Shown here: one piece after another, positions 1 to 64,000 of the stretch | Position numbering within the stretch: position 1 is the first letter of the stretch | Layout of the letters: every line of letters begins with the position of its first letter | IMG/VR virus record: IMGVR_UViG_3300036761_003779 | Span: 41,879-105,878 of that record | DNA: 64,000 bases | Origin: a virus | Reading direction: 5' to 3' (one strand) | Made by a program: the position numbers and the translations under genes | Notes under the pieces: generated by a model | What the model was told of the DNA's origin: nothing | What the model saw: the letters and a program-made list of their open reading frames with translations, nothing else | Database searches by the model: none

Positions 1-2410
1 TCCGGGTGCCGAAGCCGGTGAAGAACCCCGAGTTGTGCGCGGCGTTGAGGGCAGCGTGGTTGAAGAACCCGCCGTCGATGGTGTGGAAGCCGTCGTTCCA
101 CTCGTAGAGGGCGTCGAACATGGCGGTGACGCCGTCTCCACCCGAACTCCCCACGCCCGCCTGGTTGGCCGGGATCGTGACCGACAGGTCCAGCGTCGCG
201 GGGTCGTACACCGTGAAACCCAGGGTGGTCCCGCCCTTGCAGAGGATGACCCCAAACCTCCAGATGGTGTACAGGTTCCCCAGGACGCAGGCGGACATCA
301 CCACGTCGTTCTTCCCTCCGCGCCCGCACACGTTGAAGGGCGCGAACCCCGTGAACGTGATCCGCTGGAAAAGAACGGTCCCATCCCCCTCCAGGGCGAC
401 CAAGTTGCCGAGGTGGTAGCTGAAGTCGTAGGGAGCGGGTGCCGTGAGGGCGATCTCGGTCGCAGGCTGGACGATGCGGAACGTGGCCCCGGGACCGGGG
501 TCGACCGAGAAGAGTACAGTCGGGATGACGGTCGTGGCGATGTTGGCCCGGACGGTGCGGAGGTCCCCGAGCGCCGGACCGCTGGTGATCTCCACCATCA
601 GACCCGTGAACTGGTCCACGGGGAATGTCAAGGTGGAGAGGCCGATCGACGTCAGGCTGTTGATGTCGGAGACCCAGGGGGAGCCGGCGTTGTCGGCAAC
701 CACGGTCAGGCCCGCGCCGCCGTCGACGAGGATGTGGGCGGTGTCGGCAACGTCCCGCTCGAGGGTGTCGTTCCAGGCCCAGTCGAAGCCGGGACCCTCC
801 AGGTTGACGTGGACGTTGTGCCGGACGTAGTGGGGGATCTTGGCGTAGACCCCCGCCCTCGTCTGCACCGCCGTGGCCGGCGTCAGCCCGTCGTTGGCGT
901 CGTCCCCCGTGACGCTGTTGGCGTAGAGTACCATGTCGGCGACGGTTGCGCTGTGGAACCCGGGGTCATTCTTCGTGACGTAAGGGTTGGTCGCGGCGGG
1001 GGTTCCATAGCTTCCAGCGAGAGCCGCCTTCTCCCCAGCGGAGGGATCGTTGGGGGTTCCCGTGAACGTCATCGAGCCGGTGCCAGCCACGTACCCCTCG
1101 ACGTGGCTGTTGCGGAGCGTGACGACGCCGTTGTTCGTGTGGGTTCCTCTCACGAAGCTGTCGTAGGCAAGGAGGGTGAGCCCGGCCGGAACCGTCACCG
1201 CGCCGGCCGCGCCCCACCGGCACGCCTGCGGGGCCACGGTGTAGAGGGAGGTCCCGCCGATGGCGTACGAGACCGCTCCGCTCTGGAACACGCCGTTGGC
1301 GAGCAGCGTGCCGTCCTTGCCGGTCGACGGGATGGGCAGGGTGTCGTTCATCGTGAGGCTGAGCGCGCCCTGGAGCTGCCCGCCCGCGATGTAGGACCAG
1401 GCCACGTTCACGAAGGCGATGGCGCACTCGCTGTACGGGGTGTCCATCGAGAAGTTGTTCACGCAGGTCACGGCCAGCGTGCCGGTCCCCGTGAACTTGC
1501 AGTGGTCCCAGAACACGTCGTTGAACGCGCTCGCGGGTCCGGCTGGGCCGGTGATGACCACTGGCTTGCTGAAGATGAGCCCGCTCACCAGCAGAGCCTT
1601 GAGGTTGCTGTTCAGCGCGGCGGACTGGAGCGCGTTACCGGCGACCGGGTTGATGGACACGTAGCCGTCGGCCTGGAGCTTGAGGTACTGGAGACCGAGG
1701 TGCTCGAGGAGCAGGTTCTCCACGTAGATGCCGGAGGCGATCTCGATGACGTGGTAGGCCGCCGAGCCCAGCGCGGCGACCGCGTTGATCGCCGCCTGGA
1801 TGGTCTTGTACGGTCGCTCGGCGGACCCGTCGGCGGTGTAGACGTCCGCCCGGCTGCCGTCAACGTGGTGCTTGAACTGCTCCGGGAAGATCGTGTCCAG
1901 CTTGGTCCGGTACTCGTTCCCGGTGGCCGGCGTGCCGTAGGTTCCGGCCAACGCTGCTTTCTCCCCCGCGGTTGGGATCGTCGAAATTGCGTCCGCGCCC
2001 CCGTCCTCATGGTCGCTCCCGTGGGTGTCCGGGATCTGCGGGTCCGCCGCCTGCCCGGAGAGCCCCGCGATCGAGATCTCGTCCGCGCCTCCGTCCTCGT
2101 GCGTCGAGGCGTGGAGACCGGGCGCCGGGCCGGAGACGGTCAGGCCCGGCGTGCTGTACTCCGGTTGACCGTCCCACTCGTAGTCGACGCTGGCGGCCTG
2201 CGCCTGGAGCGCCGTGAAGTCCCCGGCCTCGAGCCCCCCGCTGACGCCGTTGATCGGGTCAACGGTCAGACTTGGGCGAAGCTCCGAGGTGACGTTGACC
2301 GCCTGCCCGCGCGCCGGTGGCGCCGCTGAGGCGGGTATCTTCGGTGCGGATGGTTTCCCGCGCGCCAGTGTCACCCGTGAGCCGGTCTTGTTGAAAGCGT
2401 ACAGTGCCAT
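1..2410 (-). CDS. Tailspike/tail-fibre protein with DUF1565/pectin-lyase-like beta-helix regions; 3' end lies outside the window; not in ORF track
   Basis: Open minus frame from ATG at 2410 (MALYAFNKTG...) to the window edge, with GC3-biased codons. Contains HVDGSRAD..DGSAERPYKTIQAAINA and LYANSVTGDDANDGLTPATAVQT (beta-helix N-cap motifs) and internal repeats AGEKAALAG(T/S)YGTP and HEDGGAD. Confidence 0.75.
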   Translation of the reverse strand, partial: MALYAFNKTGSRVTLARGKPSAPKIPASAAPPARGQAVNVTSELRPSLTVDPINGVSGGLEAGDFTALQAQAASVDYEWDGQPEYSTPGLTVSGPAPGLHASTHEDGGADEISIAGLSGQAADPQIPDTHGSDHEDGGADAISTIPTAGEKAALAGTYGTPATGNEYRTKLDTIFPEQFKHHVDGSRADVYTADGSAERPYKTIQAAINAVAALGSAAYHVIEIASGIYVENLLLEHLGLQYLKLQADGYVSINPVAGNALQSAALNSNLKALLVSGLIFSKPVVITGPAGPASAFNDVFWDHCKFTGTGTLAVTCVNNFSMDTPYSECAIAFVNVAWSYIAGGQLQGALSLTMNDTLPIPSTGKDGTLLANGVFQSGAVSYAIGGTSLYTVAPQACRWGAAGAVTVPAGLTLLAYDSFVRGTHTNNGVVTLRNSHVEGYVAGTGSMTFTGTPNDPSAGEKAALAGSYGTPAATNPYVTKNDPGFHSATVADMVLYANSVTGDDANDGLTPATAVQTRAGVYAKIPHYVRHNVHVNLEGPGFDWAWNDTLERDVADTAHILVDGGAGLTVVADNAGSPWVSDINSLTSIGLSTLTFPVDQFTGLMVEITSGPALGDLRTVRANIATTVIPTVLFSVDPGPGATFRIVQPATEIALTAPAPYDFSYHLGNLVALEGDGTVLFQRITFTGFAPFNVCGRGGKNDVVMSACVLGNLYTIWRFGVILCKGGTTLGFTVYDPATLDLSVTIPANQAGVGSSGGDGVTAMFDALYEWNDGFHTIDGGFFNHAALNAAHNSGFFTGFGTR

Positions 2411-2456
2411 TCTCAGCCTCTCTTTTCTTACGTGCTAGGGGCACGTTTTGCGCTGT

Positions 2457-2714
2457 CTAGGTGAGGTTCCCCATCGCGTCCCGCCAGTCGGTCCCGTCGG
2501 ACCAGTTGGGAGCGCGGTCGTCCACGTTCCAGATCGAGGAGCCCGGCGGAACCTTGCTCGCGTCCGGTCGCGTTGCGTTGCTGTACACCCGGGCGTTCAG
2601 CTCGTTGAGGAGGCGCGGGAGGGTAAGCCCGATCGGTCGCGAATTTCCGCCCTCCGTGATGCCCTCCCCGCCGGCGAAATGGTTGTCCCTGAGTGGAAAG
2701 TTGAACTCTGGCAT
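2457..2714 (-). CDS. Small hypothetical virion-associated protein
   Basis: 85 aa ORF with GGAGAG SD; ends PGSSIWNVDDRAPNWSDGTDWRDAMG, resembling short fibre-associated modules. Confidence 0.6.
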   Translation of the reverse strand: MPEFNFPLRDNHFAGGEGITEGGNSRPIGLTLPRLLNELNARVYSNATRPDASKVPPGSSIWNVDDRAPNWSDGTDWRDAMGNLT

Positions 2715-2752
2715 GAGGATTCTCTCCGTTTCTAGTGAACCTTGATGTCACA

Positions 2753-2780
2753 AGTATAGCCACACCCCCGGAACCGCCAT
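2753..2780 (-). promoter_or_regulatory. Putative -10 promoter element (TATACT) upstream of the 2714/2410 genes
   Basis: TATACT at 2753-2758 on the minus strand in an AT-richer intergenic gap; no clear -35. Confidence 0.35.
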
Positions 2781-2796
2781 GCTCGTAAATGTATCC

Positions 2797-3297
2797 CTAG
2801 CGGACCGCGGCCGCCGTCCCAGCGCAGATCCCGCCGCCAAGGAGGAGGCCCAGGCCCATCGTTAGGTAGCCGGACTTGTACCAGGGTTCGGAGACAGAGA
2901 GCCGCTCCAGGGACCGCTCGTAGAGCGCGGAGCGCCGGAGGAGGTCCCCCTCCAGGGCGGTCCGCTTCTCCCGCTCCGCGGTAAGCGCCGCGTCCGCCGT
3001 CTTCACCGTGGCCGCCGCACGCGCCGCCGCCTCCCGCTTGGCCGCCTCCAGCTCGAGGGCCAGTCGCGCGGCCCGGGCGTCCAGTTCCGCGAGCGTCCTG
3101 GCCAGCGCCGCCGGCGTCAGGAGGATGCCGGCAAACGGCGCCTTCTCCCCGGCCGCTACCATGGCCCGGCGGAGGTCCTCAGCCGCGGGGGGTGGGGTCG
3201 CCCCGCCCGAGGGCTCCGCCCAGGATCTCGTCCAGCCGGCGGAGCAGAGCGTCAGGATCGCCAGCCATGTCACGGTACTTCTGAGCATTGTCCGCAT
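2797..3297 (-). CDS. Spanin-like protein (N-terminal signal, coiled coil, C-terminal TM)
   Basis: GGAGG SD before ATG 3297; hydrophobic N-terminus WLAILTLCSAG; Ala/Glu coiled coil; C-terminal GYLTMGLGLLLGGGICAG; overlaps the upstream gene by ~119 bp. Confidence 0.5.
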   Translation of the reverse strand: MRTMLRSTVTWLAILTLCSAGWTRSWAEPSGGATPPPAAEDLRRAMVAAGEKAPFAGILLTPAALARTLAELDARAARLALELEAAKREAAARAAATVKTADAALTAEREKRTALEGDLLRRSALYERSLERLSVSEPWYKSGYLTMGLGLLLGGGICAGTAAAVR

Positions 3298-3553
3298 CGA
3301 GCGCCTCCAGTCTCGTCTTCTTCCACTCCGCGATGTCACGGATCTCCGCCTCCAGCTCCCGGGCAACCCGCTCCGTCGCCTCCCGCCCCCGCTTCTCCGC
3401 GGCCGCCTCCGCCTCCAGGCGGGTCCGCTCGGAGTCGATCAGGCCGGCGCGGTCCACCGCCGGCGCCGCCTTCTTCCGGAGGAGAAGCCAAAGGCCGAGG
3501 AGCACCAGGCCCACGGCCCCGCCGCCCAGGAGCATCCAGCCCCACCAGGGCAT
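3179..3553 (-). CDS. i-spanin (Rz)-like protein
   Basis: MPWWGWMLLGGGAVGLVLLGLWLLLRKK N-terminal TM followed by a charged coiled coil; directly after the holin. Confidence 0.55.
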   Translation of the reverse strand: MPWWGWMLLGGGAVGLVLLGLWLLLRKKAAPAVDRAGLIDSERTRLEAEAAAEKRGREATERVARELEAEIRDIAEWKKTRLEALDADNAQKYRDMAGDPDALLRRLDEILGGALGRGDPTPRG

Positions 3554-3554
3554 C

Positions 3555-4256
3555 TCAGCCCTCCTTCTTGGCCGGCGCGGCCGCCGGCTGGGTGGCCGGG
3601 AACATCGCCACCTTTTCCGCGATGTCACGGATCTCCGCCTCCCGCCCCCGCTTCTCCGCGGCCGCCTCCGCCGCCGGCGTCGCCTTCGGGACCGCCGGCG
3701 CGGCGACCGCCATCGCGGACTCCGCCTCCGGGATCTTGGCCAGGATGAGGGCGCGGAGCTTCTCCTTGGCCTTCTCGGACCCCATCAGCTTGGCGTCCAC
3801 GCTCCGGATCAGGTCGAAGGCCCACTCCTCCTTCTGCGCGCCCGTGCTCTTAGGCTTCCCCTCCCCGAGGGCGGTCGACGCCTTCTTCTCCGCGTACAGC
3901 GCCGCCTTCCCGGCCAGGCTGTCTAGAGTCGCCAGGTCCACCTTGATCCCCAGCTTCCGCAGGAGCAGGAACCCGAGCGCGGAGATGACCGGGACGAAGA
4001 TGGCGAGCGCCGCGATCAGGAGGTCCACGAGGAGGGACTGCCACCAGCTCTGCTCCCCGGCCGCCTTGGGCGCCTCCGCCGCCGGCGTCGCCTTCGGGAC
4101 CGCCGGCGCGGCCGCCGGCTGGGTGGCCGGGATCATCGCCACCTTTCCCTCGACCTTCAGTACCGCCGCCGGCTTGGCATCCGGCGCCGCGTTGGCCGCC
4201 GGCGCCGCGGCGATAAGGAGGGACAGAATGGTCAGGACTACCAGCTTGCGTCTCAT
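3555..4256 (-). CDS. LL-H family holin-like protein with N-terminal signal/Pro-Ala extension
   Basis: AAGGAG SD; TM LLVDLLIAALAIFVPVISALGFLLL followed by LAGKAALYAEK...GAQKEEWAFDLI, the LL-H holin pattern. Confidence 0.6.
   Translation of the reverse strand: MRRKLVVLTILSLLIAAAPAANAAPDAKPAAVLKVEGKVAMIPATQPAAAPAVPKATPAAEAPKAAGEQSWWQSLLVDLLIAALAIFVPVISALGFLLLRKLGIKVDLATLDSLAGKAALYAEKKASTALGEGKPKSTGAQKEEWAFDLIRSVDAKLMGSEKAKEKLRALILAKIPEAESAMAVAAPAVPKATPAAEAAAEKRGREAEIRDIAEKVAMFPATQPAAAPAKKEG
3571..3704. repeat. Mosaic of four short duplicated segments
   Basis: 3571-3615 matches 4102-4146 (1 mismatch); 3616-3642 = 3327-3353; 3636-3672 = 3377-3413; 3664-3704 = 4072-4112. Confidence 0.85.
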
Positions 4257-4279
4257 GCGAGTTCTCCTTGTCTGGGGGT

Positions 4280-4513
4280 TCATGTCGACTCCCCGTAGGG
4301 CGGGTTGGGGGAGAGGTCTGCCTCGGCAAACGCCGTCCGGTCCTCCACCAGCCCGCGCCGGTTCTCCGCGTCCTTGACGTACTCGACCGTGACCCCGCGC
4401 CGGCACTGCGCGACGATGGTCACTGCATGGCCCGTCAAGAGCGGGTCGTCTCCGAGGACTGGGGGGTCCCCGGTCCAGCGCTTCACGTTCACGTCCTTGC
4501 TCAGTGCGGCCAT
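4280..4513 (-). CDS. Hypothetical protein
   Basis: GAGGAGG SD before MAALSKDV; tight operon packing. Confidence 0.6.
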   Translation of the reverse strand: MAALSKDVNVKRWTGDPPVLGDDPLLTGHAVTIVAQCRRGVTVEYVKDAENRRGLVEDRTAFAEADLSPNPPYGEST

Positions 4514-4527
4514 ATGGCCACCTCCTC

Positions 4528-4815
4528 TCAGGTCACGTCGCCGTTGAAGGCGGTCCACTCCCAGAGCTTCACCCCGCCGCTCCAGCCCGACACGGGCGCG
4601 TAGATGGAGATCGGCGGGTCCCAGGTCAGGTGTTTCCCCGCCTTCTTGAAATGAGCCGGGTGCGCCGGAACGCCCTTCAGCCGGACCTCGTAGTCGTCCG
4701 GGAGGTCGTCCTTCACCGTGTGTTTGACCACCGTCCCGCGCTGCCCATGTCTCGTGGACTTCCCCGGCCCCGCCTCGAGGACCCGGGCGTCCAGCGCCTT
4801 CTCCGGCCTTGCCAT
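4528..4815 (-). CDS. Hypothetical protein
   Basis: AAGGAG SD before MARPEKAL; operon packing. Confidence 0.6.
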   Translation of the reverse strand: MARPEKALDARVLEAGPGKSTRHGQRGTVVKHTVKDDLPDDYEVRLKGVPAHPAHFKKAGKHLTWDPPISIYAPVSGWSGGVKLWEWTAFNGDVT

Positions 4816-4819
4816 CTGT

Positions 4820-7333
4820 CTACTCCTTCGGCCCGGCAACGATGATCTCGTCCCAGACCTCCATGTGGTCTACCTCGAAGCGGCGGACGTTCGTCCCCAG
4901 GACGCCGACCTGGCTCACGTGGAGGAAGGGCTGAACCCGCTTGTCCAGCCAGTCGGAGGCGCCCAGGCCGGCGAGACGGATATTCAGGGCGCTCACGGAG
5001 GACATCCCGGTCATCCAGTAGCTGATCGAGTTGACGGAGGTGTCCACCTCGAAGTAGAACTCCAGCCAGCCGGAGTCGTTGTTCGTGTTCCCGGAGGAGT
5101 CGAAGGTGGCCGCCGGTGCGCTGTTGTCGACCGGCCCGCCGGTTGAGCAGCGGGAGAACAGCTCCCAGTTCGCGCCGACGTTAGCGGTGTCATAGACCCG
5201 GAACTGGATGCACTCCGTTGTGGTCAGGCTGTTGAAGATCCCGAGCCCGTACCAGACGCACTGGTTGACCTGAATGGGGCGCGCCCGGGCGTAGAAGCGG
5301 AGCCGGCGGTAAACCGCCCCGGAGGTCCGGAGGATCCAGCAAGCCGGCCCCTCCCAGGAGAGCCCGTCCCCGGAGGCAATCCCCGCCGTGTCGATGTGGA
5401 GGATGTCCCCCTGACCCTGCATCCCGGTGCCAAAGATGTTCGTGTCGTTGAAGGAGGACGTCCCGCCGTTCCCCCAGGTTCGCGCCCACCACCGCTCGCT
5501 CCCCGGGAGCCCGATGGCCGACTCCGCGTAGTCGAAGCGGTCGACGAAGCGGTGGACGTCCGCCATCCGGCCGAAGGGCGTCCAGCGCATGATCTCCGTC
5601 CCGCGCTCGTCGAAGAGCCCAACCTGCCGGGTGGAGGGCTTCCCGAAGATGGGACCACTCGTCTGCTGCATTGGCTTGACGTTGAGCGCGTACTTGTCCG
5701 CCGCGCCCGACCCCTGAACCAGGGTCCGGAGGTCCAGGCCGCACTTCGTGTGAACCCCGGACTCCGCACCCACCGTCCCGATCCACTGCCCCAGTTGGAG
5801 GCGGCCACCCGGGCTCCCGTAGGCGGGCGCGTCGAAGTCGAGGCTCAGGAGGTCCCGCTGGTCCATCATCCCGGTCGTTGAGCTGATCCGGTTGTTCTTG
5901 GCGTTGACTAGCTTCCCGTAGCCGCGGCTCGGGGCAAGTGTGAGCATCGGCGTGCTGCTCCCGTTCCCGTCGATCCCGGGGAGGAGGAGCCCGAGCCAGT
6001 GGAGGATCGTCGAGGGTGCCGCGGAGGGCAGACCGTTGGAGAAGACCATGCGCGGCTGCATCACGGAAGCGACCTGACCGGTGAGTGCCGGCCAGGCCGG
6101 GGTGACTCCCGTCTGGAAGTCCCGGCATGCGACGGTGTTCGCCCCGACGCTGACGAAGGCGTACACGCCCGCGTAGGCGCCCGTCTTGAGCCAAATGAAC
6201 TGAACGTCCTTGTCCAGGTACCAGGCCAACGGGTTGGCGGAGGCGAAGGTGATCGTGTCCCCGGAGATGCTGCAGTTCTCGTTCCGGATCCCCCCGAACT
6301 CCTGGCAGAGCAGGAGCGGGACGGAGGAGACGTCCCCCATGAGGACCTCCAGGCTGAGCTGGAAGTAGTCGGTGCTGGCGAGCCGGCTGAGTCGGAGCTG
6401 CGCATTGTGGAGGTCGTCCGGTCCGGCGGAATCCGTGTTCATCTCCACCGCGCCGGCGTCCACCTCGATGGCGCGTCCGGAGCCCGCGGAGCCCGTACCG
6501 TCGTAGGCCAGGTCGAGGGTCGGCGGCATGAGGCCTGCCGTCACGTCGATCTGCCCCGCCGTGCTGAAGGCCACCGGCGTCCCGCCGGCACCCACGCCCG
6601 TCACCGAGCCGAGGTAGACGTAGGGATCCGTCACGCTCAGGTCCGTGTTCCTCCGGACCGTCACCCCGGTGGCCGCCGCCGTATAGTCGGTGGCCAGGAC
6701 GGAGGCGGAGCCGCTCCCCTGCCCGAGGAGCCCGGTCGTCACGACCACGTTTTGTCCGCCGGTCCACTGCACCGGGAGGTCCCGCTCGATGGCAACGTCC
6801 TCCTCCACGGTCTTCGGGGAGTTCAGCCACACCGTGACCTTCCGGCCGGCGTGGGAGACCCCGGACTCGAAGAGGGCGTCCACCACGAAGCGGAGCGTCC
6901 CGGCCACCTCCGTTACGCTGTTCGGGTTCCCGGAGAGCCCGATCCGGTCCTCCAGCATGTCGTAGTCGAGGAGCCCGGTCCGCGGGTTCCGGTCGATCCC
7001 CGTCGGGGTGAGGCAATGCCGCACGGCCGCGTAGTAGGTGACCCCCACCGTGTTCTGGAACTGGATCCCCGTCGCGTCCCCGGACGCGAGGGTGAGGATC
7101 AGGACGTGCCCCTCCCCGTCGAGGCACTCGACCGGGAGCGCGTCCACCTTGAACTTGTCCGCCCCGTCCGCGGAGAGGGTGGCGGTCCCGAAGACCCCGC
7201 GGCGGCCGCCAACCACCCGGTGGAGGGTCTCGTACAGCTCCTCTGCCAGGTAGTCAAAGAAGGTGTCCTTGAACCGCGTCTGCGGGAGGTGCCGCTTGTC
7301 CGCGAAGTTTGTCCTGAGGTTCCCGGTTGGCAT
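4820..7333 (-). CDS. Tail fibre / receptor-binding protein
   Basis: 837 aa, G/T/V-rich beta composition; TLDLAYDG..GSGRAI fibre motif; lectin-like C-terminus; follows baseplate genes. Confidence 0.7.
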   Translation of the reverse strand: MPTGNLRTNFADKRHLPQTRFKDTFFDYLAEELYETLHRVVGGRRGVFGTATLSADGADKFKVDALPVECLDGEGHVLILTLASGDATGIQFQNTVGVTYYAAVRHCLTPTGIDRNPRTGLLDYDMLEDRIGLSGNPNSVTEVAGTLRFVVDALFESGVSHAGRKVTVWLNSPKTVEEDVAIERDLPVQWTGGQNVVVTTGLLGQGSGSASVLATDYTAAATGVTVRRNTDLSVTDPYVYLGSVTGVGAGGTPVAFSTAGQIDVTAGLMPPTLDLAYDGTGSAGSGRAIEVDAGAVEMNTDSAGPDDLHNAQLRLSRLASTDYFQLSLEVLMGDVSSVPLLLCQEFGGIRNENCSISGDTITFASANPLAWYLDKDVQFIWLKTGAYAGVYAFVSVGANTVACRDFQTGVTPAWPALTGQVASVMQPRMVFSNGLPSAAPSTILHWLGLLLPGIDGNGSSTPMLTLAPSRGYGKLVNAKNNRISSTTGMMDQRDLLSLDFDAPAYGSPGGRLQLGQWIGTVGAESGVHTKCGLDLRTLVQGSGAADKYALNVKPMQQTSGPIFGKPSTRQVGLFDERGTEIMRWTPFGRMADVHRFVDRFDYAESAIGLPGSERWWARTWGNGGTSSFNDTNIFGTGMQGQGDILHIDTAGIASGDGLSWEGPACWILRTSGAVYRRLRFYARARPIQVNQCVWYGLGIFNSLTTTECIQFRVYDTANVGANWELFSRCSTGGPVDNSAPAATFDSSGNTNNDSGWLEFYFEVDTSVNSISYWMTGMSSVSALNIRLAGLGASDWLDKRVQPFLHVSQVGVLGTNVRRFEVDHMEVWDEIIVAGPKE

Positions 7334-7342
7334 GTCTTCTCC

Positions 7343-8878
7343 TTATGACGGCCCGCCGCCCGTCCCGTAGATCCCGATGGACATCTCCGGGCCGATCCGG
7401 ACGGACTCGAGTGGGTGCCGGAACATCTCCACGTAGGTAGCCGTGAGACGCTGGGACGTCCCGGCGGCCAGCTCCAGGCACCCGGAGACCAGAGCGGAGT
7501 CCGTGACCTCCCCCAGGTGCTTCCCGTCCAGCTCCGCCTGGATGAGGTTCCCGCCACCGCTGACCGGGGTCACGTCCACGGCAAAGGTGTAGTTCAGGTC
7601 GAAGTGGAAGACCGGGAGCGGGACCGTCAGGAGGGAGGTCCGCGCGCCGGCCAGGACCCGATCGACCGTCACGGTGGCGCCGACCCCGCCCGTGGCGGTG
7701 AGGCGCAGCGCGTAGAAGTTGGAGGCGTCCTGGTGGTAAAAGCGGAACTCCCCCCAGCGCCCGACCACGTTCATCCCCAGCCGGAACCGCGCCAGGGCGT
7801 AGTAGTTGACCCAGGTCCCGGAGTTGTCCCGATCCACCCGGATCACGGAGTCCTCGACGCCGCTCAGGAGCTGGACCTCCCCCGCGTCCTGGTCCGAGGT
7901 CGCCTCCCCGGAGACAACGGTCCAGTCGAAGGTCCGCCGGAAGGAGTCCAGGAAGGTCACGTATCGGATGAAGATCCGCTCATTGGCCGAGCGGAGGACC
8001 CGGGTCAGGTTCTCGACCAGCTCCCGGTTCAGGTCCCCGTTGTCCGGGACCCGGAGGTCCGAGCAGTACTCGTCCGGGTCCACGCCCACCCGGTAGCTGT
8101 TCTCGAAGAGGGGCTCGCCCCCGGGCGCCAGGCCCAGTGCGACGGAGGGCGTGCTGACCTTGTTCTCCAGGGTCAGCGGATCCCAGTAGGAGGTGAGCGT
8201 GGCCACCACCCCCCGGGTCGTCAGACAGGTGACGCGGACCCGATGTGGGACCGCTTCCCCGCTCCCCAGGAGCCCGTTCACGCTGAAGTGGATTAGCCCG
8301 GGTCCGACCACCGTGACCTCGTCCGGCGGGATGGAGACCTCCATCCCCGGCGCGTCGATGAGCCACGGGTCCACGTCCGGGATCTCCTCGAAGCCCAGCT
8401 CCGCGGAGTCGACCAGGACCCTGAAGAGGAAGTAGTTGACGATCCGGACCTCCCCCACCATGACCGCCTCGAGGACCTCCTGGAGGCCCGCCTCCGTCCC
8501 CTTCCGCTTCCAGGTCCGGACGGCCATTGCGACGAGCCGCCGCAGCTCCGCCTCCGTGAGGTTCCCGGTGAGGTAGTCCAGGGTGGAGGTCAGGCCGACG
8601 AGCCACTTGACGTGCTTCAGCGCCGCCAGGGTGGTGTGCTCCACGTCGTAGAGGAGACGGAGGGTCTGAACCCGCTCGTACGTGTCCTCGAACTCGCTCT
8701 GCGCCGCCGCCAGCCAGCGGAGGATCAGCTCCCCTCCCTCCGCCTTGTCCGAGTCCCGGAGGGACTGGATGAGCATCATGTAGATGTCGTGCGGGAACGC
8801 CTCCGCCTCCATCGTCCGGTAGGCGATAAAGGAGATCGCGGAGGGGTCGATGGGATTGTTGACAAGGTCGGAGATCAT
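7343..8878 (-). CDS. Baseplate wedge protein (P2 gpI/Afp12-like N-terminus) with lectin-like C-terminal domain
   Basis: LRRLVAMAVRTWKRKGTEAGLQEVLEAV is typical of the gpI-like family; C-terminal FYHQDASNFYALRL beta-sandwich. Confidence 0.7.
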   Translation of the reverse strand: MISDLVNNPIDPSAISFIAYRTMEAEAFPHDIYMMLIQSLRDSDKAEGGELILRWLAAAQSEFEDTYERVQTLRLLYDVEHTTLAALKHVKWLVGLTSTLDYLTGNLTEAELRRLVAMAVRTWKRKGTEAGLQEVLEAVMVGEVRIVNYFLFRVLVDSAELGFEEIPDVDPWLIDAPGMEVSIPPDEVTVVGPGLIHFSVNGLLGSGEAVPHRVRVTCLTTRGVVATLTSYWDPLTLENKVSTPSVALGLAPGGEPLFENSYRVGVDPDEYCSDLRVPDNGDLNRELVENLTRVLRSANERIFIRYVTFLDSFRRTFDWTVVSGEATSDQDAGEVQLLSGVEDSVIRVDRDNSGTWVNYYALARFRLGMNVVGRWGEFRFYHQDASNFYALRLTATGGVGATVTVDRVLAGARTSLLTVPLPVFHFDLNYTFAVDVTPVSGGGNLIQAELDGKHLGEVTDSALVSGCLELAAGTSQRLTATYVEMFRHPLESVRIGPEMSIGIYGTGGGPS

Positions 8879-8888
8879 GCGTCCCTCC

Positions 8889-10277
8889 TCACGGCTCCGC
8901 CTTGACGGAGAGCTGGTACGACGCTCCCAACGTCTGCGGCGTGGTGATCACCTTCACGCGGTCCGGGGCAATCCGCTCCACGATCTCCGCGCGGAGCCCG
9001 CCCGAGAAGACGTAGGCGGAGGGGTTGATGAGGTCCGCGTTGTCCGCCATCTCCCGGTCGAAGGCCACCTCCAGGGTCCGGGAGCTGGTGGCGACGACGG
9101 AGGTTACACGCGGGTGGGAGACCACCGCCATGTAGTCCGAGAGCGCCCCCGTGATGGAGGCCCCGGTGACCGTCTCGAGGTCCCCGACCACCTCCAGTCG
9201 GTACGCCTCACCGTCCGTCGTGAGCGGGATGATCAGCCGCACCGTCGTGGAGTTGACGACCACCACCGCGGTCGGGTGGAAGACCCCGGCGGGGAGGCCA
9301 ATGTACAGCGCTGTCAGCTCGTAGCTAAGTGGGTCCCGGAGGGCGTCCCCGGGCTCCCCGAGCAGCTCCATGGCGTAGGCAAAGTGGAGCGTGATCTCGC
9401 TGTCCCCCGTCTGATCCGTGGTGATAAACCCGGTGACGTTGAAGGTCTGGAAGGAGTAGACCGTCATGCCCGCGTTCGGGATCGGGGAGGCGTTGTCCTG
9501 CGCGGTTACGCGGACCCGACAGAGCATGTCCGGCTCGAACGGGACAACGTGCTCGATCCAGTAGCGGTAGCCGTTCGGGAGCGCGGTCCGCGAGGCCGGG
9601 TAGCCCGGCTGCTCCGCGTCGTTCTGCCAGATCGTCTCCCAGGTCCCGGCGCCGCGGTCCAGCTCGATCTTGGTGGCGTCGACGTTCACGCCCGTCTCAT
9701 CGTCGACAACCTCCAGGATGATGTCCGCGTCCAGGGCGACGATGGCCTGACCCGGATAGGGGTCCTGGTTCTGGAGCACCGGCGGGTCGATGTCCGGGTC
9801 GATGTCGATGGACGTGTCCGCCTGGAAGCCGGCAGCGAGGCCCCAGAACTCGTGGAGCGTCGAGGCGTCCGGGAGGTCCGTCCCGCCGACGGTGGTGAAC
9901 TCCACCTGCGGCGTCGTCCCGTCCCCGCCCACGACCACGTGCCCGTAGGTGTCAGTCAGGTGCCGGACGAGGAGGGTATATTCCCGCGGCCGGACCGGGA
10001 ACTCCTCCGTGACCAGGTCGACCGTGGCGGAGTTGACCAGCTCAACCCAGAGGACGTACAGGCGCCGCCCGGTCTCCTTCTCCCGGAGGTGGTAGTTGTC
10101 CGGGTTCCCGATGAGGGAGGAGGCCGGGTCCACGCTCAGCGGCCACTCGAAGGTCACGCGGCAGCGGCAGGAGAGCCCCGTGGCGCTCGCCCCCGTGACC
10201 TCCGTCCCAACAGGCTCTATGCCCTCCGAGAGGGTGAGGACGTCCGCCCCGAAGGAAAAGGCGTTCACGATCCTCAT
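8889..10277 (-). CDS. Ig-like repeat virion protein
   Basis: Repeated Ig-like units (PRVTSVVATSSRTLEVAFDREM..NPSAYVF; DIDPPVLQNQDP). Confidence 0.6.
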   Translation of the reverse strand: MRIVNAFSFGADVLTLSEGIEPVGTEVTGASATGLSCRCRVTFEWPLSVDPASSLIGNPDNYHLREKETGRRLYVLWVELVNSATVDLVTEEFPVRPREYTLLVRHLTDTYGHVVVGGDGTTPQVEFTTVGGTDLPDASTLHEFWGLAAGFQADTSIDIDPDIDPPVLQNQDPYPGQAIVALDADIILEVVDDETGVNVDATKIELDRGAGTWETIWQNDAEQPGYPASRTALPNGYRYWIEHVVPFEPDMLCRVRVTAQDNASPIPNAGMTVYSFQTFNVTGFITTDQTGDSEITLHFAYAMELLGEPGDALRDPLSYELTALYIGLPAGVFHPTAVVVVNSTTVRLIIPLTTDGEAYRLEVVGDLETVTGASITGALSDYMAVVSHPRVTSVVATSSRTLEVAFDREMADNADLINPSAYVFSGGLRAEIVERIAPDRVKVITTPQTLGASYQLSVKAEP

Positions 10278-12715
10278 GAGAGCACCCCCAGCGCGTAGGT
10301 GTGCCGCGCGTCCTCGGTCAGAAGCCCCTCCGCCCAGACCGTGTGCGTGTTCAGGTGGATGACCACGACCCGGTTGACGGCCTGGCCCCAGTCAAGGTTG
10401 CAGACCAGGAACTCGTCAGAGCCGTCCCGCGCGTAGGCGATGGCGGAGACCGCCAGGAAGGGCGGGAGGATGTCGTGGTTGGACCCGGGCTTGTAGACCG
10501 GGCAGCCGTACTCGAACGCCCACGCCCCGGGCCACTCCGAGACGTAGATCCCGTCGTCCGTGGCCACGTACAGCCGCGTGGGGGAGGGGCGGAGGGCCAG
10601 CCGCCACTGGGCCACGTACGAGGCCGGGTAGTGCGGCCACTCCTTCATGTACTGCGTGGCAAACGGGAAGCCGTCGAAGCCCGCCTCCCAGGCGGTCTTG
10701 GGGGCGGAGCGGATCCTCCGCGTGCTTGTCTCGATCCAGAGGACCTGTCCGGAGGGGTCGAAGGCGCACCACTCCACGCCGTCCTCGTCCACGGAGTAGG
10801 TGCTCTCCGGGTTCGGGGCGGCCGCCAGGAAGTTGCCGGGCTTCGAGCGGAAGATCTCCAGGCCGAGGCCGCCGCCCACCGCCCAGTGAAGGTAGCCCCC
10901 GGAGTCCTCCTGGTCGTAGAGCGCGACGGAGTTGCTCCCGTAGGTCTTCACCGCCCAGTCGTCGTAGTCCCCCTGGTACCCCTTCCCGGCGTTTCGGTGG
11001 ACCAGCGCCCCGGAGGCGTGCTGGCTCCCGCAGTAGAAGCCCCCGCAGATCGTCGAGGCCGCCAGCCGGTGAATCCGCGCCCGGTCCAGGCGGAAGTCGA
11101 TGAGGATGGCCCCACCCTCGACCGTCCAGGAGCAGCCCACGCTGTAGGAGATCAGGAGGACCCCGTTGCACCACGCGACCCGGTGGACGTAAGGGCTCGA
11201 GCCGTCGTGGAGGAGGTTGTTCGTCCCCCGGTTGAAGCCCATCCAGAGCTTCTTCGCCGCCGCGTCCATCAGCTCGATGGAGGTGGCGGTTGTCAGCACG
11301 GCCAGCTCCGCCGGCATGTCCGCCAGGAGGCCGCGCTCCGCGCCCGCGACCGCCCCCTCCCGGTACCAGCCGGCCCGGTTGGACGTCAGGCCGGAGTTGA
11401 TGGCGAAGCTCGAGAACTTCACGGAGCCCGTCCGGGAGGCGGACCCATCCATCCCAAGGTGGACGTAGACGTCCCCCTGCAGCGACGCGTGGGTGTAGTT
11501 GCTCCCAACCTGGACCCACGTGGCGCCGCTCCAGCGGTAGCCGGAGAGCGTCCCGGCAACCCGGGTGATCCGCAGCTTCCCGGAGACGTCCGAGGTCGTG
11601 AAGGTCCCGAGGGAGACCCAGGTCCCGGACTGCTCCCGCGCCGCCTCGTAGCGCCCGCCGGAGACGTTCCCGCGCCGCTGGATCTGGAAGTCGTTCGACC
11701 CACCGGCGCCGCCCACGTTGGCGGCAACGAACATGATCGCGGTGATCTCGTCCCCGCTGACCGTGTAGGCGGCGAAGTCGGCCTGGATGTCGAAGTCCCC
11801 CGTCAGGAGGACCCACTTCAGGTCGGAGGTCACGCGCGCGGTCTGGTAGCCCCAGGCCGGCGTCCCAAGGTGCGTGAACGTCAGCTCCCCGTCCGCGGTC
11901 AGCGTCGCGGTCCCGTAGGCGTCCGACCACCCAAGCGGGTCCTCCCCCGGGAAGCGCCACGCCAGCCGGTTCTTCCCGCCCGCCATCGACCCGAAGCCGC
12001 CCGGCCCGCACTCCTCCCCGTGGTCGTAGAAGCGCCCGTTGCGTGCCGCCCCCGTGTGCCCGAGGCCCGGCGTCCCGAACGTCCCCCGCGTCGTGTCGAC
12101 GAGGATGGCGTCGTAGTGCCAGGCCGCGTTCGCCGTCTCCCGCCCGTCCGCGTCGTAGATGTCGTCCCCCCAGTCCGAGAGCCCGGAGCCCGGGAGGGAC
12201 AGCTCCCAGTTGAGGGTGTCCTCCGCCCCGCCGCGGTCCAGGGCGCCGAGGAGGACGCCCCGGCTCTCCCCCGCGACGGCGTCGTGGAGCAGGATCCGGT
12301 CCGCCGGGCGCGTGAACTCGACCGCGCCCGCGAAGAGGTGGACCAGCCGGTCCTCCAGGCTCCCCGCCTGCGCGCTCTCGTCCGCCCGGGACATGAGCTG
12401 GTCGCCGAGCGTGAGCGGGTCCGCGCCCCAGAGCCGCGGCTGCCGCGGGTCGAGCCCGGGGTTAAGGAGCGCCGCCGCGTCGAAGGCCCCGGCCCCGGGG
12501 TCCGGGCCGCTCGGGGTCCCCGCCCCGTCGTCACCCGTCACGTCCAGCGGGCTCCGGCTCGCCCGCCCCGGAACGCGCTGGCCCATCCCGGCCGCCTGCC
12601 CGCCCACGCCCTCCGCGGCCGCCGGCCCGCCCGCGTCCGCCTGCTCCCCGGCGTCAAACGCCCCGCCGCCGGGGTAGGAGTTGGTGGGGAAGTTGTCTCG
12701 CTCTTGGTCCGCCAT
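10274..12715 (-). CDS. Large tail/baseplate-associated protein (lectin-like plus propeller-like regions)
   Basis: 813 aa; LTGDFDIQADF..GKLRITRVAGTLSGY lectin-like segment; shares a motif with the next gene. Confidence 0.6.
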   Translation of the reverse strand: MADQERDNFPTNSYPGGGAFDAGEQADAGGPAAAEGVGGQAAGMGQRVPGRASRSPLDVTGDDGAGTPSGPDPGAGAFDAAALLNPGLDPRQPRLWGADPLTLGDQLMSRADESAQAGSLEDRLVHLFAGAVEFTRPADRILLHDAVAGESRGVLLGALDRGGAEDTLNWELSLPGSGLSDWGDDIYDADGRETANAAWHYDAILVDTTRGTFGTPGLGHTGAARNGRFYDHGEECGPGGFGSMAGGKNRLAWRFPGEDPLGWSDAYGTATLTADGELTFTHLGTPAWGYQTARVTSDLKWVLLTGDFDIQADFAAYTVSGDEITAIMFVAANVGGAGGSNDFQIQRRGNVSGGRYEAAREQSGTWVSLGTFTTSDVSGKLRITRVAGTLSGYRWSGATWVQVGSNYTHASLQGDVYVHLGMDGSASRTGSVKFSSFAINSGLTSNRAGWYREGAVAGAERGLLADMPAELAVLTTATSIELMDAAAKKLWMGFNRGTNNLLHDGSSPYVHRVAWCNGVLLISYSVGCSWTVEGGAILIDFRLDRARIHRLAASTICGGFYCGSQHASGALVHRNAGKGYQGDYDDWAVKTYGSNSVALYDQEDSGGYLHWAVGGGLGLEIFRSKPGNFLAAAPNPESTYSVDEDGVEWCAFDPSGQVLWIETSTRRIRSAPKTAWEAGFDGFPFATQYMKEWPHYPASYVAQWRLALRPSPTRLYVATDDGIYVSEWPGAWAFEYGCPVYKPGSNHDILPPFLAVSAIAYARDGSDEFLVCNLDWGQAVNRVVVIHLNTHTVWAEGLLTEDARHTYALGVLS

Positions 12716-12716
12716 G

Positions 12717-14444
12717 TCACACCACCAGGAAGCCGTGCGCGGTCATCGCGCCCGCCTCCTCCAGGGTTGGGTGCGTCACCGCCCGGATGACCACGTCGTC
12801 GTGGCACCGGACCGCGAAGGCGCCGCCCAGTGGCCAGGAGGAACCGACGAGGTAGTCCGTCTTGAGCGCGCGGAGGAGCTGGATCCGCTGGACCGCCGCG
12901 GTCTCCCCCGGGAGGACCTCCCCGCCGGGCGGGCTCCCAAAGACCCCGCCCCCGCCGCCGCCCGCGATCGTGTAGCAGAGGTCGTACCCAAGGGAGACCC
13001 GGTGGACCCGCCAGACCCCGGAGGCGCCCCCGCAGTACACGTGGTTGGCGCCAACCGCGAGGGAGGTGACCGCCTCCGGAAGCTCCACCGCGGCGGAGAT
13101 CCGGCCCCGGAGGTCCCCATGCCCGGCGGTGAGCGGGTCCACGAGGACCCCGCGCCGGTAGTCTAGGCCGGCGCGGATCAGCCGGTTCTGCTGGCTCCAC
13201 CACATCTCCCCGGACCGCCCGAAGGCCACCCGCCGGATGTCCCCGACGTTGTAGACGAGGGCGGAGGGATTCTGCCAGTACTGGAACTGACCCGCGTTAT
13301 TGAGGAACTCGACGACCTCCAGCCCGTCCTCCCCGACCTGCGCCGCCCAGGCCCGCCGCGGGTCCGCCGGGTCGACGGAGACCGCCAGCGCGTGGACGTC
13401 CTCGTTGTTGATCCAGAGGGAGGGGGAGACCCCCGTGGGCGTCCACGGGTTCCCCGTGTTCCGGTTGACGATGGTCTGCCCGGCGGTCAGCCACCAGTGC
13501 CCGTCCGCGCGGATCAGCTGACCCGCGTTCTGCCCGGTGGCCTTGAAGTCCACCGCGAACAGGCCGCCGTTCTCCCAGGAGTTGGTCCGCATGCCCGCGT
13601 ACAGGACCCCGTTGACCATGCAGACGTCCCGGACGGACTCCACGCCCCGGCCCAGGAAGTGGAACTCCGTGGAGGTCGCACTGTTCCCCAGCCTGAACCG
13701 CATCCAGACCGTCAGCGTCCCGCCGGCGTGGTAGAGGTCCAGGTCGTAGATCACCACCTCCAGCCGGTCGACGATGATCAGGGCCAGGTCCGGGAAGTCG
13801 TCCCGGACCCCGCGGTCCTGGGAGGACGCCTCGGACGCCCAGGGCGCCCAGACCGGCCCCGCGTCCTCCACGCCGTTCGTGTACTTCTTCCCGTTCTGCG
13901 CGTAGCCGGAGAAGCCGCCCGCCGTCGGGGTGTGCCAGGCGTCCTTCGTCGCGTCGTAGACGAAGGCCCGGTACACCCAGTACGTCGTCAGGTGCTGATG
14001 CCCGTCCGCGTCGAGGGTCGGGAGCTGCGCGTTGTACTGCGGGTCCGCCCCCTGCCACCGGCGGTCCCGGTCGAGCGGCGCCGTCACCCCCTGCACGCCG
14101 TTCTGGTTCTCGGAGGAGAACCAGGCCCGCGTCGACAGCTGCAGCTCCACCGTCGGCGCCGCGTCGCTGTACCCCACCCCCGCCGCGCGCGTGCCGTCCG
14201 CCTCCGCGGCGTCCGCCTCCGCGGAGCCCTCCGGGAGCCGGAGGCCCGTAGAGAACTCCGGCTGCGGGCGCCTCGGTCCGCCGGCGTCCAGGAAGCGGTA
14301 GGCGTCGCATGCGCCGGCCGCGGGCTTTGGCCCCACCTCCTCCCCCGCCGGCGCCTCCGCCGGCCCGGGGAGGATCTTCTGGAGGTCCTTCCCGATGTCG
14401 AGGAGGAGCCGGTCCTCCAGGGCTCCTGCGCACGTCCTAGCCAC
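12717..14444 (-). CDS. Tail-associated beta-propeller-like protein, paralogue of 10274..12715
   Basis: 575 aa; DRGVRDDFPDLAL..VWMRFRLG aligns with ERGLLADMPAELAV..LWMGFNRG; both contain AGxLEDRL. Confidence 0.6.
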   Translation of the reverse strand: MARTCAGALEDRLLLDIGKDLQKILPGPAEAPAGEEVGPKPAAGACDAYRFLDAGGPRRPQPEFSTGLRLPEGSAEADAAEADGTRAAGVGYSDAAPTVELQLSTRAWFSSENQNGVQGVTAPLDRDRRWQGADPQYNAQLPTLDADGHQHLTTYWVYRAFVYDATKDAWHTPTAGGFSGYAQNGKKYTNGVEDAGPVWAPWASEASSQDRGVRDDFPDLALIIVDRLEVVIYDLDLYHAGGTLTVWMRFRLGNSATSTEFHFLGRGVESVRDVCMVNGVLYAGMRTNSWENGGLFAVDFKATGQNAGQLIRADGHWWLTAGQTIVNRNTGNPWTPTGVSPSLWINNEDVHALAVSVDPADPRRAWAAQVGEDGLEVVEFLNNAGQFQYWQNPSALVYNVGDIRRVAFGRSGEMWWSQQNRLIRAGLDYRRGVLVDPLTAGHGDLRGRISAAVELPEAVTSLAVGANHVYCGGASGVWRVHRVSLGYDLCYTIAGGGGGGVFGSPPGGEVLPGETAAVQRIQLLRALKTDYLVGSSWPLGGAFAVRCHDDVVIRAVTHPTLEEAGAMTAHGFLVV

Positions 14445-14694
14445 CGACTACCTCCGTGAACCCGTCGCTCCAGACCTTCATATCCCCCTCCCCGGAGGAG
14501 ACGAGCGCGGTCACTGCCGGGATCCCCGCCCATGCCGTGGCCGGGTCCGCCTCAAAGACCGCGGAGATCTCGTCCCCCGGGAAGTCCGCCGCCGTGGCGT
14601 CCCTCGCCGCCTGCGCCGCCCCGGCGTCCTCGTGCGGTCCCATGACGCCCCAGCCGTGCTCCCCGGCCCGCTTCCAGCTGTAGAAGTGCTTCAC
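14437..14694 (-). CDS. Hypothetical protein
   Basis: 85 aa, GAGAGGAGG SD, operon packing. Confidence 0.55.
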   Translation of the reverse strand: MKHFYSWKRAGEHGWGVMGPHEDAGAAQAARDATAADFPGDEISAVFEADPATAWAGIPAVTALVSSGEGDMKVWSDGFTEVVGG

Positions 14695-14707
14695 GACGCG
14701 CCTCCTC

Positions 14708-15352
14708 TCAGATCGTCACCAGCTTCAGGGTGTACTCGATGAGTAGCACCTGACTGGCCGTCTTGTTGATGATCACCGCCCGCCCCGCGGCGTCCTTGAT
14801 CCGGACGCGGCAGATACGGGCGCGGCTCACATACCCTGCCACGGAGTCCGCGTCCGCGGCAAAGTGGATCCCCACGGACCTGATGTCGCTGGAGACCCCC
14901 TCCGAGGGGAGGAATAACCACCGGCTCCGGCACTCCACCGACTCCCGCCCATCCCCGGCCACCGCGATCCGGGTGGTCTCGATCACGTCCTCGACGAACC
15001 GCTTGCCCCCACCCCCCGCCGTCTCCGCCTGGGTGTACATAGTCTCGTAGTAGCCGGTGGCAAGCTCCTCGTACGTGGGCTCGGAGGCGGTCGTCATCAG
15101 GGTAACGATCCCGAGTGCCGCGGCCGCCGTCCCGCCAAGGTCGAAGGGGTCCGTCACGTCCGGACCGCCCATCAGCTGGGAGAAGAGGAAGGCCGCGAAG
15201 TTGTCGAAAACCAGGTTCCGCGCCCGGTATCCCCCCAGGAGCGGGAGCCCGCGGAGGAGGGCGTCCGCCTCCCCCCGCCGGAGCGCCGCGCGGAAGTCCG
15301 CGTCCCGGAGTCCCCGGGCGTCGCGGTGGGTCAGTTCGAAGGTCCCTTGCAT
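14708..15352 (-). CDS. Tail fibre-anchoring/structural protein (paralogue 1)
   Basis: Shares RWLFLPSEGVSSDIRS, KRF(V/I)ED and IINKT with the adjacent gene. Confidence 0.65.
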   Translation of the reverse strand: MQGTFELTHRDARGLRDADFRAALRRGEADALLRGLPLLGGYRARNLVFDNFAAFLFSQLMGGPDVTDPFDLGGTAAAALGIVTLMTTASEPTYEELATGYYETMYTQAETAGGGGKRFVEDVIETTRIAVAGDGRESVECRSRWLFLPSEGVSSDIRSVGIHFAADADSVAGYVSRARICRVRIKDAAGRAVIINKTASQVLLIEYTLKLVTI

Positions 15353-15363
15353 GGCCGCCCCTC

Positions 15364-15999
15364 CTACACCGTGACGAGGGTGGCCACGTACTCGACGAGG
15401 AGGACGTGACGGTTCGTCTTGTTGATGATGATGGGGAGCCCCGCCTGGTTCTTCAGCCGGATCCGAGCGAAGCGGTAGGTGTAGGATTCGTAGAGGTAGT
15501 CTCCATCCAATCGGAAGTAGACGGCCAGGGATCGAATGTCACTCGAGACCCCCTCCGAGGGGAGGAACAGCCACCGCTCCCGGAGGGTGATCTCCTCCCG
15601 CCCGTCGGGCGCGCACTGGATCTGATGCGCCTCAATGTGGTCCTCGATGAACCGCTTCGCACCCGCTCCCGCGGTGTTCGGTTGCGTGGAGGGTCCACCG
15701 TAGTACTGCTCCGTCCACTCCGTGTAGGTTGGCTCCGCGTCCAGGGTGCAGAGGTTGAGGTGCGCGAACGCGGCCGCGGATGAGTTCAACGCAATCTGAG
15801 CGTACCCAGCCCCGGACATCAGGTTGACGAACTGGTAGACGGCGAACCAGTTGAAGATCAGGTTCTCCCCCTCCGCCTTCCGCTCCGTCGGGAGACCCCG
15901 GAGGAGGGCGTCCAGCTCCCCCGCCCGGGCGGCCGCGCGGAAGTCCTCGTCCCGGAGATCCCGCGACGCCTTCAGCTCGAGCTTGAAGTGACCGATCAT
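15364..15999 (-). CDS. Tail fibre-anchoring/structural protein (paralogue 2)
   Basis: Tandem paralogue of 14708..15352. Confidence 0.65.
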   Translation of the reverse strand: MIGHFKLELKASRDLRDEDFRAAARAGELDALLRGLPTERKAEGENLIFNWFAVYQFVNLMSGAGYAQIALNSSAAAFAHLNLCTLDAEPTYTEWTEQYYGGPSTQPNTAGAGAKRFIEDHIEAHQIQCAPDGREEITLRERWLFLPSEGVSSDIRSLAVYFRLDGDYLYESYTYRFARIRLKNQAGLPIIINKTNRHVLLVEYVATLVTV

Positions 16000-16008
16000 G
16001 GCGCCCTC

Positions 16009-18327
16009 CTAAGCCACCGGCAGGTCGCCGGAGACGTTGACCCGGTAGATGATGGTGAGCGCCTCCAGCGGGAGCTTCCGGACGACCTGGGTCAGGCCCG
16101 TCTTCTGCTCCTGGGAAGTGGAGAGCCCGAGCTTGGCGTTGGCCGTCCCGCCGGCCGCCGTCGACACCTTGTCGAGCTGGCTGTTGTAGCCGGCCACCGT
16201 GGCCCGGATCCAGAGGAAGCCGGCCTGGCTCCGGATCGCCTCCAGCCCGTAGCCCCGGAGCTGCTTGTTCAGGGCGTCCGCGACGGTCTGGACGTCGTTG
16301 TTTGCGATGCTCCCGGACGTGACCAGGCTCCCGAAGCTGAAGGTCCGCCAGACGCCGACCGGCCCGGGCGTCCCCGGCCCCGTCGGGGCGCCGGAGGTCG
16401 CCAGCTTGACCGCGTCGTCCACCCCCGCCGTGAAGGTGATCGAGGCCAGCTCCTCCATGATGTAGAACTCCGCCACCTCGACCGCCTTGGAGGTCACGAA
16501 CGCCTGCCCGGACGTGATCTTGATCCCCCGGGTCGCGCGCGGTGAGTTGAACCTGAACTCATAGCCCCGCTCCCCGCCGTCGAAGATCTCCGTGGCCTTC
16601 CCAGAGCCGGTGAAGTCCACCTCCGCGCCCACGTCCGTCCAGTGGAGCGGCTGCGCCGGCTCGAGGAGGTTCGGGTCCCCGCCCACCTTGCTCGCATCCA
16701 GGAACTGGATCTTGAAGGTATTGAGGCAGTTGTCCTTAGGCGTCCCGGGCGGGAGGACGATGCGGACCCCGTGGACGTTCTGGTCCGCGGCCCAGATCCG
16801 CGCCAGCTCGTGCGGCCCGGTCACGTCTACACTCCGCCACTTCCGCTCCCCGAGGTCCACGACCCCGGTGCTCGCCTCCGCCTCCACGTTCCCGTCGAAG
16901 GCGCCGTCCCCGGTGCTCACCGTCACGACCTGCGCCGCGAAGCCGGCGGTCTCGTTGGAGACCGCCTCCAGGACGAGGACGTCCCAGGAGGTCAGGACGG
17001 TGACGATCCGCTTCGCCCCGTTGTTCCCGGCACCGGAGCCGGAGATGTCCAGCGTTCGCCCCTCGTCCGCGGCGGTGAAGTTCCCGTTCTTCATCCGGAC
17101 CCGCTTGTCGCTGGCCCAGATCTGATCCCCGACCGCGGTGGCGACGGACCGCTCCGTCACGTCCTCGTTCGAGGTCTGGTAGTAGCCCGCGCCATGCCCG
17201 TCCCCGAGGAGGTCCCCCAGGACGTACTTGTAGAGGGAGGTCGACTCGTGGACGTACACCCGGTCGGAGATCCCCTGGAGGAGCGGCGGGAGCCCGATGA
17301 CGGAGCGGACCCCGACGAGGCTGTCCGCCTCCCCGTCCCCGCACTGGATCCCGGCGGCCAGGCCGACCGCCTTAATGGGGAGGTTGTCGATGTAGTCGTC
17401 CGCGATCTCCAGCGCCGTCCCGCCGGTCATCCCGGAGACCGTGAGCGTCCCGCCGGTGTGCGTGATGGTCTTCGCCCCGATGGCGCCGCCCGTGTCGTGG
17501 GCGAGGGAGACGATCCCGGAGCCGCCGTTCGAGGCGGTGATGAAGAGCGTCGTAGCCAGGAGGGAGTTGACGACCGCGATGGTCAGGTCCCGCATCTGGT
17601 CCGCGGTCTCCGTCCCGGCGAAGCGGATGGGGACGTGGTTCGCCGGGTCCCCGTCCCACTCCGCCACGGAGGCGTCCGAGTCAAACTCGAACGTGAGCGC
17701 GTCGTTGATCCCGTCCGGGAGCGTGAACGTCGAGCCGTTCAGCCCGCCCGTCGAGCCGGCCGGGACGGTCACGGAGCCCGTGGCGTAGGTGGGCGTGTTG
17801 GCCTGCGCGAAGAAGACGTACTCAATCTCGCGGTAGGGTGCAGTTGTAGGGTACGCGATGGAGTTCCGCTTCATCCCCGGCCCGGTCGTGTCCGAGATCA
17901 GGATGGCGCGAACGCCCTTCCCCGGGAGCGCCGGGTTGACCGGGACCCGCGCATCGTACGCCCCGTCGCTCTCCGCCCACTTCACGCGGGCGTCCCCCGC
18001 CTTTGGCGGGATCGCCTCCGGGTGGTCCGCCGCCATGAAGAAGGCCGGGAACGGGTTGGTCGTCTGAGAGATGACGATGTCCGTGGGCACGTAGGGTCCG
18101 CCCGGGTGCCCAATGAGGGCGCGGTGCATGAAGGCGGAGAGCCCACGCTTCGTGATCTTGTTCTTGCTCCGGAGGTCCTGGAGCGGGTCAACCCGCGGCG
18201 ACCACTCCCCGTCCGCCCCGTGGAGGAGAAGGTCCTCCAGCTGCAGCGGCCGCCCAGCGGCGTCAATGCCGCGCTGCCTGATGAACCGGAACGAACCGGA
18301 GATCCCAGCGAAGCCCTTGCCCTTCAT
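16009..18327 (-). CDS. Multidomain tail/baseplate structural protein
   Basis: ~772 aa; discoidin-like segment (AFDGN..W..RGIKIT..VEVAEFYI); N- and C-termini resemble the two preceding paralogues. Confidence 0.6.
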   Translation of the reverse strand: MKGKGFAGISGSFRFIRQRGIDAAGRPLQLEDLLLHGADGEWSPRVDPLQDLRSKNKITKRGLSAFMHRALIGHPGGPYVPTDIVISQTTNPFPAFFMAADHPEAIPPKAGDARVKWAESDGAYDARVPVNPALPGKGVRAILISDTTGPGMKRNSIAYPTTAPYREIEYVFFAQANTPTYATGSVTVPAGSTGGLNGSTFTLPDGINDALTFEFDSDASVAEWDGDPANHVPIRFAGTETADQMRDLTIAVVNSLLATTLFITASNGGSGIVSLAHDTGGAIGAKTITHTGGTLTVSGMTGGTALEIADDYIDNLPIKAVGLAAGIQCGDGEADSLVGVRSVIGLPPLLQGISDRVYVHESTSLYKYVLGDLLGDGHGAGYYQTSNEDVTERSVATAVGDQIWASDKRVRMKNGNFTAADEGRTLDISGSGAGNNGAKRIVTVLTSWDVLVLEAVSNETAGFAAQVVTVSTGDGAFDGNVEAEASTGVVDLGERKWRSVDVTGPHELARIWAADQNVHGVRIVLPPGTPKDNCLNTFKIQFLDASKVGGDPNLLEPAQPLHWTDVGAEVDFTGSGKATEIFDGGERGYEFRFNSPRATRGIKITSGQAFVTSKAVEVAEFYIMEELASITFTAGVDDAVKLATSGAPTGPGTPGPVGVWRTFSFGSLVTSGSIANNDVQTVADALNKQLRGYGLEAIRSQAGFLWIRATVAGYNSQLDKVSTAAGGTANAKLGLSTSQEQKTGLTQVVRKLPLEALTIIYRVNVSGDLPVA

Positions 18328-18394
18328 CTCTTCCTCCACGCGGACCAGCGGGTCCGCATCTGGCCCACCGCGGCGCGTCCGCGGGGAGCGGTTG

Positions 18395-20845
18395 TTAGGT
18401 CGTCGGCGGGACGATGGAGACCGTCAGGGACCCGCTATCCAGGAAGGGCAGCTCGTCCTCCGACATCTCCACGTCCGCGGCCGGGTCCGTCACGTCCACG
18501 TCGAACACGTTCCCGGGGGAGATCTGGAAGATCTCGGACTCGATCCGGGAGAGCGGGACTCGACCCCCGAACCGCCACACGAACTGCGCGCCGTCCGAGG
18601 TCTTGGCGGTGGGGGAGAGGAGCGTGGCCAGAGTCGTCTTTACCAGAGACTCCGTGAGCGCCGCATTTGCCTCGATAACCACGGTGATCCCGAGGAGGCG
18701 CGGCGTGAAGTTGATGACCGTGACCTCCGTGTTGGCCTGACCGACCCCGGTCACCCCGGTGATCGGGTTCCCGTTGAAGTATTCCTCCAGCTCGTCCTTG
18801 ACGGAGGAGGAGATGGCCACGCCGTTCGTCCCCACCACGATGAGCTTGATGGTCTTCGGCCCGAAGCCCTCCTCGACCGCCTTGGCGCGCACGACCGGCC
18901 GCGTCCCGGCGGAGGAGGTGAAGGCCAGGGCCAGGGTCTCGTAGTCCTCCGGCGCGACCGCCCGGTTCCCCGTCCGGAGGGAGGCCGGACCCTCCTCCTT
19001 CACGAGCGCCAGGGACTCCTCGGAGGCGCCGTCCGCCTCCCGCCACCCGGAGGCCGGGCGCGGGTTCGTGACGGACTTGACCCAGGAGGAGCCGTCCGAG
19101 TTCACGATGATGGTGTCCGCCCCCACGTTCCCCTCGTCCGTCGCGTTGGAGCGGTACTCGAACCGGATGTTATCCGTCCCGAGCGGCGGGACCTTCCCGT
19201 GCGTCCCGTCCCCGAACCGGACCGTGAGGACTCCCTGCGCGTTCTGGTCGACGACGAAGTGCCGGTCCTTCGGGCCGGAGGTGACGAGGGAGTCCCCGTC
19301 CACGGTCAGGTTGCTCCACTCGATCTCCCCGCCGCCCTCGTCCACGAAGACCGCCACCGTGTCCCGGAGGCCCGGGGAGGTGGCTAGGACGAACTCCTGC
19401 CCCGGGTTCCCGTCGGAGGAGACCAGGGGCTCGCTCTCGACCGTCTCCCCCTGCACCGCGTCCTGGAGGACGTACTGGCTCCCCCCGTCGATCCGGACCC
19501 GGTTCAGGACCGGCTCCGTGGGGGTGGAGACGGAGATCACGCGGTAGCGGAGGAAGAAGCCCTCCACGCTCTGGACCGCGACCGGCTGCCAGTTCTCCCG
19601 GAGGGTCTGCGGGAGCGTGAAGGTCAGGTCCCCGTCCTCCGTCAGGTCCGTCGTCCCGTCGTCCTGTTCCGGGAGCGGGTTCCAGTCCGTCCCCACGGAG
19701 TAGTCCTCCGGGTCCACGGAGGGCGTCCCGGACTGCCCCAGGAAGCCGCTCGACTCGACCAGGTTCTTCCCGCCGGAGAAGTAGGACTTGACCACCTCGT
19801 ACACGCCCGTCGGGAGGTACGTCATCCGGATCAGCGCGCCGCTCCGGTCCGGGGTCCCGAGGAGGGAGGTGAGCTCGAACTGGAAGGAGGCGCCGATGTT
19901 CACGACGTCGTCCGGGGTCTCGTCCGAGAGGTCCGGGTCGTAGTATTCCCAGACGCCCGTGATCCCGGCGCCCACCGTCTGGAGGGTCACCCCGAGCTGG
20001 TCCCACATCGCGTACAGGGAGCCGAAGTACAGTTTGTCCCCCGCCTCGACGCTCGCCCAGGGCGTCCAGTAGGGCGCGCCGGAGGTGTTCACGTCCGAGG
20101 CGTGGTTTGAGGAGAAGGCCCGGATGGTCCAGGTGAGGTTGGTCTCCAGGATGAAGAGCGGGTCCTCCCCGCCCAGCGTGGCCGCCAGCCGGACGCGGGA
20201 GAGCGCCCCGGTCTGGAGGACCGCCGCGATGATGAAGGTCCCGTAGTTGCCCAGGGAGGAGTTCCCCAGCTCGACCTCCTTCCCGATATCCGCGGTGGAG
20301 ACCGCCATCGAGGCGGACTCGAACGCGGTCGGGTCCCCGAAGACGGTGACGCCGTCCGTCCCGCCCCGGTCCTTCTCCAGGGCGAAGGCCGCGTCGAGGA
20401 CGTTCGACGGCCCGACGTACAGCTCGTCGATGACCTCGAACGGGACTGGTTCGGACTCCTCCGTCCGCTCCGTCTCGAAGAGCGCCGCCGCCTCGAGGAC
20501 CTGGACCGAGGTGGACGGGACCTGCGCCAGCTCGATCAGCAGCTCCGCCACGCCCGAGCTGTAGTCCCGCATCTGGAAGTCGATGAGCTTCAGGAGGAGC
20601 CGCGCAGAGTCCGCCAGTTTGCACGTGGGGAGGAGGTTCTCACAGGCCGCCAGGTCGAGGAGGACGTTGTTCAGGTGTCCGACGAGCGCGAAGGCCCGCT
20701 CGAGCTGGATGAAGGGCTCCTCCGCTACCTCGGAGGAGACCTCCGGCGCGTTCACCCGGTTGAAGATCCGGAGTCGCCGGAGGATCTCTGCATAATAAAA
20801 CCCCGAAAACTGGAAGTCAGGGACGATGATCTTGGTGGTACTCAC
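18395..20845 (-). CDS. Baseplate J / gp6 / Afp11-like wedge protein
   Basis: SSDGNPGQEFVL, RHFVVD..VRFGDGTHGKVPP and RAVAPEDYE motifs. Confidence 0.9.
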   Translation of the reverse strand: MSTTKIIVPDFQFSGFYYAEILRRLRIFNRVNAPEVSSEVAEEPFIQLERAFALVGHLNNVLLDLAACENLLPTCKLADSARLLLKLIDFQMRDYSSGVAELLIELAQVPSTSVQVLEAAALFETERTEESEPVPFEVIDELYVGPSNVLDAAFALEKDRGGTDGVTVFGDPTAFESASMAVSTADIGKEVELGNSSLGNYGTFIIAAVLQTGALSRVRLAATLGGEDPLFILETNLTWTIRAFSSNHASDVNTSGAPYWTPWASVEAGDKLYFGSLYAMWDQLGVTLQTVGAGITGVWEYYDPDLSDETPDDVVNIGASFQFELTSLLGTPDRSGALIRMTYLPTGVYEVVKSYFSGGKNLVESSGFLGQSGTPSVDPEDYSVGTDWNPLPEQDDGTTDLTEDGDLTFTLPQTLRENWQPVAVQSVEGFFLRYRVISVSTPTEPVLNRVRIDGGSQYVLQDAVQGETVESEPLVSSDGNPGQEFVLATSPGLRDTVAVFVDEGGGEIEWSNLTVDGDSLVTSGPKDRHFVVDQNAQGVLTVRFGDGTHGKVPPLGTDNIRFEYRSNATDEGNVGADTIIVNSDGSSWVKSVTNPRPASGWREADGASEESLALVKEEGPASLRTGNRAVAPEDYETLALAFTSSAGTRPVVRAKAVEEGFGPKTIKLIVVGTNGVAISSSVKDELEEYFNGNPITGVTGVGQANTEVTVINFTPRLLGITVVIEANAALTESLVKTTLATLLSPTAKTSDGAQFVWRFGGRVPLSRIESEIFQISPGNVFDVDVTDPAADVEMSEDELPFLDSGSLTVSIVPPTT

Positions 20846-21279
20846 GCTTCACCTCCCATGGCCCCGGAGTAGTTGACCCGCGGGGAACTCTGGAGGGCGT
20901 CTTTCAGGTTGCTCTCGACCTCCCCCTCCCGGTCCGCCTCCAGGTCGACGTACTTGACGCGGGCGATCAGCTCCTCCCCGGCGTTCTCCATCACGAGCCC
21001 ATCCTCCGGCGCCAGGCGGGCGATCTCCGCCTCCCGGAGCCGGGCGAAGAAGCGGGTGACCTCTCGGCGCGCGCGGACCATGACGGAGGCCGCGTTGACG
21101 GAGAAGACGATCTGCTCGGAGATGCCGACCTCGACGCCCCCGCCGGTCTGGAACGGGTTGCGGGAGTAGTTGGGCGTCAGCCCCACCCGGATGCACTGCT
21201 CCGTGTAGGGCGTCCCCTGGATCAGCTGGGCGCCCCCGCGCTTGTTGGTCCGGACCGGCACCGCGAATCCTTTGGCCAT
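20842..21279 (-). CDS. gp25-like baseplate wedge / sheath initiator
   Basis: 145 aa, MAKGFAVP N-terminus; position between spike and baseplate J. Confidence 0.65.
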   Translation of the reverse strand: MAKGFAVPVRTNKRGGAQLIQGTPYTEQCIRVGLTPNYSRNPFQTGGGVEVGISEQIVFSVNAASVMVRARREVTRFFARLREAEIARLAPEDGLVMENAGEELIARVKYVDLEADREGEVESNLKDALQSSPRVNYSGAMGGEA

Positions 21280-21287
21280 GCTCCTTC

Positions 21288-22037
21288 TTACTCCGTCTTA
21301 CATTTGGTGGACAACCAAGTGTTCTTGGCCGCCTTGAAGGCGTTCACCGCGGAGAGGTACGTCCCCGCCGCCGTGGTCGCAGCCGTGACCCCGGAGGACT
21401 GCGCCTGCCAGGCCGCCTGCAGCGCCTCGAAGGCCACCTTGAGCGGTACCAGCGGCCCGGTGCAGGCGGACGCCAGCGCCGTGTACTGCGTCACGTTCGC
21501 GTCCGCGCAGGTCTGGCACGTCCCGAGGTACGTCTGGAGGGCGGTCACCCAGGCCGCCTCCGCGGTCAGGTACGTCTCGAGCTGCATGTTGAAGGTGTCC
21601 CCGCGCATCAGCGGGTGAGAGGCGTCCTCCTCCCCGAGCCGCGTCTTGGCGGAGATGAGGGCCAGGATCCCCTTCTTCCGATCGAAGAGGAGGACCAGCT
21701 CCCCCACCTTCATGCCGCCGCGCTCCGTCGGGTCCGAGGCGAACTCCGTCGGGATGGCGTCCTTGTCCGTGTACTGCGCGCCGGTCCACCGCGCGGAGGT
21801 CTCCCCCGCGGACCGCTCCCGCCCGGACTCGACCTCTACCTCGACGAGGGAGCCCACCTTCGGGACCATATAGAAGCCCTCCCCCTTGCCGGCAAACGGC
21901 CAGGAGGCCGGGATCCAGGTCTCGTCGTCCCCCAGGTTCTGACCCTCCAGCACCGCGTCGACCTGGACCTGGAGGCGCCCGAGCTTCTTGGGGTCCTCAT
22001 TCTTGAGGACCTTCCCAAAGTGCTTCTCCGGGATCAT
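21288..22037 (-). CDS. Baseplate spike (gp5/VgrG OB-fold) with helical C-terminus
   Basis: Real start MIPEKHFGKVLKNEDPKKLGRLQVQV..GFYMVPKVGSLVEVE (gp5 OB fold); the 1479-aa track ORF is an artefactual upstream extension. Confidence 0.85.
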   Translation of the reverse strand: MIPEKHFGKVLKNEDPKKLGRLQVQVDAVLEGQNLGDDETWIPASWPFAGKGEGFYMVPKVGSLVEVEVESGRERSAGETSARWTGAQYTDKDAIPTEFASDPTERGGMKVGELVLLFDRKKGILALISAKTRLGEEDASHPLMRGDTFNMQLETYLTAEAAWVTALQTYLGTCQTCADANVTQYTALASACTGPLVPLKVAFEALQAAWQAQSSGVTAATTAAGTYLSAVNAFKAAKNTWLSTKCKTE

Positions 22038-23236
22038 GCGTCCGCCTCCTCCTGCTTGGCCCCGGAGATGTTCCGCGGCGTCCCGACGACGGACTTCAGG
22101 GCTACCTTGTTGGCGGAGAACTCCGTCTCGTAGAGCGCCCCCTCCCCCATCTTCTGGGTCACCGCCGTCATCTGCCAGTCCCCGGAGAACCGCGGGCCAA
22201 GCCCCTTCAGCTCGTGGACGTGCCCCAGGCGGACGTCCGGGGAGCCGAGGATGGCCCCGCGCCCGAAGACGAAGTCGTTCTGACGCCGCTCGAACCACGC
22301 CTGGGCCCACCGCTTGCAGTCCGCCGCGGAGGTGAAGCGGCGGTCCATGACGACCTCCTCCCGCTGACCGAAGACGGTCAGGACCACGGAGGGTCCGTTG
22401 GGGATCCCCTTCCTGAGCTTCTCCTTCCCGGTGGCCGCCGCGAAGCGGGTCTTCTCCGCGTCCTTCTTCTTGACCTCCACGGCGATCCGGTGGAATTTGC
22501 GGGTCTTGGGGTCCAGGTACTGGACCTCGAGCTTCGTGGTCTGGGAGGGTAGGCTCATCTTGGGGTCGAAGTCGAGGAGCGTCGCGTCCGGCTCCCCGGT
22601 CCCGTAGATGAATTTGTGCTTCGTTGGCTGGTCCTCCACGTCCGGCGGCCCCCAGTACCCCACGTGCGTCCCCTTCTCCGGGTCCCAGCGGACCCAGCAG
22701 ACGAAGGAGTGGTACGAGGCCAGGTCCTGGAGGAACTGCCACCGGGTCGTCCCCTTCTTCCGGACCCGGGTCACCGTCGGCTTGGTCTGGAAGACGAAGG
22801 GCGCGAAGCCCTCCTCCTTGAAGATCTTGGAGACGACGTCGGAGTCCCGCACCTTCCGGTAGACCTTCCCCTTGTCCTTGGCCCCGGTGTCCATCAGGAG
22901 CCGGGAGGCGTCGTGCGCCACGATCGTCAGCCGCGGCATCCCGGAGCGCGGGAAGGAGGGGTCCGGCTTCACGATCGTCCCCCGGTTCATGAAATGCAAG
23001 GCTTTCCCGGCGTACCCCATCCAGAGGTCCAGGGTGTTCCCCTCCGCGAAGACCCGCTCGTCGAGGAAGACGAAGTTGGGGTTCATGACCTGGAGGGTGA
23101 TCTTCGAGGCGGAGTTCTGCTCCTCGTGGTACTCGACGGAGGAGATGAACTGGGTGATGTCCTCCTTGAGCTTTGTACCCTCCACTACAATCAGGTAGCG
23201 GGGAGCCAGCATCGCGCCAAGCGTGTCCAGGGCCAT
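22034..23236 (-). CDS. Baseplate hub (late control gpD-like)
   Basis: LWMGY, SDVVSKIF..TRWQFLQDLA and LGPRFSGDWQMTAVTQ motifs. Confidence 0.85.
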   Translation of the reverse strand: MALDTLGAMLAPRYLIVVEGTKLKEDITQFISSVEYHEEQNSASKITLQVMNPNFVFLDERVFAEGNTLDLWMGYAGKALHFMNRGTIVKPDPSFPRSGMPRLTIVAHDASRLLMDTGAKDKGKVYRKVRDSDVVSKIFKEEGFAPFVFQTKPTVTRVRKKGTTRWQFLQDLASYHSFVCWVRWDPEKGTHVGYWGPPDVEDQPTKHKFIYGTGEPDATLLDFDPKMSLPSQTTKLEVQYLDPKTRKFHRIAVEVKKKDAEKTRFAAATGKEKLRKGIPNGPSVVLTVFGQREEVVMDRRFTSAADCKRWAQAWFERRQNDFVFGRGAILGSPDVRLGHVHELKGLGPRFSGDWQMTAVTQKMGEGALYETEFSANKVALKSVVGTPRNISGAKQEEADA

Positions 23237-23566
23237 CTAGGCGCCCTCCCCGCCCCCGTTGGGGCTCCCGGGTCCCGGAGGCCCGGCCGGGGTCGTAGCG
23301 CCCGGCGTTGGGGCGCTGGCTGCGCCTGGCGAGGGTCCGGGCACCACGTCCTCGTCCGCCCAGACCACCTTCGTCTTCCCGCGGTGCCCGTGGACCCGCC
23401 GGACGTGCTCGATCCCGCCCGGCCAGTAGTGGACGCAGGGGGAGTCCCCGAGCCAGCGGACGGAGACGTCCCCGCCGCTCCAGAGGACGCCCTCCGCCAC
23501 GATCCCGGTCCCGGAGGTCCCAGTCTCGTCCTCGATCCGGACCAGGTAGAAGACCCGCGCTGCCAT
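23237..23566 (-). CDS. Conserved phage hypothetical protein
   Basis: FYLVRIEDETGTSGTGIVAEGV..VHGHRGKTKVVW, a motif recalled from diverse phages. Confidence 0.65.
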   Translation of the reverse strand: MAARVFYLVRIEDETGTSGTGIVAEGVLWSGGDVSVRWLGDSPCVHYWPGGIEHVRRVHGHRGKTKVVWADEDVVPGPSPGAASAPTPGATTPAGPPGPGSPNGGGEGA

Positions 23567-23569
23567 GGC

Positions 23570-24391
23570 TTACAGGAACTCCCCGCCGGCGGTGTCCGAG
23601 AACACCGTGACGTAGCGGTCCCGGCCCCGGCGGTCGAAGAGCGCGCGCCGGACCTCCTCCGCCTTCTCGTAGCCGGACCCGCTCCGGAAGGCGTGGAACT
23701 CCGGCTGGACCGGGAGGGTCAGGAGGTGCTCCTCCGGGTAGACGTGAACCGGGTCCCGCGGCCGGAGGTCCGCCAGGAGCATCCCGGGCGTCCGCGGGTT
23801 CAGCTGCCGGAGGAGGACGCCCAGGAGCGGGTTCCCGTACTCGTCCTGGGCCAGCGCCTCGTAGGTGTCCCCGCGCTTGGCCCGCCGGATCCGCGTGAAC
23901 TTCTCCGGGACGGAGGGGTCCGTGACCTTCCACTGGACCTCCTCGTACCGCATCAGCGTGATGGAGAGCGTGGCCCCGCGGAAGGTGCCGTCGTCCCGGA
24001 TCTCGTCGTAGGTCACCCCGCCGATGCTCTTGACGAGGCAGTCCATCTGGAGGGTCTCGAGCCCGCCCCAGGCGAAGCAGCAGACCGGCGGCCGCTTCAG
24101 GTCCGAGTTCCGGCGGACCAGGTTCTCGAGCCGGAGGAGCCGCTCCTCCACCGAGTCCGTGGAGTCCGTCGCCCAGAGCTTGGCCTGGAAGCTGATCTCC
24201 TCCAGCTCCCCGGAGATCCACTGCAGGATGGGGTAGTCGCGGTTCACGGACTTCCCGACCGCGATGTCCGCGGCGACCGTCTTGGAGACGGACTGCGGGA
24301 TGAACTGGCCGACGATGTCCTCCTTCCGGTCGAGGTCCACGATCAGCCAGAGCTTCTTGCTGGGCCCGGAGGCCCCGATACCGGCGCTCAT
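23570..24391 (-). CDS. Tube initiator / CIS-tube-LysM (gpU/gpX-like) protein
   Basis: GQFIPQSVS..PILQWISGELEEISF..PPVCCFAWG; LysM-like AKRGDTYEALAQDEYGNP. Confidence 0.8.
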   Translation of the reverse strand: MSAGIGASGPSKKLWLIVDLDRKEDIVGQFIPQSVSKTVAADIAVGKSVNRDYPILQWISGELEEISFQAKLWATDSTDSVEERLLRLENLVRRNSDLKRPPVCCFAWGGLETLQMDCLVKSIGGVTYDEIRDDGTFRGATLSITLMRYEEVQWKVTDPSVPEKFTRIRRAKRGDTYEALAQDEYGNPLLGVLLRQLNPRTPGMLLADLRPRDPVHVYPEEHLLTLPVQPEFHAFRSGSGYEKAEEVRRALFDRRGRDRYVTVFSDTAGGEFL

Positions 24392-27064
24392 CTAGTACGC
24401 TCCTCCGAAGGCGAAGCCGCGCTGGAGCAGGGACGTCCGCTCCCCGGGCTTCAGGGTGACCCCGCTCCGCTCCATCTGGTCGAGCTGGACCTCCGCCACC
24501 GCCAGGGCAATCTTCTTCCCGTCGATGCTCACCGGGACCTCGATCCGGACCGTCCCGCCCCCGCCGCCCCCGCCCGCCGGCGGGGAGGTCCGCCCGGGGT
24601 CCCCACCGCCCAGCGCGCCGGCGCCCACCTGCCCGGCCATCCCGCCGCCCATCCCGGAGGTGACCGCCGCCGCCAGGACCGCCCGGTTCAGGACGACGTC
24701 CCCCGCGGAGACCCCGAGGATGCCGCCGGACGTGACCATCGCGTCCCCCGCCTTCTTCGGGGCCACCGGCGTGACGCCCGCCGGCGCGGCCGCCCCCGGG
24801 ATCCGGTTGAGCGTCGCGTCGAGCCGGGTCAGGATGGAGGTCATCTGCTGGGCGTTGATGGTCCCCTGCGCCATCTGCTGCGTGAGGAAGGCGGTCACCC
24901 GCCCCGTGGCAAACTCCTTGGTCAGCTCCGTCCGCCCGCCGCCCTCCGTCCCGACCGTCTTCATCCCCTGCCCGGCGAAGCCGGCCAGGGTCTCCGCCAT
25001 CTGCGCGGCGTTCTTCTCCGTCACGGACACGCCGAAGTTGGCCACGCGGAGCTTCGACGCCTGGATCTCCGCCTGGTTGAAGAGGTTGTAGAGCCCGGTG
25101 GAGAGCTTGTCGCTGATGCCGAACTTCTTGTCCAACCAGCTCCCGAGGGCGTAGCCCGCCGTGCCCGCCGCGCCGACCGCGGCGCCGAAGATGCCTAGCT
25201 TGGCCGCCAGCGGCATCGCGCTCCCAGCGATCGAGCCGAGGGAGGAGGAGAGCGTCGAGCCGATGAGCGGGATCTTCGAGATGACCCCGTTCAGGGTCGC
25301 CCGCCAGCCCGCCGCCTGCTCCCCGAGCCCGGTCCCGCCCGCGCCCGGCCCGGTCCCGAACCCCGGCTTGAGGCCCGCCCCGCCCATCTCGCCGAAGTTG
25401 ACCACCCGGACGGGCTGCGCGGTCAGGGTCTCCGCGAACTTCCCCACCTTCCCGAGGAGGCCGCCGGCGCCGCCGGCCAGCTTCCCGAGCCAGGGGACCT
25501 TCGAGGCCAGCGCCCCGAAGAGCCCGCCCACCGCCTTCGAGGCCAGGGAGAAGGCGCCCACCATGGCCTTCCCGGCGCCCCACGCCATCTGGACCATCCC
25601 GCCCAGGAGCTTCGTGACGCCGAAGAGGACCGCGGAGACCGGGCCAATCGCCACCAGGAGGAGGCCGAACTTCGTGGCCAGGCGCGCCGTCCCCTCCGCG
25701 CCCTCCTTCCCGGTGAAGCCGAGCCACCGCCCCACTCCCCCGAGGGAGGAGAGGACGGAGGCGATCGTGGCCTTGGCGGACTCGAAGCCCGCCCGGATCC
25801 CGCGCGCCACCTCGAGGAAGACCGGCGGGAGGGTCTTGAGCTGCTTCAGCGCCTCCGGGTCCGTGATCTTCTCCCCGCGGACCACGCGGAGCGCCAGCGC
25901 CAGGTTCGAGAGGGCGTCCGCCGCCTTGCTCATCCCGCCCTTGGTGAAGCCGGAGAGCATCCCGAACATCTCGATGGAGACCCCCTCCATCGCGGAGGTG
26001 ACCAGCTCGAGCTGCCCGGTGAAGGACTGGAGGCGCAGGTCCGCCATCTTCTTCGCGGACTGCCCGGTCTCCACCGCCAGCTCCGCCTGCGTCTTCCGGA
26101 AGCGGGCCATGTCCTCCCCGGTGAGGTTGAAGGCGGAGCCGAGGGACTTGGCCTGGATGCCGAAGATCTTGGACGCGATGGACGCCCGCTTCACCGGGTC
26201 CGGGATCTTCCGGAGCTTATCCGCCAGGTTCAGGAAGACGTCCGGGAGCGCCCGCATCCCGCCCTTCTCGTCCTTGAAGATCGACTGGGAGGTTATCCCC
26301 AGCTGGGCCATGGCGGCCCGGGACTGCTTCGTCGGGTTGACCAGCTTCTGGAGGGACATCCGGAGCGCGGTCCCGGAGAGGGTCCCCTTGATGCCGATGT
26401 CGTGGAGGGCGCCCAGCGCGCCGACGGTAGCCTTGAAGTCGTAGCCCAGCTCCCGGGCGGCCGGCGCGGCGAACTTCAGACCCTCCTGGAGGGAGACCAT
26501 CGAGGCGTTGGTCCGGGCGGACGCCAGGGCCAGTGTCCCCGCGATCATCGTCGCGTCCTTCCCGGCAAGGGCGAAGGCGCGGGTGTTCGCGGCCACCATC
26601 TCCGCCGCGGTCGAGAGGGAGATCCCCTCCGCGGCCGCCGCGTTGAGGACGCCCGGGACCGCGGACATGATGTCCTTCACGGAGAAGCCCGCGCGGGACA
26701 GCTCCGTCATGGCGTCCGCCGCCTCCGACGCCGTGTACTTCGTCTGCGCGCCGAGGGTCTTGGCCAGGCCGGAGAGCGCCACCTCGTCCGTCTTGGACAT
26801 GTCGAGGGCGACCGCCTTCAGGTTGGCCATCGACTGCTCGAACATGACCCCGGACTTCATCATGTAGGCAAAGGCGCCGCCCACCGGGACGGAGACCATG
26901 GCGATGTTCCCGAGCCCGCGGGACATCGTCCCCATGCCGTCCGAGATGCCCTTGAAGGAGGACTTGAGCGCGGCCGCGGTTCGCCCCACCTTGCCCATGG
27001 CGGCGGAGGCGCCCTTGTCGACGAACTCCAGGATGGCCGCAAGGCCGAACTGCCGGATAGCCAC
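24392..27064 (-). CDS. Tape measure protein (TP901 family)
   Basis: FEQSMANLKAV, TKYTASEAADAMTELSRAG and GIKGTLSGTALR motifs. Confidence 0.92.
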   Translation of the reverse strand: MAIRQFGLAAILEFVDKGASAAMGKVGRTAAALKSSFKGISDGMGTMSRGLGNIAMVSVPVGGAFAYMMKSGVMFEQSMANLKAVALDMSKTDEVALSGLAKTLGAQTKYTASEAADAMTELSRAGFSVKDIMSAVPGVLNAAAAEGISLSTAAEMVAANTRAFALAGKDATMIAGTLALASARTNASMVSLQEGLKFAAPAARELGYDFKATVGALGALHDIGIKGTLSGTALRMSLQKLVNPTKQSRAAMAQLGITSQSIFKDEKGGMRALPDVFLNLADKLRKIPDPVKRASIASKIFGIQAKSLGSAFNLTGEDMARFRKTQAELAVETGQSAKKMADLRLQSFTGQLELVTSAMEGVSIEMFGMLSGFTKGGMSKAADALSNLALALRVVRGEKITDPEALKQLKTLPPVFLEVARGIRAGFESAKATIASVLSSLGGVGRWLGFTGKEGAEGTARLATKFGLLLVAIGPVSAVLFGVTKLLGGMVQMAWGAGKAMVGAFSLASKAVGGLFGALASKVPWLGKLAGGAGGLLGKVGKFAETLTAQPVRVVNFGEMGGAGLKPGFGTGPGAGGTGLGEQAAGWRATLNGVISKIPLIGSTLSSSLGSIAGSAMPLAAKLGIFGAAVGAAGTAGYALGSWLDKKFGISDKLSTGLYNLFNQAEIQASKLRVANFGVSVTEKNAAQMAETLAGFAGQGMKTVGTEGGGRTELTKEFATGRVTAFLTQQMAQGTINAQQMTSILTRLDATLNRIPGAAAPAGVTPVAPKKAGDAMVTSGGILGVSAGDVVLNRAVLAAAVTSGMGGGMAGQVGAGALGGGDPGRTSPPAGGGGGGGTVRIEVPVSIDGKKIALAVAEVQLDQMERSGVTLKPGERTSLLQRGFAFGGAY

Positions 27065-27076
27065 GCGCGTCCTCCT

Positions 27077-27280
27077 CTAGCGCCGGCGCGGTATCTTAGG
27101 CCCCGCCTCCGGCGCGGTCCCCGGCAGCTTCGGCCGCTTCTTCCGGGCGCGGTCTATCCGGGCGAGGACCCAGGCCCGCTTCTCCGGGGTCATCTCCCGG
27201 ACGTCCGCCGCCCGGTAGGCGCCCTCGCTCCCGAGGACGATGGCAAACTCCTCCTCCCAGAGCCGCTCCCGCGGTGTCAC
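27077..27280 (-). CDS. Tail assembly chaperone frameshift extension (gpT-like)
   Basis: -1 frame relative to 27277..28200; LWEEEFAI..DVREMTPEKRAWVL. Confidence 0.7.
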   Translation of the reverse strand: MTPRERLWEEEFAIVLGSEGAYRAADVREMTPEKRAWVLARIDRARKKRPKLPGTAPEAGPKIPRRR

Positions 27281-28200
27281 TGGGAGGAAGGCGCGAAAAA
27301 ATCGTCATACGACCAGTTGATGCCCTGGCGGAACTCCCGCCGGCAGCTCGGGCATTGGTCCCGGATCTCCATCACCAGCCCGCCGCCGCACTGGTCGATC
27401 TCCCGGACCAGCCGGTTGATCTCCCGCGGCGCCATGGTCCGGAGGTGCTCCGCGGTCAGGAAGACCGGCCCCTCTGGCGCGCCCTTCAGCCCGATCACGC
27501 CCTGCTGGATCGTCACCAGCTTGAACTTGGCCGGGTTCGTCAGGAGCGTCGGGTCCTCCGTCTCCATGAAGGCCCAGCGGACCGGCCCCACCTTGAACTC
27601 CGTGAGCCGCTTCCCCGCGTACGTGACGCCCGTCTCGAGCTTGACCTCCCTCGACGGGACCTCGTCGAAGACCTTGACCTCCAGGGTCCGGAGGTCCCCG
27701 GTGTAGCCCCGGACGGGCTTCCGGCAGGCGGAGCAGGTGAACTCCTTCAGGGAGAGCCCCGGGCCCAGCGCGCCGATCCGGATCCAGACGTAGACCGCGA
27801 GGGCGTCCGAGAAGTAGAGGGAGCGGACCAGGAGGCGCCGCTCGCTCCGCTTCATCTTCGTCACGTCGATGCTCCCGACCCGGGAGAGCCCGTGCCCGAT
27901 GACCTCCGAGACGTAGACGTTGAGGGACATCTGCTGGTTCTCGGAGGCCAGCTCCCCGAGGCGCTCCTCCAGCTCGTAGGTCCAGTCGGTCAGCTCGAAG
28001 TCCAGGTGCTTCTGACCGGTCTGGTCCGTGTACCCGAGCGGGAGCCGCTTCCCGACCGCGGTCAGCGTGGGGAGCCTCTCCTCCGCCGCCCCCGCCTCCC
28101 CGTCCAGGGCGGCAAGGTCCGCCGGGACGTCCCCGAGGCGCGCGTCCCCATTGCCGGGCGCCCGGTCCTTCTTCTCTGTCTGTTCTTGGGTAGAACTCAT
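27277..28200 (-). CDS. Tail assembly chaperone (gpG-like, CxxC motifs)
   Basis: Between tube and tape measure genes; CSAC and CPSC; ends DDFF at the slippery site. Confidence 0.8.
   Translation of the reverse strand: MSSTQEQTEKKDRAPGNGDARLGDVPADLAALDGEAGAAEERLPTLTAVGKRLPLGYTDQTGQKHLDFELTDWTYELEERLGELASENQQMSLNVYVSEVIGHGLSRVGSIDVTKMKRSERRLLVRSLYFSDALAVYVWIRIGALGPGLSLKEFTCSACRKPVRGYTGDLRTLEVKVFDEVPSREVKLETGVTYAGKRLTEFKVGPVRWAFMETEDPTLLTNPAKFKLVTIQQGVIGLKGAPEGPVFLTAEHLRTMAPREINRLVREIDQCGGGLVMEIRDQCPSCRREFRQGINWSYDDFFAPSSQ
27295..27301 (-). other. -1 programmed ribosomal frameshift heptamer T TTT TTC
   Basis: GAC GAT TTT TTC GCG near the chaperone 3' end; a -1 slip enters the 27077..27280 frame without a stop. 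Confidence 0.8.
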
Positions 28201-28316
28201 CTAGCCGCCTCCAAGTGGGCCCGCTCGCGCGAGCCGTTGTGAGGTCCGTCAGGATCTCGGGGCGCCCCAGTTTGCCGCCGCGCGGTCTGTTGGCGCCCGG
28301 TTCCCCGCCCGCCCGG

Positions 28317-28757
28317 TTAAACCGGGATCAGGCGGTCGCACTTGAACGTCCACTCGGTGACGTTCAGCTCCCCCTCGTTGTTCATCTCCAGGTCCGCGGT
28401 CTTTCGCTTCGACGGGAACAGCCCGATGAGGTTGTAGGTCCGCGTCTGGAGCCGGGAGATGCTCTGGATGAGGAGCGTGGCCGCCTTCTTGTAGACCGGG
28501 AGCACGGGGTCCTGGGACATCAGGAACCACGACTCGAGGAAGGCGTCCTCCACCGTGTGATGTTTCGGGTGCTGGGCCGTGAACTCCATGGACTTTGTGT
28601 TCCCCCCGGACGCGACCGTGCGGTCCGGCAGGTCCACCGTCTCCAGCTCCTCCTCCAGCCCGTCGATGCTGGTGAAGGTGATGATGGGCGGCCCACCCAC
28701 CACGATCATCTGGTAGTTGTTGACCGGGATGTGGTCCGGCAGGATGATTCCCTTCAT
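28317..28757 (-). CDS. Tail tube protein (T4 gp19-like)
   Basis: 146 aa; FTSIDGLEEELE, YKKAATL, YNLIGLFPSK..DLE. Confidence 0.85.
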   Translation of the reverse strand: MKGIILPDHIPVNNYQMIVVGGPPIITFTSIDGLEEELETVDLPDRTVASGGNTKSMEFTAQHPKHHTVEDAFLESWFLMSQDPVLPVYKKAATLLIQSISRLQTRTYNLIGLFPSKRKTADLEMNNEGELNVTEWTFKCDRLIPV

Positions 28758-28832
28758 CGTCTCTCCTCCTTCGGGCGGACGCGCCGCGCGGCCTCGCGCT
28801 AGGTCCCCTTGACGGTCTTCAGCGCGGCCGGG

Positions 28833-29141
28833 TTACTCCTCCGCGACGAAGCGGTAGGTGTCCCCGGCGTTATTGATCGCCGCGTCCGTCCCCAGTCCGA
28901 AGCCCTCCGTCTTCAGGGTGACGCCCTGCGTGGTCACGAGGGTCCGCGCGCCGGCCGCCGCCGTCTTGAGGAAGGAGGCGTCCGCCATCCCCTCGACGTG
29001 CTCCGCCTTGTCGATGGAGGTGGTCATCCGGTAGATGCTGACGCGCTTGGGCTTGAAGCCCACCTTGTCCCCGATCATGTCCAGCGCCGCGCCGGTTCCG
29101 GTGTACACGCCGGCAACTGCTCTTGCGATTCCGCTTCCCAT
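28833..29141 (-). CDS. Small structural protein
   Basis: GGAGG SD; GVYTGTG..VGFKPKRV..GFGLG..INNAGDTYRFVA module. Confidence 0.6.
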   Translation of the reverse strand: MGSGIARAVAGVYTGTGAALDMIGDKVGFKPKRVSIYRMTTSIDKAEHVEGMADASFLKTAAAGARTLVTTQGVTLKTEGFGLGTDAAINNAGDTYRFVAEE

Positions 29142-29213
29142 GTTCATCCTCCGTGAAGGGGTTGTCCGTTTCTGCCCGTCCGCGCGGGAGACCACCCCCC
29201 GCGCGCCCGTGGT

Positions 29214-31559
29214 CTAATCGACCGCGTCGAAGATGCCGGCCTTGCCGACCACGATCTTGAACCGCTCCACCGTGTCCGCGAGCTTCAGGATTAGCTCCGC
29301 GTTCAGGTCCCCGGCGGAGAGGGTCAGGTCCGTGTTGTTCTCCTCGTCGATCTTCAGCTTCATGGCCTCGTCGAAAGTCTTGCCCCGGAGGGCGCCCTTC
29401 GTCCACTCCGGGAGGAAGAAGGCCCGGAGGGTCGTCGCCACTCGATGCCACGCCGTCGGGTTGTTGATGGCGAAGATGATCCAGTCGAAGTTCTCCCGGA
29501 TGAGGTTCTCATAGTGGCTCATCTGAGACCGCTGATGGTACCACTTCCACTCGCTCGTCGGAGAGAGCGTCCGGTCCCCCCAGAGGATGCAGGTCCCCTG
29601 GCGGAACTTGACCACGTTCAGCCCCTGCGGGTTGAGGATCTCCTCGTTCAGCGCCTCCTGGGTCTCCGGGTTCCCGGTCGGCAGCTCCAGGACGTCCGGG
29701 AGCGTCACCTCGATGCCCGCCGGTGCCTTGTGATAGCCGTCGTACTGACGCGCCGTCAGCGCCTCCCGGCCGAGGATCATTCCGATGAGGGTCTGCTCCT
29801 TCATCGGGATGTCCGAGGCCCCGGGCGTCGCGTCCGGGTCCAGGACGGAGCCGAAGGACGGGAAGTGCGTCGAGGCGTAGTCGGACCGCCCGATCGTGTT
29901 GTTGATGTAGTCCACCACGTCCGCCTCCGCCGTGTAGGCGGCCGGGATCTGGACCTTGAAGGTCCAGTTCATCGCGGCGGCGAACTCGATGCCCGCCTTC
30001 TGGAGGACCGTCGAGGTCAGCCCCGGGATGGCCAGCTTAACCAGCCCCTTGTTCTTTCCGAAGATCCGGCGGAGCGTGGAGAGGTTCGGGTCGAAGGCCG
30101 GGAGGAAGTCCGCGTCCGTGACCGCGGAGCCGTTGTTCCCACCCTCGAACTCCTGCCGGTACGCGAGCATGAAGACCGCGCCCGCGGTGATGACCCCGTC
30201 GTCCGTCAGGTCCATCCCGGTCCGGACGGAGACGGTGGAGCGGGTGTTCGACTCGATGTAGAAGGAGAAGTTGGGCTGGTTGACGATGTCCGGCCAGATC
30301 GTCCCGCCCTTCAGCTCGTTCGGGACCCAGGCCATGATCTCGATGGTCACGGTGTCCCCGTCCGCCAGGACGGTCGCGCCGTTGGTCACGGTCACGGTCC
30401 CGATCTCGTCCCCGAGGTTGGTGGCCACCCCGCTGAAGGCCGCCTGGAGCTTCGTCAGCCCGAGGGAGGAGACCCACTCGATGTCCGCCCCGGCGTTATC
30501 GACCGTCCCCACCAGGGTCTGCTGGCGCACCAGCGTCCCGCGGGTGAACGCCGTCGTCGGGTTGGCGGAGGTCGGGGAGTCAACGGTCACGTCCGGGTCC
30601 GCGATCCCGATGGTCGTGGCCGTGATGGTCTTGTTCTGCCCGTAGAAGTTGGCCGGGCGGACCCCCGCCACGGTCTTGTCCCCGGAGTAGAGGTCCTCCG
30701 CGACGATTTCCCGGTTGGACGGGTCGTCGTTGATGACCCGGACCCAGTAGTTGGGCTTGGTCGGGTCCGCGGAGAGGTTGTTGTAACCCTTCCCGACCAG
30801 GCCGCCGTCCACGTAGATCTTCAGGGAAAACTCCGCCGTCGGCTTCTCGTCCCCGTTCCCGATGACGACCGCGAGGTGGTTGTCGTTCCCGAGCCAGTCC
30901 ACGTTCTCCCGGGTGAGGGCGTAGCGGTTCGCGGGCGTCCCGGCACCGGCCGCCCAGTCGGTGGCCAGGTCCTGGTCCGCCTCGACGGAGACGACCCCCG
31001 CCGCGGTGTTCCCCACGATCCGGTACGTCTTGGTCGTGACCTTCTTGAGCTGGAGGACCCCGCCCGCCCACTCATTCTCGATCATCGGGTCCCCGGTGTC
31101 GAGCGTGGTCGCGGTGAGGTCCCCGGCCCCCGTGATCTCGTCGAGGTACGTCCGCCGCTGGCCGCCCCAGATCCCGCCGTTCTTGGCGTACAGCTTGCCC
31201 AGGACCTTCCGGCCGGAGGCCGGCGCCGCCGCCGTCCCCTGCCGGGTGTAGAGCGTGATCTCCGCCTGAACCTCGTCCCCGCCGGTCACGCGGTAGGTGA
31301 TCACCTCGCCGGCGCCGCGGCCCAGCTTGAAGAAGTCGAGGACCGCCGTGGGCGCCTCCGACTCCAGGATCCGGCCGCCGTTCCGGCGCTTGAAGTCCAG
31401 GACGCCGGAGAGGAAGGCCGGGACCCCTGGCTCCCCGCGCTCGAACTCCCCGATCATGACCGTGACCCCGTAGGGAGCCGCGATGATCTGCTGGTCCCCC
31501 TCCTTCTCCTCCACCTGGACGCCCGCGCCAAGGACTGGGCCGAATCTTTTGACCGCCAT
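29214..31559 (-). CDS. Tail sheath protein
   Basis: GVQVEE N-terminus; HKAPAG, LNPQGLNVV, LWGDRTL, GALRG. Confidence 0.93.
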   Translation of the reverse strand: MAVKRFGPVLGAGVQVEEKEGDQQIIAAPYGVTVMIGEFERGEPGVPAFLSGVLDFKRRNGGRILESEAPTAVLDFFKLGRGAGEVITYRVTGGDEVQAEITLYTRQGTAAAPASGRKVLGKLYAKNGGIWGGQRRTYLDEITGAGDLTATTLDTGDPMIENEWAGGVLQLKKVTTKTYRIVGNTAAGVVSVEADQDLATDWAAGAGTPANRYALTRENVDWLGNDNHLAVVIGNGDEKPTAEFSLKIYVDGGLVGKGYNNLSADPTKPNYWVRVINDDPSNREIVAEDLYSGDKTVAGVRPANFYGQNKTITATTIGIADPDVTVDSPTSANPTTAFTRGTLVRQQTLVGTVDNAGADIEWVSSLGLTKLQAAFSGVATNLGDEIGTVTVTNGATVLADGDTVTIEIMAWVPNELKGGTIWPDIVNQPNFSFYIESNTRSTVSVRTGMDLTDDGVITAGAVFMLAYRQEFEGGNNGSAVTDADFLPAFDPNLSTLRRIFGKNKGLVKLAIPGLTSTVLQKAGIEFAAAMNWTFKVQIPAAYTAEADVVDYINNTIGRSDYASTHFPSFGSVLDPDATPGASDIPMKEQTLIGMILGREALTARQYDGYHKAPAGIEVTLPDVLELPTGNPETQEALNEEILNPQGLNVVKFRQGTCILWGDRTLSPTSEWKWYHQRSQMSHYENLIRENFDWIIFAINNPTAWHRVATTLRAFFLPEWTKGALRGKTFDEAMKLKIDEENNTDLTLSAGDLNAELILKLADTVERFKIVVGKAGIFDAVD

Positions 31560-31571
31560 GGGTTCCTCCGT

Positions 31572-32918
31572 CTATGTTTCGAATGTCTCTGGCGATGAGG
31601 TTGGGACCGGCGCCCCACGCAGGAGCGCGTCCACCTCCACCTCATCGTCGATGGCCGCCCAGGAGAGCCTGACGCGCTGCACGCCGTGCGCGTCCCGCGC
31701 CGCCCGGAGCTGCTGAGTGAGGTCCTCCAGGCGGAACTCCGCCCGAAAGGCACGGACGTCCGCGTCGTCTAGCGCCGGCGCCTGCGCGTTGAACTGGTCC
31801 ATCAGGTGGATGCGGAAGCGCCGGTCCGTGCCCCTCGACCGGAGGAACGGACCGGCCTCCGCGCTCGGCCCGACCGCAAGGAGCTTGGTGAGCGCCTCGA
31901 GGAGGCGCGCCTGCTCTCTGCTGCGGTTGGTCCGAACTTCCATCTCGATCCTGAAGGTCGATCTGAAGGGCGCCGGGATCTCCACCCCGTTGCCCGTGTC
32001 CTTGCGCACGATACCGCGCTCGGCGCTCATCGGGTAGAAGGATGAGAGGACCGTCTCCGCGTCCCGGAGTACGACCTGCGGGAGCTTCCCCAGCTCCTCC
32101 CAGTCCTGGTTCGTGTCCCAGGCCACCTGCGCCCGCGCCCGCATCCGGAGGAACGGGACCCCGGCCGCCGGTATCCCCGCACCGGAGAGGGTCAGGACCT
32201 TCGTCCCCGGGTTGTAGGAGGCGAGGAGGTCCGTCAGGTGCTCCGGGTCCGCGGCGTGGTCGTAGACCGCCTCCGCGCCCGTCAGGGTCAGGTCCGCCTC
32301 GTCCCGGTACTCCGTCAGGTCGATGGAGGTCGCGTCCGCCGGGAGCGGCGGGAGGGCCATCTCGACCGGGAAGACCGCCTCCTCCTGGACCGTGGCCGTC
32401 AAGGAGTCGAGGAGGAGGTCGTTCAGCCAGTCCACCTCCCCCTCCCAGAGGACTGCCACGTGGGAGACCACCGGGGTCACCTTCGCGTCCGTCGTCAGGA
32501 GGTTGAAGGTCACGGCAAAGGCCCGGTTCGCGGTCACCGGGAGGGTCGGGAGGTGGGCGGAGACCTCCGCCTCCGTGTTCCAGTCCCCCGGCCCGGCGAT
32601 CGCCCAGCCCGCGCCGTCCCAGAACTTGTCCGCCGTCCCGTCCCAGATCCGGAGCCCCACGGAGGTCCCCTCCGGGGTCTCCGCGGTCACGTGTAACATG
32701 AGGAGCCGCCGGACCGCGCCCGGCCGCGCGGTGGGCGTCCGGACGTACAGGTCCGCGTCGAGCGGATAAAGGAAGGTCGACTGTAGCTTCAGCTTGGCGC
32801 AGAAGTCCGCCGGGTCGAGCCGGATCTTCGCGGCGTCCGAGATGACGGAGGCCGCCCGGGCGTCGAAGCCCTGGTTGGGCTCCCAGTAGAGGTCCGTGAG
32901 GATGCGGCTGAGGCTCAT
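31572..32918 (-). CDS. Tail terminator-like protein with N-terminal extension
   Basis: Position before sheath; LPQVVL and STFRIEMEVRT C-terminal pattern. Confidence 0.55.
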   Translation of the reverse strand: MSLSRILTDLYWEPNQGFDARAASVISDAAKIRLDPADFCAKLKLQSTFLYPLDADLYVRTPTARPGAVRRLLMLHVTAETPEGTSVGLRIWDGTADKFWDGAGWAIAGPGDWNTEAEVSAHLPTLPVTANRAFAVTFNLLTTDAKVTPVVSHVAVLWEGEVDWLNDLLLDSLTATVQEEAVFPVEMALPPLPADATSIDLTEYRDEADLTLTGAEAVYDHAADPEHLTDLLASYNPGTKVLTLSGAGIPAAGVPFLRMRARAQVAWDTNQDWEELGKLPQVVLRDAETVLSSFYPMSAERGIVRKDTGNGVEIPAPFRSTFRIEMEVRTNRSREQARLLEALTKLLAVGPSAEAGPFLRSRGTDRRFRIHLMDQFNAQAPALDDADVRAFRAEFRLEDLTQQLRAARDAHGVQRVRLSWAAIDDEVEVDALLRGAPVPTSSPETFET

Positions 32919-33550
32919 AGCTTCTTGAGGGTAACGCGGACCCCTTCGCCCAGGGCCACCTTAATGCGCTCCTCCGCCTCCAGGAAGGGCTCAAGGATGA
33001 AGGGGCGGCCGCGGACCACCCAGGTGCGCGCGCCGGCCCCCCGCAGGCCGGAGGCGTCGATCTTGACCCCCTCCGCCTTCCCGAAGCGCCCACCCTTCCC
33101 CCGCCGCTGCTTCCCCCGCCCGGCCCGCTTCCGCATCTCCGCGAAGATGGCCGCGCGGACCTTCTCCGTCACCTTGATGGTGAACCCGTTGTGGAGCGCC
33201 GCCGCCACGTTGACCAGCCCCTTCCCGCCCTTCCCCCGGGCGGACCGCTTGACGCCAACCGCGCCGGCGACCCCGTCCGCCGTGACCTCCGCCTCCGCGG
33301 AGATGCTCTGCCGGAGGTCCCCCCGGTCCACGAGCGGCCGACTGCTCCGCTTGACCATGACCGTGAGCGGGGAGTTCGGCACCCCGTGCTTCTCCGCGTC
33401 GATATACTCCACGACGTCCCGGCGGAGGAGGTGACACTGCTCCAGGACCTTCCGGCGCAGCTCCTCCTGGAAGGCCCGCTTGGCGCGCGCTGGGTTGAGG
33501 AAGTTGAGGAAGGAGTCCCAGGCCCCGGAGAGGGTGAGCTTGGCACCCAC
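32915..33550 (-). CDS. Neck/tail-completion (virion morphogenesis) protein
   Basis: PNSPLTV..KRSSRPLVDRGDLRQSI; RGRPFI. Confidence 0.8.
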   Translation of the reverse strand: MGAKLTLSGAWDSFLNFLNPARAKRAFQEELRRKVLEQCHLLRRDVVEYIDAEKHGVPNSPLTVMVKRSSRPLVDRGDLRQSISAEAEVTADGVAGAVGVKRSARGKGGKGLVNVAAALHNGFTIKVTEKVRAAIFAEMRKRAGRGKQRRGKGGRFGKAEGVKIDASGLRGAGARTWVVRGRPFILEPFLEAEERIKVALGEGVRVTLKKL

Positions 33551-33553
33551 GGG

Positions 33554-34003
33554 TCAGGCCGCCAACCGGTCGTTGAACCGGACCTCCAGGAGGGTGCAGC
33601 CACCCTGGTCCGTGTAGCCGGCGACGTCCCGGAAGAAGAGGACGTACATGTCCACCGCTCGACGCCCGATCCGGACGATTCGGTCCCCGCGGGCAATCGC
33701 CACGGTGAGGGTCCCGTCCGGGTTCTCCGTGGCCACGCCCGCCGCCAGCAGGTCCACGACCCTGAAGAGCAGGTAGCCCTTCCAGTCCTCCTCCACGCCC
33801 CCGGCCGGGAAGGTGGGAAGGGCGATCTGCCCGTCATTCCAGTTGACCTGCGCCACGAGGGAGAGGGAGGCGCCCGTCCCCGGCCCGTCCTCGTTCCGCC
33901 AGACCTGCCGGACCGGCTCCCGGGCCACCGGGTCGAGGACCGTAACCGCCCGCTCCATGCGCCGGATCTCGACCGGGATCGGGTGTATCAAGTTAGGGAT
34001 CAC
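33554..34003 (-). CDS. Head-tail stopper-like protein
   Basis: GTG start overlapping the upstream stop; DPVAREP; IARGDRIVRIG. Confidence 0.6.
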   Translation of the reverse strand: MIPNLIHPIPVEIRRMERAVTVLDPVAREPVRQVWRNEDGPGTGASLSLVAQVNWNDGQIALPTFPAGGVEEDWKGYLLFRVVDLLAAGVATENPDGTLTVAIARGDRIVRIGRRAVDMYVLFFRDVAGYTDQGGCTLLEVRFNDRLAA

Positions 34004-35013
34004 TGCACCGACCTCCCGGAAAGCCGCCGGAACATGGTCCGTGGCGCCCGCATCAAGAGTGGCCCCTTGTAGGCCGCTAGGATAGCGTCCAGCTCCGCGT
34101 CCCCCGTCCCGCTCGTGCTCCAGGACTTGGAGGTCACCGCGGCGTCGGACCACTTCTTCCGATGACGGTCCGTCTCCTCCTCAATGACCGGTCCGGCCGG
34201 ACCGGCGGAACCGCTCGAGCTGTACAGGGGCGCAAGGCCGCGCACGGCCAGCTTCCGGACCGCGTACTTAATGGGCGCCGGCGTCGAGCCGTCCGGCTCG
34301 ATGAAGCCGAAGGTCCCGACCAGGCGCTGGTTCTTCTCCCCCACCAGGAAGGTGAAGCTGTTCCGCTGGACCGGCCCCACGCCCTCGAAGATCGAGGTCT
34401 CCGCGGAGACCAGCTTCACCCGCGGGTTCTTCCGGTCGTCTCGCCCGGCCTCCCCGCGCCCGCTGTACACCACGTACCGGGAGGGGTCCTGCGCGGCGTC
34501 CCAGACCCCGTTGAGCCCGTTCAGGTAGAGGGCGGTGATCGAGATGATGGGGACCGGGAGCTGGAGGAGCGTCGTCCCGCTCCCGTCCAGGTCCCAGGTC
34601 AGCTGCCGCGGGACGAACCACTGCCGGCAGAGCCGCTCCACGTACGCCTGCCAGGTCTGGATGGACTGGAGGATCCGGGCGTCCGAGACGGAGGCCGGGA
34701 CCCCCTCGTCCCGCACGTCCTGGATCGAGACGTACAGCGCGTCGGCCTCCCCCTGGATGGGGTCCGAGAGGGAGGACTCGAGGAGGGTGATCGAGTGGAA
34801 GTAGCTCGTCTTGTAGTAGAAGGCAGGGTCGCCCGCCACGTCGTCGTAGGTGTAGACCGTCTGCCCGGTCAGCAGCGGGATGCGCGTCCCGGGCGCCGTG
34901 ATCTCCGCGTAGGGTCCGACCAGGACCGGTGCGCGGTAGACCTTCATCACGTCGAAGAGGGTCAGGACGTTGTCGAGCTTCTCGACCGTCACGGTCAGCT
35001 TGATCGTTGCCAT
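34000..35013 (-). CDS. Head-tail adaptor (gp6/gp15-like) with N-terminal extension
   Basis: YVSIQDVRDEG, YVERLCRQWF, GTFGF..TPAPIKYAV, LDAILAAYK. Confidence 0.75.
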   Translation of the reverse strand: MATIKLTVTVEKLDNVLTLFDVMKVYRAPVLVGPYAEITAPGTRIPLLTGQTVYTYDDVAGDPAFYYKTSYFHSITLLESSLSDPIQGEADALYVSIQDVRDEGVPASVSDARILQSIQTWQAYVERLCRQWFVPRQLTWDLDGSGTTLLQLPVPIISITALYLNGLNGVWDAAQDPSRYVVYSGRGEAGRDDRKNPRVKLVSAETSIFEGVGPVQRNSFTFLVGEKNQRLVGTFGFIEPDGSTPAPIKYAVRKLAVRGLAPLYSSSGSAGPAGPVIEEETDRHRKKWSDAAVTSKSWSTSGTGDAELDAILAAYKGPLLMRAPRTMFRRLSGRSVQ

Positions 35014-35501
35014 CAGACCTCCTCCGCTCCGGCGATCTTAGGGCGGAGCGCGTCCGCTGTCTTCACTTCTGGGCGGACCTCCTCCGCCTCCCCGATGAGC
35101 GGCGTCCCGGGGTCCACGTCCGCGCCGCCCGCGTCCGCTATCCGCGGCCGGAGGTCCCCCGCGTCCCGGATCCGCGGGGAGAGGACGTCCAGGGAGACGA
35201 ACTGAGGGAGACCGCCGCCGGCGCCGCCGGTGGAGGTGGCCGCCTCCGTGTCGTAGTAGGCGAAGAGGACGTCCCCCGGGTCGTCCGTCGAGCCCGGGCG
35301 CGGCCCGACTGGCGGGATCTTCATCCGGAAGGTCCCCAGCGTCGGGTCCGTCTCCTCCCAGCCGTTGTCGAGCGTCCGCTTGAGCTGCTGGCCGTTCAGG
35401 AAGACAACGAGGGAGCCCGCCCGATAGTAGGTGGGGACGGAGAAGTCCCGGTTGACCCCGTTCACCGCCCCGGAGACCGGCTCGATGCGGGAGGACGCCA
35501 T
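35013..35501 (-). CDS. Virion accessory protein (VFLNG module)
   Basis: GAVNGVNRDF..SLVVFLNGQQL..WEETDPTLGTFRM. Confidence 0.65.
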   Translation of the reverse strand: MASSRIEPVSGAVNGVNRDFSVPTYYRAGSLVVFLNGQQLKRTLDNGWEETDPTLGTFRMKIPPVGPRPGSTDDPGDVLFAYYDTEAATSTGGAGGGLPQFVSLDVLSPRIRDAGDLRPRIADAGGADVDPGTPLIGEAEEVRPEVKTADALRPKIAGAEEV

Positions 35502-35737
35502 CAGACCACCTCCTCGTAGAAGACGAAGACGTTGTCCCCGACCTTGGGCGCCCGCCGGAGCCGGAAGGTCCCGAGGGTCGGGTCCACCTCCTCGTAGCCG
35601 TCCTCGAAGTCCCGGGAGAGCAGGCGCCCGTTCCAGAGCGCCCGGAGGGAGTTAGGTTCGTAGGACTCCGGCGCGGCGAAGTCCCGGTTGCTCCCGTCTA
35701 CGGGCCCAGCGGCCTCGACCAGGTGGACCGCCGCCAT
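35501..35737 (-). CDS. Virion accessory protein, paralogue of 35013..35501
   Basis: GPVDGSNRDF..SLRALWNGRLL..YEEVDPTLGTFRL. Confidence 0.65.
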   Translation of the reverse strand: MAAVHLVEAAGPVDGSNRDFAAPESYEPNSLRALWNGRLLSRDFEDGYEEVDPTLGTFRLRRAPKVGDNVFVFYEEVV

Positions 35738-35738
35738 C

Positions 35739-35993
35739 TCACTCCCTCCCCTCCGCGTCCTCCACGTCCTCCGGGTCCATCGGGATCAGCGGGCACTTCG
35801 CCCCGAGCTTCTCCAGACAGCGCCGGTTGACGTCCTCCACAACCTGACCCTGCCGCTGCCACGCGGATTCCGCCAGCGTCTGGCGTGTCTCGATAGACTT
35901 CAGGCGCCCGTCCACGCGGTCTAGCTTCCGGAGGACCTCGAGGACCAGCTCCCGCGTCGGCTGGGTCCGCCGCTTGGGCTTCTCCGCCGTCAT
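35739..35993 (-). CDS. Hypothetical coiled-coil protein
   Basis: 84 aa, operon packing. Confidence 0.55.
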   Translation of the reverse strand: MTAEKPKRRTQPTRELVLEVLRKLDRVDGRLKSIETRQTLAESAWQRQGQVVEDVNRRCLEKLGAKCPLIPMDPEDVEDAEGRE

Positions 35994-35996
35994 GTC

Positions 35997-36878
35997 CTAG
36001 ATCCGCGCCGCGAACACGTCCGCCACCGCCTCCGCGATCTCCGCCCAGTACTCAGAGCGCGCCGCGTAGCACTGCTCGAGCTGCACGCCCCCACCGCCGG
36101 CGGTCAGCCAGTTGACCAGGTTCGCCGGGGAGGTCCCGGCCAGCGGGTCGTCCGGACCCGCCAGGCGCACATCGATCCCAGTACCGGCAAGCGCCGCCTC
36201 GACCGCCGCCCGGACCTCCTCCCGGAGGTCCTCCGGCGCGGCGCCGCCAACGACAACGTCCGGGTCCGACATGCCGTGGAAGGCCACGGCGTGGAGGAAG
36301 CCCCGGTCCGCAATGCCGCCCAGGAGCGGGAAGGAGACCCGGTGGATCTCCGTCGACGTGATGTGCCAGCGGTCGAAGGCCCCGCCGCCGTCCCGCCAGC
36401 CCTTGCAGCGCCAGGCGGCCGCGGGCTTCCCGGAGAGGACGGCCAGAACGTGCTCCGCCTGCTCGTCCGTGTTGTTCTCGATCGCCCCGCCGTGCGGCGC
36501 CAGGATCACCAGGCCCGCCGGGGAGAGCCCGGACTCGTCGAGCCGCTCCACGAACTCGCTCTGCGCCTCCGCCTCCGCGTCCGTCAGGGTGGGGTGCGGG
36601 ACCTGGGAGTCGAGCGTCCCGGTGAACTCGAGGGAGGTCCCCAGGCGGGAGCGCCCGGCCGCCCCCATCCGGACGATCGAATCCGGGCTCTCCTGCCGGG
36701 TCTCCCCGACCGTGAAGAGCGCGTACTGGGTTGCGTTCCGCTTCACGCGGACCTGATGCCCCGCCGCGCGGTTCACGGTGGCCAGCTTCTCCGGGTCCGC
36801 GGAGAGGTGCGTCCCATTCTCGATGAGGTCCGTCTGACTCGAGAGCGCCTTCTTAACGCTCGCTGCGTAGGTTCCCAT
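35997..36878 (-). CDS. Poly-gamma-glutamate hydrolase (PghP/DUF867 family, Zn-dependent)
   Basis: ILAPHGGAIE..HITST..AVAFHG..GTSPANLVN..GGVQLEQ; start MGTYAASV after AAGGAG SD. Confidence 0.85.
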   Translation of the reverse strand: MGTYAASVKKALSSQTDLIENGTHLSADPEKLATVNRAAGHQVRVKRNATQYALFTVGETRQESPDSIVRMGAAGRSRLGTSLEFTGTLDSQVPHPTLTDAEAEAQSEFVERLDESGLSPAGLVILAPHGGAIENNTDEQAEHVLAVLSGKPAAAWRCKGWRDGGGAFDRWHITSTEIHRVSFPLLGGIADRGFLHAVAFHGMSDPDVVVGGAAPEDLREEVRAAVEAALAGTGIDVRLAGPDDPLAGTSPANLVNWLTAGGGGVQLEQCYAARSEYWAEIAEAVADVFAARI

Positions 36879-36903
36879 TGTCCTCTTCTCCTTCATCTGA
36901 GGT

Positions 36904-37755
36904 TCACTGTCCGGGTTGTCCCGAGAGCATGTAGCCGGTATACCGAAGCTCCTGCTGATGCACGTGGATCCCATTGGTCAGGGTGTCGCCCGCGTGGGAG
37001 TGCTCCCGCGCCAGCCAGAGGACCATCAGGTCTTTCCCAACGTTGAAGGCCGCCGCCGGGATCGTCAGGTCGATACTGTAGATCCGGTCCCCCAGGTCCG
37101 TCGAGTGGTCCACCGTCAGCGCCGCCGTCCCGTCGTACGCCCCAAGGTCCTCCCCGACGGAGCGGAAGGCATACTTGAGGTACCAGCAACTGGCCTTGCC
37201 GTTCCCCGGCGCCACGCCGTGGCTGATGTAGATCCGCATCGCCACGTCCCCCGAGGCGTAGTTCTGGGGCGGCCGCCGCACGAGCCGGTTCCGCCCCTCC
37301 GTGTCCGTCCCGCTCCCCGCGTACAGGAGGGAGGGCACGTCGTTGTTCGAGGAGGTGGAGACGTCCCCGCCCTTCACGTCCCCGTCCACCGGGTAGGTGA
37401 TCCGGCACGTGCCCACCGCGGTCGGGGACGTCCCGATCAGGATCCGCTCGTCGTGGATCGCAACTACCTCCCCGTTCGCCGTGACGACCCGAGCCAGCGG
37501 CGCGTAGAAGTCCGCCGTGGGGAAGCCGGTCAGGTTCACGACGAGGGCGCCGTCCCGGTCCAGGTAAGTGTAAGAAGTGACGTTGTCCGTCAGCGACTGC
37601 CCAAACACGCCAGGGTACGTCCCCCGCTTCCCCCCAACGTCGTATTTGAACGGGTCGACGTTCACCTTCAGCGGGTCCACGCTCGCGTAGACCAGCCCGG
37701 TGTTCAGGATGACCTGCTGAACCACCGCCCCGGAAACGGTCACCATCGTTGGCAT
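36904..37755 (-). CDS. Putative virion structural protein
   Basis: 283 aa; PLARVVTANGEVVAIHDER fibre-like motif. Confidence 0.55.
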   Translation of the reverse strand: MPTMVTVSGAVVQQVILNTGLVYASVDPLKVNVDPFKYDVGGKRGTYPGVFGQSLTDNVTSYTYLDRDGALVVNLTGFPTADFYAPLARVVTANGEVVAIHDERILIGTSPTAVGTCRITYPVDGDVKGGDVSTSSNNDVPSLLYAGSGTDTEGRNRLVRRPPQNYASGDVAMRIYISHGVAPGNGKASCWYLKYAFRSVGEDLGAYDGTAALTVDHSTDLGDRIYSIDLTIPAAAFNVGKDLMVLWLAREHSHAGDTLTNGIHVHQQELRYTGYMLSGQPGQ

Positions 37756-37768
37756 GCCTTACCTCCTC

Positions 37769-38929
37769 TCACGCGGCGGTCAGCAGGTTGCCCTTCACCC
37801 AGCACTTGAAGTAGACCGCGGCGCTGACAATGTTATCCCGGACCGTCACCCTGACCATGTCCCCCGTCCCGGCCTTGAGCTTGAGCCCGCCGCCAATCAG
37901 GTACGTGGAGGACATCATGTCCTTGGAGCTGACCACCCACTCGAAGCCGCCCGGGGGGGAGAAGTAGATGAAGGACTCGTTCTGCTTCAGGTTCTGGATC
38001 GTCCCGGCCACGCCCCCGGCAACAACCTCCACCAGGAGCCCGTTCACCAGCGGCCCGGCGGCCGACCCAAAGGCGTTGGACCCAAAGGTGACGGAGTTGG
38101 AGACCATCACAAACTTGATCTCCTGGAGGCTGACGTCCTGCGTAGCGTGGGCGTTGTAGGAGAAGACCCGCGCGGTCCCGGAGCCGTCCACGAGGAGGGA
38201 CTCCGCCCCGCCATTCTTCACGAAGTCGTTGCGGATGGAGGCCGCGGAGGGCGGGACGGAGCTAAAGGCGATCGCATCCCCCTCCGGGCTGTACAGGGTC
38301 ATCTTCAGGCGCCCACGGCCGGCCGCCGTGTCGAGGGCGTCCAGCTCGACGAGGTCCGTGGCGCCCCGCGCCACCTTCGAGGACGTCTGGAGGCGGTAGA
38401 CCGCCCCGTCCAGGATGACCCCGACCGCGTTCCCCGCGGAGTCGAAGAGGACCCACTCCGCGCGCCCGGCCGCGTTGGTCCGGACCGTCCGGACGTTCGT
38501 GCCGTCCCAGCCGGCCAGGAGGACCGGCGCCCCGGAGGGCGGGGAGCCGGCGAGCGCCGCGCCCACGACCTCCGGGCGGCCCACGCTGTCCGTCTTGTGC
38601 GCCCGTACATTCGTCCCGTCCTGTCCGGCGGCCAGGACCGGGTTCTGGGTCGGGGGAGCGCCGCCCGCGTCGCTCCCCTTCACCGCCCAGGGAGGCGTCC
38701 CCTGCTGGACGGTCCAGGCCCCGCTCTGGATGGCGTCGACGTTCCCGATATTGTTGTCCCCGGCCGGGAGCGGGTCCGTGATCTTCTTGACCCCCGCCGT
38801 GTCCCGGATGGCCGCGAGTATGGTCTTGACGTCCCCGAGGGTCCCCTCCTTGGCCGGGTCGATCTTGTTCCCCGCGGCGTCGAGGATGTTGATCTCGCCC
38901 CCGTCTATCTCGACGACGTAGGTGATCAT
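37769..38929 (-). CDS. Putative head/neck fibre protein
   Basis: LPAGDNNIGNVD; repeated PVL(A/L)AG(Q/W)DGTNVR. Confidence 0.6.
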   Translation of the reverse strand: MITYVVEIDGGEINILDAAGNKIDPAKEGTLGDVKTILAAIRDTAGVKKITDPLPAGDNNIGNVDAIQSGAWTVQQGTPPWAVKGSDAGGAPPTQNPVLAAGQDGTNVRAHKTDSVGRPEVVGAALAGSPPSGAPVLLAGWDGTNVRTVRTNAAGRAEWVLFDSAGNAVGVILDGAVYRLQTSSKVARGATDLVELDALDTAAGRGRLKMTLYSPEGDAIAFSSVPPSAASIRNDFVKNGGAESLLVDGSGTARVFSYNAHATQDVSLQEIKFVMVSNSVTFGSNAFGSAAGPLVNGLLVEVVAGGVAGTIQNLKQNESFIYFSPPGGFEWVVSSKDMMSSTYLIGGGLKLKAGTGDMVRVTVRDNIVSAAVYFKCWVKGNLLTAA

Positions 38930-39387
38930 GCGACCGTCTCCGTCCAGTCGATGGAGGCCACCTTCCCGTTCCCATCCCGGGTGAAGACCCCCGTCATCCG
39001 CTGTTTCTCCGCCCCGGCCGCGGTATAGTGGACGACGTCAAGCTGGGAGACCTTCCCGGCCGCCCGGATGATGAGGACCTCCCGGACCCGGACCGTCTTC
39101 CCGGCGTCCGTCCAGAAGACGACGGAGGTCACCCGCCCGGCGGTCCGGACGACCTCCTGGAAGCACGTCTCCGAGAGCCCGTGGATCAGCGTGTCAAGGA
39201 CCTCGTGCTGCGCCTCCGTGATCCCGCGCGGGTCGAAGACGCCCGCCGCGTCCTCCAGCTTAAACTGCCCGTCCGCGTACAGGATCCCGCCGGCCGCCGT
39301 GGGGATGGTCCCCGGCGCCTGCTCCGTGAGGAGGATCTCCTCCGACTCCTGGAGCGGCCCCGGGAACCTGTCCGGCGTGTTAGGCAT
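38926..39387 (-). CDS. Hypothetical structural protein
   Basis: MPNTPDRFPGP; C-terminal R.AG(R/K)V repeats. Confidence 0.55.
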   Translation of the reverse strand: MPNTPDRFPGPLQESEEILLTEQAPGTIPTAAGGILYADGQFKLEDAAGVFDPRGITEAQHEVLDTLIHGLSETCFQEVVRTAGRVTSVVFWTDAGKTVRVREVLIIRAAGKVSQLDVVHYTAAGAEKQRMTGVFTRDGNGKVASIDWTETVA

Positions 39388-40021
39388 CCGCAGGCGCCCC
39401 CGGCTTGGCCTTCTTGACGCGCGGAGCATGCGACTGGGGCGCCTTCAGGGGGACGATCCTCCCCTTACCCTTCCCATTCCCACCGCCCCCGCCTACAGCC
39501 TCCTGGGTCCCCGGGGCACGCTGTCCGTTGGGAGTCCCGCGCCCGCTCCAGTCCTCCTCATTCCCCTCCACCTCCTTGGCCCGGCGGAAGGCAAGGATGC
39601 TGGCGGTCACGTCCCCGAGAGCGGAGGCAGCCGCGATGTTGAGCCCGTCGACCTTCCCGGCCGCCCGGTTCAGCTCCACCGTCCGCGCCTCCCCCGCCTC
39701 CCGGACGGAGAGGACCGCGGCCGCCAGGACCTGGATCAGCTCCTTCCCGAGGGCGGGGTCCAGCTTCTCGTCCTTGACGCGCTGCTTCACGATCTCGATG
39801 TGTTGCTGAACGATGGGCCCGGCCTGCCGGAGCCCGGCCGCGACGCCCTTCAGCTCGTGGAAGTTGGGCGCCGCCTCCGCTAGCTTCTCCCGAATCCCCC
39901 GGAAGACCCTGAGGGAGGTCTCCGCGCGGTCCAGCATGACCGGCGCCTCCGCCAGCTCCGCGCGGTAGTCACCCAGAGCAAGGACCGCGGCGTCGAGTTG
40001 CGCAAGCAGCTTCAGTGGCAT
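39380..40021 (-). CDS. Hypothetical helical protein
   Basis: 213 aa, GAGGA SD. Confidence 0.55.
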   Translation of the reverse strand: MPLKLLAQLDAAVLALGDYRAELAEAPVMLDRAETSLRVFRGIREKLAEAAPNFHELKGVAAGLRQAGPIVQQHIEIVKQRVKDEKLDPALGKELIQVLAAAVLSVREAGEARTVELNRAAGKVDGLNIAAASALGDVTASILAFRRAKEVEGNEEDWSGRGTPNGQRAPGTQEAVGGGGGNGKGKGRIVPLKAPQSHAPRVKKAKPGAPADA

Positions 40022-40096
40022 GGAATCCTCATCACCCGGCCAGGTCAGGAGGGAAGGTTAGCGCCGCGGACCGCCCGGTGTGAACTGTGCTGCGTC

Positions 40097-41803
40097 CTAT
40101 GCGAAGCCGACGGAGATGACGACGTCCCCGGCCTTGATGCCCTTCGGGAAGTCGAACATAACATCCCCATTGGACGGCGTGCTCCCGGGGTAGACGTCAC
40201 CGGTCCCGGCCGCGGCCGCGCCCCGGAGGAGCCGCCCGTTGAGGAAGACGAACATGTCCGCGGTCGTGGCACCCACCGCCATCGCCAGCGTGTAGCCAGT
40301 CTGGGAGAAGGTGGCCGCCGGGACGTTCACGCCCTGCCCGTAGTTGGAGCCCGCGATAAAGAGGAAGACGTCGTCCAGGCCCGCGCCGCCCTGCTCGATG
40401 GCGTACTTGATGGCCGCGGAGATGGAGGCGTGCGGCCCGCCGGTCAGCGCGGAGATGGCCCCCGCCGTCGCGTCGTCGAGCGGGATCGCCGTGGTCTGCT
40501 GGGCGGTCTCGAAGGAGAGGACGTCGTCCGCCTCGAGCTTCAGGTTGCCCGCGCCCGCCCCGGCGTTCCGGGAAGCGATGAGCAGCTCCTTCGCCCCGGC
40601 CGCGTTGGCGGCCTGGATGAGGTGGGAGTCATCCGTGAAGTCCGCGTCCAGGACCACCCCGTCCATCACGACGTTCCCCGCGTTCGCGTCGAGGGTCACG
40701 CCCACGCCGTCCACGGTCACCGGCTGCCCGGTGGAGAGGAGCTTCAGGGCGGCCGCGCCGGCGTCGATCTGCCCGGCGGTCACGCCCAGGTTGAGCGGCG
40801 TCCCGCCGGAGTCCACCGTCACGCCGTTGTCGATGTCCACGACCCCGGCCGCGCCGACGTTCACGTCCAGGAGGTCCGCGTTGACCTCCACCTCGTCCCC
40901 GGCCACCGCCGGCGCCAGCATGAGGAGGCTCCGCGCGCCGCCGCTGTCCTGGAAGTTGAGGGCCACCGCGTCGTTGATCCGCCAGTAGACGTTCGTGGCC
41001 TGAGTGGCCGGAGTCGTCCCCTGGTTGTCGATGGCGGTGTCGAGGTCCACCGTGACCGCGCCGGAGCCAATGTCGACGAAGGGCGACCGGCGGAGGAAGT
41101 CGATCTTGTTCCAGGTGTCGAGGTACTGCCTATCGACGAAGGCGATGTTGATGACCTTGTTCTGGATGTCCGCAACCGGGACCGCCTCGAGGTCGTCGTG
41201 GGTCGCGTTGACGCGGACGAAGGAGATCTGCGCCCGCTCCGGCGTCGTGTCCGTGAAGGCCGCGCCATCCGTGGCGCCCGTCTCGTGCTGAAGGAGCGCC
41301 CAGACCTCCCGGCTGCTCGAGAGGATCGGGTCGCCAGTCGTGGCGTTGACCACCGCGCAGAGGTTCTCCGGGTTGATGGCGTTCGCGCCCGCGACCTCCG
41401 CGAGGGAGTGCGCCCCGAAGGAGGCGTTGAGCGCCGTGGGGAGGCCGACCTGGATGCCGGAGATCGCCTTGATATTGAGGCCGCCCGCCGGCAGCTCGTT
41501 CCCGGCGACGGAGATCACCTTCCAGTTCTGCGCGTTGGGGACCGTGATGTCCGTGAGCAGCTGTAGCTCCCGGTCCGCCAGTTTCTCGTCGAGGAAGGTC
41601 TTGGCCGCGATGGCCGCGATGGAGAGGTCCGGCGCGGTCTCCCAGGCCACCTCCCCGAGGATGTCTGCCACCTGACTGGCCAGGTAGGAGACGGTATCCG
41701 CCAGGTCCACCGCGTTCGCGTCGTGGTTGGTCGGGGTTAGGGTATCGTCGATGCCGGACCCCTCGGTATGCATCTGGTCCTGGCGGAGTCTCGAAACGGC
41801 CAT
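40097..41803 (-). CDS. Head/collar fibre-like structural protein
   Basis: GGAGG SD; A/D/G/T-rich; C-terminal DMFVFLNGRLL module. Confidence 0.6.
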   Translation of the reverse strand: MAVSRLRQDQMHTEGSGIDDTLTPTNHDANAVDLADTVSYLASQVADILGEVAWETAPDLSIAAIAAKTFLDEKLADRELQLLTDITVPNAQNWKVISVAGNELPAGGLNIKAISGIQVGLPTALNASFGAHSLAEVAGANAINPENLCAVVNATTGDPILSSSREVWALLQHETGATDGAAFTDTTPERAQISFVRVNATHDDLEAVPVADIQNKVINIAFVDRQYLDTWNKIDFLRRSPFVDIGSGAVTVDLDTAIDNQGTTPATQATNVYWRINDAVALNFQDSGGARSLLMLAPAVAGDEVEVNADLLDVNVGAAGVVDIDNGVTVDSGGTPLNLGVTAGQIDAGAAALKLLSTGQPVTVDGVGVTLDANAGNVVMDGVVLDADFTDDSHLIQAANAAGAKELLIASRNAGAGAGNLKLEADDVLSFETAQQTTAIPLDDATAGAISALTGGPHASISAAIKYAIEQGGAGLDDVFLFIAGSNYGQGVNVPAATFSQTGYTLAMAVGATTADMFVFLNGRLLRGAAAAGTGDVYPGSTPSNGDVMFDFPKGIKAGDVVISVGFA

Positions 41804-41866
41804 CACTACCTCCAATGGAAGGTTTGACCCCTCCAAGGTAGCGCGGGCGATCCCGGACCGGCAGCG

Positions 41867-42220
41867 TTATGAAGGAGGCGTCCAGCGCGCGCGGCCCCGC
41901 TTGTCCAGGTCCACCCGGAAGCGGCCGGAGCGCCCGTTGAGGAACATCGTGAGGGAAAGGAGGACCCCGTCAGAGAGGGCGGAGACCCGCTCCGCGGCCG
42001 GCTCCCCCGCCCGGTCCCGGAGGACCTCGGCGGAGAAGCGGACCCCCCGGAAGCGCCGCGGGAGCGGAAGATCCGCCCGCGCCCCGCCCGTCCCGAGGGC
42101 CACGCCCGTGAGCGCGCCCCCGTCCGGACCGGACGCCAGGGTCTCCCACCCCCGGAGCCCGTCCGGGGTCAGGATGTCGAAGGGCATGACCCTCCCGTCG
42201 ATGAGGCTGGCGTACAACAA
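41867..42220 (-). CDS. Hypothetical protein
   Basis: ORF filling the gap in the operon; start uncertain. Confidence 0.45.
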   Translation of the reverse strand: MLYASLIDGRVMPFDILTPDGLRGWETLASGPDGGALTGVALGTGGARADLPLPRRFRGVRFSAEVLRDRAGEPAAERVSALSDGVLLSLTMFLNGRSGRFRVDLDKRGRARWTPPS

Positions 42221-42241
42221 GCGGCACCGTCCGCCGGCGGT

Positions 42242-42664
42242 CTACCTCCCGCCGGGCTTCTTCCCGCCGGGCTTCCCGCTCGGCTTCTCGGAGACGGCCG
42301 CCCGCTGCTTCCCGGGCTTCCGGATCTTCCCCCGCTCCCGGAGCAGCTCCACCTGCCGCCCGTGCGGAAGGTGCGCGATGCCCTCCTGCTCCGCGAGCTT
42401 GGCGATCTCCGCCTCCCCGGCCCCGCGCCGGTCCACCCGCTTGCTCTCCACGTAGGGCTGGACGGTCAGGCGGTTGTAGAGGTCCGGCTCCGCCTGCTTG
42501 ATGTGCTCCAGTTCGTCCCGCGTCACCGTCTTCGGGATCCCGGGGAACAGGCGGAGGACGCCGAAACAGCTGCGCTGCAGCGCTCCCCCATCCTTCTTCT
42601 TCTCCGGGACCTCGACGGTCGCCGAGGGCGCGGACCGGAGCGTCACGATCGTTCTCTCCGTCAT
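42242..42664 (-). CDS. Hypothetical protein
   Basis: 140 aa, GGAGGAG SD, ATGA overlap. Confidence 0.6.
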   Translation of the reverse strand: MTERTIVTLRSAPSATVEVPEKKKDGGALQRSCFGVLRLFPGIPKTVTRDELEHIKQAEPDLYNRLTVQPYVESKRVDRRGAGEAEIAKLAEQEGIAHLPHGRQVELLRERGKIRKPGKQRAAVSEKPSGKPGGKKPGGR

Positions 42665-42978
42665 TTCTCTCCTCCTTCCACGCCGGTCACCCGAAACCTC
42701 GAGTTGACCGACACGGTGGAGAGGATCCGCTGATCCGTCACGACCACCGGCCGACCGGAGATGAACCGCACACCGTGGACCTCGTAGCTGCTTCCCTCCA
42801 CGAGTTCCACCTTGGCCGCACGGACCTTCGGGGCAGGCGCCTCCGGCGCCGGCTCCAGCATCCGCTTGACCGTGGGGGCGGACTTCACCTCTGCCGGCTG
42901 GGTGGACGTGACCTCGACCCGCTTCTCCTCCTCCGCCGCCGGCTTGGGCCGGCGCGTGGTGGCGATGATCTTGGTCAT
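42661..42978 (-). CDS. Small post-capsid protein (YqbF-like C-terminus)
   Basis: VELVEGSSYEVHGVRF..PVVV; directly after the capsid gene, as in PBSX/skin-like modules. Confidence 0.5.
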   Translation of the reverse strand: MTKIIATTRRPKPAAEEEKRVEVTSTQPAEVKSAPTVKRMLEPAPEAPAPKVRAAKVELVEGSSYEVHGVRFISGRPVVVTDQRILSTVSVNSRFRVTGVEGGEK

Positions 42979-43044
42979 CTGTCCCTCCGTGGCTAGGGCG
43001 GCGGAGGCGAGACTACCCCGCCCCCGCCCCTAGCCGGCCAAGGC

Positions 43045-44238
43045 TCAGTCGAGCCCGATGTTGATCCCCTTCACCGTCGCGGTGACCTCCTCCACCTGGA
43101 CGCTCACCTTCGTCGTGATGGCGAACTGGTTCACGCCCTTGTAGATGTCCCGGTCCGTCTCGATCCGGACGTCCCGGCCGATGGCGAGGATCAGGTTCTG
43201 GAAGTCCGCCAGGACGATCTGCCCACCGGAGTGGTAGGTGATCTTGAAGATCCCGCCGGCCGCCATCGCGCCGCCGCCCACGGAGGTGACCGTCCCGAGG
43301 GTCCGGTCGACCGTGTAGTCCGTGGTCTCGAGGAGCGGCGTCACCGGGGAGGCGCCGAGGGTCGACGGGGTGACCACCACGGTCGTCCCGATGTGGTTGT
43401 AGCGGAGGACGACCGTCACCGGCGCGGCGCCGAAGGTCTTGTGCTCGACCACCCGCGGGTCCGGCTCGAGGAGCGGGACCGGGATCATCGGCACGCCGAA
43501 GACCGGGATGGTCCCGGCGGAGGTCAGGGCGGAGTCGCCGGCGGCGGTGGTCCGGGAGCTGACCTTCTCCCTCCAGTTCTGCTCCATGTCCAGGGCCATC
43601 AGGAAGCGCAGGTTGCGCCGGGTCCGGCGGAACTTCACCGGCATCTTCTTGATCATGCCGCTGAAGATCTGCGACGAGAGGTTGGCGCCGTCCGCGTCGT
43701 AGATGTTCCCGGCGTCCAGGAGGCGGAGCCACCCGTCGAACATGGCCATGAAGGAGTCCTTCACGACCTGGGTGGTGCTGCCGCCCTCCAGGAGGTCCGC
43801 CTCGGTGCGGGCGGGTCCCAGGACGTCGCCGTTGATGAAGACCTCCTCGAGGTCGTTCGCGGTCTGAGTCGCCATCAGGCGGACGACGGTGTCCTCCACC
43901 GCCTCCCCCTCGATGTTCAGCTCCGCGAAGTTGTCGGAGATCTCGAAGGGCGTCATGACCTCACGCGGGGTGAGGGTCACCTTCGAGGTGCTCACGCCGC
44001 GGCGGAGGCCGGGGTCCTTAGCCTCCTCCTTGGGCACGCTCACGCGCTGCCCGACGCCGATCTTGTCGATCTGCATGTTCTCGTTGCGGAAGCGGACCAC
44101 GCGGACCGACCCCTTCAGCTCCGTGACGTCGATCACGAAGTCGATGAAGGTGTTGGCCTGCACGTCGTTGAGCTTCCCCGCGGCGGCGATGTCCGCCGTG
44201 GTGATGATGGCCTTCTGGACCAGCTCCTCGTTCGTCAT
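43045..44238 (-). CDS. Major capsid protein (XkdG-like, HK97 fold) with inserted domain
   Basis: GKLNDVQANTFIDFV, KIGVGQR, NIEGEAVEDTV, ANDLEEVFINGD, DGWLRL. Confidence 0.9.
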   Translation of the reverse strand: MTNEELVQKAIITTADIAAAGKLNDVQANTFIDFVIDVTELKGSVRVVRFRNENMQIDKIGVGQRVSVPKEEAKDPGLRRGVSTSKVTLTPREVMTPFEISDNFAELNIEGEAVEDTVVRLMATQTANDLEEVFINGDVLGPARTEADLLEGGSTTQVVKDSFMAMFDGWLRLLDAGNIYDADGANLSSQIFSGMIKKMPVKFRRTRRNLRFLMALDMEQNWREKVSSRTTAAGDSALTSAGTIPVFGVPMIPVPLLEPDPRVVEHKTFGAAPVTVVLRYNHIGTTVVVTPSTLGASPVTPLLETTDYTVDRTLGTVTSVGGGAMAAGGIFKITYHSGGQIVLADFQNLILAIGRDVRIETDRDIYKGVNQFAITTKVSVQVEEVTATVKGINIGLD

Positions 44239-44310
44239 TGTCCTATCCTCCTGCTTGCCGGCGTCCTTCCGTCTGCCGGACGGGTTGTTGCCCGCGGACC
44301 TCGCCGGCCG

Positions 44311-45993
44311 CTAGGCGGGATTCCTCTTCTGCGCGCGCTGAACCACCGAGTGGACCGCGCTCCCGGCCCACTTGCTCTTCGTCGCCGGGGTGGGCTCCGG
44401 CGGCCGGGTCGTCGCGTCCGGGACGGACTCCCCCTTGGCGACCGCGCGGACCGTCTCCATCTTCCCGATGACCGCGCCCTGCTCCTCCAGCTTCTTGTTG
44501 ACGCCCGCGAGCCCGTCCTCGACCGCCTTCTGGACGATCGCGGGGAGTCCCTCGAGCCGCTTGGCCACGGCCGCGTCCACGGCGGACTCGACCGCCTTCT
44601 GGACGTCCACCGTCGGCTCCGGCGCCGGCGGGGTCACCGCGGGGGGCGTCACCGCCGCCGCGGGGGGAGCCGGCGGGATCGCCGGCGGGGTCGTGACGGG
44701 CGCGGCCGCCTGCGGCGGCGGAGCGGCCTTGGCGGTCTCCGTGGGCGCCGCCTGTCCTTCGTGCTTCGTGCTCATGTCCTCTCTCCTTCTCTTTACGATG
44801 AAGAACTCCTCCTCGTTGGCGGCTGCGTCCACGATGGACACCTCCTCGACTCGGAGGTCAACGAACCTGCTCTTGGCGGGGTCCCCCTCGGCCTTCTCCA
44901 GGTGTTCCGGCGCCCGCTTCTCCGCGCGCGCCTCGCCCTCGTCCTCCTTGGGCCCATCCCCCTCCACGGGCACCCGGCGGGCGAAGCCGCCGATGGAGAG
45001 CCCGTTCAGCTTCTTCTCCCGGACCCGCTTGACCAGCTCCGGGTCGTCCGTGAACAGCTCCTGGTACCAGGTCCCCTCCGCGATCTTCTTCACGCCCCCG
45101 TCCGGGAGCGGGAACTCGAAGTCGACCGGGGCGATCACGTTCTGGATGATCTTGACCTTCTCGGAGACGTCCTTCTTGTGCATGAAGCCGACGGTCTGGA
45201 ACTCCCGCATGAAGCGTTCGTTCGCCCGCCGGATCTCCTCCGCGGCGGTCACGTCTCCCTCGATGTCGGGGACCTCGGGCTTCATCACGATCCCGAACAT
45301 CCGGACCTGCTTCCCCTCGTCCTCCCCCTCCTCCGCCTTCCGGACGTACAGCTCCCCGCGCTTGGTCACCGCGGAGGGCGCCACCGCGCTCGGCTCGTCC
45401 TTCGGGTCCCCGGCGTCCGGGACCGCGCGGAGGACCGGCTCCCCCGCCGGGACCTCCCGCCGCGTCCCGACCACCGCGGAGATGTCCCGCGAGATCCGCT
45501 CCCGGCGGAGGGTCGTGAACTCGAAGGCGTCCTCCGGGACCACCTCCGCGTGAATCACGTCCGCCCGGACCTTGATCTCCCGCGGCGGCATCCCGTGGTT
45601 CTCCGCCCAGGACCGCGCCGCCGGCGCCGCTCGGAACTTGTCCACGGCGAACTCCAGCTCGTGGACGTCCTCGATCGTCAGGTTCAGCGGGAGCAGGAGG
45701 GCATTCCCGCGCGCCGCCGCTTCCTCGTTCTTCGTCATCTTCTCCTCCTTCAGGCGCCCGACGACCCCCTTGACGCCGTCCGTGACCTCGATGGTCCGGA
45801 GGGTCCCGTCCTGGAAGTCGCCCGGCTCCCGCTGACGGAAGCGCCAGCTGTCCCCGGTCTCGTCCGGCGCGCCCGCCTTGACCTTGAAGTCGTGGTCCCG
45901 GACCCACTTCGAGGCGCCCTCCCGCGTGGGGAAGGTCTCCTTGGAGAGGATCAGGGTCTGCATGACCATCTGCTTCTCTGTCTCCGTTGCCAT
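44311..45993 (-). CDS. Prohead protease (XkdF-like) fused to scaffold
   Basis: FGIVMKPEVPDIEGD, GFMHK, GTWY, LNGLSIGG, EVSIVDAAAN; start MATETEK. Confidence 0.85.
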   Translation of the reverse strand: MATETEKQMVMQTLILSKETFPTREGASKWVRDHDFKVKAGAPDETGDSWRFRQREPGDFQDGTLRTIEVTDGVKGVVGRLKEEKMTKNEEAAARGNALLLPLNLTIEDVHELEFAVDKFRAAPAARSWAENHGMPPREIKVRADVIHAEVVPEDAFEFTTLRRERISRDISAVVGTRREVPAGEPVLRAVPDAGDPKDEPSAVAPSAVTKRGELYVRKAEEGEDEGKQVRMFGIVMKPEVPDIEGDVTAAEEIRRANERFMREFQTVGFMHKKDVSEKVKIIQNVIAPVDFEFPLPDGGVKKIAEGTWYQELFTDDPELVKRVREKKLNGLSIGGFARRVPVEGDGPKEDEGEARAEKRAPEHLEKAEGDPAKSRFVDLRVEEVSIVDAAANEEEFFIVKRRREDMSTKHEGQAAPTETAKAAPPPQAAAPVTTPPAIPPAPPAAAVTPPAVTPPAPEPTVDVQKAVESAVDAAVAKRLEGLPAIVQKAVEDGLAGVNKKLEEQGAVIGKMETVRAVAKGESVPDATTRPPEPTPATKSKWAGSAVHSVVQRAQKRNPA

Positions 45994-46001
45994 GACCCCT
46001 C

Positions 46002-47027
46002 TCAGTCCGGGACGACCACGCTGCGGCAGCGCCCGTGCAGCGGCGGCCAGATGACCCCCGCCGCGGTCAGCGCCCGGCTTGCCTCCTGCGGCCCCCGGTC
46101 CCCGATGATCTCCCGGATCTCGCCCGCGCTCCGCCAGCCGGCCAGGTCCTTCACCGCGTCCGGGTCCTCCGCCGACTCCACGCGGTCCATCAGGGACACG
46201 CCGTCGGAGACCAGGAACACCCGGTCGTGAAGCTCCGCGCACTGCTCCGAGGTCCGCTCGTCCATGACCGCCTGGAACCTGTACCGCTCGATCCCCGCGT
46301 CCCGGAGCCCGCGGAGCGCCCCGGAGGCGCTGACCCGCGCCCGGACCGTCCCGGAGAGCATCTCGAAGTAGCTCCCCTTGCTCCCGCGCCAGGTCCCCGG
46401 GACCTCGGCCGCCGGGTGCCTGGCGGTAATGACCCCCTCCATGATCCGCCCCACGTCCGCCCGACCCAGGCCGCGGAGCAGCGCCTCGCGCTGGACCGTC
46501 GCCAGGATCGTCCGGGAGAGGTGTTTCCCCCAGAGGTCCCCGATCCACCAGAGCTGCTGGCGCGCGGAGGCCGCAATCGCGCCCCGGTCCGCCCGGGAGA
46601 GGGTGGCGGAGATCCGCCCCGCCGCCTTCGGGTCCGTCGCGCGCACCGCCTCCTTCGTCCGGCGCTTGGCCAGGAGGGTCATCACGCCCAGCGCCGTGGC
46701 GAGGATCTTCAGGGTCTTGATGGTGCTCCGGTCCTCCAGCTTCGCCCCGATCTCCCCGAGCATCCCCTCGACCTCCGCGACCGCCACCTCCTCCTCGGGG
46801 AGCTCCGCGAGCGCCTCCGCCGCGGCCGGGTTGTAGTCCCCGGTCCAGTCCGCGTCGAGGTCGTCCGCCAGGTCCTGCTCCAGGGCGCGGTCCCGCGCGT
46901 CCTCCCGGAGGACCGGCTCCCGGGTCCTCCCGGAGACGGTGTCCGCCAGGGTGATCAGCTCCCCGTGGGAGAGCCCGGTCAGGAACTCCGGAGTGATCGC
47001 GGCCGCGGTCTTGGCGTCCAGCTCCAC
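46002..47027 (-). CDS. Mu gpF / SPP1 gp7-like head morphogenesis protein
   Basis: YRFQAVMDERTSEQCAELHDRVF and PPLHGRCRS. Confidence 0.9.
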   Translation of the reverse strand: MELDAKTAAAITPEFLTGLSHGELITLADTVSGRTREPVLREDARDRALEQDLADDLDADWTGDYNPAAAEALAELPEEEVAVAEVEGMLGEIGAKLEDRSTIKTLKILATALGVMTLLAKRRTKEAVRATDPKAAGRISATLSRADRGAIAASARQQLWWIGDLWGKHLSRTILATVQREALLRGLGRADVGRIMEGVITARHPAAEVPGTWRGSKGSYFEMLSGTVRARVSASGALRGLRDAGIERYRFQAVMDERTSEQCAELHDRVFLVSDGVSLMDRVESAEDPDAVKDLAGWRSAGEIREIIGDRGPQEASRALTAAGVIWPPLHGRCRSVVVPD

Positions 47028-49148
47028 TCAGTCCTCCTCCGGCTCCGGCTCGTCGCGGAGGTCCAGCGCCGGCGGCACGAAGCCGCCGAAGCGGGTGGCC
47101 GCCTCCGCGCGGATCATCTCCGTCAGGCGGGAGAAGGCGTCCGTGGGGTCCGTGGGGTCCCCGTCCGCGGACTCGAAGGCCGGCTCAAGCGAGCGGTCCC
47201 GCGGCCCGCCGCCCCCGACCTGGAGCCCGGAGCGCCCCTGACTCGTGGGCTCCCCGCCACCGGGCGCCGCAGAGGCGGAGGCGGTCTTCATGATCTGCGC
47301 CAGCGTGAGCGAGAAGGGCTGGTCCGGCGGGAGCAGGTCCGCGTCCACGTCCCCCAGGTCCTCGTTGACGACCCGGGACAGGAGCTTCCGCGCGATGCGC
47401 GGCGTCAGCCCGCCCGTCTTCTCCCCGGAGGCCAGGAGCTTGACCAGCTCCGCGTTCTCCGTCACGTTCGGGGAGTTGGACCGGAAGACGGACCAGGCGA
47501 TCTCCAGGCGGAGGAGGACGTCCCGCGTGAAGAAGCGGTCCACCTTGGCGCGCTCCGGCGCGAAGACCTGCTCGTCCCCAAGCTTCCGGCTCGCCTCGAT
47601 GGTCTTCCCGGTGAAGTCCTCGCTCTTGCCCACGTAGATGGGCGGGAAGCGCCAGGCCCGGCGCGTCCGCTCGTCGTTGGCCGCCTGGTAGTTGACGAAG
47701 AGGGCGTCCGTGTGCTGCTCCTTCGTCAGGGGCTGGATCTCGATCTTCATCGAGCCCGGGTCCCGCATCCCCTCCATCACCGGCTCCGCCTCGAGGAGGA
47801 GGAACTTGCTGTAGTTGTCGTCCCCCTGGATGGCCGCCTCGACGAACTCCTCGATCCGCTCCAGGGACTCGTCGTCCAGCTTCCCGTTGGAGACCGTGAT
47901 GGCCAGGGACGGGATGTTGTTGTTCTTGAAGGTGGTGAAGTTGATCTCCTCCGCGGCCCGGGAGCCGAAGATGGAGAAGAGGTGCCCGACGTAGCGCGGG
48001 AGACCGTAGGGACTCCGCGTGCAGTACAGCCGCCGGTGTCGGACCGGGTTCGCGGCGTCCCGGACCGGGAAACCCGCGAGCCCGCGGGTCACGACCAGCC
48101 GCTCCGGGGTCCCGCCCAGTGTGAAGCGGGCCAGCTCCTCCGTCCCCTCCGCCGTCAGCTCCTCGCGCGTCACCACGTGCCCGTCCACGCAGGAGATGAG
48201 CCGCGGATCCCCCAGCTCCTTGAACCAGATCACCCGCCGGTCCCGCACCTGGACGTAGCGCCGGAACCGCTTGAAGCGGAGCTGCTGCTTCAGCTCGTAG
48301 GAGACCTCCACCCGGACCTGCTTCCGGACGCTGACCTCCCCGTCCCCCGCCGCCCCCTCCCGCATCGTCTCCGCCGGCATCCCGGGCTCCCCGGGCGACT
48401 CCTCCGGCTCCTCCGGTGCGAGCCAGCCCGGCTCCCCCTCCCCCGGCTCCCCCGGCGCGATCTCCGGGACCTCCTCGAGGCGGACCGACTTCTGGACCCG
48501 CGGGTCCAGGTACTCCGTCAGCTCCGCGTCCGCGCGCCCGATGCGCATCGTCCAGGCGGGGAGGTGGTTCAGCCCGTCCAGCTTGCCCGTCCCGGGGACC
48601 TCGATGAACTCCACGTAGCAGTTCCCGGTGGCCTCGAGGTCCCGCCGGAGCTTGTCCCGGAGGTCCTCGATGGACTCCCCCTCCGCGCAGGCGTTCTCAA
48701 AGAAGTTCTCCGCGCGGACCCGCTCCTCCTCCAGCGCCGTCAGGACCTCCAGGGAGGTGTCCTCGTTCACCGGGATCCGCGGCTCGAGCCGCCACCCGAA
48801 GGACTCGATGTTCACCGCCATGGCGTCGATGCAGGGACCCAGCTCCGTGCTGTTCTCCGGCATCACCGCCAGGGTGAGGACGTCGAAGGGCGGCTGGACG
48901 ACCTTCCCCTCCCGCTCGAGGCGGGTCAGGGGGTCGTCCTCGATCTTCTGGGTGCTGCCCGCGGAGGTCCCGGGGGAGGAGGGCGCCGGCTCCGCCTCGG
49001 CCTGCAGGCGGAGCCGCTCCCCCCGCGTCCCCTTCGTGCGCATCCCGGCCAGACCGAAGACCGCCGCGCGGATGGCGTTGACGTTCCGCTTGGTGATCTC
49101 CGCCGCCGTGCCCTCGCGGGCAATCGGGACCTCCGCCCCCAACGTCAT
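47028..49148 (-). CDS. Portal protein (PBSX family)
   Basis: VQPPFD, DLEATGNCYVE, LNHLPAWTMR, YGLPRY, FKNNNIP, AWRFPPIYVG. Confidence 0.9.
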   Translation of the reverse strand: MTLGAEVPIAREGTAAEITKRNVNAIRAAVFGLAGMRTKGTRGERLRLQAEAEPAPSSPGTSAGSTQKIEDDPLTRLEREGKVVQPPFDVLTLAVMPENSTELGPCIDAMAVNIESFGWRLEPRIPVNEDTSLEVLTALEEERVRAENFFENACAEGESIEDLRDKLRRDLEATGNCYVEFIEVPGTGKLDGLNHLPAWTMRIGRADAELTEYLDPRVQKSVRLEEVPEIAPGEPGEGEPGWLAPEEPEESPGEPGMPAETMREGAAGDGEVSVRKQVRVEVSYELKQQLRFKRFRRYVQVRDRRVIWFKELGDPRLISCVDGHVVTREELTAEGTEELARFTLGGTPERLVVTRGLAGFPVRDAANPVRHRRLYCTRSPYGLPRYVGHLFSIFGSRAAEEINFTTFKNNNIPSLAITVSNGKLDDESLERIEEFVEAAIQGDDNYSKFLLLEAEPVMEGMRDPGSMKIEIQPLTKEQHTDALFVNYQAANDERTRRAWRFPPIYVGKSEDFTGKTIEASRKLGDEQVFAPERAKVDRFFTRDVLLRLEIAWSVFRSNSPNVTENAELVKLLASGEKTGGLTPRIARKLLSRVVNEDLGDVDADLLPPDQPFSLTLAQIMKTASASAAPGGGEPTSQGRSGLQVGGGGPRDRSLEPAFESADGDPTDPTDAFSRLTEMIRAEAATRFGGFVPPALDLRDEPEPEED

Positions 49149-49546
49149 GGCAGCCTCCCGTACACCGGCACCCCGTAGACCTCGAGGCGGACCTTACCGC
49201 CGCCCACGATCCCGGTGACCTCGAAGAAGACGGACTCCGAGTGGGCCACGCGGAAGACCTTGCGGGTCCCCGGCACGGCCATCGCCAGCACCACCGGGGT
49301 GGCCTCCGGGACGAAGGCGCCGTTGTCCGGCGTCCCGTCCGCGTGTTCCGCCCAGAAGTGAGGCTCGATAGTCGCACCCGTGCAGGGCGCGACCGGCGTG
49401 GCAACGAGCACGACCTCGTCGAAGTCGCAGCAGTTGATCCCCGCCTCCTTCTTCACCGGCAGCGCGGCGTCCGCCGCCGCCACCTCCCGGAAGCAGGAGG
49501 ACGTCGGGGAGTGCGGGACCCGCGCGGTTGGCGTGACGGCTGGCAT
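49145..49546 (-). CDS. Hypothetical protein
   Basis: 133 aa, GGAGG SD, ATGA overlap. Confidence 0.6.
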   Translation of the reverse strand: MPAVTPTARVPHSPTSSCFREVAAADAALPVKKEAGINCCDFDEVVLVATPVAPCTGATIEPHFWAEHADGTPDNGAFVPEATPVVLAMAVPGTRKVFRVAHSESVFFEVTGIVGGGKVRLEVYGVPVYGRLP

Positions 49547-49549
49547 GGA

Positions 49550-50092
49550 TCACCTCCCCCGGAGCGTGGTCGGCAGGAAGCCCCACTTGCCGGACTCGGG
49601 CTTCTCGATCTCGATGATCTGCTCGGACTCCGGCGCGGCCGCCGGCTCCCCGGCCGCCGCCTCCGCGCCCGGCTCCGGCGCGGACTTGGCCGCCGGCTCC
49701 GCGGAGACCGGGACGAAGGCCACGCGGACCTCCACCGGCTCCCCGAACTTGATCGCCCCGTCCGCGCCGCGCTCGAAGGACGCCTTGAAGAGCCGCCCCG
49801 TATTGGCGTCCCGGACGATGACGTGGGCGTCGAAGATGCCCTCGACCCAGGCGTCCAGGCTCCCGTTCGCCAGGACGATCCGGTCCGTCATGACCGCCCC
49901 GCAGATCGTGTGGACGAACTCCATCAGCTCCTCACCCTCCCGGAGGGCCAGCTTGCCCACGCGGACGAACCGCCGCCCCAGGTTGCTCTCCCGGCGGAGC
50001 GCCGCCAGCTTCTGGACCTGCTCGTCCGTCAGCCGCGCGCCGCTCTGGATGGCCTTCTTCAGCTCGACCAGCTCCGCCCCGTTCTTCATCAT
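49550..50092 (-). CDS. Hypothetical protein
   Basis: 180 aa, AGGAGG SD; FGEPVEVRVAFVP motif. Confidence 0.6.
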   Translation of the reverse strand: MMKNGAELVELKKAIQSGARLTDEQVQKLAALRRESNLGRRFVRVGKLALREGEELMEFVHTICGAVMTDRIVLANGSLDAWVEGIFDAHVIVRDANTGRLFKASFERGADGAIKFGEPVEVRVAFVPVSAEPAAKSAPEPGAEAAAGEPAAAPESEQIIEIEKPESGKWGFLPTTLRGR

Positions 50093-51630
50093 CGTACACC
50101 TCCTGCGGTGATGGAGATCCCGGCGCGCAGCCGCCGCGTCCGGGGTCCCCCGAAAAGTCCGACCTTCCGCTTCCGCGTCTTCCGTGCCCGGACCACGCAG
50201 CCCAGCGTCACCGCCAGGTCAAGGGCGTCGAACAGATCGTCGTACCTCCCCTTGGGGAAGCCAACCAGTTGGTCCTCCAGGTCCGAGTGGAGGCTCCGCC
50301 GGTGGAAGATCCTCCCGGCCTCGTAGCGCGCGGCCAGCTTCCACGCGCGGGTCACCTTGTCCGTCAGCGTCACGATCGGGACGCAGCGGTCCCCGATGGT
50401 CTCCCCCAGCTCCCGGTACACGGCATGCAGGCGCGCCTTCTGGAAGGCGGTCGCCTCGATCCCGAACCGGATGGGGTCCCAGCGGTCGAAGATGTACTCC
50501 GCCCGCGCGATCTGCATGCCGTAGGGAATCTTGCCATGGTAGCGGTCCAGGACATAGACCCGGAGCCCATGTTGACTCTCGTTCTCCCGGTCGTCGACCC
50601 CGATGACCGCGTCCGCGTACTCATCCTGCTGCTCCTCCTCCGCGATCGCCAGATCGCACGCGCTCCAGACCTTGAGCTCAAGCCGCCGGACCAGGTCCTC
50701 CGGCTCCTCGTCGTACCAGATGAACATCTCGTCCTTGAAGATGTCCCCCTTCATCCGCTTGGTGCTCTGCTGCATCTGACTGTCGAAGTGGGCGGAGCCC
50801 ATGGAGATCCGGAGCGCCTTCAGATCCTCCGTCGGGAGCATCTCCTCCAGGACGGAGACCCCGTTCACGTCCGCCGCCCCGGTCTCCGGGTTCACCAGCG
50901 CCGGGACCTCGCAGACGTTCCCGGCGAACTTGGCGTCCTCCTCGATGGCGCGCCCGTAGACGTCCTCAGGGTGATAGCGCGTCCCGACGAGGTCCATCTC
51001 CCCCGGGGTCCCGTCCGCCCGGACCATCATCAGGGTCGGGACGAGCGTCTTGTAGAAGAAGGTGTGGATCCGCTCCCGCTCCCCGTCCGTCCGGGAGTTC
51101 TTCTCGTCCACAAGGTCGTCCGCCTTCACGTGGTCGAAGTGCTTGGAGGTGACCGGCCCGTCCGCGCCGGCGGCGAGCCAGGTCGGCTCCTTGAACTGCC
51201 GGGTCCGCGTCTTGACCGTGGCCTCCCCCGTCCCCCACTTCTCCCCGCGGAGGTCCCCGAACAGCTCGCAGAAGCGGTCCACCAGGAAGCAGCCCTGGAT
51301 CTCCGCCAGGATGTCCTTGGACTGATCCTTGACGCGGGAGCCAATGAGGATGCGGATGTTGGGCTCCACCAGCGGGAGGAGCACGGAGTCCACGACGGTC
51401 AGGATCGTCGACTTCCCGGAGCCCCGCGGCGCCAGGTAGATTCGCCACGGCCCGGGGAGGTTTCGCTTCGCCTGGATCAGAATCCAGTGGAAAGGCAGGA
51501 CGTCGTAGCCCAGGACCCGCGCCAGGACGTCCAGCCGCCGGTCCTCCCGGATGAGCTTCCGCTGAAGCTCCGCCTTTGACTCGGCGATCTTGTCCAGTTC
51601 CTTCCGGATCTCATCGGCGGTCGGGATCAT
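50089..51630 (-). CDS. terL: Terminase large subunit
   Basis: Walker A APRGSGKST, Walker B-like HVKADDLVD, GTRYHPED, CDLA, IEATAFQ, FPKGRYDDLFDA. Confidence 0.95.
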   Translation of the reverse strand: MIPTADEIRKELDKIAESKAELQRKLIREDRRLDVLARVLGYDVLPFHWILIQAKRNLPGPWRIYLAPRGSGKSTILTVVDSVLLPLVEPNIRILIGSRVKDQSKDILAEIQGCFLVDRFCELFGDLRGEKWGTGEATVKTRTRQFKEPTWLAAGADGPVTSKHFDHVKADDLVDEKNSRTDGERERIHTFFYKTLVPTLMMVRADGTPGEMDLVGTRYHPEDVYGRAIEEDAKFAGNVCEVPALVNPETGAADVNGVSVLEEMLPTEDLKALRISMGSAHFDSQMQQSTKRMKGDIFKDEMFIWYDEEPEDLVRRLELKVWSACDLAIAEEEQQDEYADAVIGVDDRENESQHGLRVYVLDRYHGKIPYGMQIARAEYIFDRWDPIRFGIEATAFQKARLHAVYRELGETIGDRCVPIVTLTDKVTRAWKLAARYEAGRIFHRRSLHSDLEDQLVGFPKGRYDDLFDALDLAVTLGCVVRARKTRKRKVGLFGGPRTRRLRAGISITAGGVR

Positions 51631-51689
51631 GCGGTAAAGGTGTACACCGGGTCCGGTGGCGGTCCCACTCCAATGAGCGCATCTACCGC

Positions 51690-51717
51690 TAGACCCGGGC
51701 GCCCCCGCTGTTAAGAT
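51690..51717 (+). promoter_or_regulatory. Putative sigma70-type promoter (TAGACC-N16-TAAGAT, TG extension)
   Basis: Upstream of the AGGAGG SD of 51735. Confidence 0.45.
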
Positions 51718-51734
51718 GGGGTCAGGAGGCCAGG

Positions 51735-52508
51735 ATGAGCAGCAACACAGCCAAGCTCCAGGACGTCCTGGAGGGGAGGACCGGGAACCGCGCCCGGACC
51801 CTCCGGGTGGCCCGGGAGGGTCTGCCGCACCTCAACGCGCAGGGGACGAACGGCGTGGACAACCTCCAGGCGCTGAACAAGCGCCGGCGGGACGTCGTCC
51901 AGTACCGCGCCTGCGTGGCGCTCGGGTGGGCCCGGGAGCAGATCCTGGAGGAGACCGACTGGCCGCTCCAGCGCCTCATGGCCGTGGAGCAAATCGTCCG
52001 GGAGGAGGACCGCCGGATCTGGGGGCAGGTGGACCCGGTGGCCGTCTTCGCGGAGTACCGCGAGCAGCAGCTCCTCTGCGCCAAGGAGCTGGAGGACCTG
52101 GCGACCTCCTTCCGGGACTCCCGGCAGTTCTCCGCGCTGGTCGGCGCGGTCAAGGCCCGGTCGGACCTCCTGGACAAGATCATCAAGGTGGGCCAGGAGC
52201 TGGGGCTCATCAAGCGAGCGGCCCGGGAGATCAGCGTCCACGGAGCCGTGGACGTCCGCTCCCTCTCCGTCTCGGAGCTGCGCGTCCACCTGGAGAAGGA
52301 GGTCTCCGGCCTCCGGAAACTCCTGGCGCCGCCGCCCGACGTCTCCGGCGCCCCCGGCGTCGTCCTCCGGCGCGTCCTGACCGGCCGCAGTCAGGAGGTG
52401 GGCGGAAACATCGCGAATGAGGCACCCCCGACAGCCCAGGAGCCCGCCAACCCGGCCCCCCGGGCGTCCGGGCCTCGGGTCAAGCGCCTCGCGCCGGACG
52501 AGCCCTAG
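51735..52508 (+). CDS. Putative terminase small subunit / HTH protein
   Basis: Only convincing plus-strand gene; AGGAGG SD; HTH-like LGWAREQILEE; KARSDLLDKIIKVGQELGLI; DVRSLSVSELR; divergent from terL. Confidence 0.6.
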   Translation: MSSNTAKLQDVLEGRTGNRARTLRVAREGLPHLNAQGTNGVDNLQALNKRRRDVVQYRACVALGWAREQILEETDWPLQRLMAVEQIVREEDRRIWGQVDPVAVFAEYREQQLLCAKELEDLATSFRDSRQFSALVGAVKARSDLLDKIIKVGQELGLIKRAAREISVHGAVDVRSLSVSELRVHLEKEVSGLRKLLAPPPDVSGAPGVVLRRVLTGRSQEVGGNIANEAPPTAQEPANPAPRASGPRVKRLAPDEP

Positions 52509-52671
52509 CGCGCTCCAGGCGCTGCTCCCACCTTCTCTCACACGCCTCGCACCGCTCCGTCGCCGGCCGGCAGTCCCGGGCGCAGCCCGGACAGAGCCAG
52601 ACGTCGTGCCCGCAGCGCGCGCGGACCCTCCGCGCCTCCGCGCCGCACATCTCGCAGGCGACCCGCTTCAC
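52480..52671 (-). CDS. Small Zn-finger protein
   Basis: CEMC, CPGC and CEAC motifs; GTGA overlap. Confidence 0.5.
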   Translation of the reverse strand: MKRVACEMCGAEARRVRARCGHDVWLCPGCARDCRPATERCEACERRWEQRLERARARPARGA

Positions 52672-52892
52672 CGCCGCCACCACCCCTCCGGCGCGTCCGG
52701 GAGCAGGTCCACGTAGCGCGCCGCGGTCCGCCAGATCCGCCGGCATCCAGCGCAGCGGACCGCGGAGAACCGGCTCGGGGTCCGGCGATAGCCGGCAAAG
52801 GCGGAGTGGTTGCAGCGCCGCTGAGTGACCTCCCAGCGCCGCTCCGCCGGGGGCTTCCGGCTCTCCGGGCAGGTGCAGACGTTCCCGCTCAC
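52668..52892 (-). CDS. Conserved phage Cys-rich protein
   Basis: CTC..RRCNHSAFAGYRRTPSRFSAVRCAGCRRIWRT. Confidence 0.65.
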   Translation of the reverse strand: MSGNVCTCPESRKPPAERRWEVTQRRCNHSAFAGYRRTPSRFSAVRCAGCRRIWRTAARYVDLLPDAPEGWWRR

Positions 52893-53137
52893 TGGAGCGC
52901 CCTCACGACGAGCCGCCCGACCGGGGTGAAGGCGGTCCAGCGGACGGTCGTGACCATCGAGAAGCCCGCGTCCGCCATCACGCGGTCCCGGGAGCGGACC
53001 GCGTTCATGGCATCGGCGGCCGACGGGTGGCGCTCCTCCGAGCCCGGGTCCCAGCGGAGGACCCACTCGGAGCCGTCGCGCGCCTCCTCGATCTCGACGG
53101 TCGACGCGCGGAAGTTCCCGCGATCTCGGTACGGCAT
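52889..53137 (-). CDS. Hypothetical protein
   Basis: GGAGGAGG SD, MPYRDRG. Confidence 0.55.
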   Translation of the reverse strand: MPYRDRGNFRASTVEIEEARDGSEWVLRWDPGSEERHPSAADAMNAVRSRDRVMADAGFSMVTTVRWTAFTPVGRLVVRALQ

Positions 53138-53138
53138 C

Positions 53139-53447
53139 TCAGTCCTCCTCCCCGGCATGCCAACGCCTGGGAACGTAGCGCGGGACCACCTCCTCCTGAA
53201 GCTCCACGCAGCCCCTCCAGTTCAGGGCGGCCAGGAGGAGCGCCCGCCGCGGGAGGTCCCGGAAGACCACCCGCTCGATCTCGAAGTCCTCCCCGTAGCG
53301 GTGCCCCGCCAGCCGCGGACTCACCCGGATCAGCTCCGCGCGCCGGCGCCGCGCCGCCCCGAGGGAGCCGAACCACTCGTCGTGGTCCTCCCCCTCCCCC
53401 TGACTCTCGTCCGCGCAGATGCCCAGGCGGTAGAGGGTAACTCCCAT
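53139..53447 (-). CDS. Hypothetical protein
   Basis: MGVTLYRL, operon packing. Confidence 0.55.
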   Translation of the reverse strand: MGVTLYRLGICADESQGEGEDHDEWFGSLGAARRRRAELIRVSPRLAGHRYGEDFEIERVVFRDLPRRALLLAALNWRGCVELQEEVVPRYVPRRWHAGEED

Positions 53448-53449
53448 CC

Positions 53450-53704
53450 TCAGCCCTCCGTCCCGTACACGTCGGCGGCCGCCTCCGCCTCCTCCGCGTC
53501 GAAGTGCCGCCCGCAGGCGCGGCAGCAGTACATGAGCTGGAAGCCCGACTCCCCGTTGTCCTCGTGCGGCCCGCGGTCCCCGCACTCCGGGCAGGTGACC
53601 AGATTCTCCCCGCGCGCCTTCAGCTCCGCCGCCAGCCGCGTCAGGCCCGCCTGGTCCCCCGCCAGGAGGAGGTCCACCGCCATCTGATCCGCCGTCCGCG
53701 CCAT
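53450..53704 (-). CDS. Zn-ribbon protein
   Basis: CPECG..CRACG. Confidence 0.6.
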   Translation of the reverse strand: MARTADQMAVDLLLAGDQAGLTRLAAELKARGENLVTCPECGDRGPHEDNGESGFQLMYCCRACGRHFDAEEAEAAADVYGTEG

Positions 53705-53916
53705 CAGAGCACCTCCCCGTCCTGCGCGTCCTCGAGCGCCGCGCGATAGCCGCGGAGCCAGTTCGGCTCGTCCTTCGCGAGGCGGACCAGCGCCGCCACG
53801 TTCCGCGCCATCCAGGCGTAGCCGTTCCGCGCCAGGTCCGAGCGCCCCACCGCCAGCCCCGCCTGGAATTTCCGAACCGCCTTCTCGCTCTTCATCTTGC
53901 TCTCCGTCGTTTGCAT
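53704..53916 (-). CDS. Hypothetical protein (likely leaderless)
   Basis: ATG 6 nt after a -10 element. Confidence 0.6.
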   Translation of the reverse strand: MQTTESKMKSEKAVRKFQAGLAVGRSDLARNGYAWMARNVAALVRLAKDEPNWLRGYRAALEDAQDGEVL

Positions 53917-53922
53917 ACCCTC

Positions 53923-53950
53923 ATCTTAGCACATGGAAAGAATCTGTCCA
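53923..53950 (-). promoter_or_regulatory. Promoter TGGACA-N16-TAAGAT, leaderless
   Basis: -35 at 53945-53950, -10 at 53923-53928; the -35 lies within the TCTGTC-CA-GACAGA inverted repeat. Confidence 0.6.
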
Positions 53951-54026
53951 GACAGAAAATGAGCGCGGTCGAAGAAAAGAGGAGGGAGCGGCCGGGTCGG
54001 AGGCGGAGCCTCCCGAGTGCGCCGGG

Positions 54027-54275
54027 TCAGTCGGGTCGGAGGACCTTCTCGCGGGGGAGGCGCCGGACCTCCCCGGAGCGGCCCACCGCCGACCTTCGGT
54101 AGCTCCTGGGGAACCAGGCGAGGGCGTCCGCCTCCCGGATCACCCAGAAGCGGCCGACGCGGAGGGCGGGGAGCCGCCCCTCGGCGACCGCCGCGTGGAC
54201 CGCCGGCCGGGTGACGCCGCGGAGCGCGGCGACCTCCGGGACGGAGAGGAGTCGGTTGCCTTGGGTCGCGTCCAT
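54027..54275 (-). CDS. HTH_17 / excisionase-like DNA-binding protein
   Basis: LLSVPEVAALRGVTRPAVHAAVAEGRLPALRVGRFWVIREAD. Confidence 0.85.
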   Translation of the reverse strand: MDATQGNRLLSVPEVAALRGVTRPAVHAAVAEGRLPALRVGRFWVIREADALAWFPRSYRRSAVGRSGEVRRLPREKVLRPD

Positions 54276-54281
54276 GCCTAC

Positions 54282-54328
54282 AGGGTAGCTCGACCCGCTG
54301 GGTCTGTCCAGATGTTTCCGCACGGAAA
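54282..54328 (-). promoter_or_regulatory. Promoter TGGACA-N17-TACCCT (leaderless) with adjacent TTTCC-N4-GGAAA operator-like palindrome
   Basis: -10 at 54282-54287, -35 at 54305-54310, GATGTTTCCGCACGGAAA at 54311-54328. Confidence 0.6.
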
Positions 54329-54332
54329 GAAC

Positions 54333-55049
54333 TCAGGGCACGCGCGGGAGCAGCCGGAGGACCACCCCCCCGATCCGGACCTCCCCGCCCGCGAACCCGG
54401 GCGCGGTCGCCAGGTCCCCGAGCGCGCGGAGGACCTCGGCGGAGACCTCCACCGCGCCCGGAGCCGGGACCGGGACCGCGCGCTCGCCGAGCGGGTGCAG
54501 CGCAAGGACCGCCTCGACCGCCGGCCCAAGCGGGTCCAGCGGCAGGTCAGAGTGGAGGAGGCCGACGAGGCCCGCGACGTGCGCCGCGTTCTTCTCCGCC
54601 GCGCCGCCGCGGGTCGTCAGGCTCCGCCGGACCGCGGCCACCGCGCCGGGGGAGCGGAGCGGGAAGCCGGCACGCCGGACCGCCTCCGCCAGCCGCCCGG
54701 CGGGCAGCCCCGGGTCCCGGCGGACGACCCGGAGGAGCGCCGCCACCTCCGCGCCGGTCCAGTGCGTGCGGTCCGCGGCGTTCACCCGGACCCGCGGGGT
54801 CCGGCGGACCCCGGCCAGGACCTCGGGGGCGGACGCCCCGAGGAGCCCGCGGAGGACCTCCGCCCGGCGGTGCCGGGAGCCCGCGGAGGAGGTCAGGACC
54901 CAGACGGTCTCGACGACCGCCTTCCCGCTCCGCCGGGGGTAGCCCGCCCGGGCAAGCCGCTCCGCAAGCTCCTCCCCCGCAAGGCCACGCGGGAGGGCAA
55001 GGAGGGCGTCGAGTTCTGACCGGGTCCAGCGCGTCGAAGTGGATGACAT
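54333..55049 (-). CDS. Protein with two Myb/GcrA-like HTH repeats
   Basis: WTRSELDALL..LAERL..GYPRRSGKAV and WTGAEVAALL..LAEAV..GFPLRSPGAV. Confidence 0.6.
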   Translation of the reverse strand: MSSTSTRWTRSELDALLALPRGLAGEELAERLARAGYPRRSGKAVVETVWVLTSSAGSRHRRAEVLRGLLGASAPEVLAGVRRTPRVRVNAADRTHWTGAEVAALLRVVRRDPGLPAGRLAEAVRRAGFPLRSPGAVAAVRRSLTTRGGAAEKNAAHVAGLVGLLHSDLPLDPLGPAVEAVLALHPLGERAVPVPAPGAVEVSAEVLRALGDLATAPGFAGGEVRIGGVVLRLLPRVP

Positions 55050-55086
55050 CTCCCTCACCTCCGGGTAGGGTTAGGCCGGGTGAGCG

Positions 55087-55104
55087 GATGTTTCCCCGCG
55101 GAAA
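55087..55104. promoter_or_regulatory. Second GATGTTTCC-N4-GGAAA operator-like site
   Basis: Same flanks as 54311-54328; upstream of the 54333 gene. Confidence 0.55.
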
Positions 55105-55487
55105 TGAGCCGGGAGCCGGCGGGGTGCCGCACCCCCTGCGGACTAGCCCCCCTGCGCCGCGCCCTGCCATGCCCGCCCGGCCCGGCCGCACCCCCCATGC
55201 GCCCATGTAGGCAGGACCCCCACAGAGACCCCCAGAGAGCGCCTCCCCTCCCGCCCGCGGCGGGGCGGGGCGGCCCGGGCGGGGAGCTCCGCGGGAGCGC
55301 GCGCCCTGCCCTCCCCTCCCGCGACGGGGGCGGAGGGCGGCCGCCCGGCCTCCCGCCCGGACAGACCCCAGAGGGTCTGTCTGCGGAGGACACGAGCGCC
55401 TGCCGCCCTACATGTAGGTCTGGGGTTCCCTAGGCGCACACATGTATGCGTGGCGCAGCGCGCCTGGCGCGCAGGGCGCTGAGTAGG

Positions 55488-56318
55488 CTACATCGCCAGG
55501 CCCCCGCCCGCCTGGCGCCCGCCTCCTCCCCTCCCCTTCCCCCCGCCTCGACCCGGCTTGACCGAGGCAATTGGTTTCGATTCCAACCGATTCTTGGCCC
55601 CGGTCCCGCCCCGTTCCCCCTCCTCCGCCCCGACGCCCCGCGAGGCCGGGTCCGCCAGCTCCGCCTCCAGCCGCCTCATTGCCTCCCCCAGGTCCTGGGG
55701 CGGGAGCGGGGAGCCCAGCTCCCCCAGCGCGTTCCCGTGCATGGCCAGCCCGTTCACGACCTGCCCCGCCCTGGTCAGGTAGGAGACGTCGGGGTCCGGG
55801 CAGGCGGCCGCGTCCCGGGCGCCCGTGGTCCGCCTCCCGCCCCCGGGGAGCGCCTCCGCCCTCCGGAGGATCTTGGCCGCCTCCGAGGTCACGCGGTAGC
55901 GGCCCAGGGGCCTCCCCGCGACGCGGTCGACCCTGGGTTCCCCGCGCGCGCCGAGCCTGGGCTCCCAGACCGGGTCCGGGTCCGCGAGGGCGAAGACCGT
56001 CCCCTCCCGCCCGCCGCGGTTCCACTTGAAGAGTGGCGGCGGCCTCCCCCACGTGGACGCCTCCCAGAGCGGGATGACCAGGCGCTCGAGGGTCTCCGCG
56101 TTCACGAGCGGGAAGCGCGCGCGGAGCCCGGCGTCCGCCCAGAGCCGCCGGAGGAGGGCGTGCGTGACGCCCGCCGTGACGTGCTCCAGGAGGGCGGTCA
56201 CGAGGCGCCGCAGCTCGGCGGCGGCCGCCGGGTTGTCCGCGTCCCGCAGGGCGCCGAGGGCGTCCCGCCGCGCGTCCCGCGCCTCCCGGTCCGTGGTCCT
56301 GTAGGGGTTCACGCTCAT
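55488..56318 (-). CDS. Hypothetical protein
   Basis: GGAGG SD, MSVNPYRT, ATGA overlap. Confidence 0.5.
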   Translation of the reverse strand: MSVNPYRTTDREARDARRDALGALRDADNPAAAAELRRLVTALLEHVTAGVTHALLRRLWADAGLRARFPLVNAETLERLVIPLWEASTWGRPPPLFKWNRGGREGTVFALADPDPVWEPRLGARGEPRVDRVAGRPLGRYRVTSEAAKILRRAEALPGGGRRTTGARDAAACPDPDVSYLTRAGQVVNGLAMHGNALGELGSPLPPQDLGEAMRRLEAELADPASRGVGAEEGERGGTGAKNRLESKPIASVKPGRGGGKGRGGGGRQAGGGLAM

Positions 56319-56518
56319 CTTCCTCCCTCCTCCTCCCGCTTCCGGCGGGCAGCGGGGCAGCGCAGGCAGCGCTCGTAGAGGCTCATCACGTCCAGCCCGG
56401 GCTCGACGCCCGCCGGGCAGGGCTCCCGGACGAGGTACTCCTGACCCTGGCCGCCCGAGACGAGGAGCCGGGCGCCGCAGTGGAAGACCGCTCGGCCGTC
56501 CCAGACGTGCTTGCCCAT
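56315..56518 (-). CDS. Small hypothetical protein
   Basis: 67 aa, Cys-rich C-terminus. Confidence 0.5.
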   Translation of the reverse strand: MGKHVWDGRAVFHCGARLLVSGGQGQEYLVREPCPAGVEPGLDVMSLYERCLRCPAARRKREEEGGR

Positions 56519-56586
56519 GCCTCGCCCTAGTCGAGCCTGAGCTCAGTTCGGGGGTGCGCCGGTCGGCGCGAGGTTGAAGGCGTCCG

Positions 56587-56922
56587 TCACGACCGGGGAG
56601 CCGTCCGGCATGACGCCCGCGAGGACGCGCCCGCTCGGGACGCCCGCGAGCCGGAGGACCGCGGCGCAGTGCCCGCAGGCGGGGAGGAAGCCGGGCGGCC
56701 CGACGAAGACGGCGCAGGGGGCTCCGTGGAGGTGGAAGGCCCGCCCGCAGACGGGGCAAGGAGCAGGACAATCGTCAGGCAGTGGAACGCGCTGTCCGAC
56801 GACAGGCGGACCTCCGCCCGCCTTGGCTCCCAGCCGGGGTTTGCGCGCAGCCAGGCGGTCACGCGCTCCCCGAGCGCCTCCCGCTCCCGCGCCCTCGTTG
56901 CGCTGAAGACCCGCACGACCAT
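56587..56922 (-). CDS. Homologue of a small conserved myxobacterial hypothetical protein
   Basis: VRVFSATRARERE.LGERVT.WL..SSDSAFHCLTIVL; family recalled from memory; GGAGG SD. Confidence 0.6.
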   Translation of the reverse strand: MVVRVFSATRAREREALGERVTAWLRANPGWEPRRAEVRLSSDSAFHCLTIVLLLAPSAGGPSTSTEPPAPSSSGRPASSPPAGTAPRSSGSRASRAGASSRASCRTAPRS

Positions 56923-56940
56923 TGCCCGCCTCCTTCCTCT

Positions 56941-57090
56941 TCACGCGGCCTCCCTCAGGACCCGCTCGGCCCGCTTCCTCAGTCCGGCGACCGCCCAGGG
57001 CCAGGCGTACAGATACTCCCTGCCGGCCAGCATCGCGCCGAAGGCGTCCCGCGTCCAGACGTGCCCGCCCGGCCAGGAGGGTCCGCTCAT
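56941..57090 (-). CDS. Small hypothetical protein
   Basis: MSGPSWPGG; start uncertain. Confidence 0.4.
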   Translation of the reverse strand: MSGPSWPGGHVWTRDAFGAMLAGREYLYAWPWAVAGLRKRAERVLREAA

Positions 57091-57185
57091 CGGTCGTACC
57101 TGTCCTCGGGTGGGTCCGGGTGGTCCCCGATCTCCTCGGCGGTCTGCGGCGCCCGCTCCCGGTCCCAGGCGTTCAGGAGAGAACA

Positions 57186-57314
57186 TCACTCCCTCCATAA
57201 TCGAGAACGAGCTGAGCGAAAGTCCGCCGCGCGGACCAGGTAGACGAACCAGGCGGTCCCCTGGGTGATCAGGAGGACGTCCCCGGCCCGCGCCGCCGTG
57301 ATGATCTCGCTCAT
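57186..57314 (-). CDS. Small hypothetical protein
   Basis: MSEIITAA, ATGA overlap with the exonuclease stop. Confidence 0.4.
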   Translation of the reverse strand: MSEIITAARAGDVLLITQGTAWFVYLVRAADFRSARSRLWRE

Positions 57315-58183
57315 TCCCACTCCCGCAGCCGCGCGCCTAGGAGCCGGAGCCCCGAGGCGGAGAAGAAGGTCCGCGCCTCCGCCAGGTCCAGGCGCCCGAT
57401 GTTGGCGTGGATCGGGACCTCGTGGAGGGAGACCAGCCAGCGCATCAGCTCGAGCCGCTCCCGCGCGCCCGGCTCGAGGAGCTTCAGGAAGGAGGTCCGG
57501 ACCCGCGGCTCGAGGGAGAGGATCCGCTCCGTCGAGTAGATCGAGCCCTCCAGGTGGTCCATCCTCACGCCGTTGACGAGGTCCTCGACCAGACTCGAGC
57601 GCCACTCCACGAGCGCCGTGGCCGTCTTCTCCCCGATCCCCGGCATCCCGGGCACGCCGTCCCCGGAGTCGCCCGCCAGCGCCTTCCAGTCCCGGTAGAC
57701 GTGCGGGGAGAAGCCGAGGAACTTCTCCGCGCCCTGCTCCCCGAGGAGGTGCTCCTTCGAGCCCACCTTCAGGAGGACGACCACGCGCCCGTCCACGAGC
57801 TGGATCATGTCCCGGTCCCGCGTCAGGACGAGGACCTTCCCCGGAGCGGCCCGCGCCATCGTCCCCAGGACGTCGTCCGCCTCCCAGCCCGGGCTCCACG
57901 CCTGGTGGACGCCGAGGAGCGGGAGGAGGGAGCGCAGCTCCGCCGCCTGCTCCTCGTAGTCGCTCCCGCCAAAGCCCCCGTGCTCGCGGTTCGCCTTGTA
58001 CTCCGGGAACCGCGCCCGGCGCCCGGAGACGTTGTCCCGCGCGTCCCAGGCCACCGTGATGGGGCGCCCGCGCTCCTCCTCGTGGAGCTTGAAGACCCGG
58101 AGGAGGAAGCGGTGGCAGAGCGCCGCCTGCCCGGGCACGAAGGCCGCCTTGGCAAAGCCGGAGCCGTCGATGAGTACGGTCAA
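57311..58183 (-). CDS. 5'-3' exonuclease / flap endonuclease (PolI N-terminal-like)
   Basis: LIDG, RFPEYKANR, EADDVLGT, TRDRDMIQLV, ALAGDSGDGVPGMPGIGEKTA. Confidence 0.93.
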   Translation of the reverse strand: MTVLIDGSGFAKAAFVPGQAALCHRFLLRVFKLHEEERGRPITVAWDARDNVSGRRARFPEYKANREHGGFGGSDYEEQAAELRSLLPLLGVHQAWSPGWEADDVLGTMARAAPGKVLVLTRDRDMIQLVDGRVVVLLKVGSKEHLLGEQGAEKFLGFSPHVYRDWKALAGDSGDGVPGMPGIGEKTATALVEWRSSLVEDLVNGVRMDHLEGSIYSTERILSLEPRVRTSFLKLLEPGARERLELMRWLVSLHEVPIHANIGRLDLAEARTFFSASGLRLLGARLREWE

Positions 58184-58338
58184 TCTCGCCTCCTCCCGGT
58201 CCAGTAGACGTGGATGACGAGCCCGGGGAGCGGGCAGACCCAGACCTCGAGCCGCCGGACGCCCCAGGGGTCCGGCCGCCGGTCCCAGAACAGGCCAACC
58301 CAGAGGTCCCGCGGCTCGAGCTTCACCTCGACCCGCAT
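58180..58338 (-). CDS. Small conserved phage protein
   Basis: EPRDLWVGLFWD..VWVCPLPGLVI. Confidence 0.6.
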   Translation of the reverse strand: MRVEVKLEPRDLWVGLFWDRRPDPWGVRRLEVWVCPLPGLVIHVYWTGRRRD

Positions 58339-58670
58339 CGCGCCCTCTCGAACCGCCGCGCCCGGCGCGCCGCCCAGGCGACCGCCGCGGCGAAGGTCGT
58401 GTCCCGCTCCGCGTCCCGGTCCCAGCTCCGGGCGCACGCGGCGCAGAAGAGCATCCCGGAGCGCGGCCGCTCCGCGCAGACCAGGCAGGAGAGGTCGAGC
58501 CGCTTCCGCCGCTCCCTGGGCCCGTGGGTCTCCTCCGTCCCGTCCCCGCTCCCGGCCTCCCCGCACTTCTCGCACATCCAGCGGTAGCGCCGGCGGCCGC
58601 GGACCTCCCGGAAGACCCGCTCCCCGGCCAGGACCTCGTAGGCGAGCCGCCCGCCGCATGGCTTCCTCAC
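58323..58670 (-). CDS. Zn-finger hypothetical protein
   Basis: CEKC, CLVC and CAAC; GTGA overlap. Confidence 0.5.
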   Translation of the reverse strand: MRKPCGGRLAYEVLAGERVFREVRGRRRYRWMCEKCGEAGSGDGTEETHGPRERRKRLDLSCLVCAERPRSGMLFCAACARSWDRDAERDTTFAAAVAWAARRARRFERARCGSR

Positions 58671-59452
58671 GGCATCTCCTCCCCGGAGTGCGTCCGGAGC
58701 CCCTCCAGAACAACCGGGCAGACCTCCCGGAAGTGCTCGAGGACCTCCCGGACGCACTTCTTGATCTGCCACTGGGCGTGCTTGTCCAGGCGCATCCGGA
58801 AGACGTGCCGCCACTCCCGGAGGTTGAAGGTGGTGTACACCTCCGTCTTGGTGGCGTTCGGGAGGACCTCCCGCGCGTCCTCCGCCGGTATTCCGTCCTC
58901 CCGCAGGGCCATGTAGGTGCTGTACGCCAGGAGGGCGTCCCAGCAGAAGCGGAACAGCGGCGTGTCCGCCACGAGGTGCTCCGAGACCGGCTGGGAGGGG
59001 TGGGAGACGTCCACGACGGCGTGTCCGCCGGTGTCCAGGATCCGGACCACGCTCCCGGGCATGGGCGTCCCGATGGAGGGCGGGACGACGACCTTCAGCC
59101 GCGCCTTCCCCTCCTCCCCCGCGTAGTCGCAGAACCGCTGGGACTCCTGAGTGTAGGCGGCAATCCGGTGCCGGACGAGCTGGTGGGACATCGAGCGGCT
59201 CCCGATGAGGCAGGCCGTGAAGGAGGCGTGCTCGAGGATGCTCTCGTGCCCCCACTCGATGGCCACCTTCCGGACGAAGGGCTCCGCGCTCCCCGGCCGG
59301 ATCCGCCCCTCGCTCTTGTGGGAGACCCGGCCGCACTCCTCAACGAGCCGGAGCGCCCTTGCGGCCCACTCCGGGTCCTCCCGCGCCGTCACCAGCTCCG
59401 CGTGAGGCTCGACGACCTCCAGCTCGACCGCCTTCATCCACATTGTGCTCAT
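58667..59452 (-). CDS. thyX: FAD-dependent thymidylate synthase
   Basis: GHESILEH, SHQLVRHRIAAYTQESQR, EDAREVLP, NLREWRH, AQWQI. Confidence 0.95.
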   Translation of the reverse strand: MSTMWMKAVELEVVEPHAELVTAREDPEWAARALRLVEECGRVSHKSEGRIRPGSAEPFVRKVAIEWGHESILEHASFTACLIGSRSMSHQLVRHRIAAYTQESQRFCDYAGEEGKARLKVVVPPSIGTPMPGSVVRILDTGGHAVVDVSHPSQPVSEHLVADTPLFRFCWDALLAYSTYMALREDGIPAEDAREVLPNATKTEVYTTFNLREWRHVFRMRLDKHAQWQIKKCVREVLEHFREVCPVVLEGLRTHSGEEMP

Positions 59453-59675
59453 CCGCGTTCCCGCCTTTCCGCCGCACGAGCCGCCGGAGGTACCAGAGCG
59501 CCTTCTCCAGGTCCTTCAGCTCCGCCTCCCCGCCCTTCCGGCCCGCGCGCGCCACGTACTTGACCACGTTCCCCGCGTGGAAGCCCAGCTCCCACGCCTC
59601 GATGGCGTCGATGACCTCGATCCCGCCCAGGCAGTAGTGGGAGGGGTGGTCGATCTCCCTGCGGTTCACTTCCAT
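59340..59675 (-). CDS. DUF3310 (SaV-like) protein
   Basis: IDHPSHY..IEVIDAI..GFHAGNVVKYVARAGRK..DLEKALWYL. Confidence 0.85.
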   Translation of the reverse strand: MEVNRREIDHPSHYCLGGIEVIDAIEAWELGFHAGNVVKYVARAGRKGGEAELKDLEKALWYLRRLVRRKGGNADEHNVDEGGRAGGRRASRGAGDGAGGPGVGRKGAPAR

Positions 59676-60346
59676 CCGAGCGCCTCCCGGACGTCCAGGC
59701 GCTCGACCTGGACCCCGTTCCGCTTGAGGATCTTCATGGCGTCCCCCGATAACCCGTAGCGGCTGTCGTAGGGCTCCGCAAAGACCACGCGCGCCACCCG
59801 GACCCGGAGGAACCGCTTGGCGCAGTCCCAGCAGGCGCCCGCCGTCGTGTAGACCGTCGCGCCCGCCGGCGTCGTCCCGTCCAGCGCGCACTGCAGCAGG
59901 GCGTTCTCCTCCGCGTGGAGGGTCCGGACGCAGTGCTCGCCCCGGATGAGGTGCCCGCCGCTCAGCTCACCGCCGCACTTGGGGCACTTCCCGGCCTGGA
60001 TCTCCGCCTTCCCGAAGCCCCGCTCGTCCGTCCCCTCCGGGAAGCCCCCGGACCAGTCCGCGTCGCAGCCCAGACACCTCAGCTCGAAGCAGTGCGGCTC
60101 CCCGGGCGGGCTCCCGTTGTAGCCCCCGGCGATGATGCGGTGCTCCCGGACCAGGACCGCGCCCACGCCGTGCCGCCCGGCGTCCAGGAGCAGCTCCGGC
60201 CCCCGGTCGCAGGTCGAGCGGGTGGCCGCCAGGTGGGCGTGGAGCATGAAGAAATACGGCCAGTCGAGCCTTGGAATCCTCAGACGACTCGGCTGTACGC
60301 CTTTCCTAACAGGATCGCGCGAACTGTACGAACGGAAACGCTCCAT
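59666..60346 (-). CDS. dCMP deaminase with inserted Zn ribbon; 5' end supplied by the HNH insert
   Basis: [42 protein letters not shown]; start codon uncertain (60346 or 60248). Confidence 0.88.
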
Positions 60347-60894
60347 TCTCGAGCCAACTTTCTATGAGATGTTGCACCCAGCGCGTAGGACGCGCGGATC
60401 TCTCGAACCGCCTCATCCGTCAACTTCCGGAGACTCTTCCTCTGGTCCGCGCTGTAGTGCCGCTCCCCGCGCGGGACCTTCTCCGGTGACGTCTGGGTAT
60501 AGTGCCGCTCCCCGCGCGGGACCTTCTCCGGGCGTACACGGGAGTAGTGGACGTCCCCGCGCGGGACCTTCTCCGGGTTCCGCCGCGTCCAATGGGCGTC
60601 CCCGCTCGGGTAGAGCCCCTTTGCCGCGGCGTCCGCGCAGTTGTCCACGTGGGTCCCAAGGAAGAGATGACCCGGGTTCACGCAGCGCTTGTTGTCACAT
60701 GAGTGAAGAACGAACGCCCCCTTCGAGATCTCCCCGCGGGAGAGGATCCAGGCCACGCGGTGGGCGCCCTCCAGCACTCCCCGGAATGCAAACTTCCCGT
60801 AGCCGCTCCGGAAGATAGCCGCCGTCCAGTTCCAGCACTCCGCCTCCCCGCCACGGATGTACTTCTCGTCGAACCTGGCTTGGAGCGTCTTCAC
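60280..60894 (-). CDS. HNH homing endonuclease (HNH_3 type) with tandem repeats and C-terminal HTH
   Basis: [40 protein letters not shown]; [23 protein letters not shown]. Confidence 0.93.
60455..60609. repeat. 45-bp tandem repeat (PEKVPRG(E/D)xHY), three units plus a partial
   Basis: Units start at 60455, 60500 and 60545, partial at 60590; core TCCCCGCGCGGGACCTTCTCCGG. Confidence 0.9.
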
Positions 60895-61043
60895 CTCCGC
60901 CCCTCCATCTCCCGCCGGAGTAGCTCCCGGACGAACTCAGACTTTGTACAGCCTAGCCGCTCGCACTCCTCCTCGAGCCACTTCATCAGAACCGGGGGGA
61001 GCCACGCAAATAGCTTCTCGATGTTCTTCTTTGGTCTTGTCAT
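60891..61043 (-). CDS. Ribbon-helix-helix (CopG-like) repressor, leaderless
   Basis: [46 protein letters not shown]; GTGA coupling to the HNH gene. Confidence 0.85.
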
Positions 61044-61078
61044 GAACCTATTATAGATACCTAGACAGGTTCTGTAAA
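61044..61078 (-). promoter_or_regulatory. Near-consensus sigma70 promoter TTTACA-N17-TATAAT with GAACCT/AGGTTC inverted operator
   Basis: -35 at 61073-61078, -10 at 61050-61055, ATG 6 nt later; inverted arms at 61044-61049 and 61067-61072. Confidence 0.85.
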
Positions 61079-61100
61079 GAAACGGAAGACGTTCATCTTC
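61076..61100 (-). terminator. Possible weak intrinsic terminator at the upstream edge of the insert
   Basis: GAAGAU-GAAC-GUCUUC hairpin followed by CGUUUCUUU. Confidence 0.4.
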
Positions 61101-61106
61101 AGAGGG

Positions 61107-61286
61107 CAGTCGCGGAACCCGGAGCCGCGCCTCCTCCCGCCCGCGCCTCCGCGCCTCGTCCAGGGCCAGCCGGACGGACTCCACGCTCCCGAGGTTGACC
61201 ATCAGGGTCCAGGGCGCCTCCGGTTTGGACGCCCCGCGCATGTTCGCGCCCGTCCGCGGGTCGTCCGAGAAGTCGGTTTCGCTCAT
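61107..61286 (-). pseudogene. Displaced original N-terminus of the dCMP deaminase, reading in frame into the RHH gene
   Basis: MSETDFSDD...EEARLRVPRL, then AT-rich promoter DNA with no stop. Confidence 0.55.
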
Positions 61287-61831
61287 TCCACGTCCTCCAC
61301 GACGTTGTCCGCGGTTGCCGCGGCGCGCCAGATCTCCAGGTCCAGCCCCCGAGGGGTCTTCCCGGCCGCCTCCGCCTCCCGCAGGTAGATGGCCTCCAGC
61401 GCCCCGTAGAGGCGCCCGGAACCTGGTGGGGTACTAGGAGTCGGGTGCCCGCGCTCACGTAACCAGCGGAGCACGTGGCGGTCCAGGACAGCGTATTTCT
61501 CCCACGGCCGGGTCCAGGTCACGAAGAAGCGGCTCGTCTTGGGCCCAATCCCCGGGATCCGCTCCAGCTCCTCCGGGGTGACCGCGAAGAGGTCCAGCCC
61601 CGCCTCCCGGAGCGCCCGGCACGCGGCCTCCAGCTTCCCGTAGTTGCCCGTGCGGGCGGCCCGGAGGAAGGGTCCCGGCTCCCCGACCCCGAGGAACAGG
61701 ATGGGGATCCGGAGGCAGCCGCGCGGGATGACCTCCTGGAGCCGCTTGACCGCCCCGTTGGCGAACCGCGCGGACTTCCCGGCCACGACAAGGGCGTAGA
61801 CCAGCCGCCACTCGAGCTGAGCGCGGGTCAC
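61283..61831 (-). CDS. HhH-GPD / Ogg-like N-glycosylase/DNA lyase
   Basis: LERIPGIGPKTSRFF, YAVLDRHVLRWL, YGALE, LDLEIW. Confidence 0.8.
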   Translation of the reverse strand: MTRAQLEWRLVYALVVAGKSARFANGAVKRLQEVIPRGCLRIPILFLGVGEPGPFLRAARTGNYGKLEAACRALREAGLDLFAVTPEELERIPGIGPKTSRFFVTWTRPWEKYAVLDRHVLRWLRERGHPTPSTPPGSGRLYGALEAIYLREAEAAGKTPRGLDLEIWRAAATADNVVEDVE

Positions 61832-62046
61832 CGGCACCTGCCCCTCCGGCAGTCCCGGGAGGCGCACTCCCGGTCTTGCCGGCAAACCGCGCCCGGCGCC
61901 CAGCCCCTCGGCGCCTCGCAGCGTCCGCGCCGACAGTCCCGGGAGGCGCACTCCCGGCGGTGCTCGCAGGGCGCGCCGGCGGGCTTCTCCCAGGCGAGCC
62001 CGGGAGCGGGGAGGAGGAGCAGCGCGGCGAGGAGGGCCGGCCTCAC
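61828..62046 (-). CDS. Small secreted Cys-rich two-repeat protein
   Basis: Signal-like RPALLAALLLLPAPGLA; two G..C....EC.SRDCRRGRC units; exact 24-bp repeat at 61850-61873 and 61934-61957. Confidence 0.7.
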   Translation of the reverse strand: MRPALLAALLLLPAPGLAWEKPAGAPCEHRRECASRDCRRGRCEAPRGWAPGAVCRQDRECASRDCRRGRCR

Positions 62047-62315
62047 GGCCGCGCCTCCCCCCGCTTCCGGGCGTTCATGGCGGCCCGGCACTCGTGGCAG
62101 TTCGGCTGAAGGTCGATCACGCCGTCCCCCATGTGCCGGAGCCCAACGCGCCCGACCGCCTTGGGGCGCCGGCAGCCCTGGCAGTAGACCTTCACGCGCG
62201 CCTCCGTCCCGCCGCCCGGGGTCTCCCGGAAGGTCTCCAGGAAGCGCAGGGAGATCTCGACGTCCCCGACGTGGATGCTGGTCCCCTCGACCCGGATCTC
62301 CGGTTTTCTACTCAT
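62043..62315 (-). CDS. Zn-finger hypothetical protein
   Basis: CQGC..CHEC. Confidence 0.55.
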   Translation of the reverse strand: MSRKPEIRVEGTSIHVGDVEISLRFLETFRETPGGGTEARVKVYCQGCRRPKAVGRVGLRHMGDGVIDLQPNCHECRAAMNARKRGEARP

Positions 62316-62793
62316 CCTTGTCCTCCTCCGGCTCGAACTCGGCCGCGACCCACGCGCAGTCCTCCTGGATGCCCTCGAGGCGCCCCAGCGTCCCGGGGAG
62401 GCGGTCCTCCCCGTCCTCATGCCTCCGGACCGCCCGGGCCATCTCCGCGTGCGCGAAGGTCCCGAGGGTGGCCCCGAAGACCAGCGCGCGCTCCCCCATC
62501 ACGCGGCACGTCAGGCGCGCCGCCTGGACCGTCTCGTGCTCCTCCGCGGTGAGCGCCGGGTTCACCTCGCGGACCTTCTCCGCCGCCCGGAGGAGGCTGC
62601 GGCAGGCCGCCACGAAGGTCCGGAGCGGGCTGTCCTCCGGCCCGCGCGCCACCACGGCCACCGGGATCCGATCCGGCCCGGTGACCACGGAGCACTCGAC
62701 CGCCCAGCCGTCCGCCTTGAGGTCCTTCACCAGCTCCCGCATCGCCGCCAGCTCCGCCGGCGTGAACGCGGACTCGGGCATCTTGTCAGTCAT
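62308..62793 (-). CDS. Hypothetical protein
   Basis: 161 aa, GGAGGAG SD. Confidence 0.6.
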   Translation of the reverse strand: MTDKMPESAFTPAELAAMRELVKDLKADGWAVECSVVTGPDRIPVAVVARGPEDSPLRTFVAACRSLLRAAEKVREVNPALTAEEHETVQAARLTCRVMGERALVFGATLGTFAHAEMARAVRRHEDGEDRLPGTLGRLEGIQEDCAWVAAEFEPEEDKDE

Positions 62794-63037
62794 CGCTCCT
62801 CCACTCGGCCAGGCGCCGCTCGAGGTCGTCCCGCTCGTCCCGGAGCGCCCGGTGGAGCGTGCCCGCCATGACCAGGTCCCGGACCAGGTTGACCACGCAG
62901 ACCGCGGAGACGTCGTCCCCGCGCGTCCGCGCCTCCCGGAGGAGGTGCTTGAGCCGGTTCCGCGCCTGCGCCGCGCGCTCCGCCGGGAGGAGGTCCGCCA
63001 GGATGATGTCCGAAATTGAGTTGGGGTCTTCCGCCAT
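62786..63037 (-). CDS. Hypothetical protein
   Basis: 83 aa, operon packing. Confidence 0.55.
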   Translation of the reverse strand: MAEDPNSISDIILADLLPAERAAQARNRLKHLLREARTRGDDVSAVCVVNLVRDLVMAGTLHRALRDERDDLERRLAEWRSDD

Positions 63038-63065
63038 GCTCAGGGGTAGGCGGAGATGAGCGGAC

Positions 63066-63608
63066 TCAGCCGCAGCCGGTCGTCGTCCCGCAGGTGAGGG
63101 CGTTCGAGACGTGCTTCCAGATCTGCCGATTGGCTATCCGGTCCACCGTCCGCCGATTGATCCCCACGGACTCCGCGATAACGCGCCGCGACTCAGAAGG
63201 AAGGCGGAGGAGAACCTCCCGCACGCGGTCCTCGCTCATCTTCGAGGCCCCATTCCGCTCCCCATGCGCCGCCCGCTCCGGATGGAGCCGGAGTCCGTGA
63301 CGTTCCCCGCGGACGTGGACCTGCCTCCCCTTGGCCACGCAGTCCCGGACGTTCTCCGCGTGGGTCCCCGGGATCAAGTGGCTCGGGTTGCAGCACGGTG
63401 GGTTGTCACACGTATGGCGGACCGCCTCCGCGTCCGTCGGTCCGAAGGTCAGTTCGTAGGCCATGCGGTGGGCGCCAACCTCCCGCCCGTCCCGGAAGAC
63501 CCGCCCATATCCCTTCTTGCTCCGCAGTGCGGTCCAGAGCCAGCAGGCGTCCGGTCCCCCGCTCCGGTCCACGCGGCTCCAGAAGTCCGAGTTGGGTCTC
63601 CTACGCAT
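63066..63608 (-). CDS. HNH homing endonuclease (HNH_3 type) ending in the captured RNR C-terminus
   Basis: DACWLWT..GYG..AHRMAY..VRHTCDNPPCCNPSHLIPGTHAEN; start is the TAATG overlap with the RNR stop; ends LTCGTTTGCG. Confidence 0.93.
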   Translation of the reverse strand: MRRRPNSDFWSRVDRSGGPDACWLWTALRSKKGYGRVFRDGREVGAHRMAYELTFGPTDAEAVRHTCDNPPCCNPSHLIPGTHAENVRDCVAKGRQVHVRGERHGLRLHPERAAHGERNGASKMSEDRVREVLLRLPSESRRVIAESVGINRRTVDRIANRQIWKHVSNALTCGTTTGCG

Positions 63609-64000
63609 TAGCCGCATCCCGTTGTAGTTCCGCATGTCAAACACCTATGGCAGTTCCCGTTTGGTTCCGTGATGGCGCCGCAGTTCGAGCAGGGCGGCCC
63701 GGAGTCGTGGATCCGCCGCGTCACGTGCTCGACCGCCGCCTCGAGCGCCTCCGCGACCGTGGCGCCGCCCGCGGGCTTCTCCGCCGCCCCGAACCGCCCA
63801 CCCGGGAAGCGCCGCTCCACCCAGCGGACCAGGTAGTCGAGCGGGGAGGTCACCGCGCCGATGTCCGGGTTGTCCGAGTAGCCGAAGGGCTCGAAGCGCG
63901 TCCGCCGGAACTTCTCCGCCAGGTCGTCCCAGGGGACCCCGTACTGGAGCGCAATCGAGATCGAGGTGGCCCAGGCGTCCATGAGGCCCCGGACCGTGCT
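63608..64000 (-). CDS. nrdJ: Class II (B12-dependent) ribonucleotide reductase, C-terminal TSCPD and Zn-ribbon region (partial)
   Basis: STVRGLMDAWATSISIALQYGVP..KF..TRFEPFG..TSPLDY..CSNCG..NGNCHRCLTCGTTTGCG. Confidence 0.85.
   Translation of the reverse strand, partial: STVRGLMDAWATSISIALQYGVPWDDLAEKFRRTRFEPFGYSDNPDIGAVTSPLDYLVRWVERRFPGGRFGAAEKPAGGATVAEALEAAVEHVTRRIHDSGPPCSNCGAITEPNGNCHRCLTCGTTTGCG

Follow-up and report, generated by a model that had tools for sequence, protein, structure and literature searches.

Two HNH endonuclease cassettes in nucleotide-metabolism genes of an environmental phage: probable end-replacing homing with recoded gene ends

The window analysed here, 64,000 nt in length, is the end of a 105.9-kb environmental phage record with a GC content of 70%. 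Within it, two conserved nucleotide-metabolism genes, for ribonucleotide reductase (RNR) and dCMP deaminase, are each interrupted a few codons from one end by a free-standing gene for an HNH_3 endonuclease. Both insertions are located where the initial annotation had reported them, and all features lie on the minus strand at the positions it gave. The features of the insertion at the RNR gene (cassette 1) are as follows.

63608–64000, minus strand: 3′ part of a class II (B12-type) RNR gene with a TSCPD domain, 66–70% identical to full-length RNRs of 901–913 aa
63608–63649, minus strand: replacement RNR tail, HRCLTCGTTTGCG and stop, recoded; left edge taken from the joint at 63648 in a run-X4 contig
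63100–63647, minus strand: cassette 1 insert, 548 nt replacing 6 native nt; the run-X4 contig links 63099 to 63648 through 6 letters
63066–63608, minus strand: HNH-1, an HNH_3 endonuclease of 180 aa, HTH-like at its C-terminus (HNH_3 E = 3e-9; PHROG endonuclease families)
63066–63098, minus strand: displaced native RNR tail, LTCGTTTGCG and stop, in G/C-ending codons (GC3 0.91); in the X4 empty allele it directly adjoins the RNR body

The 5′ part of the RNR gene lies at the opposite end of the contig (G000:C1:1 to about 2175), with about 13 codons missing at the contig break. The RNR open reading frame (ORF) ends in CHRCLTCGTTTGCG and a stop at 63608, which overlaps the ATG of HNH-1 (63608) as TAATG. 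HNH-1 in turn ends in SNALTCGTTTGCG and a stop, and it takes its final 10 codons and this stop from the displaced native RNR tail. Relatives of the HNH-1 family cease matching at residue 167–172 and family members end at W-x-H-V, so that the nuclease family has no counterpart of the last 10 residues of HNH-1. The two 11-codon copies of the RNR tail encode the same peptide with 8 of 11 codons and 9 of 33 nt changed; over 14 codons, replacement and native tails differ in 11 codons with no amino-acid change. Their peptide match has a score of 61, whereas the 99th percentile of 227 mismatched-locus controls is 47. GC3 is 0.97 in the RNR body and 0.50 in the replacement end, and A/T-ending codons may start as early as 63667. 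Cassette 1 sets a new redox tail and stop on the RNR before HNH-1, whose translation would be coupled to that of the RNR through TAATG and which reads on into the old tail.

The features of the insertion at the deaminase gene (cassette 2) are listed here in the direction of transcription.

61103–61286, minus strand: stranded native deaminase 5′ end (MSETDF...EEARLRVPRLP), 95–96% identical to contigs L129 and L130 and alignable with the N-terminus of relative L009
60254–61102, minus strand: cassette 2 insert, 849 nt replacing 8 native nt (GGGACCCC), from the L129 and L130 alignments and an X4 contig
61050–61078, minus strand: predicted sigma-70-like promoter, TTTACA-17-TATAAT (11 of 12 positions match; 0.4 expected)
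60891–61043, minus strand: probable ribbon-helix-helix (RHH, CopG-like) protein of 50 aa; stop overlaps the HNH-2 start (GTGA)
60280–60894, minus strand: HNH-2, a 204-aa HNH_3 endonuclease (HNH_3 E = 2.5e-11; PHROG HNH and HTH families), core motifs conserved
60254–60346, minus strand: new deaminase 5′ end supplied by cassette 2, with the first start codon of the ORF
59666–60346, minus strand: rebuilt full-length dCMP deaminase of 226 aa (dCMP_cyt_deam_1 E = 9e-15)

Besides HNH-2, cassette 2 contains a promoter-like site, the probable RHH gene and a new start for the deaminase, with RLRIPRL in recoded form. The stranded deaminase 5′ end now runs in frame into the cassette linker and the RHH gene (ORF 60891–61286). 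The promoter-like site is the only one within 59600–64000, and as it ends 6 nt before the RHH ATG, its message would be leaderless. A 6-bp inverted repeat (GAACCT/AGGTTC; 61072–61067 and 61049–61044) flanks the −10 element on both sides, and the RHH protein might regulate its own gene. Assignment of the 50-aa ORF to the RHH proteins is probable, from lines of evidence that are weak but concordant: a Pfam RHH_1 match below the cut-off (E = 0.0057), a PHROG CopG-like repressor match (E = 0.0068), and a predicted model (pLDDT 85) for which every top PDB match is a CopG/Arc/antitoxin RHH protein, albeit at E about 0.9. No RHH gene adjoins the other HNH-2-like genes examined. HNH-2 itself has three PEKVPRG(E/D)xHY repeats and a C-terminal HTH.

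The new deaminase ATG (60346) lies inside the 3′ end of HNH-2, in another frame and with a 67-nt overlap, and is followed by a 20-aa leader and then the recoded segment. Nine uninterrupted viral homologues, which begin at or ahead of the RIPRLPW motif, share 48–74% identity with the rebuilt protein. Between the two copies, every one of the 7 duplicated codons is different; 10 of 13 codons differ between the replacement end and the empty allele, and GC3 is 0.58 in the replacement end and 0.97 in the deaminase body. Taken alone, the short peptide match between the copies does not exceed chance, its score of 45 lying between the 95th and 99th percentiles of the controls. Uninterrupted alleles that can be aligned to both copies settle their homology. 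Inspection of the sequence before the new ATG found no clear Shine-Dalgarno, so expression of the rebuilt deaminase is not assured. In cassette 2, the old deaminase start is followed by the promoter-like site, the small RHH-like gene and HNH-2, and then by a new start codon overprinted on the HNH-2 3′ end together with recoded first conserved codons.

Because each insert includes a differently spelled version of the gene end it displaced, the RNR and deaminase ORFs are completed without RNA or protein splicing. Flanking duplications alike in peptide and diverged in DNA, working gene ends in unusual AT-rich codons, and repair at a 3′ end in one gene and a 5′ end in the other had all been described in the initial annotation, and all stand. 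The GC3 of both replacement ends falls in the lowest 2–3% of same-size windows in the genome's long ORFs, and native and recoded ends share 59–73% nucleotide identity over 11–14 codons. Changes at four-fold sites run toward A/T in 5 of 7 cases (a count from the codon comparison), which fits random synonymous choice at GC3 0.95; AT-richness alone therefore shows neither a low-GC donor nor selection. Both nucleases look intact, with HNH_3 matches above the Pfam cut-off, full-length ORFs and conserved core motifs.

Both genes are also known from empty alleles. At the deaminase gene, metagenome contigs L129 and L130 and a contig from run X4 read EEARLRVPRLPWDPFF, and all skip 60254–61102, the X4 contig linking 60253 to 61103 with the 8 letters GGGACCCC between. 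These three contigs are independent, are 95–96% identical upstream, and bound the insert to the nucleotide; in L129 and L130 the equivalent of the stranded 5′ end continues directly into the deaminase core. A read-through native end had been predicted for this site and is what the contigs carry, though the predicted DWPYFF was slightly wrong, since its D, P and Y come from the replacement end. At the RNR gene, another X4 contig, about 90% identical, skips 63100–63647 and reads CHRCLTCGTTTGCG and a stop in G/C-ending codons, matching, as far as the tables show, the GC-rich tail that had been forecast. This tail was read from a contig table that shows the six joint letters, with unlisted tail positions assumed to equal the window. 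The joint letters rebuild CAC CGC TGC before the GC-rich tail, which identifies the downstream RNR tail copy as the native one. Filled and empty alleles thus defined coexist in genomes that are 90–96% identical.

Two further alleles at the RNR site lack the nuclease gene. A contig from run X2, 99% identical, has a chimeric tail with recoded and then native codons, joined at a shared TGCGG; the same run also contains HNH-1 sequence (a contig over 63258–63518 with 0 differences). Such a tail would be expected if recombination between the diverged copies had removed the nuclease gene, or if a conversion had been aborted. Logan contigs can be chimeric, though a 5-nt overlap should not produce a mis-join. 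The more distant relative L009, without HNH at this site, has an AT-rich tail of its own (GC3 0.36, against 0.88 in the gene body), so such tails are not exclusive to HNH carriers. An earlier invasion may have left the L009 tail as its scar, or such tails may arise otherwise.

A search for comparable layouts elsewhere, as the initial annotation had proposed, found a filled/empty pair in cultured mycobacteriophages and further candidate loci. In Misha28, TootsiePop, DocMcStuffins, Awesomesauce and SkinnyPete, an HNH gene occupies the 3′ end of a DNA methyltransferase gene, as an insert of 666 nt replacing 12 nt. The replacement tail has a GC3 of 0.25 against 0.75, and 25 of 28 codons differ. 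In TChen the methyltransferase gene is uninterrupted, with a GC-rich tail, and TChen is 100% identical over 319 nt to the displaced remnant and downstream DNA of Misha28; flanks of filled and empty alleles are 84–100% identical. Candidates among 108 HNH loci are L049, L050, L084 and L066 at 5′ ends and L045 at a 3′ end, these roughly five IMG/VR loci being judged each from its own sequence alone.

We interpret the two insertions as independent end-replacing homing endonuclease cassettes, each made up of an HNH_3 nuclease gene and a recoded copy of the displaced gene end, with a probability of roughly 0.8. During co-infection, the nuclease would cut a cassette-free genome at its native, conserved sequence. 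The cassette-bearing genome would serve as the repair template, with the gene body used on one side of the break and, on the other, the displaced native end and adjoining DNA, and repair would copy in the nuclease gene together with the replacement end. Recoding would leave the working gene without a site for the cassette's nuclease, and would also reduce cassette-deleting recombination between the two copies.

Replacement ends could instead be the donor phage's own allele, dragged in by co-conversion from a nuclease gene just outside, with the leftover native end an accident of one-sided illegitimate repair and no selection for recoding. Such a neighbour exists in L125, a 57% GC genome in which a GIY-YIG gene directly follows an RNR gene ending CLTCGTTTGCG; the tail peptide CGTTTGCG is also found in several diverse RNRs, and the direction of codon change is that of random synonymous choice. 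We regard this account as unlikely, since it accounts for how such a unit arose but not for a layout that recurs precisely at both the 3′ and the 5′ ends of unrelated genes, and leaves unexplained how 11 of 14 codons changed with zero amino-acid changes. Once formed, moreover, such a unit would act exactly as an end-replacing cassette. It is quite unlikely that the cassettes are fossils that arrived once, by homing or illegitimate recombination, and whose HNH genes are now immobile passengers or otherwise employed, the polymorphism reflecting only ancient gain and occasional deletion. The activity of HNH-1 and HNH-2 is predicted from sequence, two further HNH paralogues of this genome seem degenerate and have no C-terminal HTH, and the X2 chimeric allele shows loss occurring. 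Against this stand the full-length ORFs and conserved motifs of both nucleases, the closeness of filled and empty genomes here and in the mycobacteriophages, and the recurrence of the layout at unrelated genes.

Group I introns and inteins are frequent homes of HNH genes, and the inserts might be removed as a group I or II intron or an intein, the duplications being incidental. This is highly improbable: Rfam returned no family at E ≤ 1 over 58000–64000, insert space outside ORFs amounts to about 60 nt and 26 nt in cassette 2 and 40 nt in cassette 1, leaving no room for a ribozyme, and complete RNR and deaminase ORFs are already present unspliced. Protein splicing is impossible, as the host frames end in stops and the nucleases lie in other frames. 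The splicing-independent reading of the initial annotation, which had likewise noted the lack of space for an intron core and of intein motifs, is therefore supported. We also give almost no credence to an assembly artefact, although the record comes from a metagenome and the ends of its contig fall within the RNR gene. Separate Logan contigs from run X1, which may be the source sample, cover all four cassette junctions with 0–1 differences, a run-X2 contig from a different study spans the right junction of cassette 2, and like architecture occurs in finished genomes of cultured phages.

We found no published account of gene-end-replacing homing in phages; it is documented in yeast and in fungal mitochondria, where the closest known systems to both phage cassettes are the WHO elements and the mORF gene hybrids, respectively. 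WHO elements of Torulaspora and Lachancea replace the 3′ end of FBA1 with a cleavage-resistant version (Coughlan et al. 2020, PMC7282813; Osborne et al. 2026, bioRxiv 10.64898/2026.08.13.744650). Like cassette 1, they combine a nuclease gene with a diverged host 3′ part, push the old part downstream as a fragment and need no splicing. Their nucleases, however, are LAGLIDADG/intein-derived with zinc fingers rather than HNH_3 with HTH, and they swap about 400 bp of a eukaryotic nuclear gene in meiosis rather than 11–14 codons. Cleavage and resistance are shown for WHO elements, whereas the phage cassettes are known from sequence comparison. WHO elements are also described for 3′ ends only; because the end it replaces is a 5′ end, cassette 2 has to supply a start codon, here along with a promoter-like site. 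Mitochondrial mORF hybrids occur at atp6 of Allomyces macrogynus and at atp6, atp9, cox2 and nad3 of Glomus (Beaudet et al. 2013, PMC3630166, citing Paquin et al. 1994). In these, an endonuclease ORF near the gene 3′ end accompanies a foreign, diverged C-terminal piece in phase, the native C-terminus remains downstream and is nearer in sequence to the empty relative, and no 5′-end form or regulator gene is described (PMC3630166). Some mORFs share their reading frame with host sequence, just as HNH-1 does with the old RNR tail. Unlike the phage cassettes, mORFs are mitochondrial and encode LAGLIDADG or GIY-YIG enzymes, and their replacement pieces differ in protein too.

Among phages, genes of the T4 Seg and Mob type lie between genes, and their immunity comes from sequence differences in flanking genes and is not known to involve a carried duplicate end. 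In the T4 mobA/gene 60 cassette, Bonocora and colleagues are said to have found in 2011 that extra sequence carried with the nuclease protects against cleavage. Free-standing homing endonucleases capable of intronless homing include the T4 Seg and Mob proteins (review PMC2988022) and mobE (PMC2790892). They share with our cassettes intron-less HNH or GIY-YIG genes, conserved targets often in nucleotide metabolism, and spread by break repair with flanks; we found no case described in the literature of such an endonuclease with a retained displaced gene end. In Aeromonas phage Aeh1, mobE lies in nrdA as 'genes in pieces' (Friedrich et al. 2007, as summarised in PMC10448857). Aeh1 mobE and T4 mobA/gene 60 resemble our cassettes in placing an HNH gene inside a phage RNR or topoisomerase gene whose function is kept unspliced. 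They do so through two polypeptides or ribosomal bypassing, whereas the cassettes described here leave a single complete ORF by way of the duplicate end.

The G000 record, an IMG/VR virus sequence whose final 64 kb form the window (G000:C1:41879-105878), is 105,878 bp long with 70% GC, and CheckV rates it as complete. All genes discussed here are carried on the minus strand in a nucleotide-metabolism block, which comprises a class II RNR, three small ORFs, an OGG-like glycosylase, a dCMP deaminase, a small ORF with PHROG family matches annotated as nucleotide kinase, ThyX and a further long ORF. The RNR gene is split by the contig ends, with its first ~725 codons at C1:1 to about 2175; because ~13 RNR codons (RLGELFVVMAKEG in relatives) are absent at the break (window 64000 / G000:C1:1), G000 represents a circle or concatemer that is permuted and just short of closed. 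Within this block, two genes are interrupted by HNH-containing inserts, laid out as follows.

Features at the two insertion sites (window coordinates)
63100-63647, minus: cassette 1 at the RNR 3′ end, replacement tail plus HNH-1
63066-63608, minus: HNH-1, 180 aa
63066-63098, minus: displaced native RNR end
61103-61286, minus: displaced native deaminase 5′ end
60254-61102, minus: cassette 2 at the deaminase 5′ end, with promoter-like site, small ORF, HNH-2 and new deaminase start
60894-60280, minus: HNH-2

At the first site, the RNR ORF ends in ...EPNGNCHRCLTCGTTTGCG and a stop at 63608 that overlaps the ATG of HNH-1 (TAATG), and HNH-1 itself closes with ...IWKHVSNA-LTCGTTTGCG and a stop. The peptide LTCGTTTGCG is therefore present twice, stop included, with 8/11 codons different between the copies. 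The upstream copy favors A/T-ending codons (GC3 0.45-0.50); GC3 is 0.91 in the downstream copy and 0.97 in the RNR body. HNH-1 (180 residues) aligns with its relatives only as far as residue 167-172, and family members usually terminate a few residues past W-x-H-V, indicating that the last ten HNH-1 residues are not nuclease sequence. All class II RNR relatives retrieved possess a Cys-rich C-terminal tail. Turnover reportedly requires this tail, so an RNR lacking it would not suffice.

An allele of the RNR site that lacks the insert is found in sequencing run X4, where six letters link 63099 and 63648 in a contig that shares about 90-92% identity with the window. Provided that the unlisted tail positions match the window, the coding strand of this joint reads ...TGC CAC CGC TGC then CTC ACC TGC GGG ACG ACG ACC GGC TGC GGC TGA, giving the tail CHRCLTCGTTTGCG and a stop in G/C-ending codons. 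With the same proviso, this is the GC-rich native tail that the initial annotation had predicted for an insertion-free relative. Of the two tail copies in the window, the native one is therefore the downstream copy, and the insert spans 63100-63647 (548 nt). Relative to the native allele, the replacement tail differs at 11/14 codons and 13/42 nt, with zero amino-acid changes. A scan of viral contigs with the RNR C-terminal fragment returned no confirmed relative, and a protein search for longer RNRs gave none closer than 70% identity, hence no near-identical empty RNR allele among them.

Run X2 holds a different RNR allele, which is nuclease-free and retains part of the recoding. Here, 63087 is joined to 63630 in a contig with 99% identity to the window; the joint falls inside the tail copies, at the shared five letters TGCGG, such that the RNR tail begins with recoded codons and finishes, in frame, with native ones. 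HNH-1 sequence is also present in this run (a contig over 63258-63518, 0 differences). Such an allele would be the expected product of recombination between the diverged tail copies, or of conversion halted early.

Two other phages have RNR ends of related interest. In L009 (IMGVR_UViG_3300032397_000005), a more distant relative, the RNR ends without an HNH gene (L009:1828-1968); its last 11 codons have a GC3 of 0.36 vs 0.88 in the gene body and are followed by an 80-nt AT-rich spacer. This AT-rich tail may be the footprint, or older scar, of an earlier end-replacing cassette. In L125 (IMGVR_UViG_3300045051_000909), a 57% GC phage, the RNR ends in the same tail, CLTCGTTTGCG and a stop, and a nuclease gene of a different family, GIY-YIG, lies directly after it (L125:3057-3900, reverse strand).

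The deaminase is interrupted at its other end. ORF 60891-61286 opens with 58 codons (MSETDF...EEARLRVPRLP) in host-like usage (GC3 0.95), then passes through a 20-codon AT-rich linker (GC 0.38) into a 50-aa ORF that has an ATG of its own at 61043 and whose stop overlaps the GTG of HNH-2. The deaminase ATG (60346) lies within the HNH-2 3′ end in a different frame, and the two RLR(V/I)PRL copies differ at 7/7 codons. Among nine viral contigs with uninterrupted deaminases, the conserved core starts R-I-P-R-L-P-W, with or without an N-terminal extension, and the extension of the L009 deaminase aligns with the stranded 5′ piece in the window. Two metagenome contigs, L129 and L130, match the window at 95-96% identity as far as 61103 and pick up again at 60253, with the joint ...GAG GCG CGG CTC CGG GTC CCG CGG CTG CCC TGG GAC CCC TTC TTC ATG... 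(EEARLRVPRLPWDPFFM). These alignments indicate that window 60254-61102 (849 nt) replaces 8 native nt. In an X4 contig, the same 8 letters likewise connect 60253 to 61103. A co-conversion tract downstream of the insert, considered on the basis of lower identity there (86-88% vs 95-96%), was set aside, as a windowed comparison places the drop in the variable central insert of the deaminase, away from the junction.

The linker of cassette 2 contains the sole promoter-like site in 4.4 kb (TTTACA-17-TATAAT at 61078-61050), which ends 6 nt before the ATG of the 50-aa ORF and is bracketed by a GAACCT/AGGTTC repeat. A short GAAGA/TCTTC hairpin, considered as a terminator upstream of this promoter, fails the criteria of the scan. 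The 50-aa ORF probably encodes a ribbon-helix-helix (RHH) protein, as judged from three concordant lines of prediction, each weak alone. It matches the RHH_1 profile weakly, at 17.0 bits (below the cut-off of 20.5), and a PHROG CopG-like family at E=0.0068. In a single-sequence structural model, two helices fit the RHH fold, but the N-terminal strand comes out as a helix; the PDB structures that rank highest against this model are CopG chains, with TM 0.73-0.79, although E is about 0.9. The neighborhoods of other HNH-2-like genes yielded no RHH homologue.

HNH-1 and HNH-2 match HNH_3 (PF13392) at 36.7 and 43.5 bits, respectively (cut-off 24.8), as well as PHROG HNH families at E=1e-24 to 1e-30. 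The core motifs (AHR..., H-x-CDN, NP-x-HL, E/D-N) are intact in both when aligned with four paralogues and three other phage HNHs. Relatives in IMG/VR are at most 45-47% identical to either nuclease over full length, and among solved structures none is sequence-related to HNH-1. The genome carries six HNH_3 paralogues, four between genes and two, HNH-1 and HNH-2, inside genes. Two of the four intergenic paralogues (G000:C1:5217-5690 and 10625-11080, both outside the window) do not have the C-terminal HTH found in the others and may be degenerating. Separately, a contig from run X1 joins HNH-2 (60685) to HNH-1 (63530) at the core conserved in both, thereby omitting 2844 nt; the shorter side of the joint comprises 43 letters. 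This joint may represent a recombinant between the paralogous nuclease genes or an assembly chimera.

Interruptions of this kind could in principle be removed by splicing of RNA or protein. The initial annotation stated that there is no room for an intron core and that intein motifs are absent, and our results agree. A search of Rfam over 58000-64000 returned no family at E<=1, which together with the non-ORF space of <=60 nt in the inserts, filled as they are by their ORFs, excludes a group I or group II intron. An intein is excluded by the host frames, which stop at TAA 63608-63610 and TGA 60891-60893 with the nucleases in other frames; given these stops and frames, RNA and protein splicing are neither available nor needed. 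Nor are the junctions confined to a single assembly: separately assembled Logan contigs from run X1, which may be the source sample of the window itself, cover all four with 0-1 differences, and the right junction of cassette 2 is also covered by a contig of run X2, which comes from a separate study. Segments of the window that contigs of some runs leave uncovered were not counted as evidence.

The best-supported account is that each insert is a mobile unit in which a homing nuclease gene is combined with a replacement end for the host gene. Similar genomes are polymorphic for presence or absence at the exact sites, both for the deaminase (L129, L130 and X4) and for RNR (X4, empty; X2, HNH-less chimera). 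At both sites, the empty-allele boundaries enclose the nuclease gene plus the replacement end, such that the host ORF is completed by an end copy from the same insert. The displaced native ends (63066-63098 and 61103-61286) are kept beside the nuclease genes and match the X4, L129 and L130 alleles. Replacement and native ends share 59-73% DNA identity over 11-14 codons.

How such a unit might move can be proposed from its layout. The nuclease presumably recognizes the conserved native sequence across the insertion point, and break repair templated by a co-infecting genome that bears the cassette would copy the unit in. The displaced native end is the far-side flank and, with neighboring genes, would serve as a homology arm, as proposed for yeast WHO elements (PMC7282813). 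Respelling would remove the target from the working gene and lower repeat-mediated deletion; the X2 allele, as assembled, shows that deletion between tail copies does appear to still occur. For its expression, cassette 1 would rely on translational coupling and the message of the RNR. In cassette 2, a promoter and a small repressor-like protein appear to be supplied by the insert itself, and the new deaminase leader is overprinted on the last 22 codons of the nuclease. Cleavage, immunity and expression are thus offered here as proposals. The AT-rich replacement ends need no special donor, since in a gene whose GC3 is about 0.95 almost every synonymous change will reduce GC; by our own count, the A/T share at four-fold sites is 5/7, as random choice would give.

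We examined 108 IMG/VR loci with an HNH-1-like or HNH-2-like gene, looking for sequence duplicated at the peptide level on either side of the nuclease gene, with mismatched loci as controls. The top match (L037/L038) was Mycobacterium phage Misha28/TootsiePop, whose layout is common to DocMcStuffins, Awesomesauce and SkinnyPete. In this group, the 3′ end of a DNA methyltransferase gene contains an HNH gene, with an AT-rich replacement tail (GC3 0.25) before it and a GC-rich native tail after it. Phage TChen, which like LunaStella is without the HNH, has an uninterrupted GC-rich methyltransferase tail and is 100% identical over 319 nt to the Misha28 remnant and downstream DNA; compared with TChen, the Misha28 insert is 666 nt replacing 12 nt. 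Candidates for the 5′ form are L049, L050 (small terminase), L084 and L066, where the nuclease ORF has captured the beginning of the host gene, including its start codon, and is itself followed by a start region in different spelling; L045 is a further candidate 3′ case. These five loci are judged from their own sequence. Several high-scoring matches were rejected: those at the genome's own 5k and 10k HNHs, L077, L099 and L117 are Arg/Gly/Pro-rich matches in the wrong frame, and that at L030 reflects two paralogous zinc-finger modules.

In layout and proposed logic, the cassettes match yeast WHO elements (PMC7282813; bioRxiv 10.64898/2026.08.13.744650) and the mORF gene hybrids of fungal mitochondria (PMC3630166). 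What sets them apart from both is the nuclease family (HNH_3), the host (phage), the smaller scale of 11-14 codons and the existence of a 5′-end form with its own expression signals. Membership of the WHO family by descent is rejected, as both nucleases are HNH_3 rather than LAGLIDADG/intein-derived with a zinc finger and related to HO; the cassettes appear to work like WHO elements but do not belong to that family. In the literature on phage homing endonucleases we found no description of an end-replacing layout in phages, which is weak evidence of absence. We consider it somewhat short of an even bet (about 0.45) that phages, including cultured mycobacteriophages, harbor a widespread, unnamed class of homing element that is the prokaryotic-virus counterpart of yeast WHO elements, entering coding sequence as a nuclease cassette that substitutes an immune recoded copy for the gene end, and including a 5′ form with its own start codon and even a promoter and repressor. 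In that case, the native, the filled and the nuclease-less, partly recoded alleles would together capture a cycle of invasion, fixation and loss at three of its stages.

Homing endonuclease genes are usually said to persist in essential genes only via self-splicing introns or inteins, or else to lie harmlessly between genes. The cassettes would represent a third route in phages, in which a spare, differently spelled gene end is carried along. For annotation, this layout would account for short duplicated gene fragments, for entries such as 'methyltransferase | HNH | methyltransferase', and for odd local codon usage at conserved phage gene ends; it also predicts chimeric gene-end evolution for RNR and other viral-ecology marker genes. 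Pairs of cultured mycobacteriophages, Misha28-like (filled) and TChen-like (empty), offer a tractable system for cleavage, immunity and biased inheritance. The cassette design also matches engineered 'cleave and rescue' and 'home and rescue' drives, and natural cassettes may reveal how such drives persist and decay.

The surrounding region is variable in other respects. When 59000-64000 was searched as nucleotides against cultured phages, the only matches were short and in unrelated genes. Adjoining the OGG-like gene, a 215-nt segment (61828-62042) that encodes a twice-repeated Cys-rich motif (ECASRDCRRGRC) is missing from L129 and one X4 contig, and is thus an indel polymorphism. Between two small ORFs, an X4 contig has 169 other letters in place of a 157-nt stretch (62628-62786). 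The deaminase domain contains a Cys-rich insert of ~45 aa (59900-60110; CLGCDADW...CPKCGG, a weak zf_Rg match), which is its most variable part among relatives. Finally, similarity between the window and L130 (870-1429) ends exactly at the deaminase stop codon (59666), beyond which L130 carries an unrelated gene; this break is a mosaic boundary.

Follow-up and report, generated by a model that had tools for sequence, protein, structure and literature searches.

The 64,000-nt window of viral DNA analyzed here contains a dCMP deaminase gene on the minus strand that is interrupted by an 841-bp block (61103-60263), directly after a proline codon. In order of transcription the block consists of a weak hairpin, a near-consensus promoter of host type, a gene for a 50-aa ribbon-helix-helix (RHH) protein, a coupled HNH endonuclease gene and a re-spelled copy of the codons for RLR(I)PRL. 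This copy overlaps the 3' end of the HNH gene in a different frame and is joined to the deaminase core. All of the features listed in an initial annotation of this DNA were found in their places on the minus strand.

Upstream of the block lies a stranded 5' fragment of the resident deaminase gene (61107-61286, minus strand), composed of a 53-aa N-terminal extension and RLRVPRL, with a resident-like GC3 of 0.93. Its ATG overlaps the stop codon of an upstream HhH/OGG-like gene (ATGA), and its frame stays open across the leader and into the RHH gene, so that a 131-aa ORF results. Gene callers merge the stranded fragment and the RHH gene into a false 131-aa protein and misplace the start of the deaminase. 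On the other side of the block, the resident deaminase core (59666-60262, minus strand; WPYFFM...) matches dCMP_cyt_deam_1 in Pfam (E 9.3e-15) and has a GC3 of 0.97. The core is 75% identical to that of the related phage L007, and its zinc motifs, HAEEN and C-W-D-C, are intact and conserved with relatives. Overlapping genes follow on its 3' side, and then thyX.

Interruption of the deaminase gene and its duplicated codons

The deaminase gene is continuous in all five related uncultured phages (L007-L011), where ...R(V/I)PRLPW... is read without a break. None of the five carries an HNH_3 gene, which makes the block a presence/absence polymorphism at a conserved gene. In L008, a homolog of the upstream fragment (17/29 identical residues, E 1e-6), RLRIPRLPW and the deaminase core form a single ORF, and the flanks aligned by blastn are 10 nt apart versus 839 nt here. 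The initial annotation had proposed that a cassette splits the 5' end of the deaminase gene, and the unbroken L008 homolog with its adjacent flanks confirms this. The same homolog answers the objection that the 60-aa upstream segment was never part of the deaminase, since the L008 extension is homologous to it and fused to the core. Judging from this comparison, the resident gene once had the long form MSETDF...EEARLRVPRLP-W-PYFFM..., with an N-terminal extension as in L008.

The codons flanking the block are present in two differently spelled copies. The 5' copy, CGG CTC CGG GTT CCG CGA CTG (RLRVPRL, 61127-61107), is followed by CCC (Pro); the resulting RLRVPRLP (61104-61127, minus strand) has resident-type spelling and is closest to L007. 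The 3' copy, CGT CTG AGG ATT CCA AGG CTC (RLRIPRL, 60286-60266), runs into GAC TGG CCG TAT TTC TTC ATG (DWPYFFM), with Asp at the position where the 5' copy and all relatives carry Pro. Both copies align to identical columns of the relatives' deaminases and their similarity is therefore more than chance.

The 3' copy is part of a cassette-borne new deaminase head (60263-60346, minus strand; GC3 0.57), which starts at ATG 60346 in the deaminase frame and at 60283-81 overlaps the HNH stop codon as CTGA. The layout is that of a gene-end replacement, in which RLRVPRLP is the resident spelling and RLRIPRLD the cassette spelling joined to the gene body. The cassette copy probably acts as a "rescue head" for the deaminase. 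ATG 60346 has no Shine-Dalgarno sequence, and for this reason the deaminase core is perhaps poorly expressed. The 8-codon duplication could stem from a donor in which the cassette lay upstream of the deaminase gene; another possibility is an ancient duplication of the target.

The composition of the block differs from that of its surroundings. Resident genes have a GC3 of 0.89-0.97, the cassette ORFs one of 0.64-0.85 and the 63-nt leader one of 0.33; this lower GC3 of the cassette argues for a foreign insertion. That the block is an insertion, and a homing element by nature, we consider very probable.

The nuclease, the RHH protein and the promoter region

The HNH gene (60280-60894, minus strand) encodes a 204-aa homing-type endonuclease that matches Pfam HNH_3 with an E-value of 2.5e-11 and 43.5 bits (cut-off 24.8). 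The protein is composed of the nuclease domain, three 15-aa PEKVPRGxxHY modules, which correspond to a 45-bp tandem repeat at 60455-60610, and a C-terminal helix-turn-helix. This phage has six HNH_3 genes, while the five relatives, including two with complete genomes, have none. All six paralogs share the catalytic and zinc-binding motif CW.W/GYG/AHR/H.CDN..C..P.HL..GT...N without variation. The domain match and the alignment of this motif with the five other copies point to an intact HNH_3 nuclease, in agreement with the initial annotation. Identity to other proteins found does not exceed 49%. The GTG start codon of the gene overlaps the RHH stop codon as GTGA and is preceded by GGAGG 7 nt upstream.

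The RHH gene (60891-61043, minus strand) encodes an Arc/CopG-like protein of 50 aa. Its match to Pfam RHH_1 (E 6.7e-4, 20.0 bits) falls just below the cut-off of 20.5 bits, and it matches the PHROG family "CopG-like repressor" with an E-value of 0.007; the metagenomic relatives L048 and L049 pass RHH_1. An exhaustive phmmer search returned eight homologs, all beginning with M[ST]RPKxNT, the Met of which corresponds to ATG 61043. The AF2 model (pLDDT 89.8) has an extended N-terminus followed by helices at residues 17-30 and 34-49, the strand-helix-helix arrangement of this fold. The top Foldseek matches are to CopG (2cpg, 1b01, 1ea4; TM 0.72-0.85, rmsd 1.2-1.4 Å), followed by Arc, ParG and NikR. 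These findings support a genuine independent gene whose product has a CopG/Arc fold and which begins at ATG 61043, where the promoter geometry predicts a start. PDB sequence searches gave no significant match for either the RHH or the HNH protein. RHH relatives were found neither in IMG/VR or GTDB genomes nor in the five related phages, and those on metagenome contigs comprise only two PIN-associated RHH antitoxins.

A sigma-70-like promoter is located at 61050-61078 (minus strand), with TTTACA at 61078-73, a 17-nt spacer and TATAAT at 61055-50. It agrees with 11 of 12 sigma-70 consensus positions and is the sole site with at least 10/12 in the whole 105,878-bp genome; TATAAT itself occurs a single time in the genome, counting both strands. 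Only 6 nt separate the end of the -10 box from the RHH ATG, a gap from which a leaderless mRNA is predicted. We give a leaderless start of the RHH-HNH transcript roughly even odds.

The promoter follows a weak hairpin with a U-rich tail (61076-61100, minus strand), which the initial annotation took for a terminator. The hairpin, GAAGAU-GAAC-GUCUUC at 61100-61085, has six pairs, of which only two are G-C, and a GAAC loop; the tail CGUUUCUUU occupies 61084-76. Hairpin and tail are thus present as described, but the structure is feeble at about -4 kcal/mol (-3.9 to -4.7 kcal/mol), and a terminator scan did not flag 61100-61076. At best, it is a leaky terminator.

An inverted repeat around the -10 box (61044-61072, minus strand) could be an operator or an RNA hairpin. 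The 13-mer GAACCTGTCTAGG (61072-61060) faces AGGTTC (61049-61044), so that GAACCT at 61072-67 and AGGTTC at 61049-44 form the two arms, with an RNA hairpin energy of -10.4 kcal/mol. The bracket noted in the initial annotation therefore exists; however, a perfect 6-bp inverted repeat arises in 28% of shuffles of the 80-nt stretch, which is chance level, and a reading at the RNA level is equally good. An inverted second copy of the 13-mer lies at 60871-60883 (minus strand), 11 nt inside the HNH ORF, with 11/13 matches. No further match with two or fewer mismatches exists in the genome, and the expected number of chance matches in the cassette is 0.013, for a 13-mer that was chosen post hoc.

Proposed homing and control of the cassette

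We consider it likely, at a probability of about 0.6, that a phage dCMP deaminase gene was invaded at its 5' end by a free-standing HNH_3 homing-endonuclease cassette, represented by the present block. In a mixed infection, the HNH protein would nick or cut cassette-free deaminase alleles near the conserved RIPRLPW codons, and the cassette-bearing genome would serve as the repair template from which the block is copied in. The cassette head would destroy the target site and keep the core translatable via ATG 60346 or by reinitiation at CTGA, and the old N-terminal extension would end up stranded upstream.

Homing endonuclease genes need expression that is high enough for spread and low enough to spare the carrier. 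The ways of control known from phages are borrowed promoters, RNA hairpins and nucleases that also act as their own repressors. A micro-repressor that is separate from the nuclease but travels with it would constitute a portable module of control. Here, early firing of the promoter by host RNA polymerase would yield a leaderless RHH-HNH transcript. RHH dimers could then bind the GAACCT-containing elements around the -10 box (61072-60 and 61049-44), and perhaps also a third one where the HNH gene begins (60883-71), which are the candidate half-sites. Closure of the promoter by RHH would limit the nuclease to a short pulse, as with Arc at P22 Pant and at IS605 promoters. The idea that the RHH protein is the cassette's own repressor seems to us about as probable as its opposite, and the autorepression and burst of expression proposed in the initial annotation are extrapolated from the usual behavior of RHH proteins. 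It is also possible that transcription of the deaminase and thyX genes has come under the control of the cassette, although the unbroken chain of overlapping start and stop codons allows expression from upstream transcripts as well.

More tentatively, and with less than even odds, the cassette could be a natural self-limiting "home-and-rescue" drive. A leaderless RHH-HNH pulse would be produced from the consensus early promoter in each infection, RHH would close the promoter at the three GAACCT sites, possibly by looping between the promoter and the HNH start, and the recoded head would immunize the target and rescue the enzyme. If this were true, phage homing nucleases would in general be controlled by portable RHH "heads", a kind of module that has yet to be described. 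A re-spelled head and a nuclease are the same parts that make up engineered "cleave-and-rescue" gene drives, and the locus, which comprises a single promoter, a 50-aa protein and three candidate sites, is a compact test case.

Control at the RNA level, as in T4-like phages, is an alternative that we judge unlikely and that is compatible with the main explanation. Structures on read-through RNA would cover the AUG of RHH and the early codons of HNH. Transcripts from the cassette promoter do not include the 5' arm and would be translated, and the role of RHH would lie elsewhere. The GAACCU...AGGUUC hairpin of the read-through RNA indeed abuts the AUG, and the 13-mer at 61072-60 is able to pair with 60883-71 at 11/13 positions. 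A promoter within an inhibitory hairpin has been documented for I-TevI, I-TevII, I-TevIII, segB and Aeh1 mobE (PMC2988022). However, the RHH frame on read-through RNA is already translated within the 131-aa ORF, so that ribosomes would melt the hairpin, and the presence of a DNA-binding RHH protein is left unexplained.

Another possibility, which we find doubtful, is that the RHH gene is a passenger or an independent regulator, a promoter-bearing "moron" with targets elsewhere in the phage or host. In the loci covered, the search for RHH-HNH pairs in other phages suggested in the initial annotation came back empty, with no homolog of this RHH beside an HNH gene, and the missing pairing in this RHH family and HNH subfamily is what a passenger would predict. 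No RHH gene was identified by ORF listing and local HMM beside HNH relatives in 29 viral loci, nor at the five paralogs in this phage, in the five related phages or in three cultured-phage relatives. Fused RHH-HNH proteins were likewise absent from the 120 best HNH homologs and from the longer RHH homologs. In addition, the nearest tblastn relatives of the RHH protein are RHH antitoxins of PIN toxins. On the other side, the GTGA overlap and the location of the HNH Shine-Dalgarno sequence within the RHH 3' end indicate one translational unit, the promoter 13-mer is matched in the genome only at the HNH start, and RHH and HNH are both missing from all five relatives.

A fossil or domesticated cassette is similarly improbable, with homing lost, the HNH gene kept for another job or decaying, and the deaminase either working without its extension or effectively lost. 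None of the three ORFs is disrupted and the nuclease motif does not vary, the deaminase core retains its zinc motifs and its 75% identity to L007, and the nearly identical 45-bp repeats of the HNH gene point to recent change rather than decay. A fossil would nevertheless be consistent with the lack of a Shine-Dalgarno sequence at the new deaminase start, with the identity of no more than 49% between the HNH protein and any protein found, and with the absence of near-identical cassette copies from every collection searched. Close relatives of the cassette were not found in cultured phages by blastn or tblastn, and tblastx of the cassette against the relatives' loci gave compositional noise only.

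It is very unlikely that the two genes form a toxin-antitoxin-like pair in which RHH neutralizes the nuclease through protein contact. The closest sequence relatives of the RHH protein are antitoxins encoded in the same order, antitoxin first with an overlapping toxin gene; yet the RHH protein ends at residue 50, right after helix 2, without the C-terminal extension that would provide the toxin-binding tail of a type II antitoxin. HNH_3 homing nucleases are not known to act as toxins in type II systems. Elements encoding HNH nucleases are frequent in phage nucleotide-metabolism genes, but a self-splicing group I/II intron or an intein restoring the deaminase at the RNA or protein level can be dismissed: neither duplicates flanking codons, Rfam gave no intron match over 59000-64000 even with E-values up to 10 allowed and just 63 nt of the insert are non-coding, and two stop codons, a frame change and the absence of a Hint domain in Pfam speak against an intein.

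Comparison with known systems

Free-standing homing endonuclease genes of T4-like phages, such as seg, mob and the Aeh1 mobE inside nrdA, are known for "intronless homing" (PMC2988022). The cassette shares with them an HNH gene that has no intron or intein and lies in or beside a conserved nucleotide-metabolism gene, occurrence in one phage and absence from relatives, expression integrated into that of the host operon, and a promoter and inverted repeat beside a start codon. Most T4 free-standing nuclease genes, however, lack a dedicated promoter, and a separate repressor gene is present in none of them; nor do they strand an N-terminal extension and supply a replacement head, as the cassette does. 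I-TevI represses itself via an operator that mimics its homing site. Such a mimic was not seen in the cassette, where the promoter region showed no similarity to the presumed target above that of shuffles.

The initial annotation compared the RHH gene with the C proteins of restriction-modification systems, in which a small regulator gene also lies upstream of and overlaps the nuclease gene and regulation is timed to entry, as proposed here. C proteins delay nuclease expression until methylation is complete, and a consensus promoter like the one here needs no activator. They are helix-turn-helix activator-repressors, whereas the regulator here is an RHH protein, and no methyltransferase was found in or beside the cassette. 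P22 Pant-arc-ant or the Arc of IS605 is the closer analog.

In phage P22, the RHH protein Arc shuts its own promoter and confines the effector to an early pulse. A strong promoter there precedes the very small RHH gene, and the effector gene comes next, which is the gene order found here. Arc represses its own promoter Pant in the immI region (PMC12111858). The effector is an antirepressor in P22 and a homing nuclease here, where RHH binding is predicted and the Pfam family is closer to CopG/RHH_1. Arc RHH proteins also repress IS605-family promoters, and arc genes frequently have homing endonuclease genes as neighbors (Moon et al. 2026 preprint, bioRxiv 10.64898/2026.09.24.754181). In IS605, a mobile-element micro-RHH represses the promoter of the element's nuclease, a likeness to the cassette that lies in the role proposed for RHH; IS605 is a transposon with TnpA and TnpB, while the element here is a phage homing cassette.

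The replaced gene end has a parallel in the WHO elements at yeast FBA1, which swap the gene end on homing (Coughlan et al. 2020, PMC7282813). In both cases the end of a conserved gene is replaced by the element's differently spelled copy and the target site is lost; the WHO-invaded gene stays functional. WHO nucleases are intein-derived and HO-like and the cassette nuclease belongs to HNH_3, so the likeness is one of layout only. With WHO elements it is the 3' end of a eukaryotic gene that is replaced, here the 5' end of a phage gene. A second HNH gene in the same genome, at the 3' end of the RNR gene, is a mirror-image case and represents the 3'-end version of such a layout.

The split deaminase gene and the borders of the insert

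The virus record is 105,878 bp long with a GC content of about 70%, is complete according to CheckV, and contributes its right-hand 64 kb as the window. From 64.0 to 58.6 kb every gene lies on the minus strand, in the order class II RNR C-terminus, another HNH gene, small ORFs, an HhH/OGG-like gene (61951-61283) which is the 5' neighbour of the cassette region, and, 3' of that region, the dCMP deaminase core, a small ORF and thyX. All features listed for this locus in the initial annotation are present in the sequence.

The deaminase gene is indeed split by an insert. Uninterrupted deaminase genes were found in all five related uncultured phages (L007-L011), whose proteins are 63-75% identical and read continuously as ...R(V/I)PRLPW(D/P)xF(F/W)MLHAHL.... 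Their N-termini differ: L009 and L010 begin with MFRIPRLPW, with GGAGG in front, while an N-terminal extension of 40 aa is found in L008 and of about 90 aa in L007 and L011. Homology links the L008 extension IAAVRDALSEAERRGREAGLRERLRIPRL to the stranded window fragment VESVRLALDEARRRGREEARLRVPRL (17/29 identical, E 1e-6), and the flanks, separated by 839 nt in the window, adjoin in L008 with a blastn spacing of 10 nt. Both window fragments match the same LR(V/I)PRL columns of the deaminase alignment. The refuting condition set initially, relatives in which the upstream segment never belonged to the deaminase, is thus answered in favour of the initial proposal. On these grounds the insert is placed at 61103-60263 on the minus strand (841 nt, border ambiguous by one base).

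In spelling, the 5' copy of the duplicated codons (RLRVPRL, 61127-61107) resembles L007 and the 3' copy (RLRIPRL, 60286-60266) resembles L008-L010; the 3' copy carries Asp at a position where the 5' copy and all relatives carry Pro. GC3 is 0.93-0.97 in resident DNA on both sides, 0.33 in the leader, 0.78 in the RHH ORF, 0.80 in the HNH ORF (0.64 in its last third) and 0.57 in the new deaminase head. The deaminase of L011 (3716-4010 of IMGVR_UViG_3300017963_000253) has a 96-aa in-frame N-terminal extension with a RIP-RIP doubling immediately ahead of PRLPW. This doubling, together with the short, 40-aa and ~90-aa N-terminal forms among the relatives, picks out the RIPRLPW codons as a hot spot for rearrangement.

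The RHH protein and candidate control sites

The 50-aa RHH ORF (61043-60891) scores 20.0 bits with Pfam RHH_1, slightly under the cut-off of 20.5 (E 6.7e-4), and phmmer, run exhaustively against 1.8 billion representatives, yielded eight short RHH homologues of 50-114 aa. All eight open at residue 1 with M[ST]RPKxNT, and this common N-terminus identifies ATG 61043 as the true start. The called 131-aa fusion ORF P0121 (60891-61286), which runs as one protein from the stranded deaminase fragment through the promoter leader to the RHH, is probably not the normal route of RHH production; the N-termini of the homologues point to an artefact of gene calling or, at the very most, a product of read-through. 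The AlphaFold model of the RHH (pLDDT 89.8) has an extended N-terminus followed by two helices, and its best structural matches are to CopG (TM 0.72-0.85), then to Arc, ParG, NikR and RHH antitoxins. Because the protein ends directly after helix 2, it is a minimal predicted DNA-binding RHH without the toxin-binding tail of an antitoxin.

The promoter-like site TTTACA-N17-TATAAT is the only site in the whole record with at least 10/12 matches to the sigma-70 consensus, and its TATAAT hexamer is the only one on either strand. Six nucleotides separate the end of the -10 box from the RHH ATG, a spacing that fits a leaderless transcript. The hairpin previously described as a terminator exists, but its 6 pairs include only 2 G-C pairs and give about -4 kcal/mol; it is thus weak, and a terminator scan did not call it. 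The inverted repeat flanking the -10 box is a perfect 6 bp but is not significant alone, as 28% of shuffles have one. A longer version of its left arm, the 13-mer GAACCTGTCTAGG (61072-61060, minus strand), has one further match in the record at up to 2 mismatches, an inverted 11/13 copy at 60883-60871, 11 nt into the HNH ORF. About 0.013 such matches are expected by chance within the cassette, though the true significance is weaker since the 13-mer was chosen after viewing the repeat list.

The 13-mer and GAACCT sites can be read as candidate RHH operators. An equally good reading takes them as RNA pairings confined to read-through transcripts: the local read-through RNA hairpin adjoining the AUG has -10.4 kcal/mol, and T4 silences homing nucleases on early transcripts by such RNA pairing (PMC2988022). 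No I-TevI-like similarity of the promoter region to the presumed homing site was seen.

The HNH nuclease and the make-up of the cassette

The 204-aa HNH ORF (60894-60280) consists of an HNH_3 domain (E 2.5e-11), three 15-aa PEKVPRGxxHY modules and a C-terminal HTH. The modules are encoded by an almost perfect 45-bp tandem repeat at 60455-60610 (~3 copies, 76-87% matches), which suggests their recent duplication in the DNA-binding linker; the paralogues carry one or two looser RGERHG-type modules. We also noted a perfect 13-nt inverted repeat between 61112-61124 and 60571-60583, 528 nt apart, in which CTCCGGGTTCCGC of the resident 5' copy of the target codons has its exact reverse complement within the first PEKVPRG module. 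It is borderline, with 0.72 matches at up to 1 mismatch expected in 64 kb, and could represent a long-range pairing of RNA, a site bound by the nuclease, or mere coincidence.

The nuclease motif is invariant in all six HNH_3 paralogues of the genome (two in the window, the others at genome positions 5214-5684, 8013-8492, 10622-11158 and 13277-13867), all with GC3 of 0.64-0.85, below resident genes. With the query that yielded these six genes, none of the five relatives, two of which are complete genomes, gave an HNH_3 gene at E up to 1e-5. The paralogue at 63644-63066 has a mirror layout at the 3' end of the class II RNR gene: in 63066-63667 a low-GC ...CLTCGTTTGCG copy finishes RNR upstream of this second HNH, and the resident GC-rich copy is joined in frame to the HNH end.

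No relative of this RHH was found beside an HNH gene at 29 viral HNH homologues, at the five paralogues of this genome, in the five sister phages or in three cultured phages, and no fused RHH-HNH protein turned up among the 120 best HNH homologues or the longer RHH homologues. Arc-type RHH proteins repress IS605 element promoters, and arc genes frequently adjoin homing endonuclease genes (bioRxiv 10.64898/2026.09.24.754181, a 2026 preprint); P22 Arc turns off Pant, a classic pulse by RHH self-repression (PMC12111858). The IS605 and P22 precedents raise the prior for the RHH as the cassette's own repressor, and make such an arrangement less novel. Of the interpretation proposed initially, the analysis bears out the split gene, the make-up of the cassette, the fold of the RHH and the coupling of the HNH, and we infer the rest, namely RHH autorepression, a leaderless start, a burst of expression and transcriptional take-over. 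The cassette is a free-standing homing endonuclease, a known kind, with a separate putative micro-repressor and a replacement gene head, which are the new variation. The insert contains no group I or II intron: Rfam gave no match with E values allowed up to 10, and the non-coding part of the insert is only 63 nt. An intein is ruled out by stops and a frame change within the insert.

Expression of the deaminase core

ORFs from the HhH gene to the deaminase overlap throughout, with no break in the chain. The HhH stop overlaps the start of the stranded fragment (ATGA), and this fragment continues in frame as far as the RHH. The RHH stop and the HNH start share GTGA, which lies 7 nt downstream of a GGAGG, and the HNH stop overlaps an in-frame deaminase CTG (CTGA). 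Given this chain, translation of the core (60262-59666) could begin at ATG 60346, a start without a Shine-Dalgarno sequence, or reinitiate at the CTG; in the second case the N-terminus would resemble the MFRIPRL of L009 and L010. The HAEEN and C-W-D-C motifs are kept in the core. Between the core motifs lies an insertion of about 50 aa (59940-60090) with four Cys (C-x2-C ... C-P-x-C), which is unusual among dCMP deaminases, is kept in all five relatives and weakly matches a reverse-gyrase zinc finger (E 0.005).

Follow-up and report, generated by a model that had tools for sequence, protein, structure and literature searches.

A free-standing HNH endonuclease gene in the 3' end of a phage nrdJ gene, with a probable respelled replacement for the displaced gene end

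What becomes of a ribonucleotide reductase when an endonuclease gene is inserted within the codons for its C-terminal cysteines? This question is raised by the 3' end of nrdJ, the gene for a class II, B12-dependent enzyme, in an uncultured virus with a 105,878-bp record, the last 64 kb of which (hereinafter, the window) were analyzed; the sequence occurs in sediment metagenomes. The ends of the record cut nrdJ, and joining the end to the start yields one intact open frame of 886 aa that terminates in the tail discussed here; the genome, despite being classed as linear, is therefore circular or circularly permuted. The product gives an equivalog-level match to the NCBIfam profile NF005122 (1026.7 bits, cut-off 859). 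Its nearest counterpart in an isolated phage is 44% identical, and its closest relative, encoded by the 105-kb contig L086, is 74% identical; the C-terminal 130 aa have no close relatives among viral contigs. In a blastn search of the region against isolate phages, the sole match was a 94-nt stretch of the HNH gene, in Arthrobacter phage Auxilium.

Table 1. Features of the nrdJ 3' end and of the nearby deaminase locus, in window positions
Feature	Positions	Strand	Remarks
Cluster of 4 nucleotide differences linked to the HNH-free allele	63684-63688	-	In X1 and X2; TCG AAC to GCC CTC, changing CSNC to CALC in the first Cys pair (our codon reading)
nrdJ, 3' part; class II B12-dependent ribonucleotide reductase	63608-64000	-	Rest at G000:C1:1-2268
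Low-GC3 replacement patch	63608-63667	-	Last 19 nrdJ codons plus TAA (E P N G N C H R C L T C G T T T G C G, stop); GC3 10/19
T1, functional tail copy, read within nrdJ	63608-63640	-	LTCGTTTGCG and stop; TTG ACA TGC GGA ACT ACA ACG GGA TGC GGC TAA
HNH-free allele, breakpoints	63087-63630	.	63630 joined to 63087, skipping exactly 542 nt; TGCGG (5 nt) fits either side
HNH_3 plus helix-turn-helix homing endonuclease ORF	63066-63608	-	180 aa from ATG 63608; 189 aa from ATG 63635 (gene caller's choice)
T2, displaced native-style tail plus TGA	63066-63098	-	Last 10 codons of the HNH ORF, in the original frame; CTC ACC TGC GGG ACG ACG ACC GGC TGC GGC TGA
83-aa ORF	62786-63037	-	No Pfam match; between T2 and a conserved 161-aa ORF; absent from L086
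RHH fusion ORF	61286-60891	-	N-terminus matches residues 12-41 of the uninterrupted deaminase of L086
HNH_3 ORF of the deaminase element	60894-60280	-	Within the element 60266-61286
dCMP deaminase ORF	59666-60346	-	Starts at 60346; matches residues 34-239 of the L086 deaminase

The tail of this NrdJ contains six cysteines (CSNC...CHRC..C....GC), and the pattern CSNC-x9-CHRC-x2-C-x5-C is found in most of the 78 relatives' tails listed. In enzymes of this NrdJ type, the six C-terminal cysteines bind zinc and transfer electrons to the active site, and are needed for turnover (PMC5704485). The insertion site lies after CHRC, in the stretch that encodes the fifth and sixth cysteines, so that, without a replacement tail, an insert at this position would be harmful.

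The tail is, however, encoded twice. The two copies, T1 and T2, are spaced by 542 nt: nrdJ ends in ...CHRC LTCGTTTGCG TAA, and the next ORF ends in ...WKHVSNA LTCGTTTGCG TGA. As the first-pass annotation had reported, the copies encode the same 10 of 10 amino acids, each followed by a stop codon, and differ at 9 of the 33 nucleotides; the differences comprise 8 synonymous changes spread over 7 of the 10 sense codons and TAA in place of TGA, and the longest identical run is 7 nt. The edges of the repeat are sharp, given that the 30-nt flanks outside of the two copies match at only 7/30 and 8/30 positions, and T2 is followed directly by the downstream flank. Two further claims of that annotation hold as well: the nrdJ stop and the HNH start overlap in TAATG (TAA 63610-63608, ATG 63608-63606), and the HNH ORF reuses the old nrdJ stop, ending at the TGA that follows T2. 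A six-frame scan for 8-mers, run over the complete 105,878-bp genome, detected no other repeat that is conserved in its peptide but not in its DNA sequence. Separately, the peptide-repeat scan returned direct repeats at the DNA level, identical in all frames, at window positions 3327-4130 and 14883-14925/15536-15578.

The ORF that ends in T2 matches the Pfam family HNH_3 (PF13392; E = 3e-9, 36.8 bits, cut-off 24.8), and its match to HTH_23 is weak and below the cut-off. The HNH core motif H..CDNPPCCNP.HL..GT...N..D is intact; residues H65, C67, D68, N69, C72, C73, N74, H77, G81, N86 and D89 are invariant in the alignment of 28 homologs and also in the 6 paralogs. A search of the PDB with the HNH sequence gave no match. 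The AF2 model has a mean pLDDT of 85, with 62 in the last block, the T2-encoded end, and its best fold match in the PDB, a weak one, is I-HmuI (1U3E; E = 0.0096, TM 0.32), followed by I-PpoI and Smad MH1, all His-Me fingers. The genome contains six HNH_3 paralogs, 33-70% identical (G000:C1 5214-5660, 8013-8492, 10622-11080 and 13277-13810; window 60280-60894 and 63066-63608). The paralog at 5274-5633 shows 81% DNA identity to the nrdJ-linked HNH gene over 213 nt. A scan for promoters and terminators across 62700-64000 found none. An intein or a self-splicing intron was considered and rejected: a stop codon and a change of frame separate nrdJ from the HNH ORF, and the Rfam search was blank (E<=1, 62500-64000).

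Homologs of the HNH protein match only up to query residues 164-168, and most of them end 0-1 residue after the motif W-x-H-V/I-x; because they mostly stop about 12 residues earlier, residues 169-180 (NA plus LTCGTTTGCG) lack a counterpart in the family. This fusion of the native-style T2 beyond the usual stop of the family supports the proposed capture of the original tail by the nuclease: judging from the sequence, the HNH ORF apparently ran into the nrdJ tail and uses the stop codon of nrdJ. A word search (proteins of 99-315 aa, 5.8 billion proteins) recovered the fused tail only from the window's own protein, and none of the best 80 relatives of the HNH protein adjoins an nrdJ-type tail. 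As no other protein with the fused tail was found, the spread of the nrdJ-linked HNH element is undocumented.

The two copies are spelled in different styles. Gene-wide, the GC3 of nrdJ is 0.955, and T2, with GC3 of 10/10, follows the native codon usage, whereas in the patch that ends the functional gene (63667-63611), GC3 is 10/19 (0.53) against 18.2 expected for the same amino acids from nrdJ's own codon use (P<5e-5). Elsewhere in the gene, GC3 this low occurs in 0 of 868 windows, so the run of AT-rich codons noted in the first pass, extending up to ~63667, that is, 27 nt upstream of the repeat, is real. Low GC3 is not general for nrdJ tails, given that 17 of the 22 high-GC relatives have ordinary ones. 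The relatives do not identify the native copy because T1 and T2 are equally distant from the L086 tail (22/33 and 20/33 identical positions, respectively, by our count).

Evidence from natural populations comes from Logan contigs of four sediment metagenomes placed on positions 62300-64000; these are assemblies, not raw reads, and the record itself may derive from one of the samples, X1. In these metagenomes, a single phage population contains both the HNH-bearing and the HNH-free allele. In X1, a 55-nt junction unitig (depth 11.5) lies beside an HNH-bearing unitig, 63063-63659, with 0 differences from the window (depth 7.8), and the unitig lengths are, by our inference, those expected of a k=31 bubble with the breakpoints given in Table 1. 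In X2, where the depths of the HNH-free and HNH-bearing alleles are 5 and 2.6, a 508-nt contig (record 10) spans the 63630|63087 joint, with flanks of 118 and 390 nt and one base difference in the 390 nt; contigs from X4 also bridge the HNH/T2 junction. The 63630|63087 joint is in frame, leaving nrdJ intact with the same tail peptide. The spelling of this tail is a hybrid, AT-rich through TTG ACA TGC GG and then GC-rich, G ACG ACG ACC GGC TGC GGC TGA. Over 63630-63683, the HNH-free allele is identical to the window. The 83-aa ORF is present in the HNH-free allele too and thus lies outside the element. No fully native (sensitive) tail allele was seen among these contigs. In L086, the nrdJ stop is followed by ~80 nt and then by a homolog of the window ORF 62308-62793, with neither the HNH gene nor the 83-aa ORF (blastn). 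The HNH_3 profile match, the closest relative without the insert and the natural HNH-free allele all support an HNH insertion in the nrdJ 3' end, as had been proposed.

Contigs of X1 and X2 contain yet another joint, 63142>63378 (depth 37 and 25), which skips 235 nt inside the HNH gene; because one of its sides is only 28 nt long, this joint was set aside as probably derived from a paralog or another organism, although it could be a deleted HNH variant.

The claim that the AT-rich gene end was supplied by the element fared less uniformly when nrdJ 3' ends with and without the HNH gene were compared. The last 7 codons and the stop indeed differ, whereas the AT-rich left half of the patch (63667-63630) is retained in the HNH-free allele, and the L086 tail has low GC3 too. 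Because the left half is kept, a difference between the alleles is demonstrated for no more than the last 7 codons and the stop, and the left half may be resident rather than element-borne. Nevertheless, the HNH-free allele is most simply explained as the product of loss by recombination between T1 and T2, given that its codons turn from AT-rich to GC-rich precisely at the joint. The alternative is that the hybrid tail represents the original, empty state of the site, its AT-rich 63667-63630 segment being resident, and that the insert consists of the 542 nt between the TGCGG repeats. On its 5' side, this insert would have brought along a replacement for the last 7 codons and the stop, and on its 3' side, 11 nt (CTC ACC TGC GG) acquired from an earlier host gene. 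This scenario, which we regard as rather unlikely, would fit the abundance of the HNH-free allele, at least equal to that of the HNH-bearing one in both X1 and X2, its identity to the window next to the joint, and the low GC3 of the HNH-free L086 tail. An ancestral allele, however, would have no reason to change from AT-rich to 7/7 GC3 at the very point of a later insertion (P ~0.01 on 7 codons, our estimate), a change that is automatic in a T1 x T2 recombinant; besides, both blocks are compositionally coherent in the HNH-bearing allele, and the synonymous choices of L086 agree with those of T1 at 5 of the 16 codons for the same amino acid, which is the chance level, compared to 0.67 in the gene body.

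At a distance of 2 kb, a second HNH element of this genome is lodged within the dCMP deaminase gene, in its 5' end, with a layout that mirrors that of the nrdJ element. Here, the native N-terminus of the deaminase, up to RLRVPRLP and with GC3 of ~0.95, is fused to the RHH ORF, and the restarted deaminase overlaps the 3' end of the HNH gene. The sequence RLR(V/I)PRL is accordingly encoded twice, GC-rich in the displaced piece and as a low-GC3 RLRIPRL in the functional deaminase.

We consider it probable that the nrdJ locus harbors a free-standing HNH_3 homing element, with an element-borne, respelled tail that keeps NrdJ whole and with the native tail captured by the HNH frame. Under this scenario, the element would occupy a coding site in nrdJ without splicing; its 5' side would be a synonymous, compositionally foreign nrdJ end with its own stop, thanks to which NrdJ would be made complete; and the native end would be pushed downstream, where the HNH frame would enter T2 and take its stop. 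By analogy with the WHO and mORF elements discussed below, the enzyme would nick or cut tails of the native type in co-infecting relatives. With the HNH-bearing genome as the template, repair would then rely on the nrdJ body, on one side, and T2 with the downstream flank, on the other side, as homology arms, and the respelled T1 would protect the carrier from its own enzyme. As the first-pass annotation had also proposed, HNH translation may be coupled to that of nrdJ. The HNH-free allele with the hybrid tail would arise by recombinational loss between T1 and T2; with no identical run longer than 7 nt in the two copies, such repeat-mediated loss is proposed to be limited.

The odd codons of the patch could also have a different origin, although we find it improbable that this is the main one, namely, the HNH ribosome-binding site, start codon and first residues overlaid on the end of nrdJ, as opposed to immunity to cleavage. 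The pentamer AGGTG at 63648-63644, produced by CAT AGG TGT, precedes by 6 nt the HNH-frame ATG at 63635, which is made by ACA TGC; the ATGs at 63617 and 63608, produced by GGA TGC and TAATG, respectively, likewise depend on unusual codon choices. The gene caller selected the longer form of the protein, and the true HNH start is uncertain because of the in-frame ATGs at 63617 and 63635. The deaminase element similarly overlaps the end of its host gene with the HNH ORF. The AT-rich codons GAA and CCA (63667-63662), however, lie upstream of any such signal, and dual coding and cleavage immunity are compatible with each other; going by the overlapping frames, dual coding may contribute to the odd spelling of the patch. 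Less credible still to us is a one-off illegitimate recombination that placed the HNH gene in nrdJ, with a nuclease that does not target nrdJ and a polymorphism that reflects only a later deletion. Such an accident would agree with the finding of no other copy of the nrdJ-linked element at nrdJ elsewhere, but would hardly yield a duplicate that is exact as peptide and saturated with synonymous changes, along with capture in frame and a precisely placed replacement stop; furthermore, the layout recurs at the deaminase gene of the same genome, and nrdJ tails attract other endonuclease genes, as in the L101 locus described next.

L101 (6020-6820) belongs to an unrelated phage, in which a GIY-YIG/NUMOD homing endonuclease gene begins 8 nt past the nrdJ tail. 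The tail peptide of its nrdJ is identical to that in the window (CLTCGTTTGCG and stop), with a significant dip in GC3 (8/19 vs 13.9 expected) and no displaced copy. In L157 (6340-6534; nrdJ 43% identity), the tail AFCLTCGATTGCG, with its stop, recurs after a further 106 nt; 10 synonymous differences distinguish the two copies, of which the upstream one has low GC3 and the downstream one is native-like; there is no endonuclease gene between the copies, and this duplicated tail may be the scar of a lost element. Low-GC3 tails without an adjacent endonuclease gene were found in L086 (6070-6128, P=7.5e-4) and L144 (P=0.03), and may be footprints of past occupancy or resistance alleles. A pattern scan for TRATG-coupled nrdJ tails identified 5 real ones, 0/5 of which are followed by an endonuclease gene; among 80 metagenome nrdJ loci, none is closer than 60% identity, and none has a second tail or an HNH gene; and a tblastn search of 158 nrdJ loci, in which all six HNH paralogs and the GIY-YIG protein of L101 served as queries, recovered only L101 itself. 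Tentatively, and with less confidence than we place in the nrdJ element itself, we suggest that the last ~20 codons of nrdJ could be a shared homing hotspot for unrelated endonucleases (HNH here, GIY-YIG in L101), the respelled low-GC3 tails (L086, L101, L144, L157 and the hybrid allele) being lasting footprints or resistance alleles of cycles of invasion and loss, with a history of the tail separate from that of the rest of the gene.

Among phages, the nrdA gene of Aeh1 is split by mobE. SegF, SegG and MobE of T4 are free-standing phage endonucleases that engage in intronless homing (review PMC2988022). The nrdJ element resembles these T4 and Aeh1 cases in that a free-standing phage endonuclease gene resides beside or inside a gene of nucleotide metabolism, and in its proposed spread by double-strand-break repair accompanied by co-conversion of flanking markers; unlike the nrdJ element, the T4 and Aeh1 genes are intergenic or split the host gene into two polypeptides, and carry no duplicated, respelled gene end. 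I-HmuI (1U3E), to go by the model and its weak fold match, would share with the nrdJ-linked protein an arrangement in which a helical DNA-binding domain comes after the His-Me finger nuclease domain; in contrast to the latter, it is intron-encoded, and the sequence similarity between the two is undetectable.

The closest parallels are found in fungi. In the WHO elements at the yeast FBA1 locus, the unit consists of an endonuclease gene together with a resistance-conferring 3' end located upstream, and the second homology arm is provided by the displaced fragment (Coughlan et al. 2020, PMC7282813); for WHO6, allele-specific cleavage and resistance have been shown by experiment (PMC7282813). The shared features are an endonuclease gene immediately 3' of the full-length host gene, a displaced 3' fragment downstream, coexisting alleles with and without the element, and the lack of splicing (PMC7282813). 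The nrdJ element differs from WHO in that it is an HNH_3 gene carried by a phage, a displaced piece of only 33 nt is read in-frame as the C-terminus of the nuclease, and the replacement end overlaps the nuclease start. Similarly, the mORF gene hybrids of fungal mitochondria (atp6 of Allomyces; atp6, atp9, cox2 and nad3 of Glomus) combine an inserted C-terminus, an endonuclease ORF and the native C*-terminus, with copies that have diverged in DNA and remain nearly identical in protein (PMC3630166). Unlike the nrdJ element, the mORFs are LAGLIDADG or GIY-YIG genes in organelle genomes, with much longer duplications and a native copy that is clearly closer to the relatives. No description of the replacement-tail layout in phages was found in the open-access literature. 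The WHO/mORF architecture is represented here by an HNH gene in a phage, and the natural HNH-free allele is newly found.

By bringing a spare gene end with it, a phage endonuclease gene apparently can reside in an essential gene with no need for an intron or intein. The pair of filled and empty alleles from the same sediments makes homing, resistance and loss directly testable. Such elements yield chimeric ORF ends, such as an HNH protein with a ribonucleotide reductase tail and an RHH protein with a deaminase N-terminus, and the resulting mosaic gene ends can mislead annotation, phylogenies of ribonucleotide reductases and analyses of codon usage. Conversely, a sharp dip in codon usage at the end of a gene can serve as a footprint by which to find more elements of this kind.
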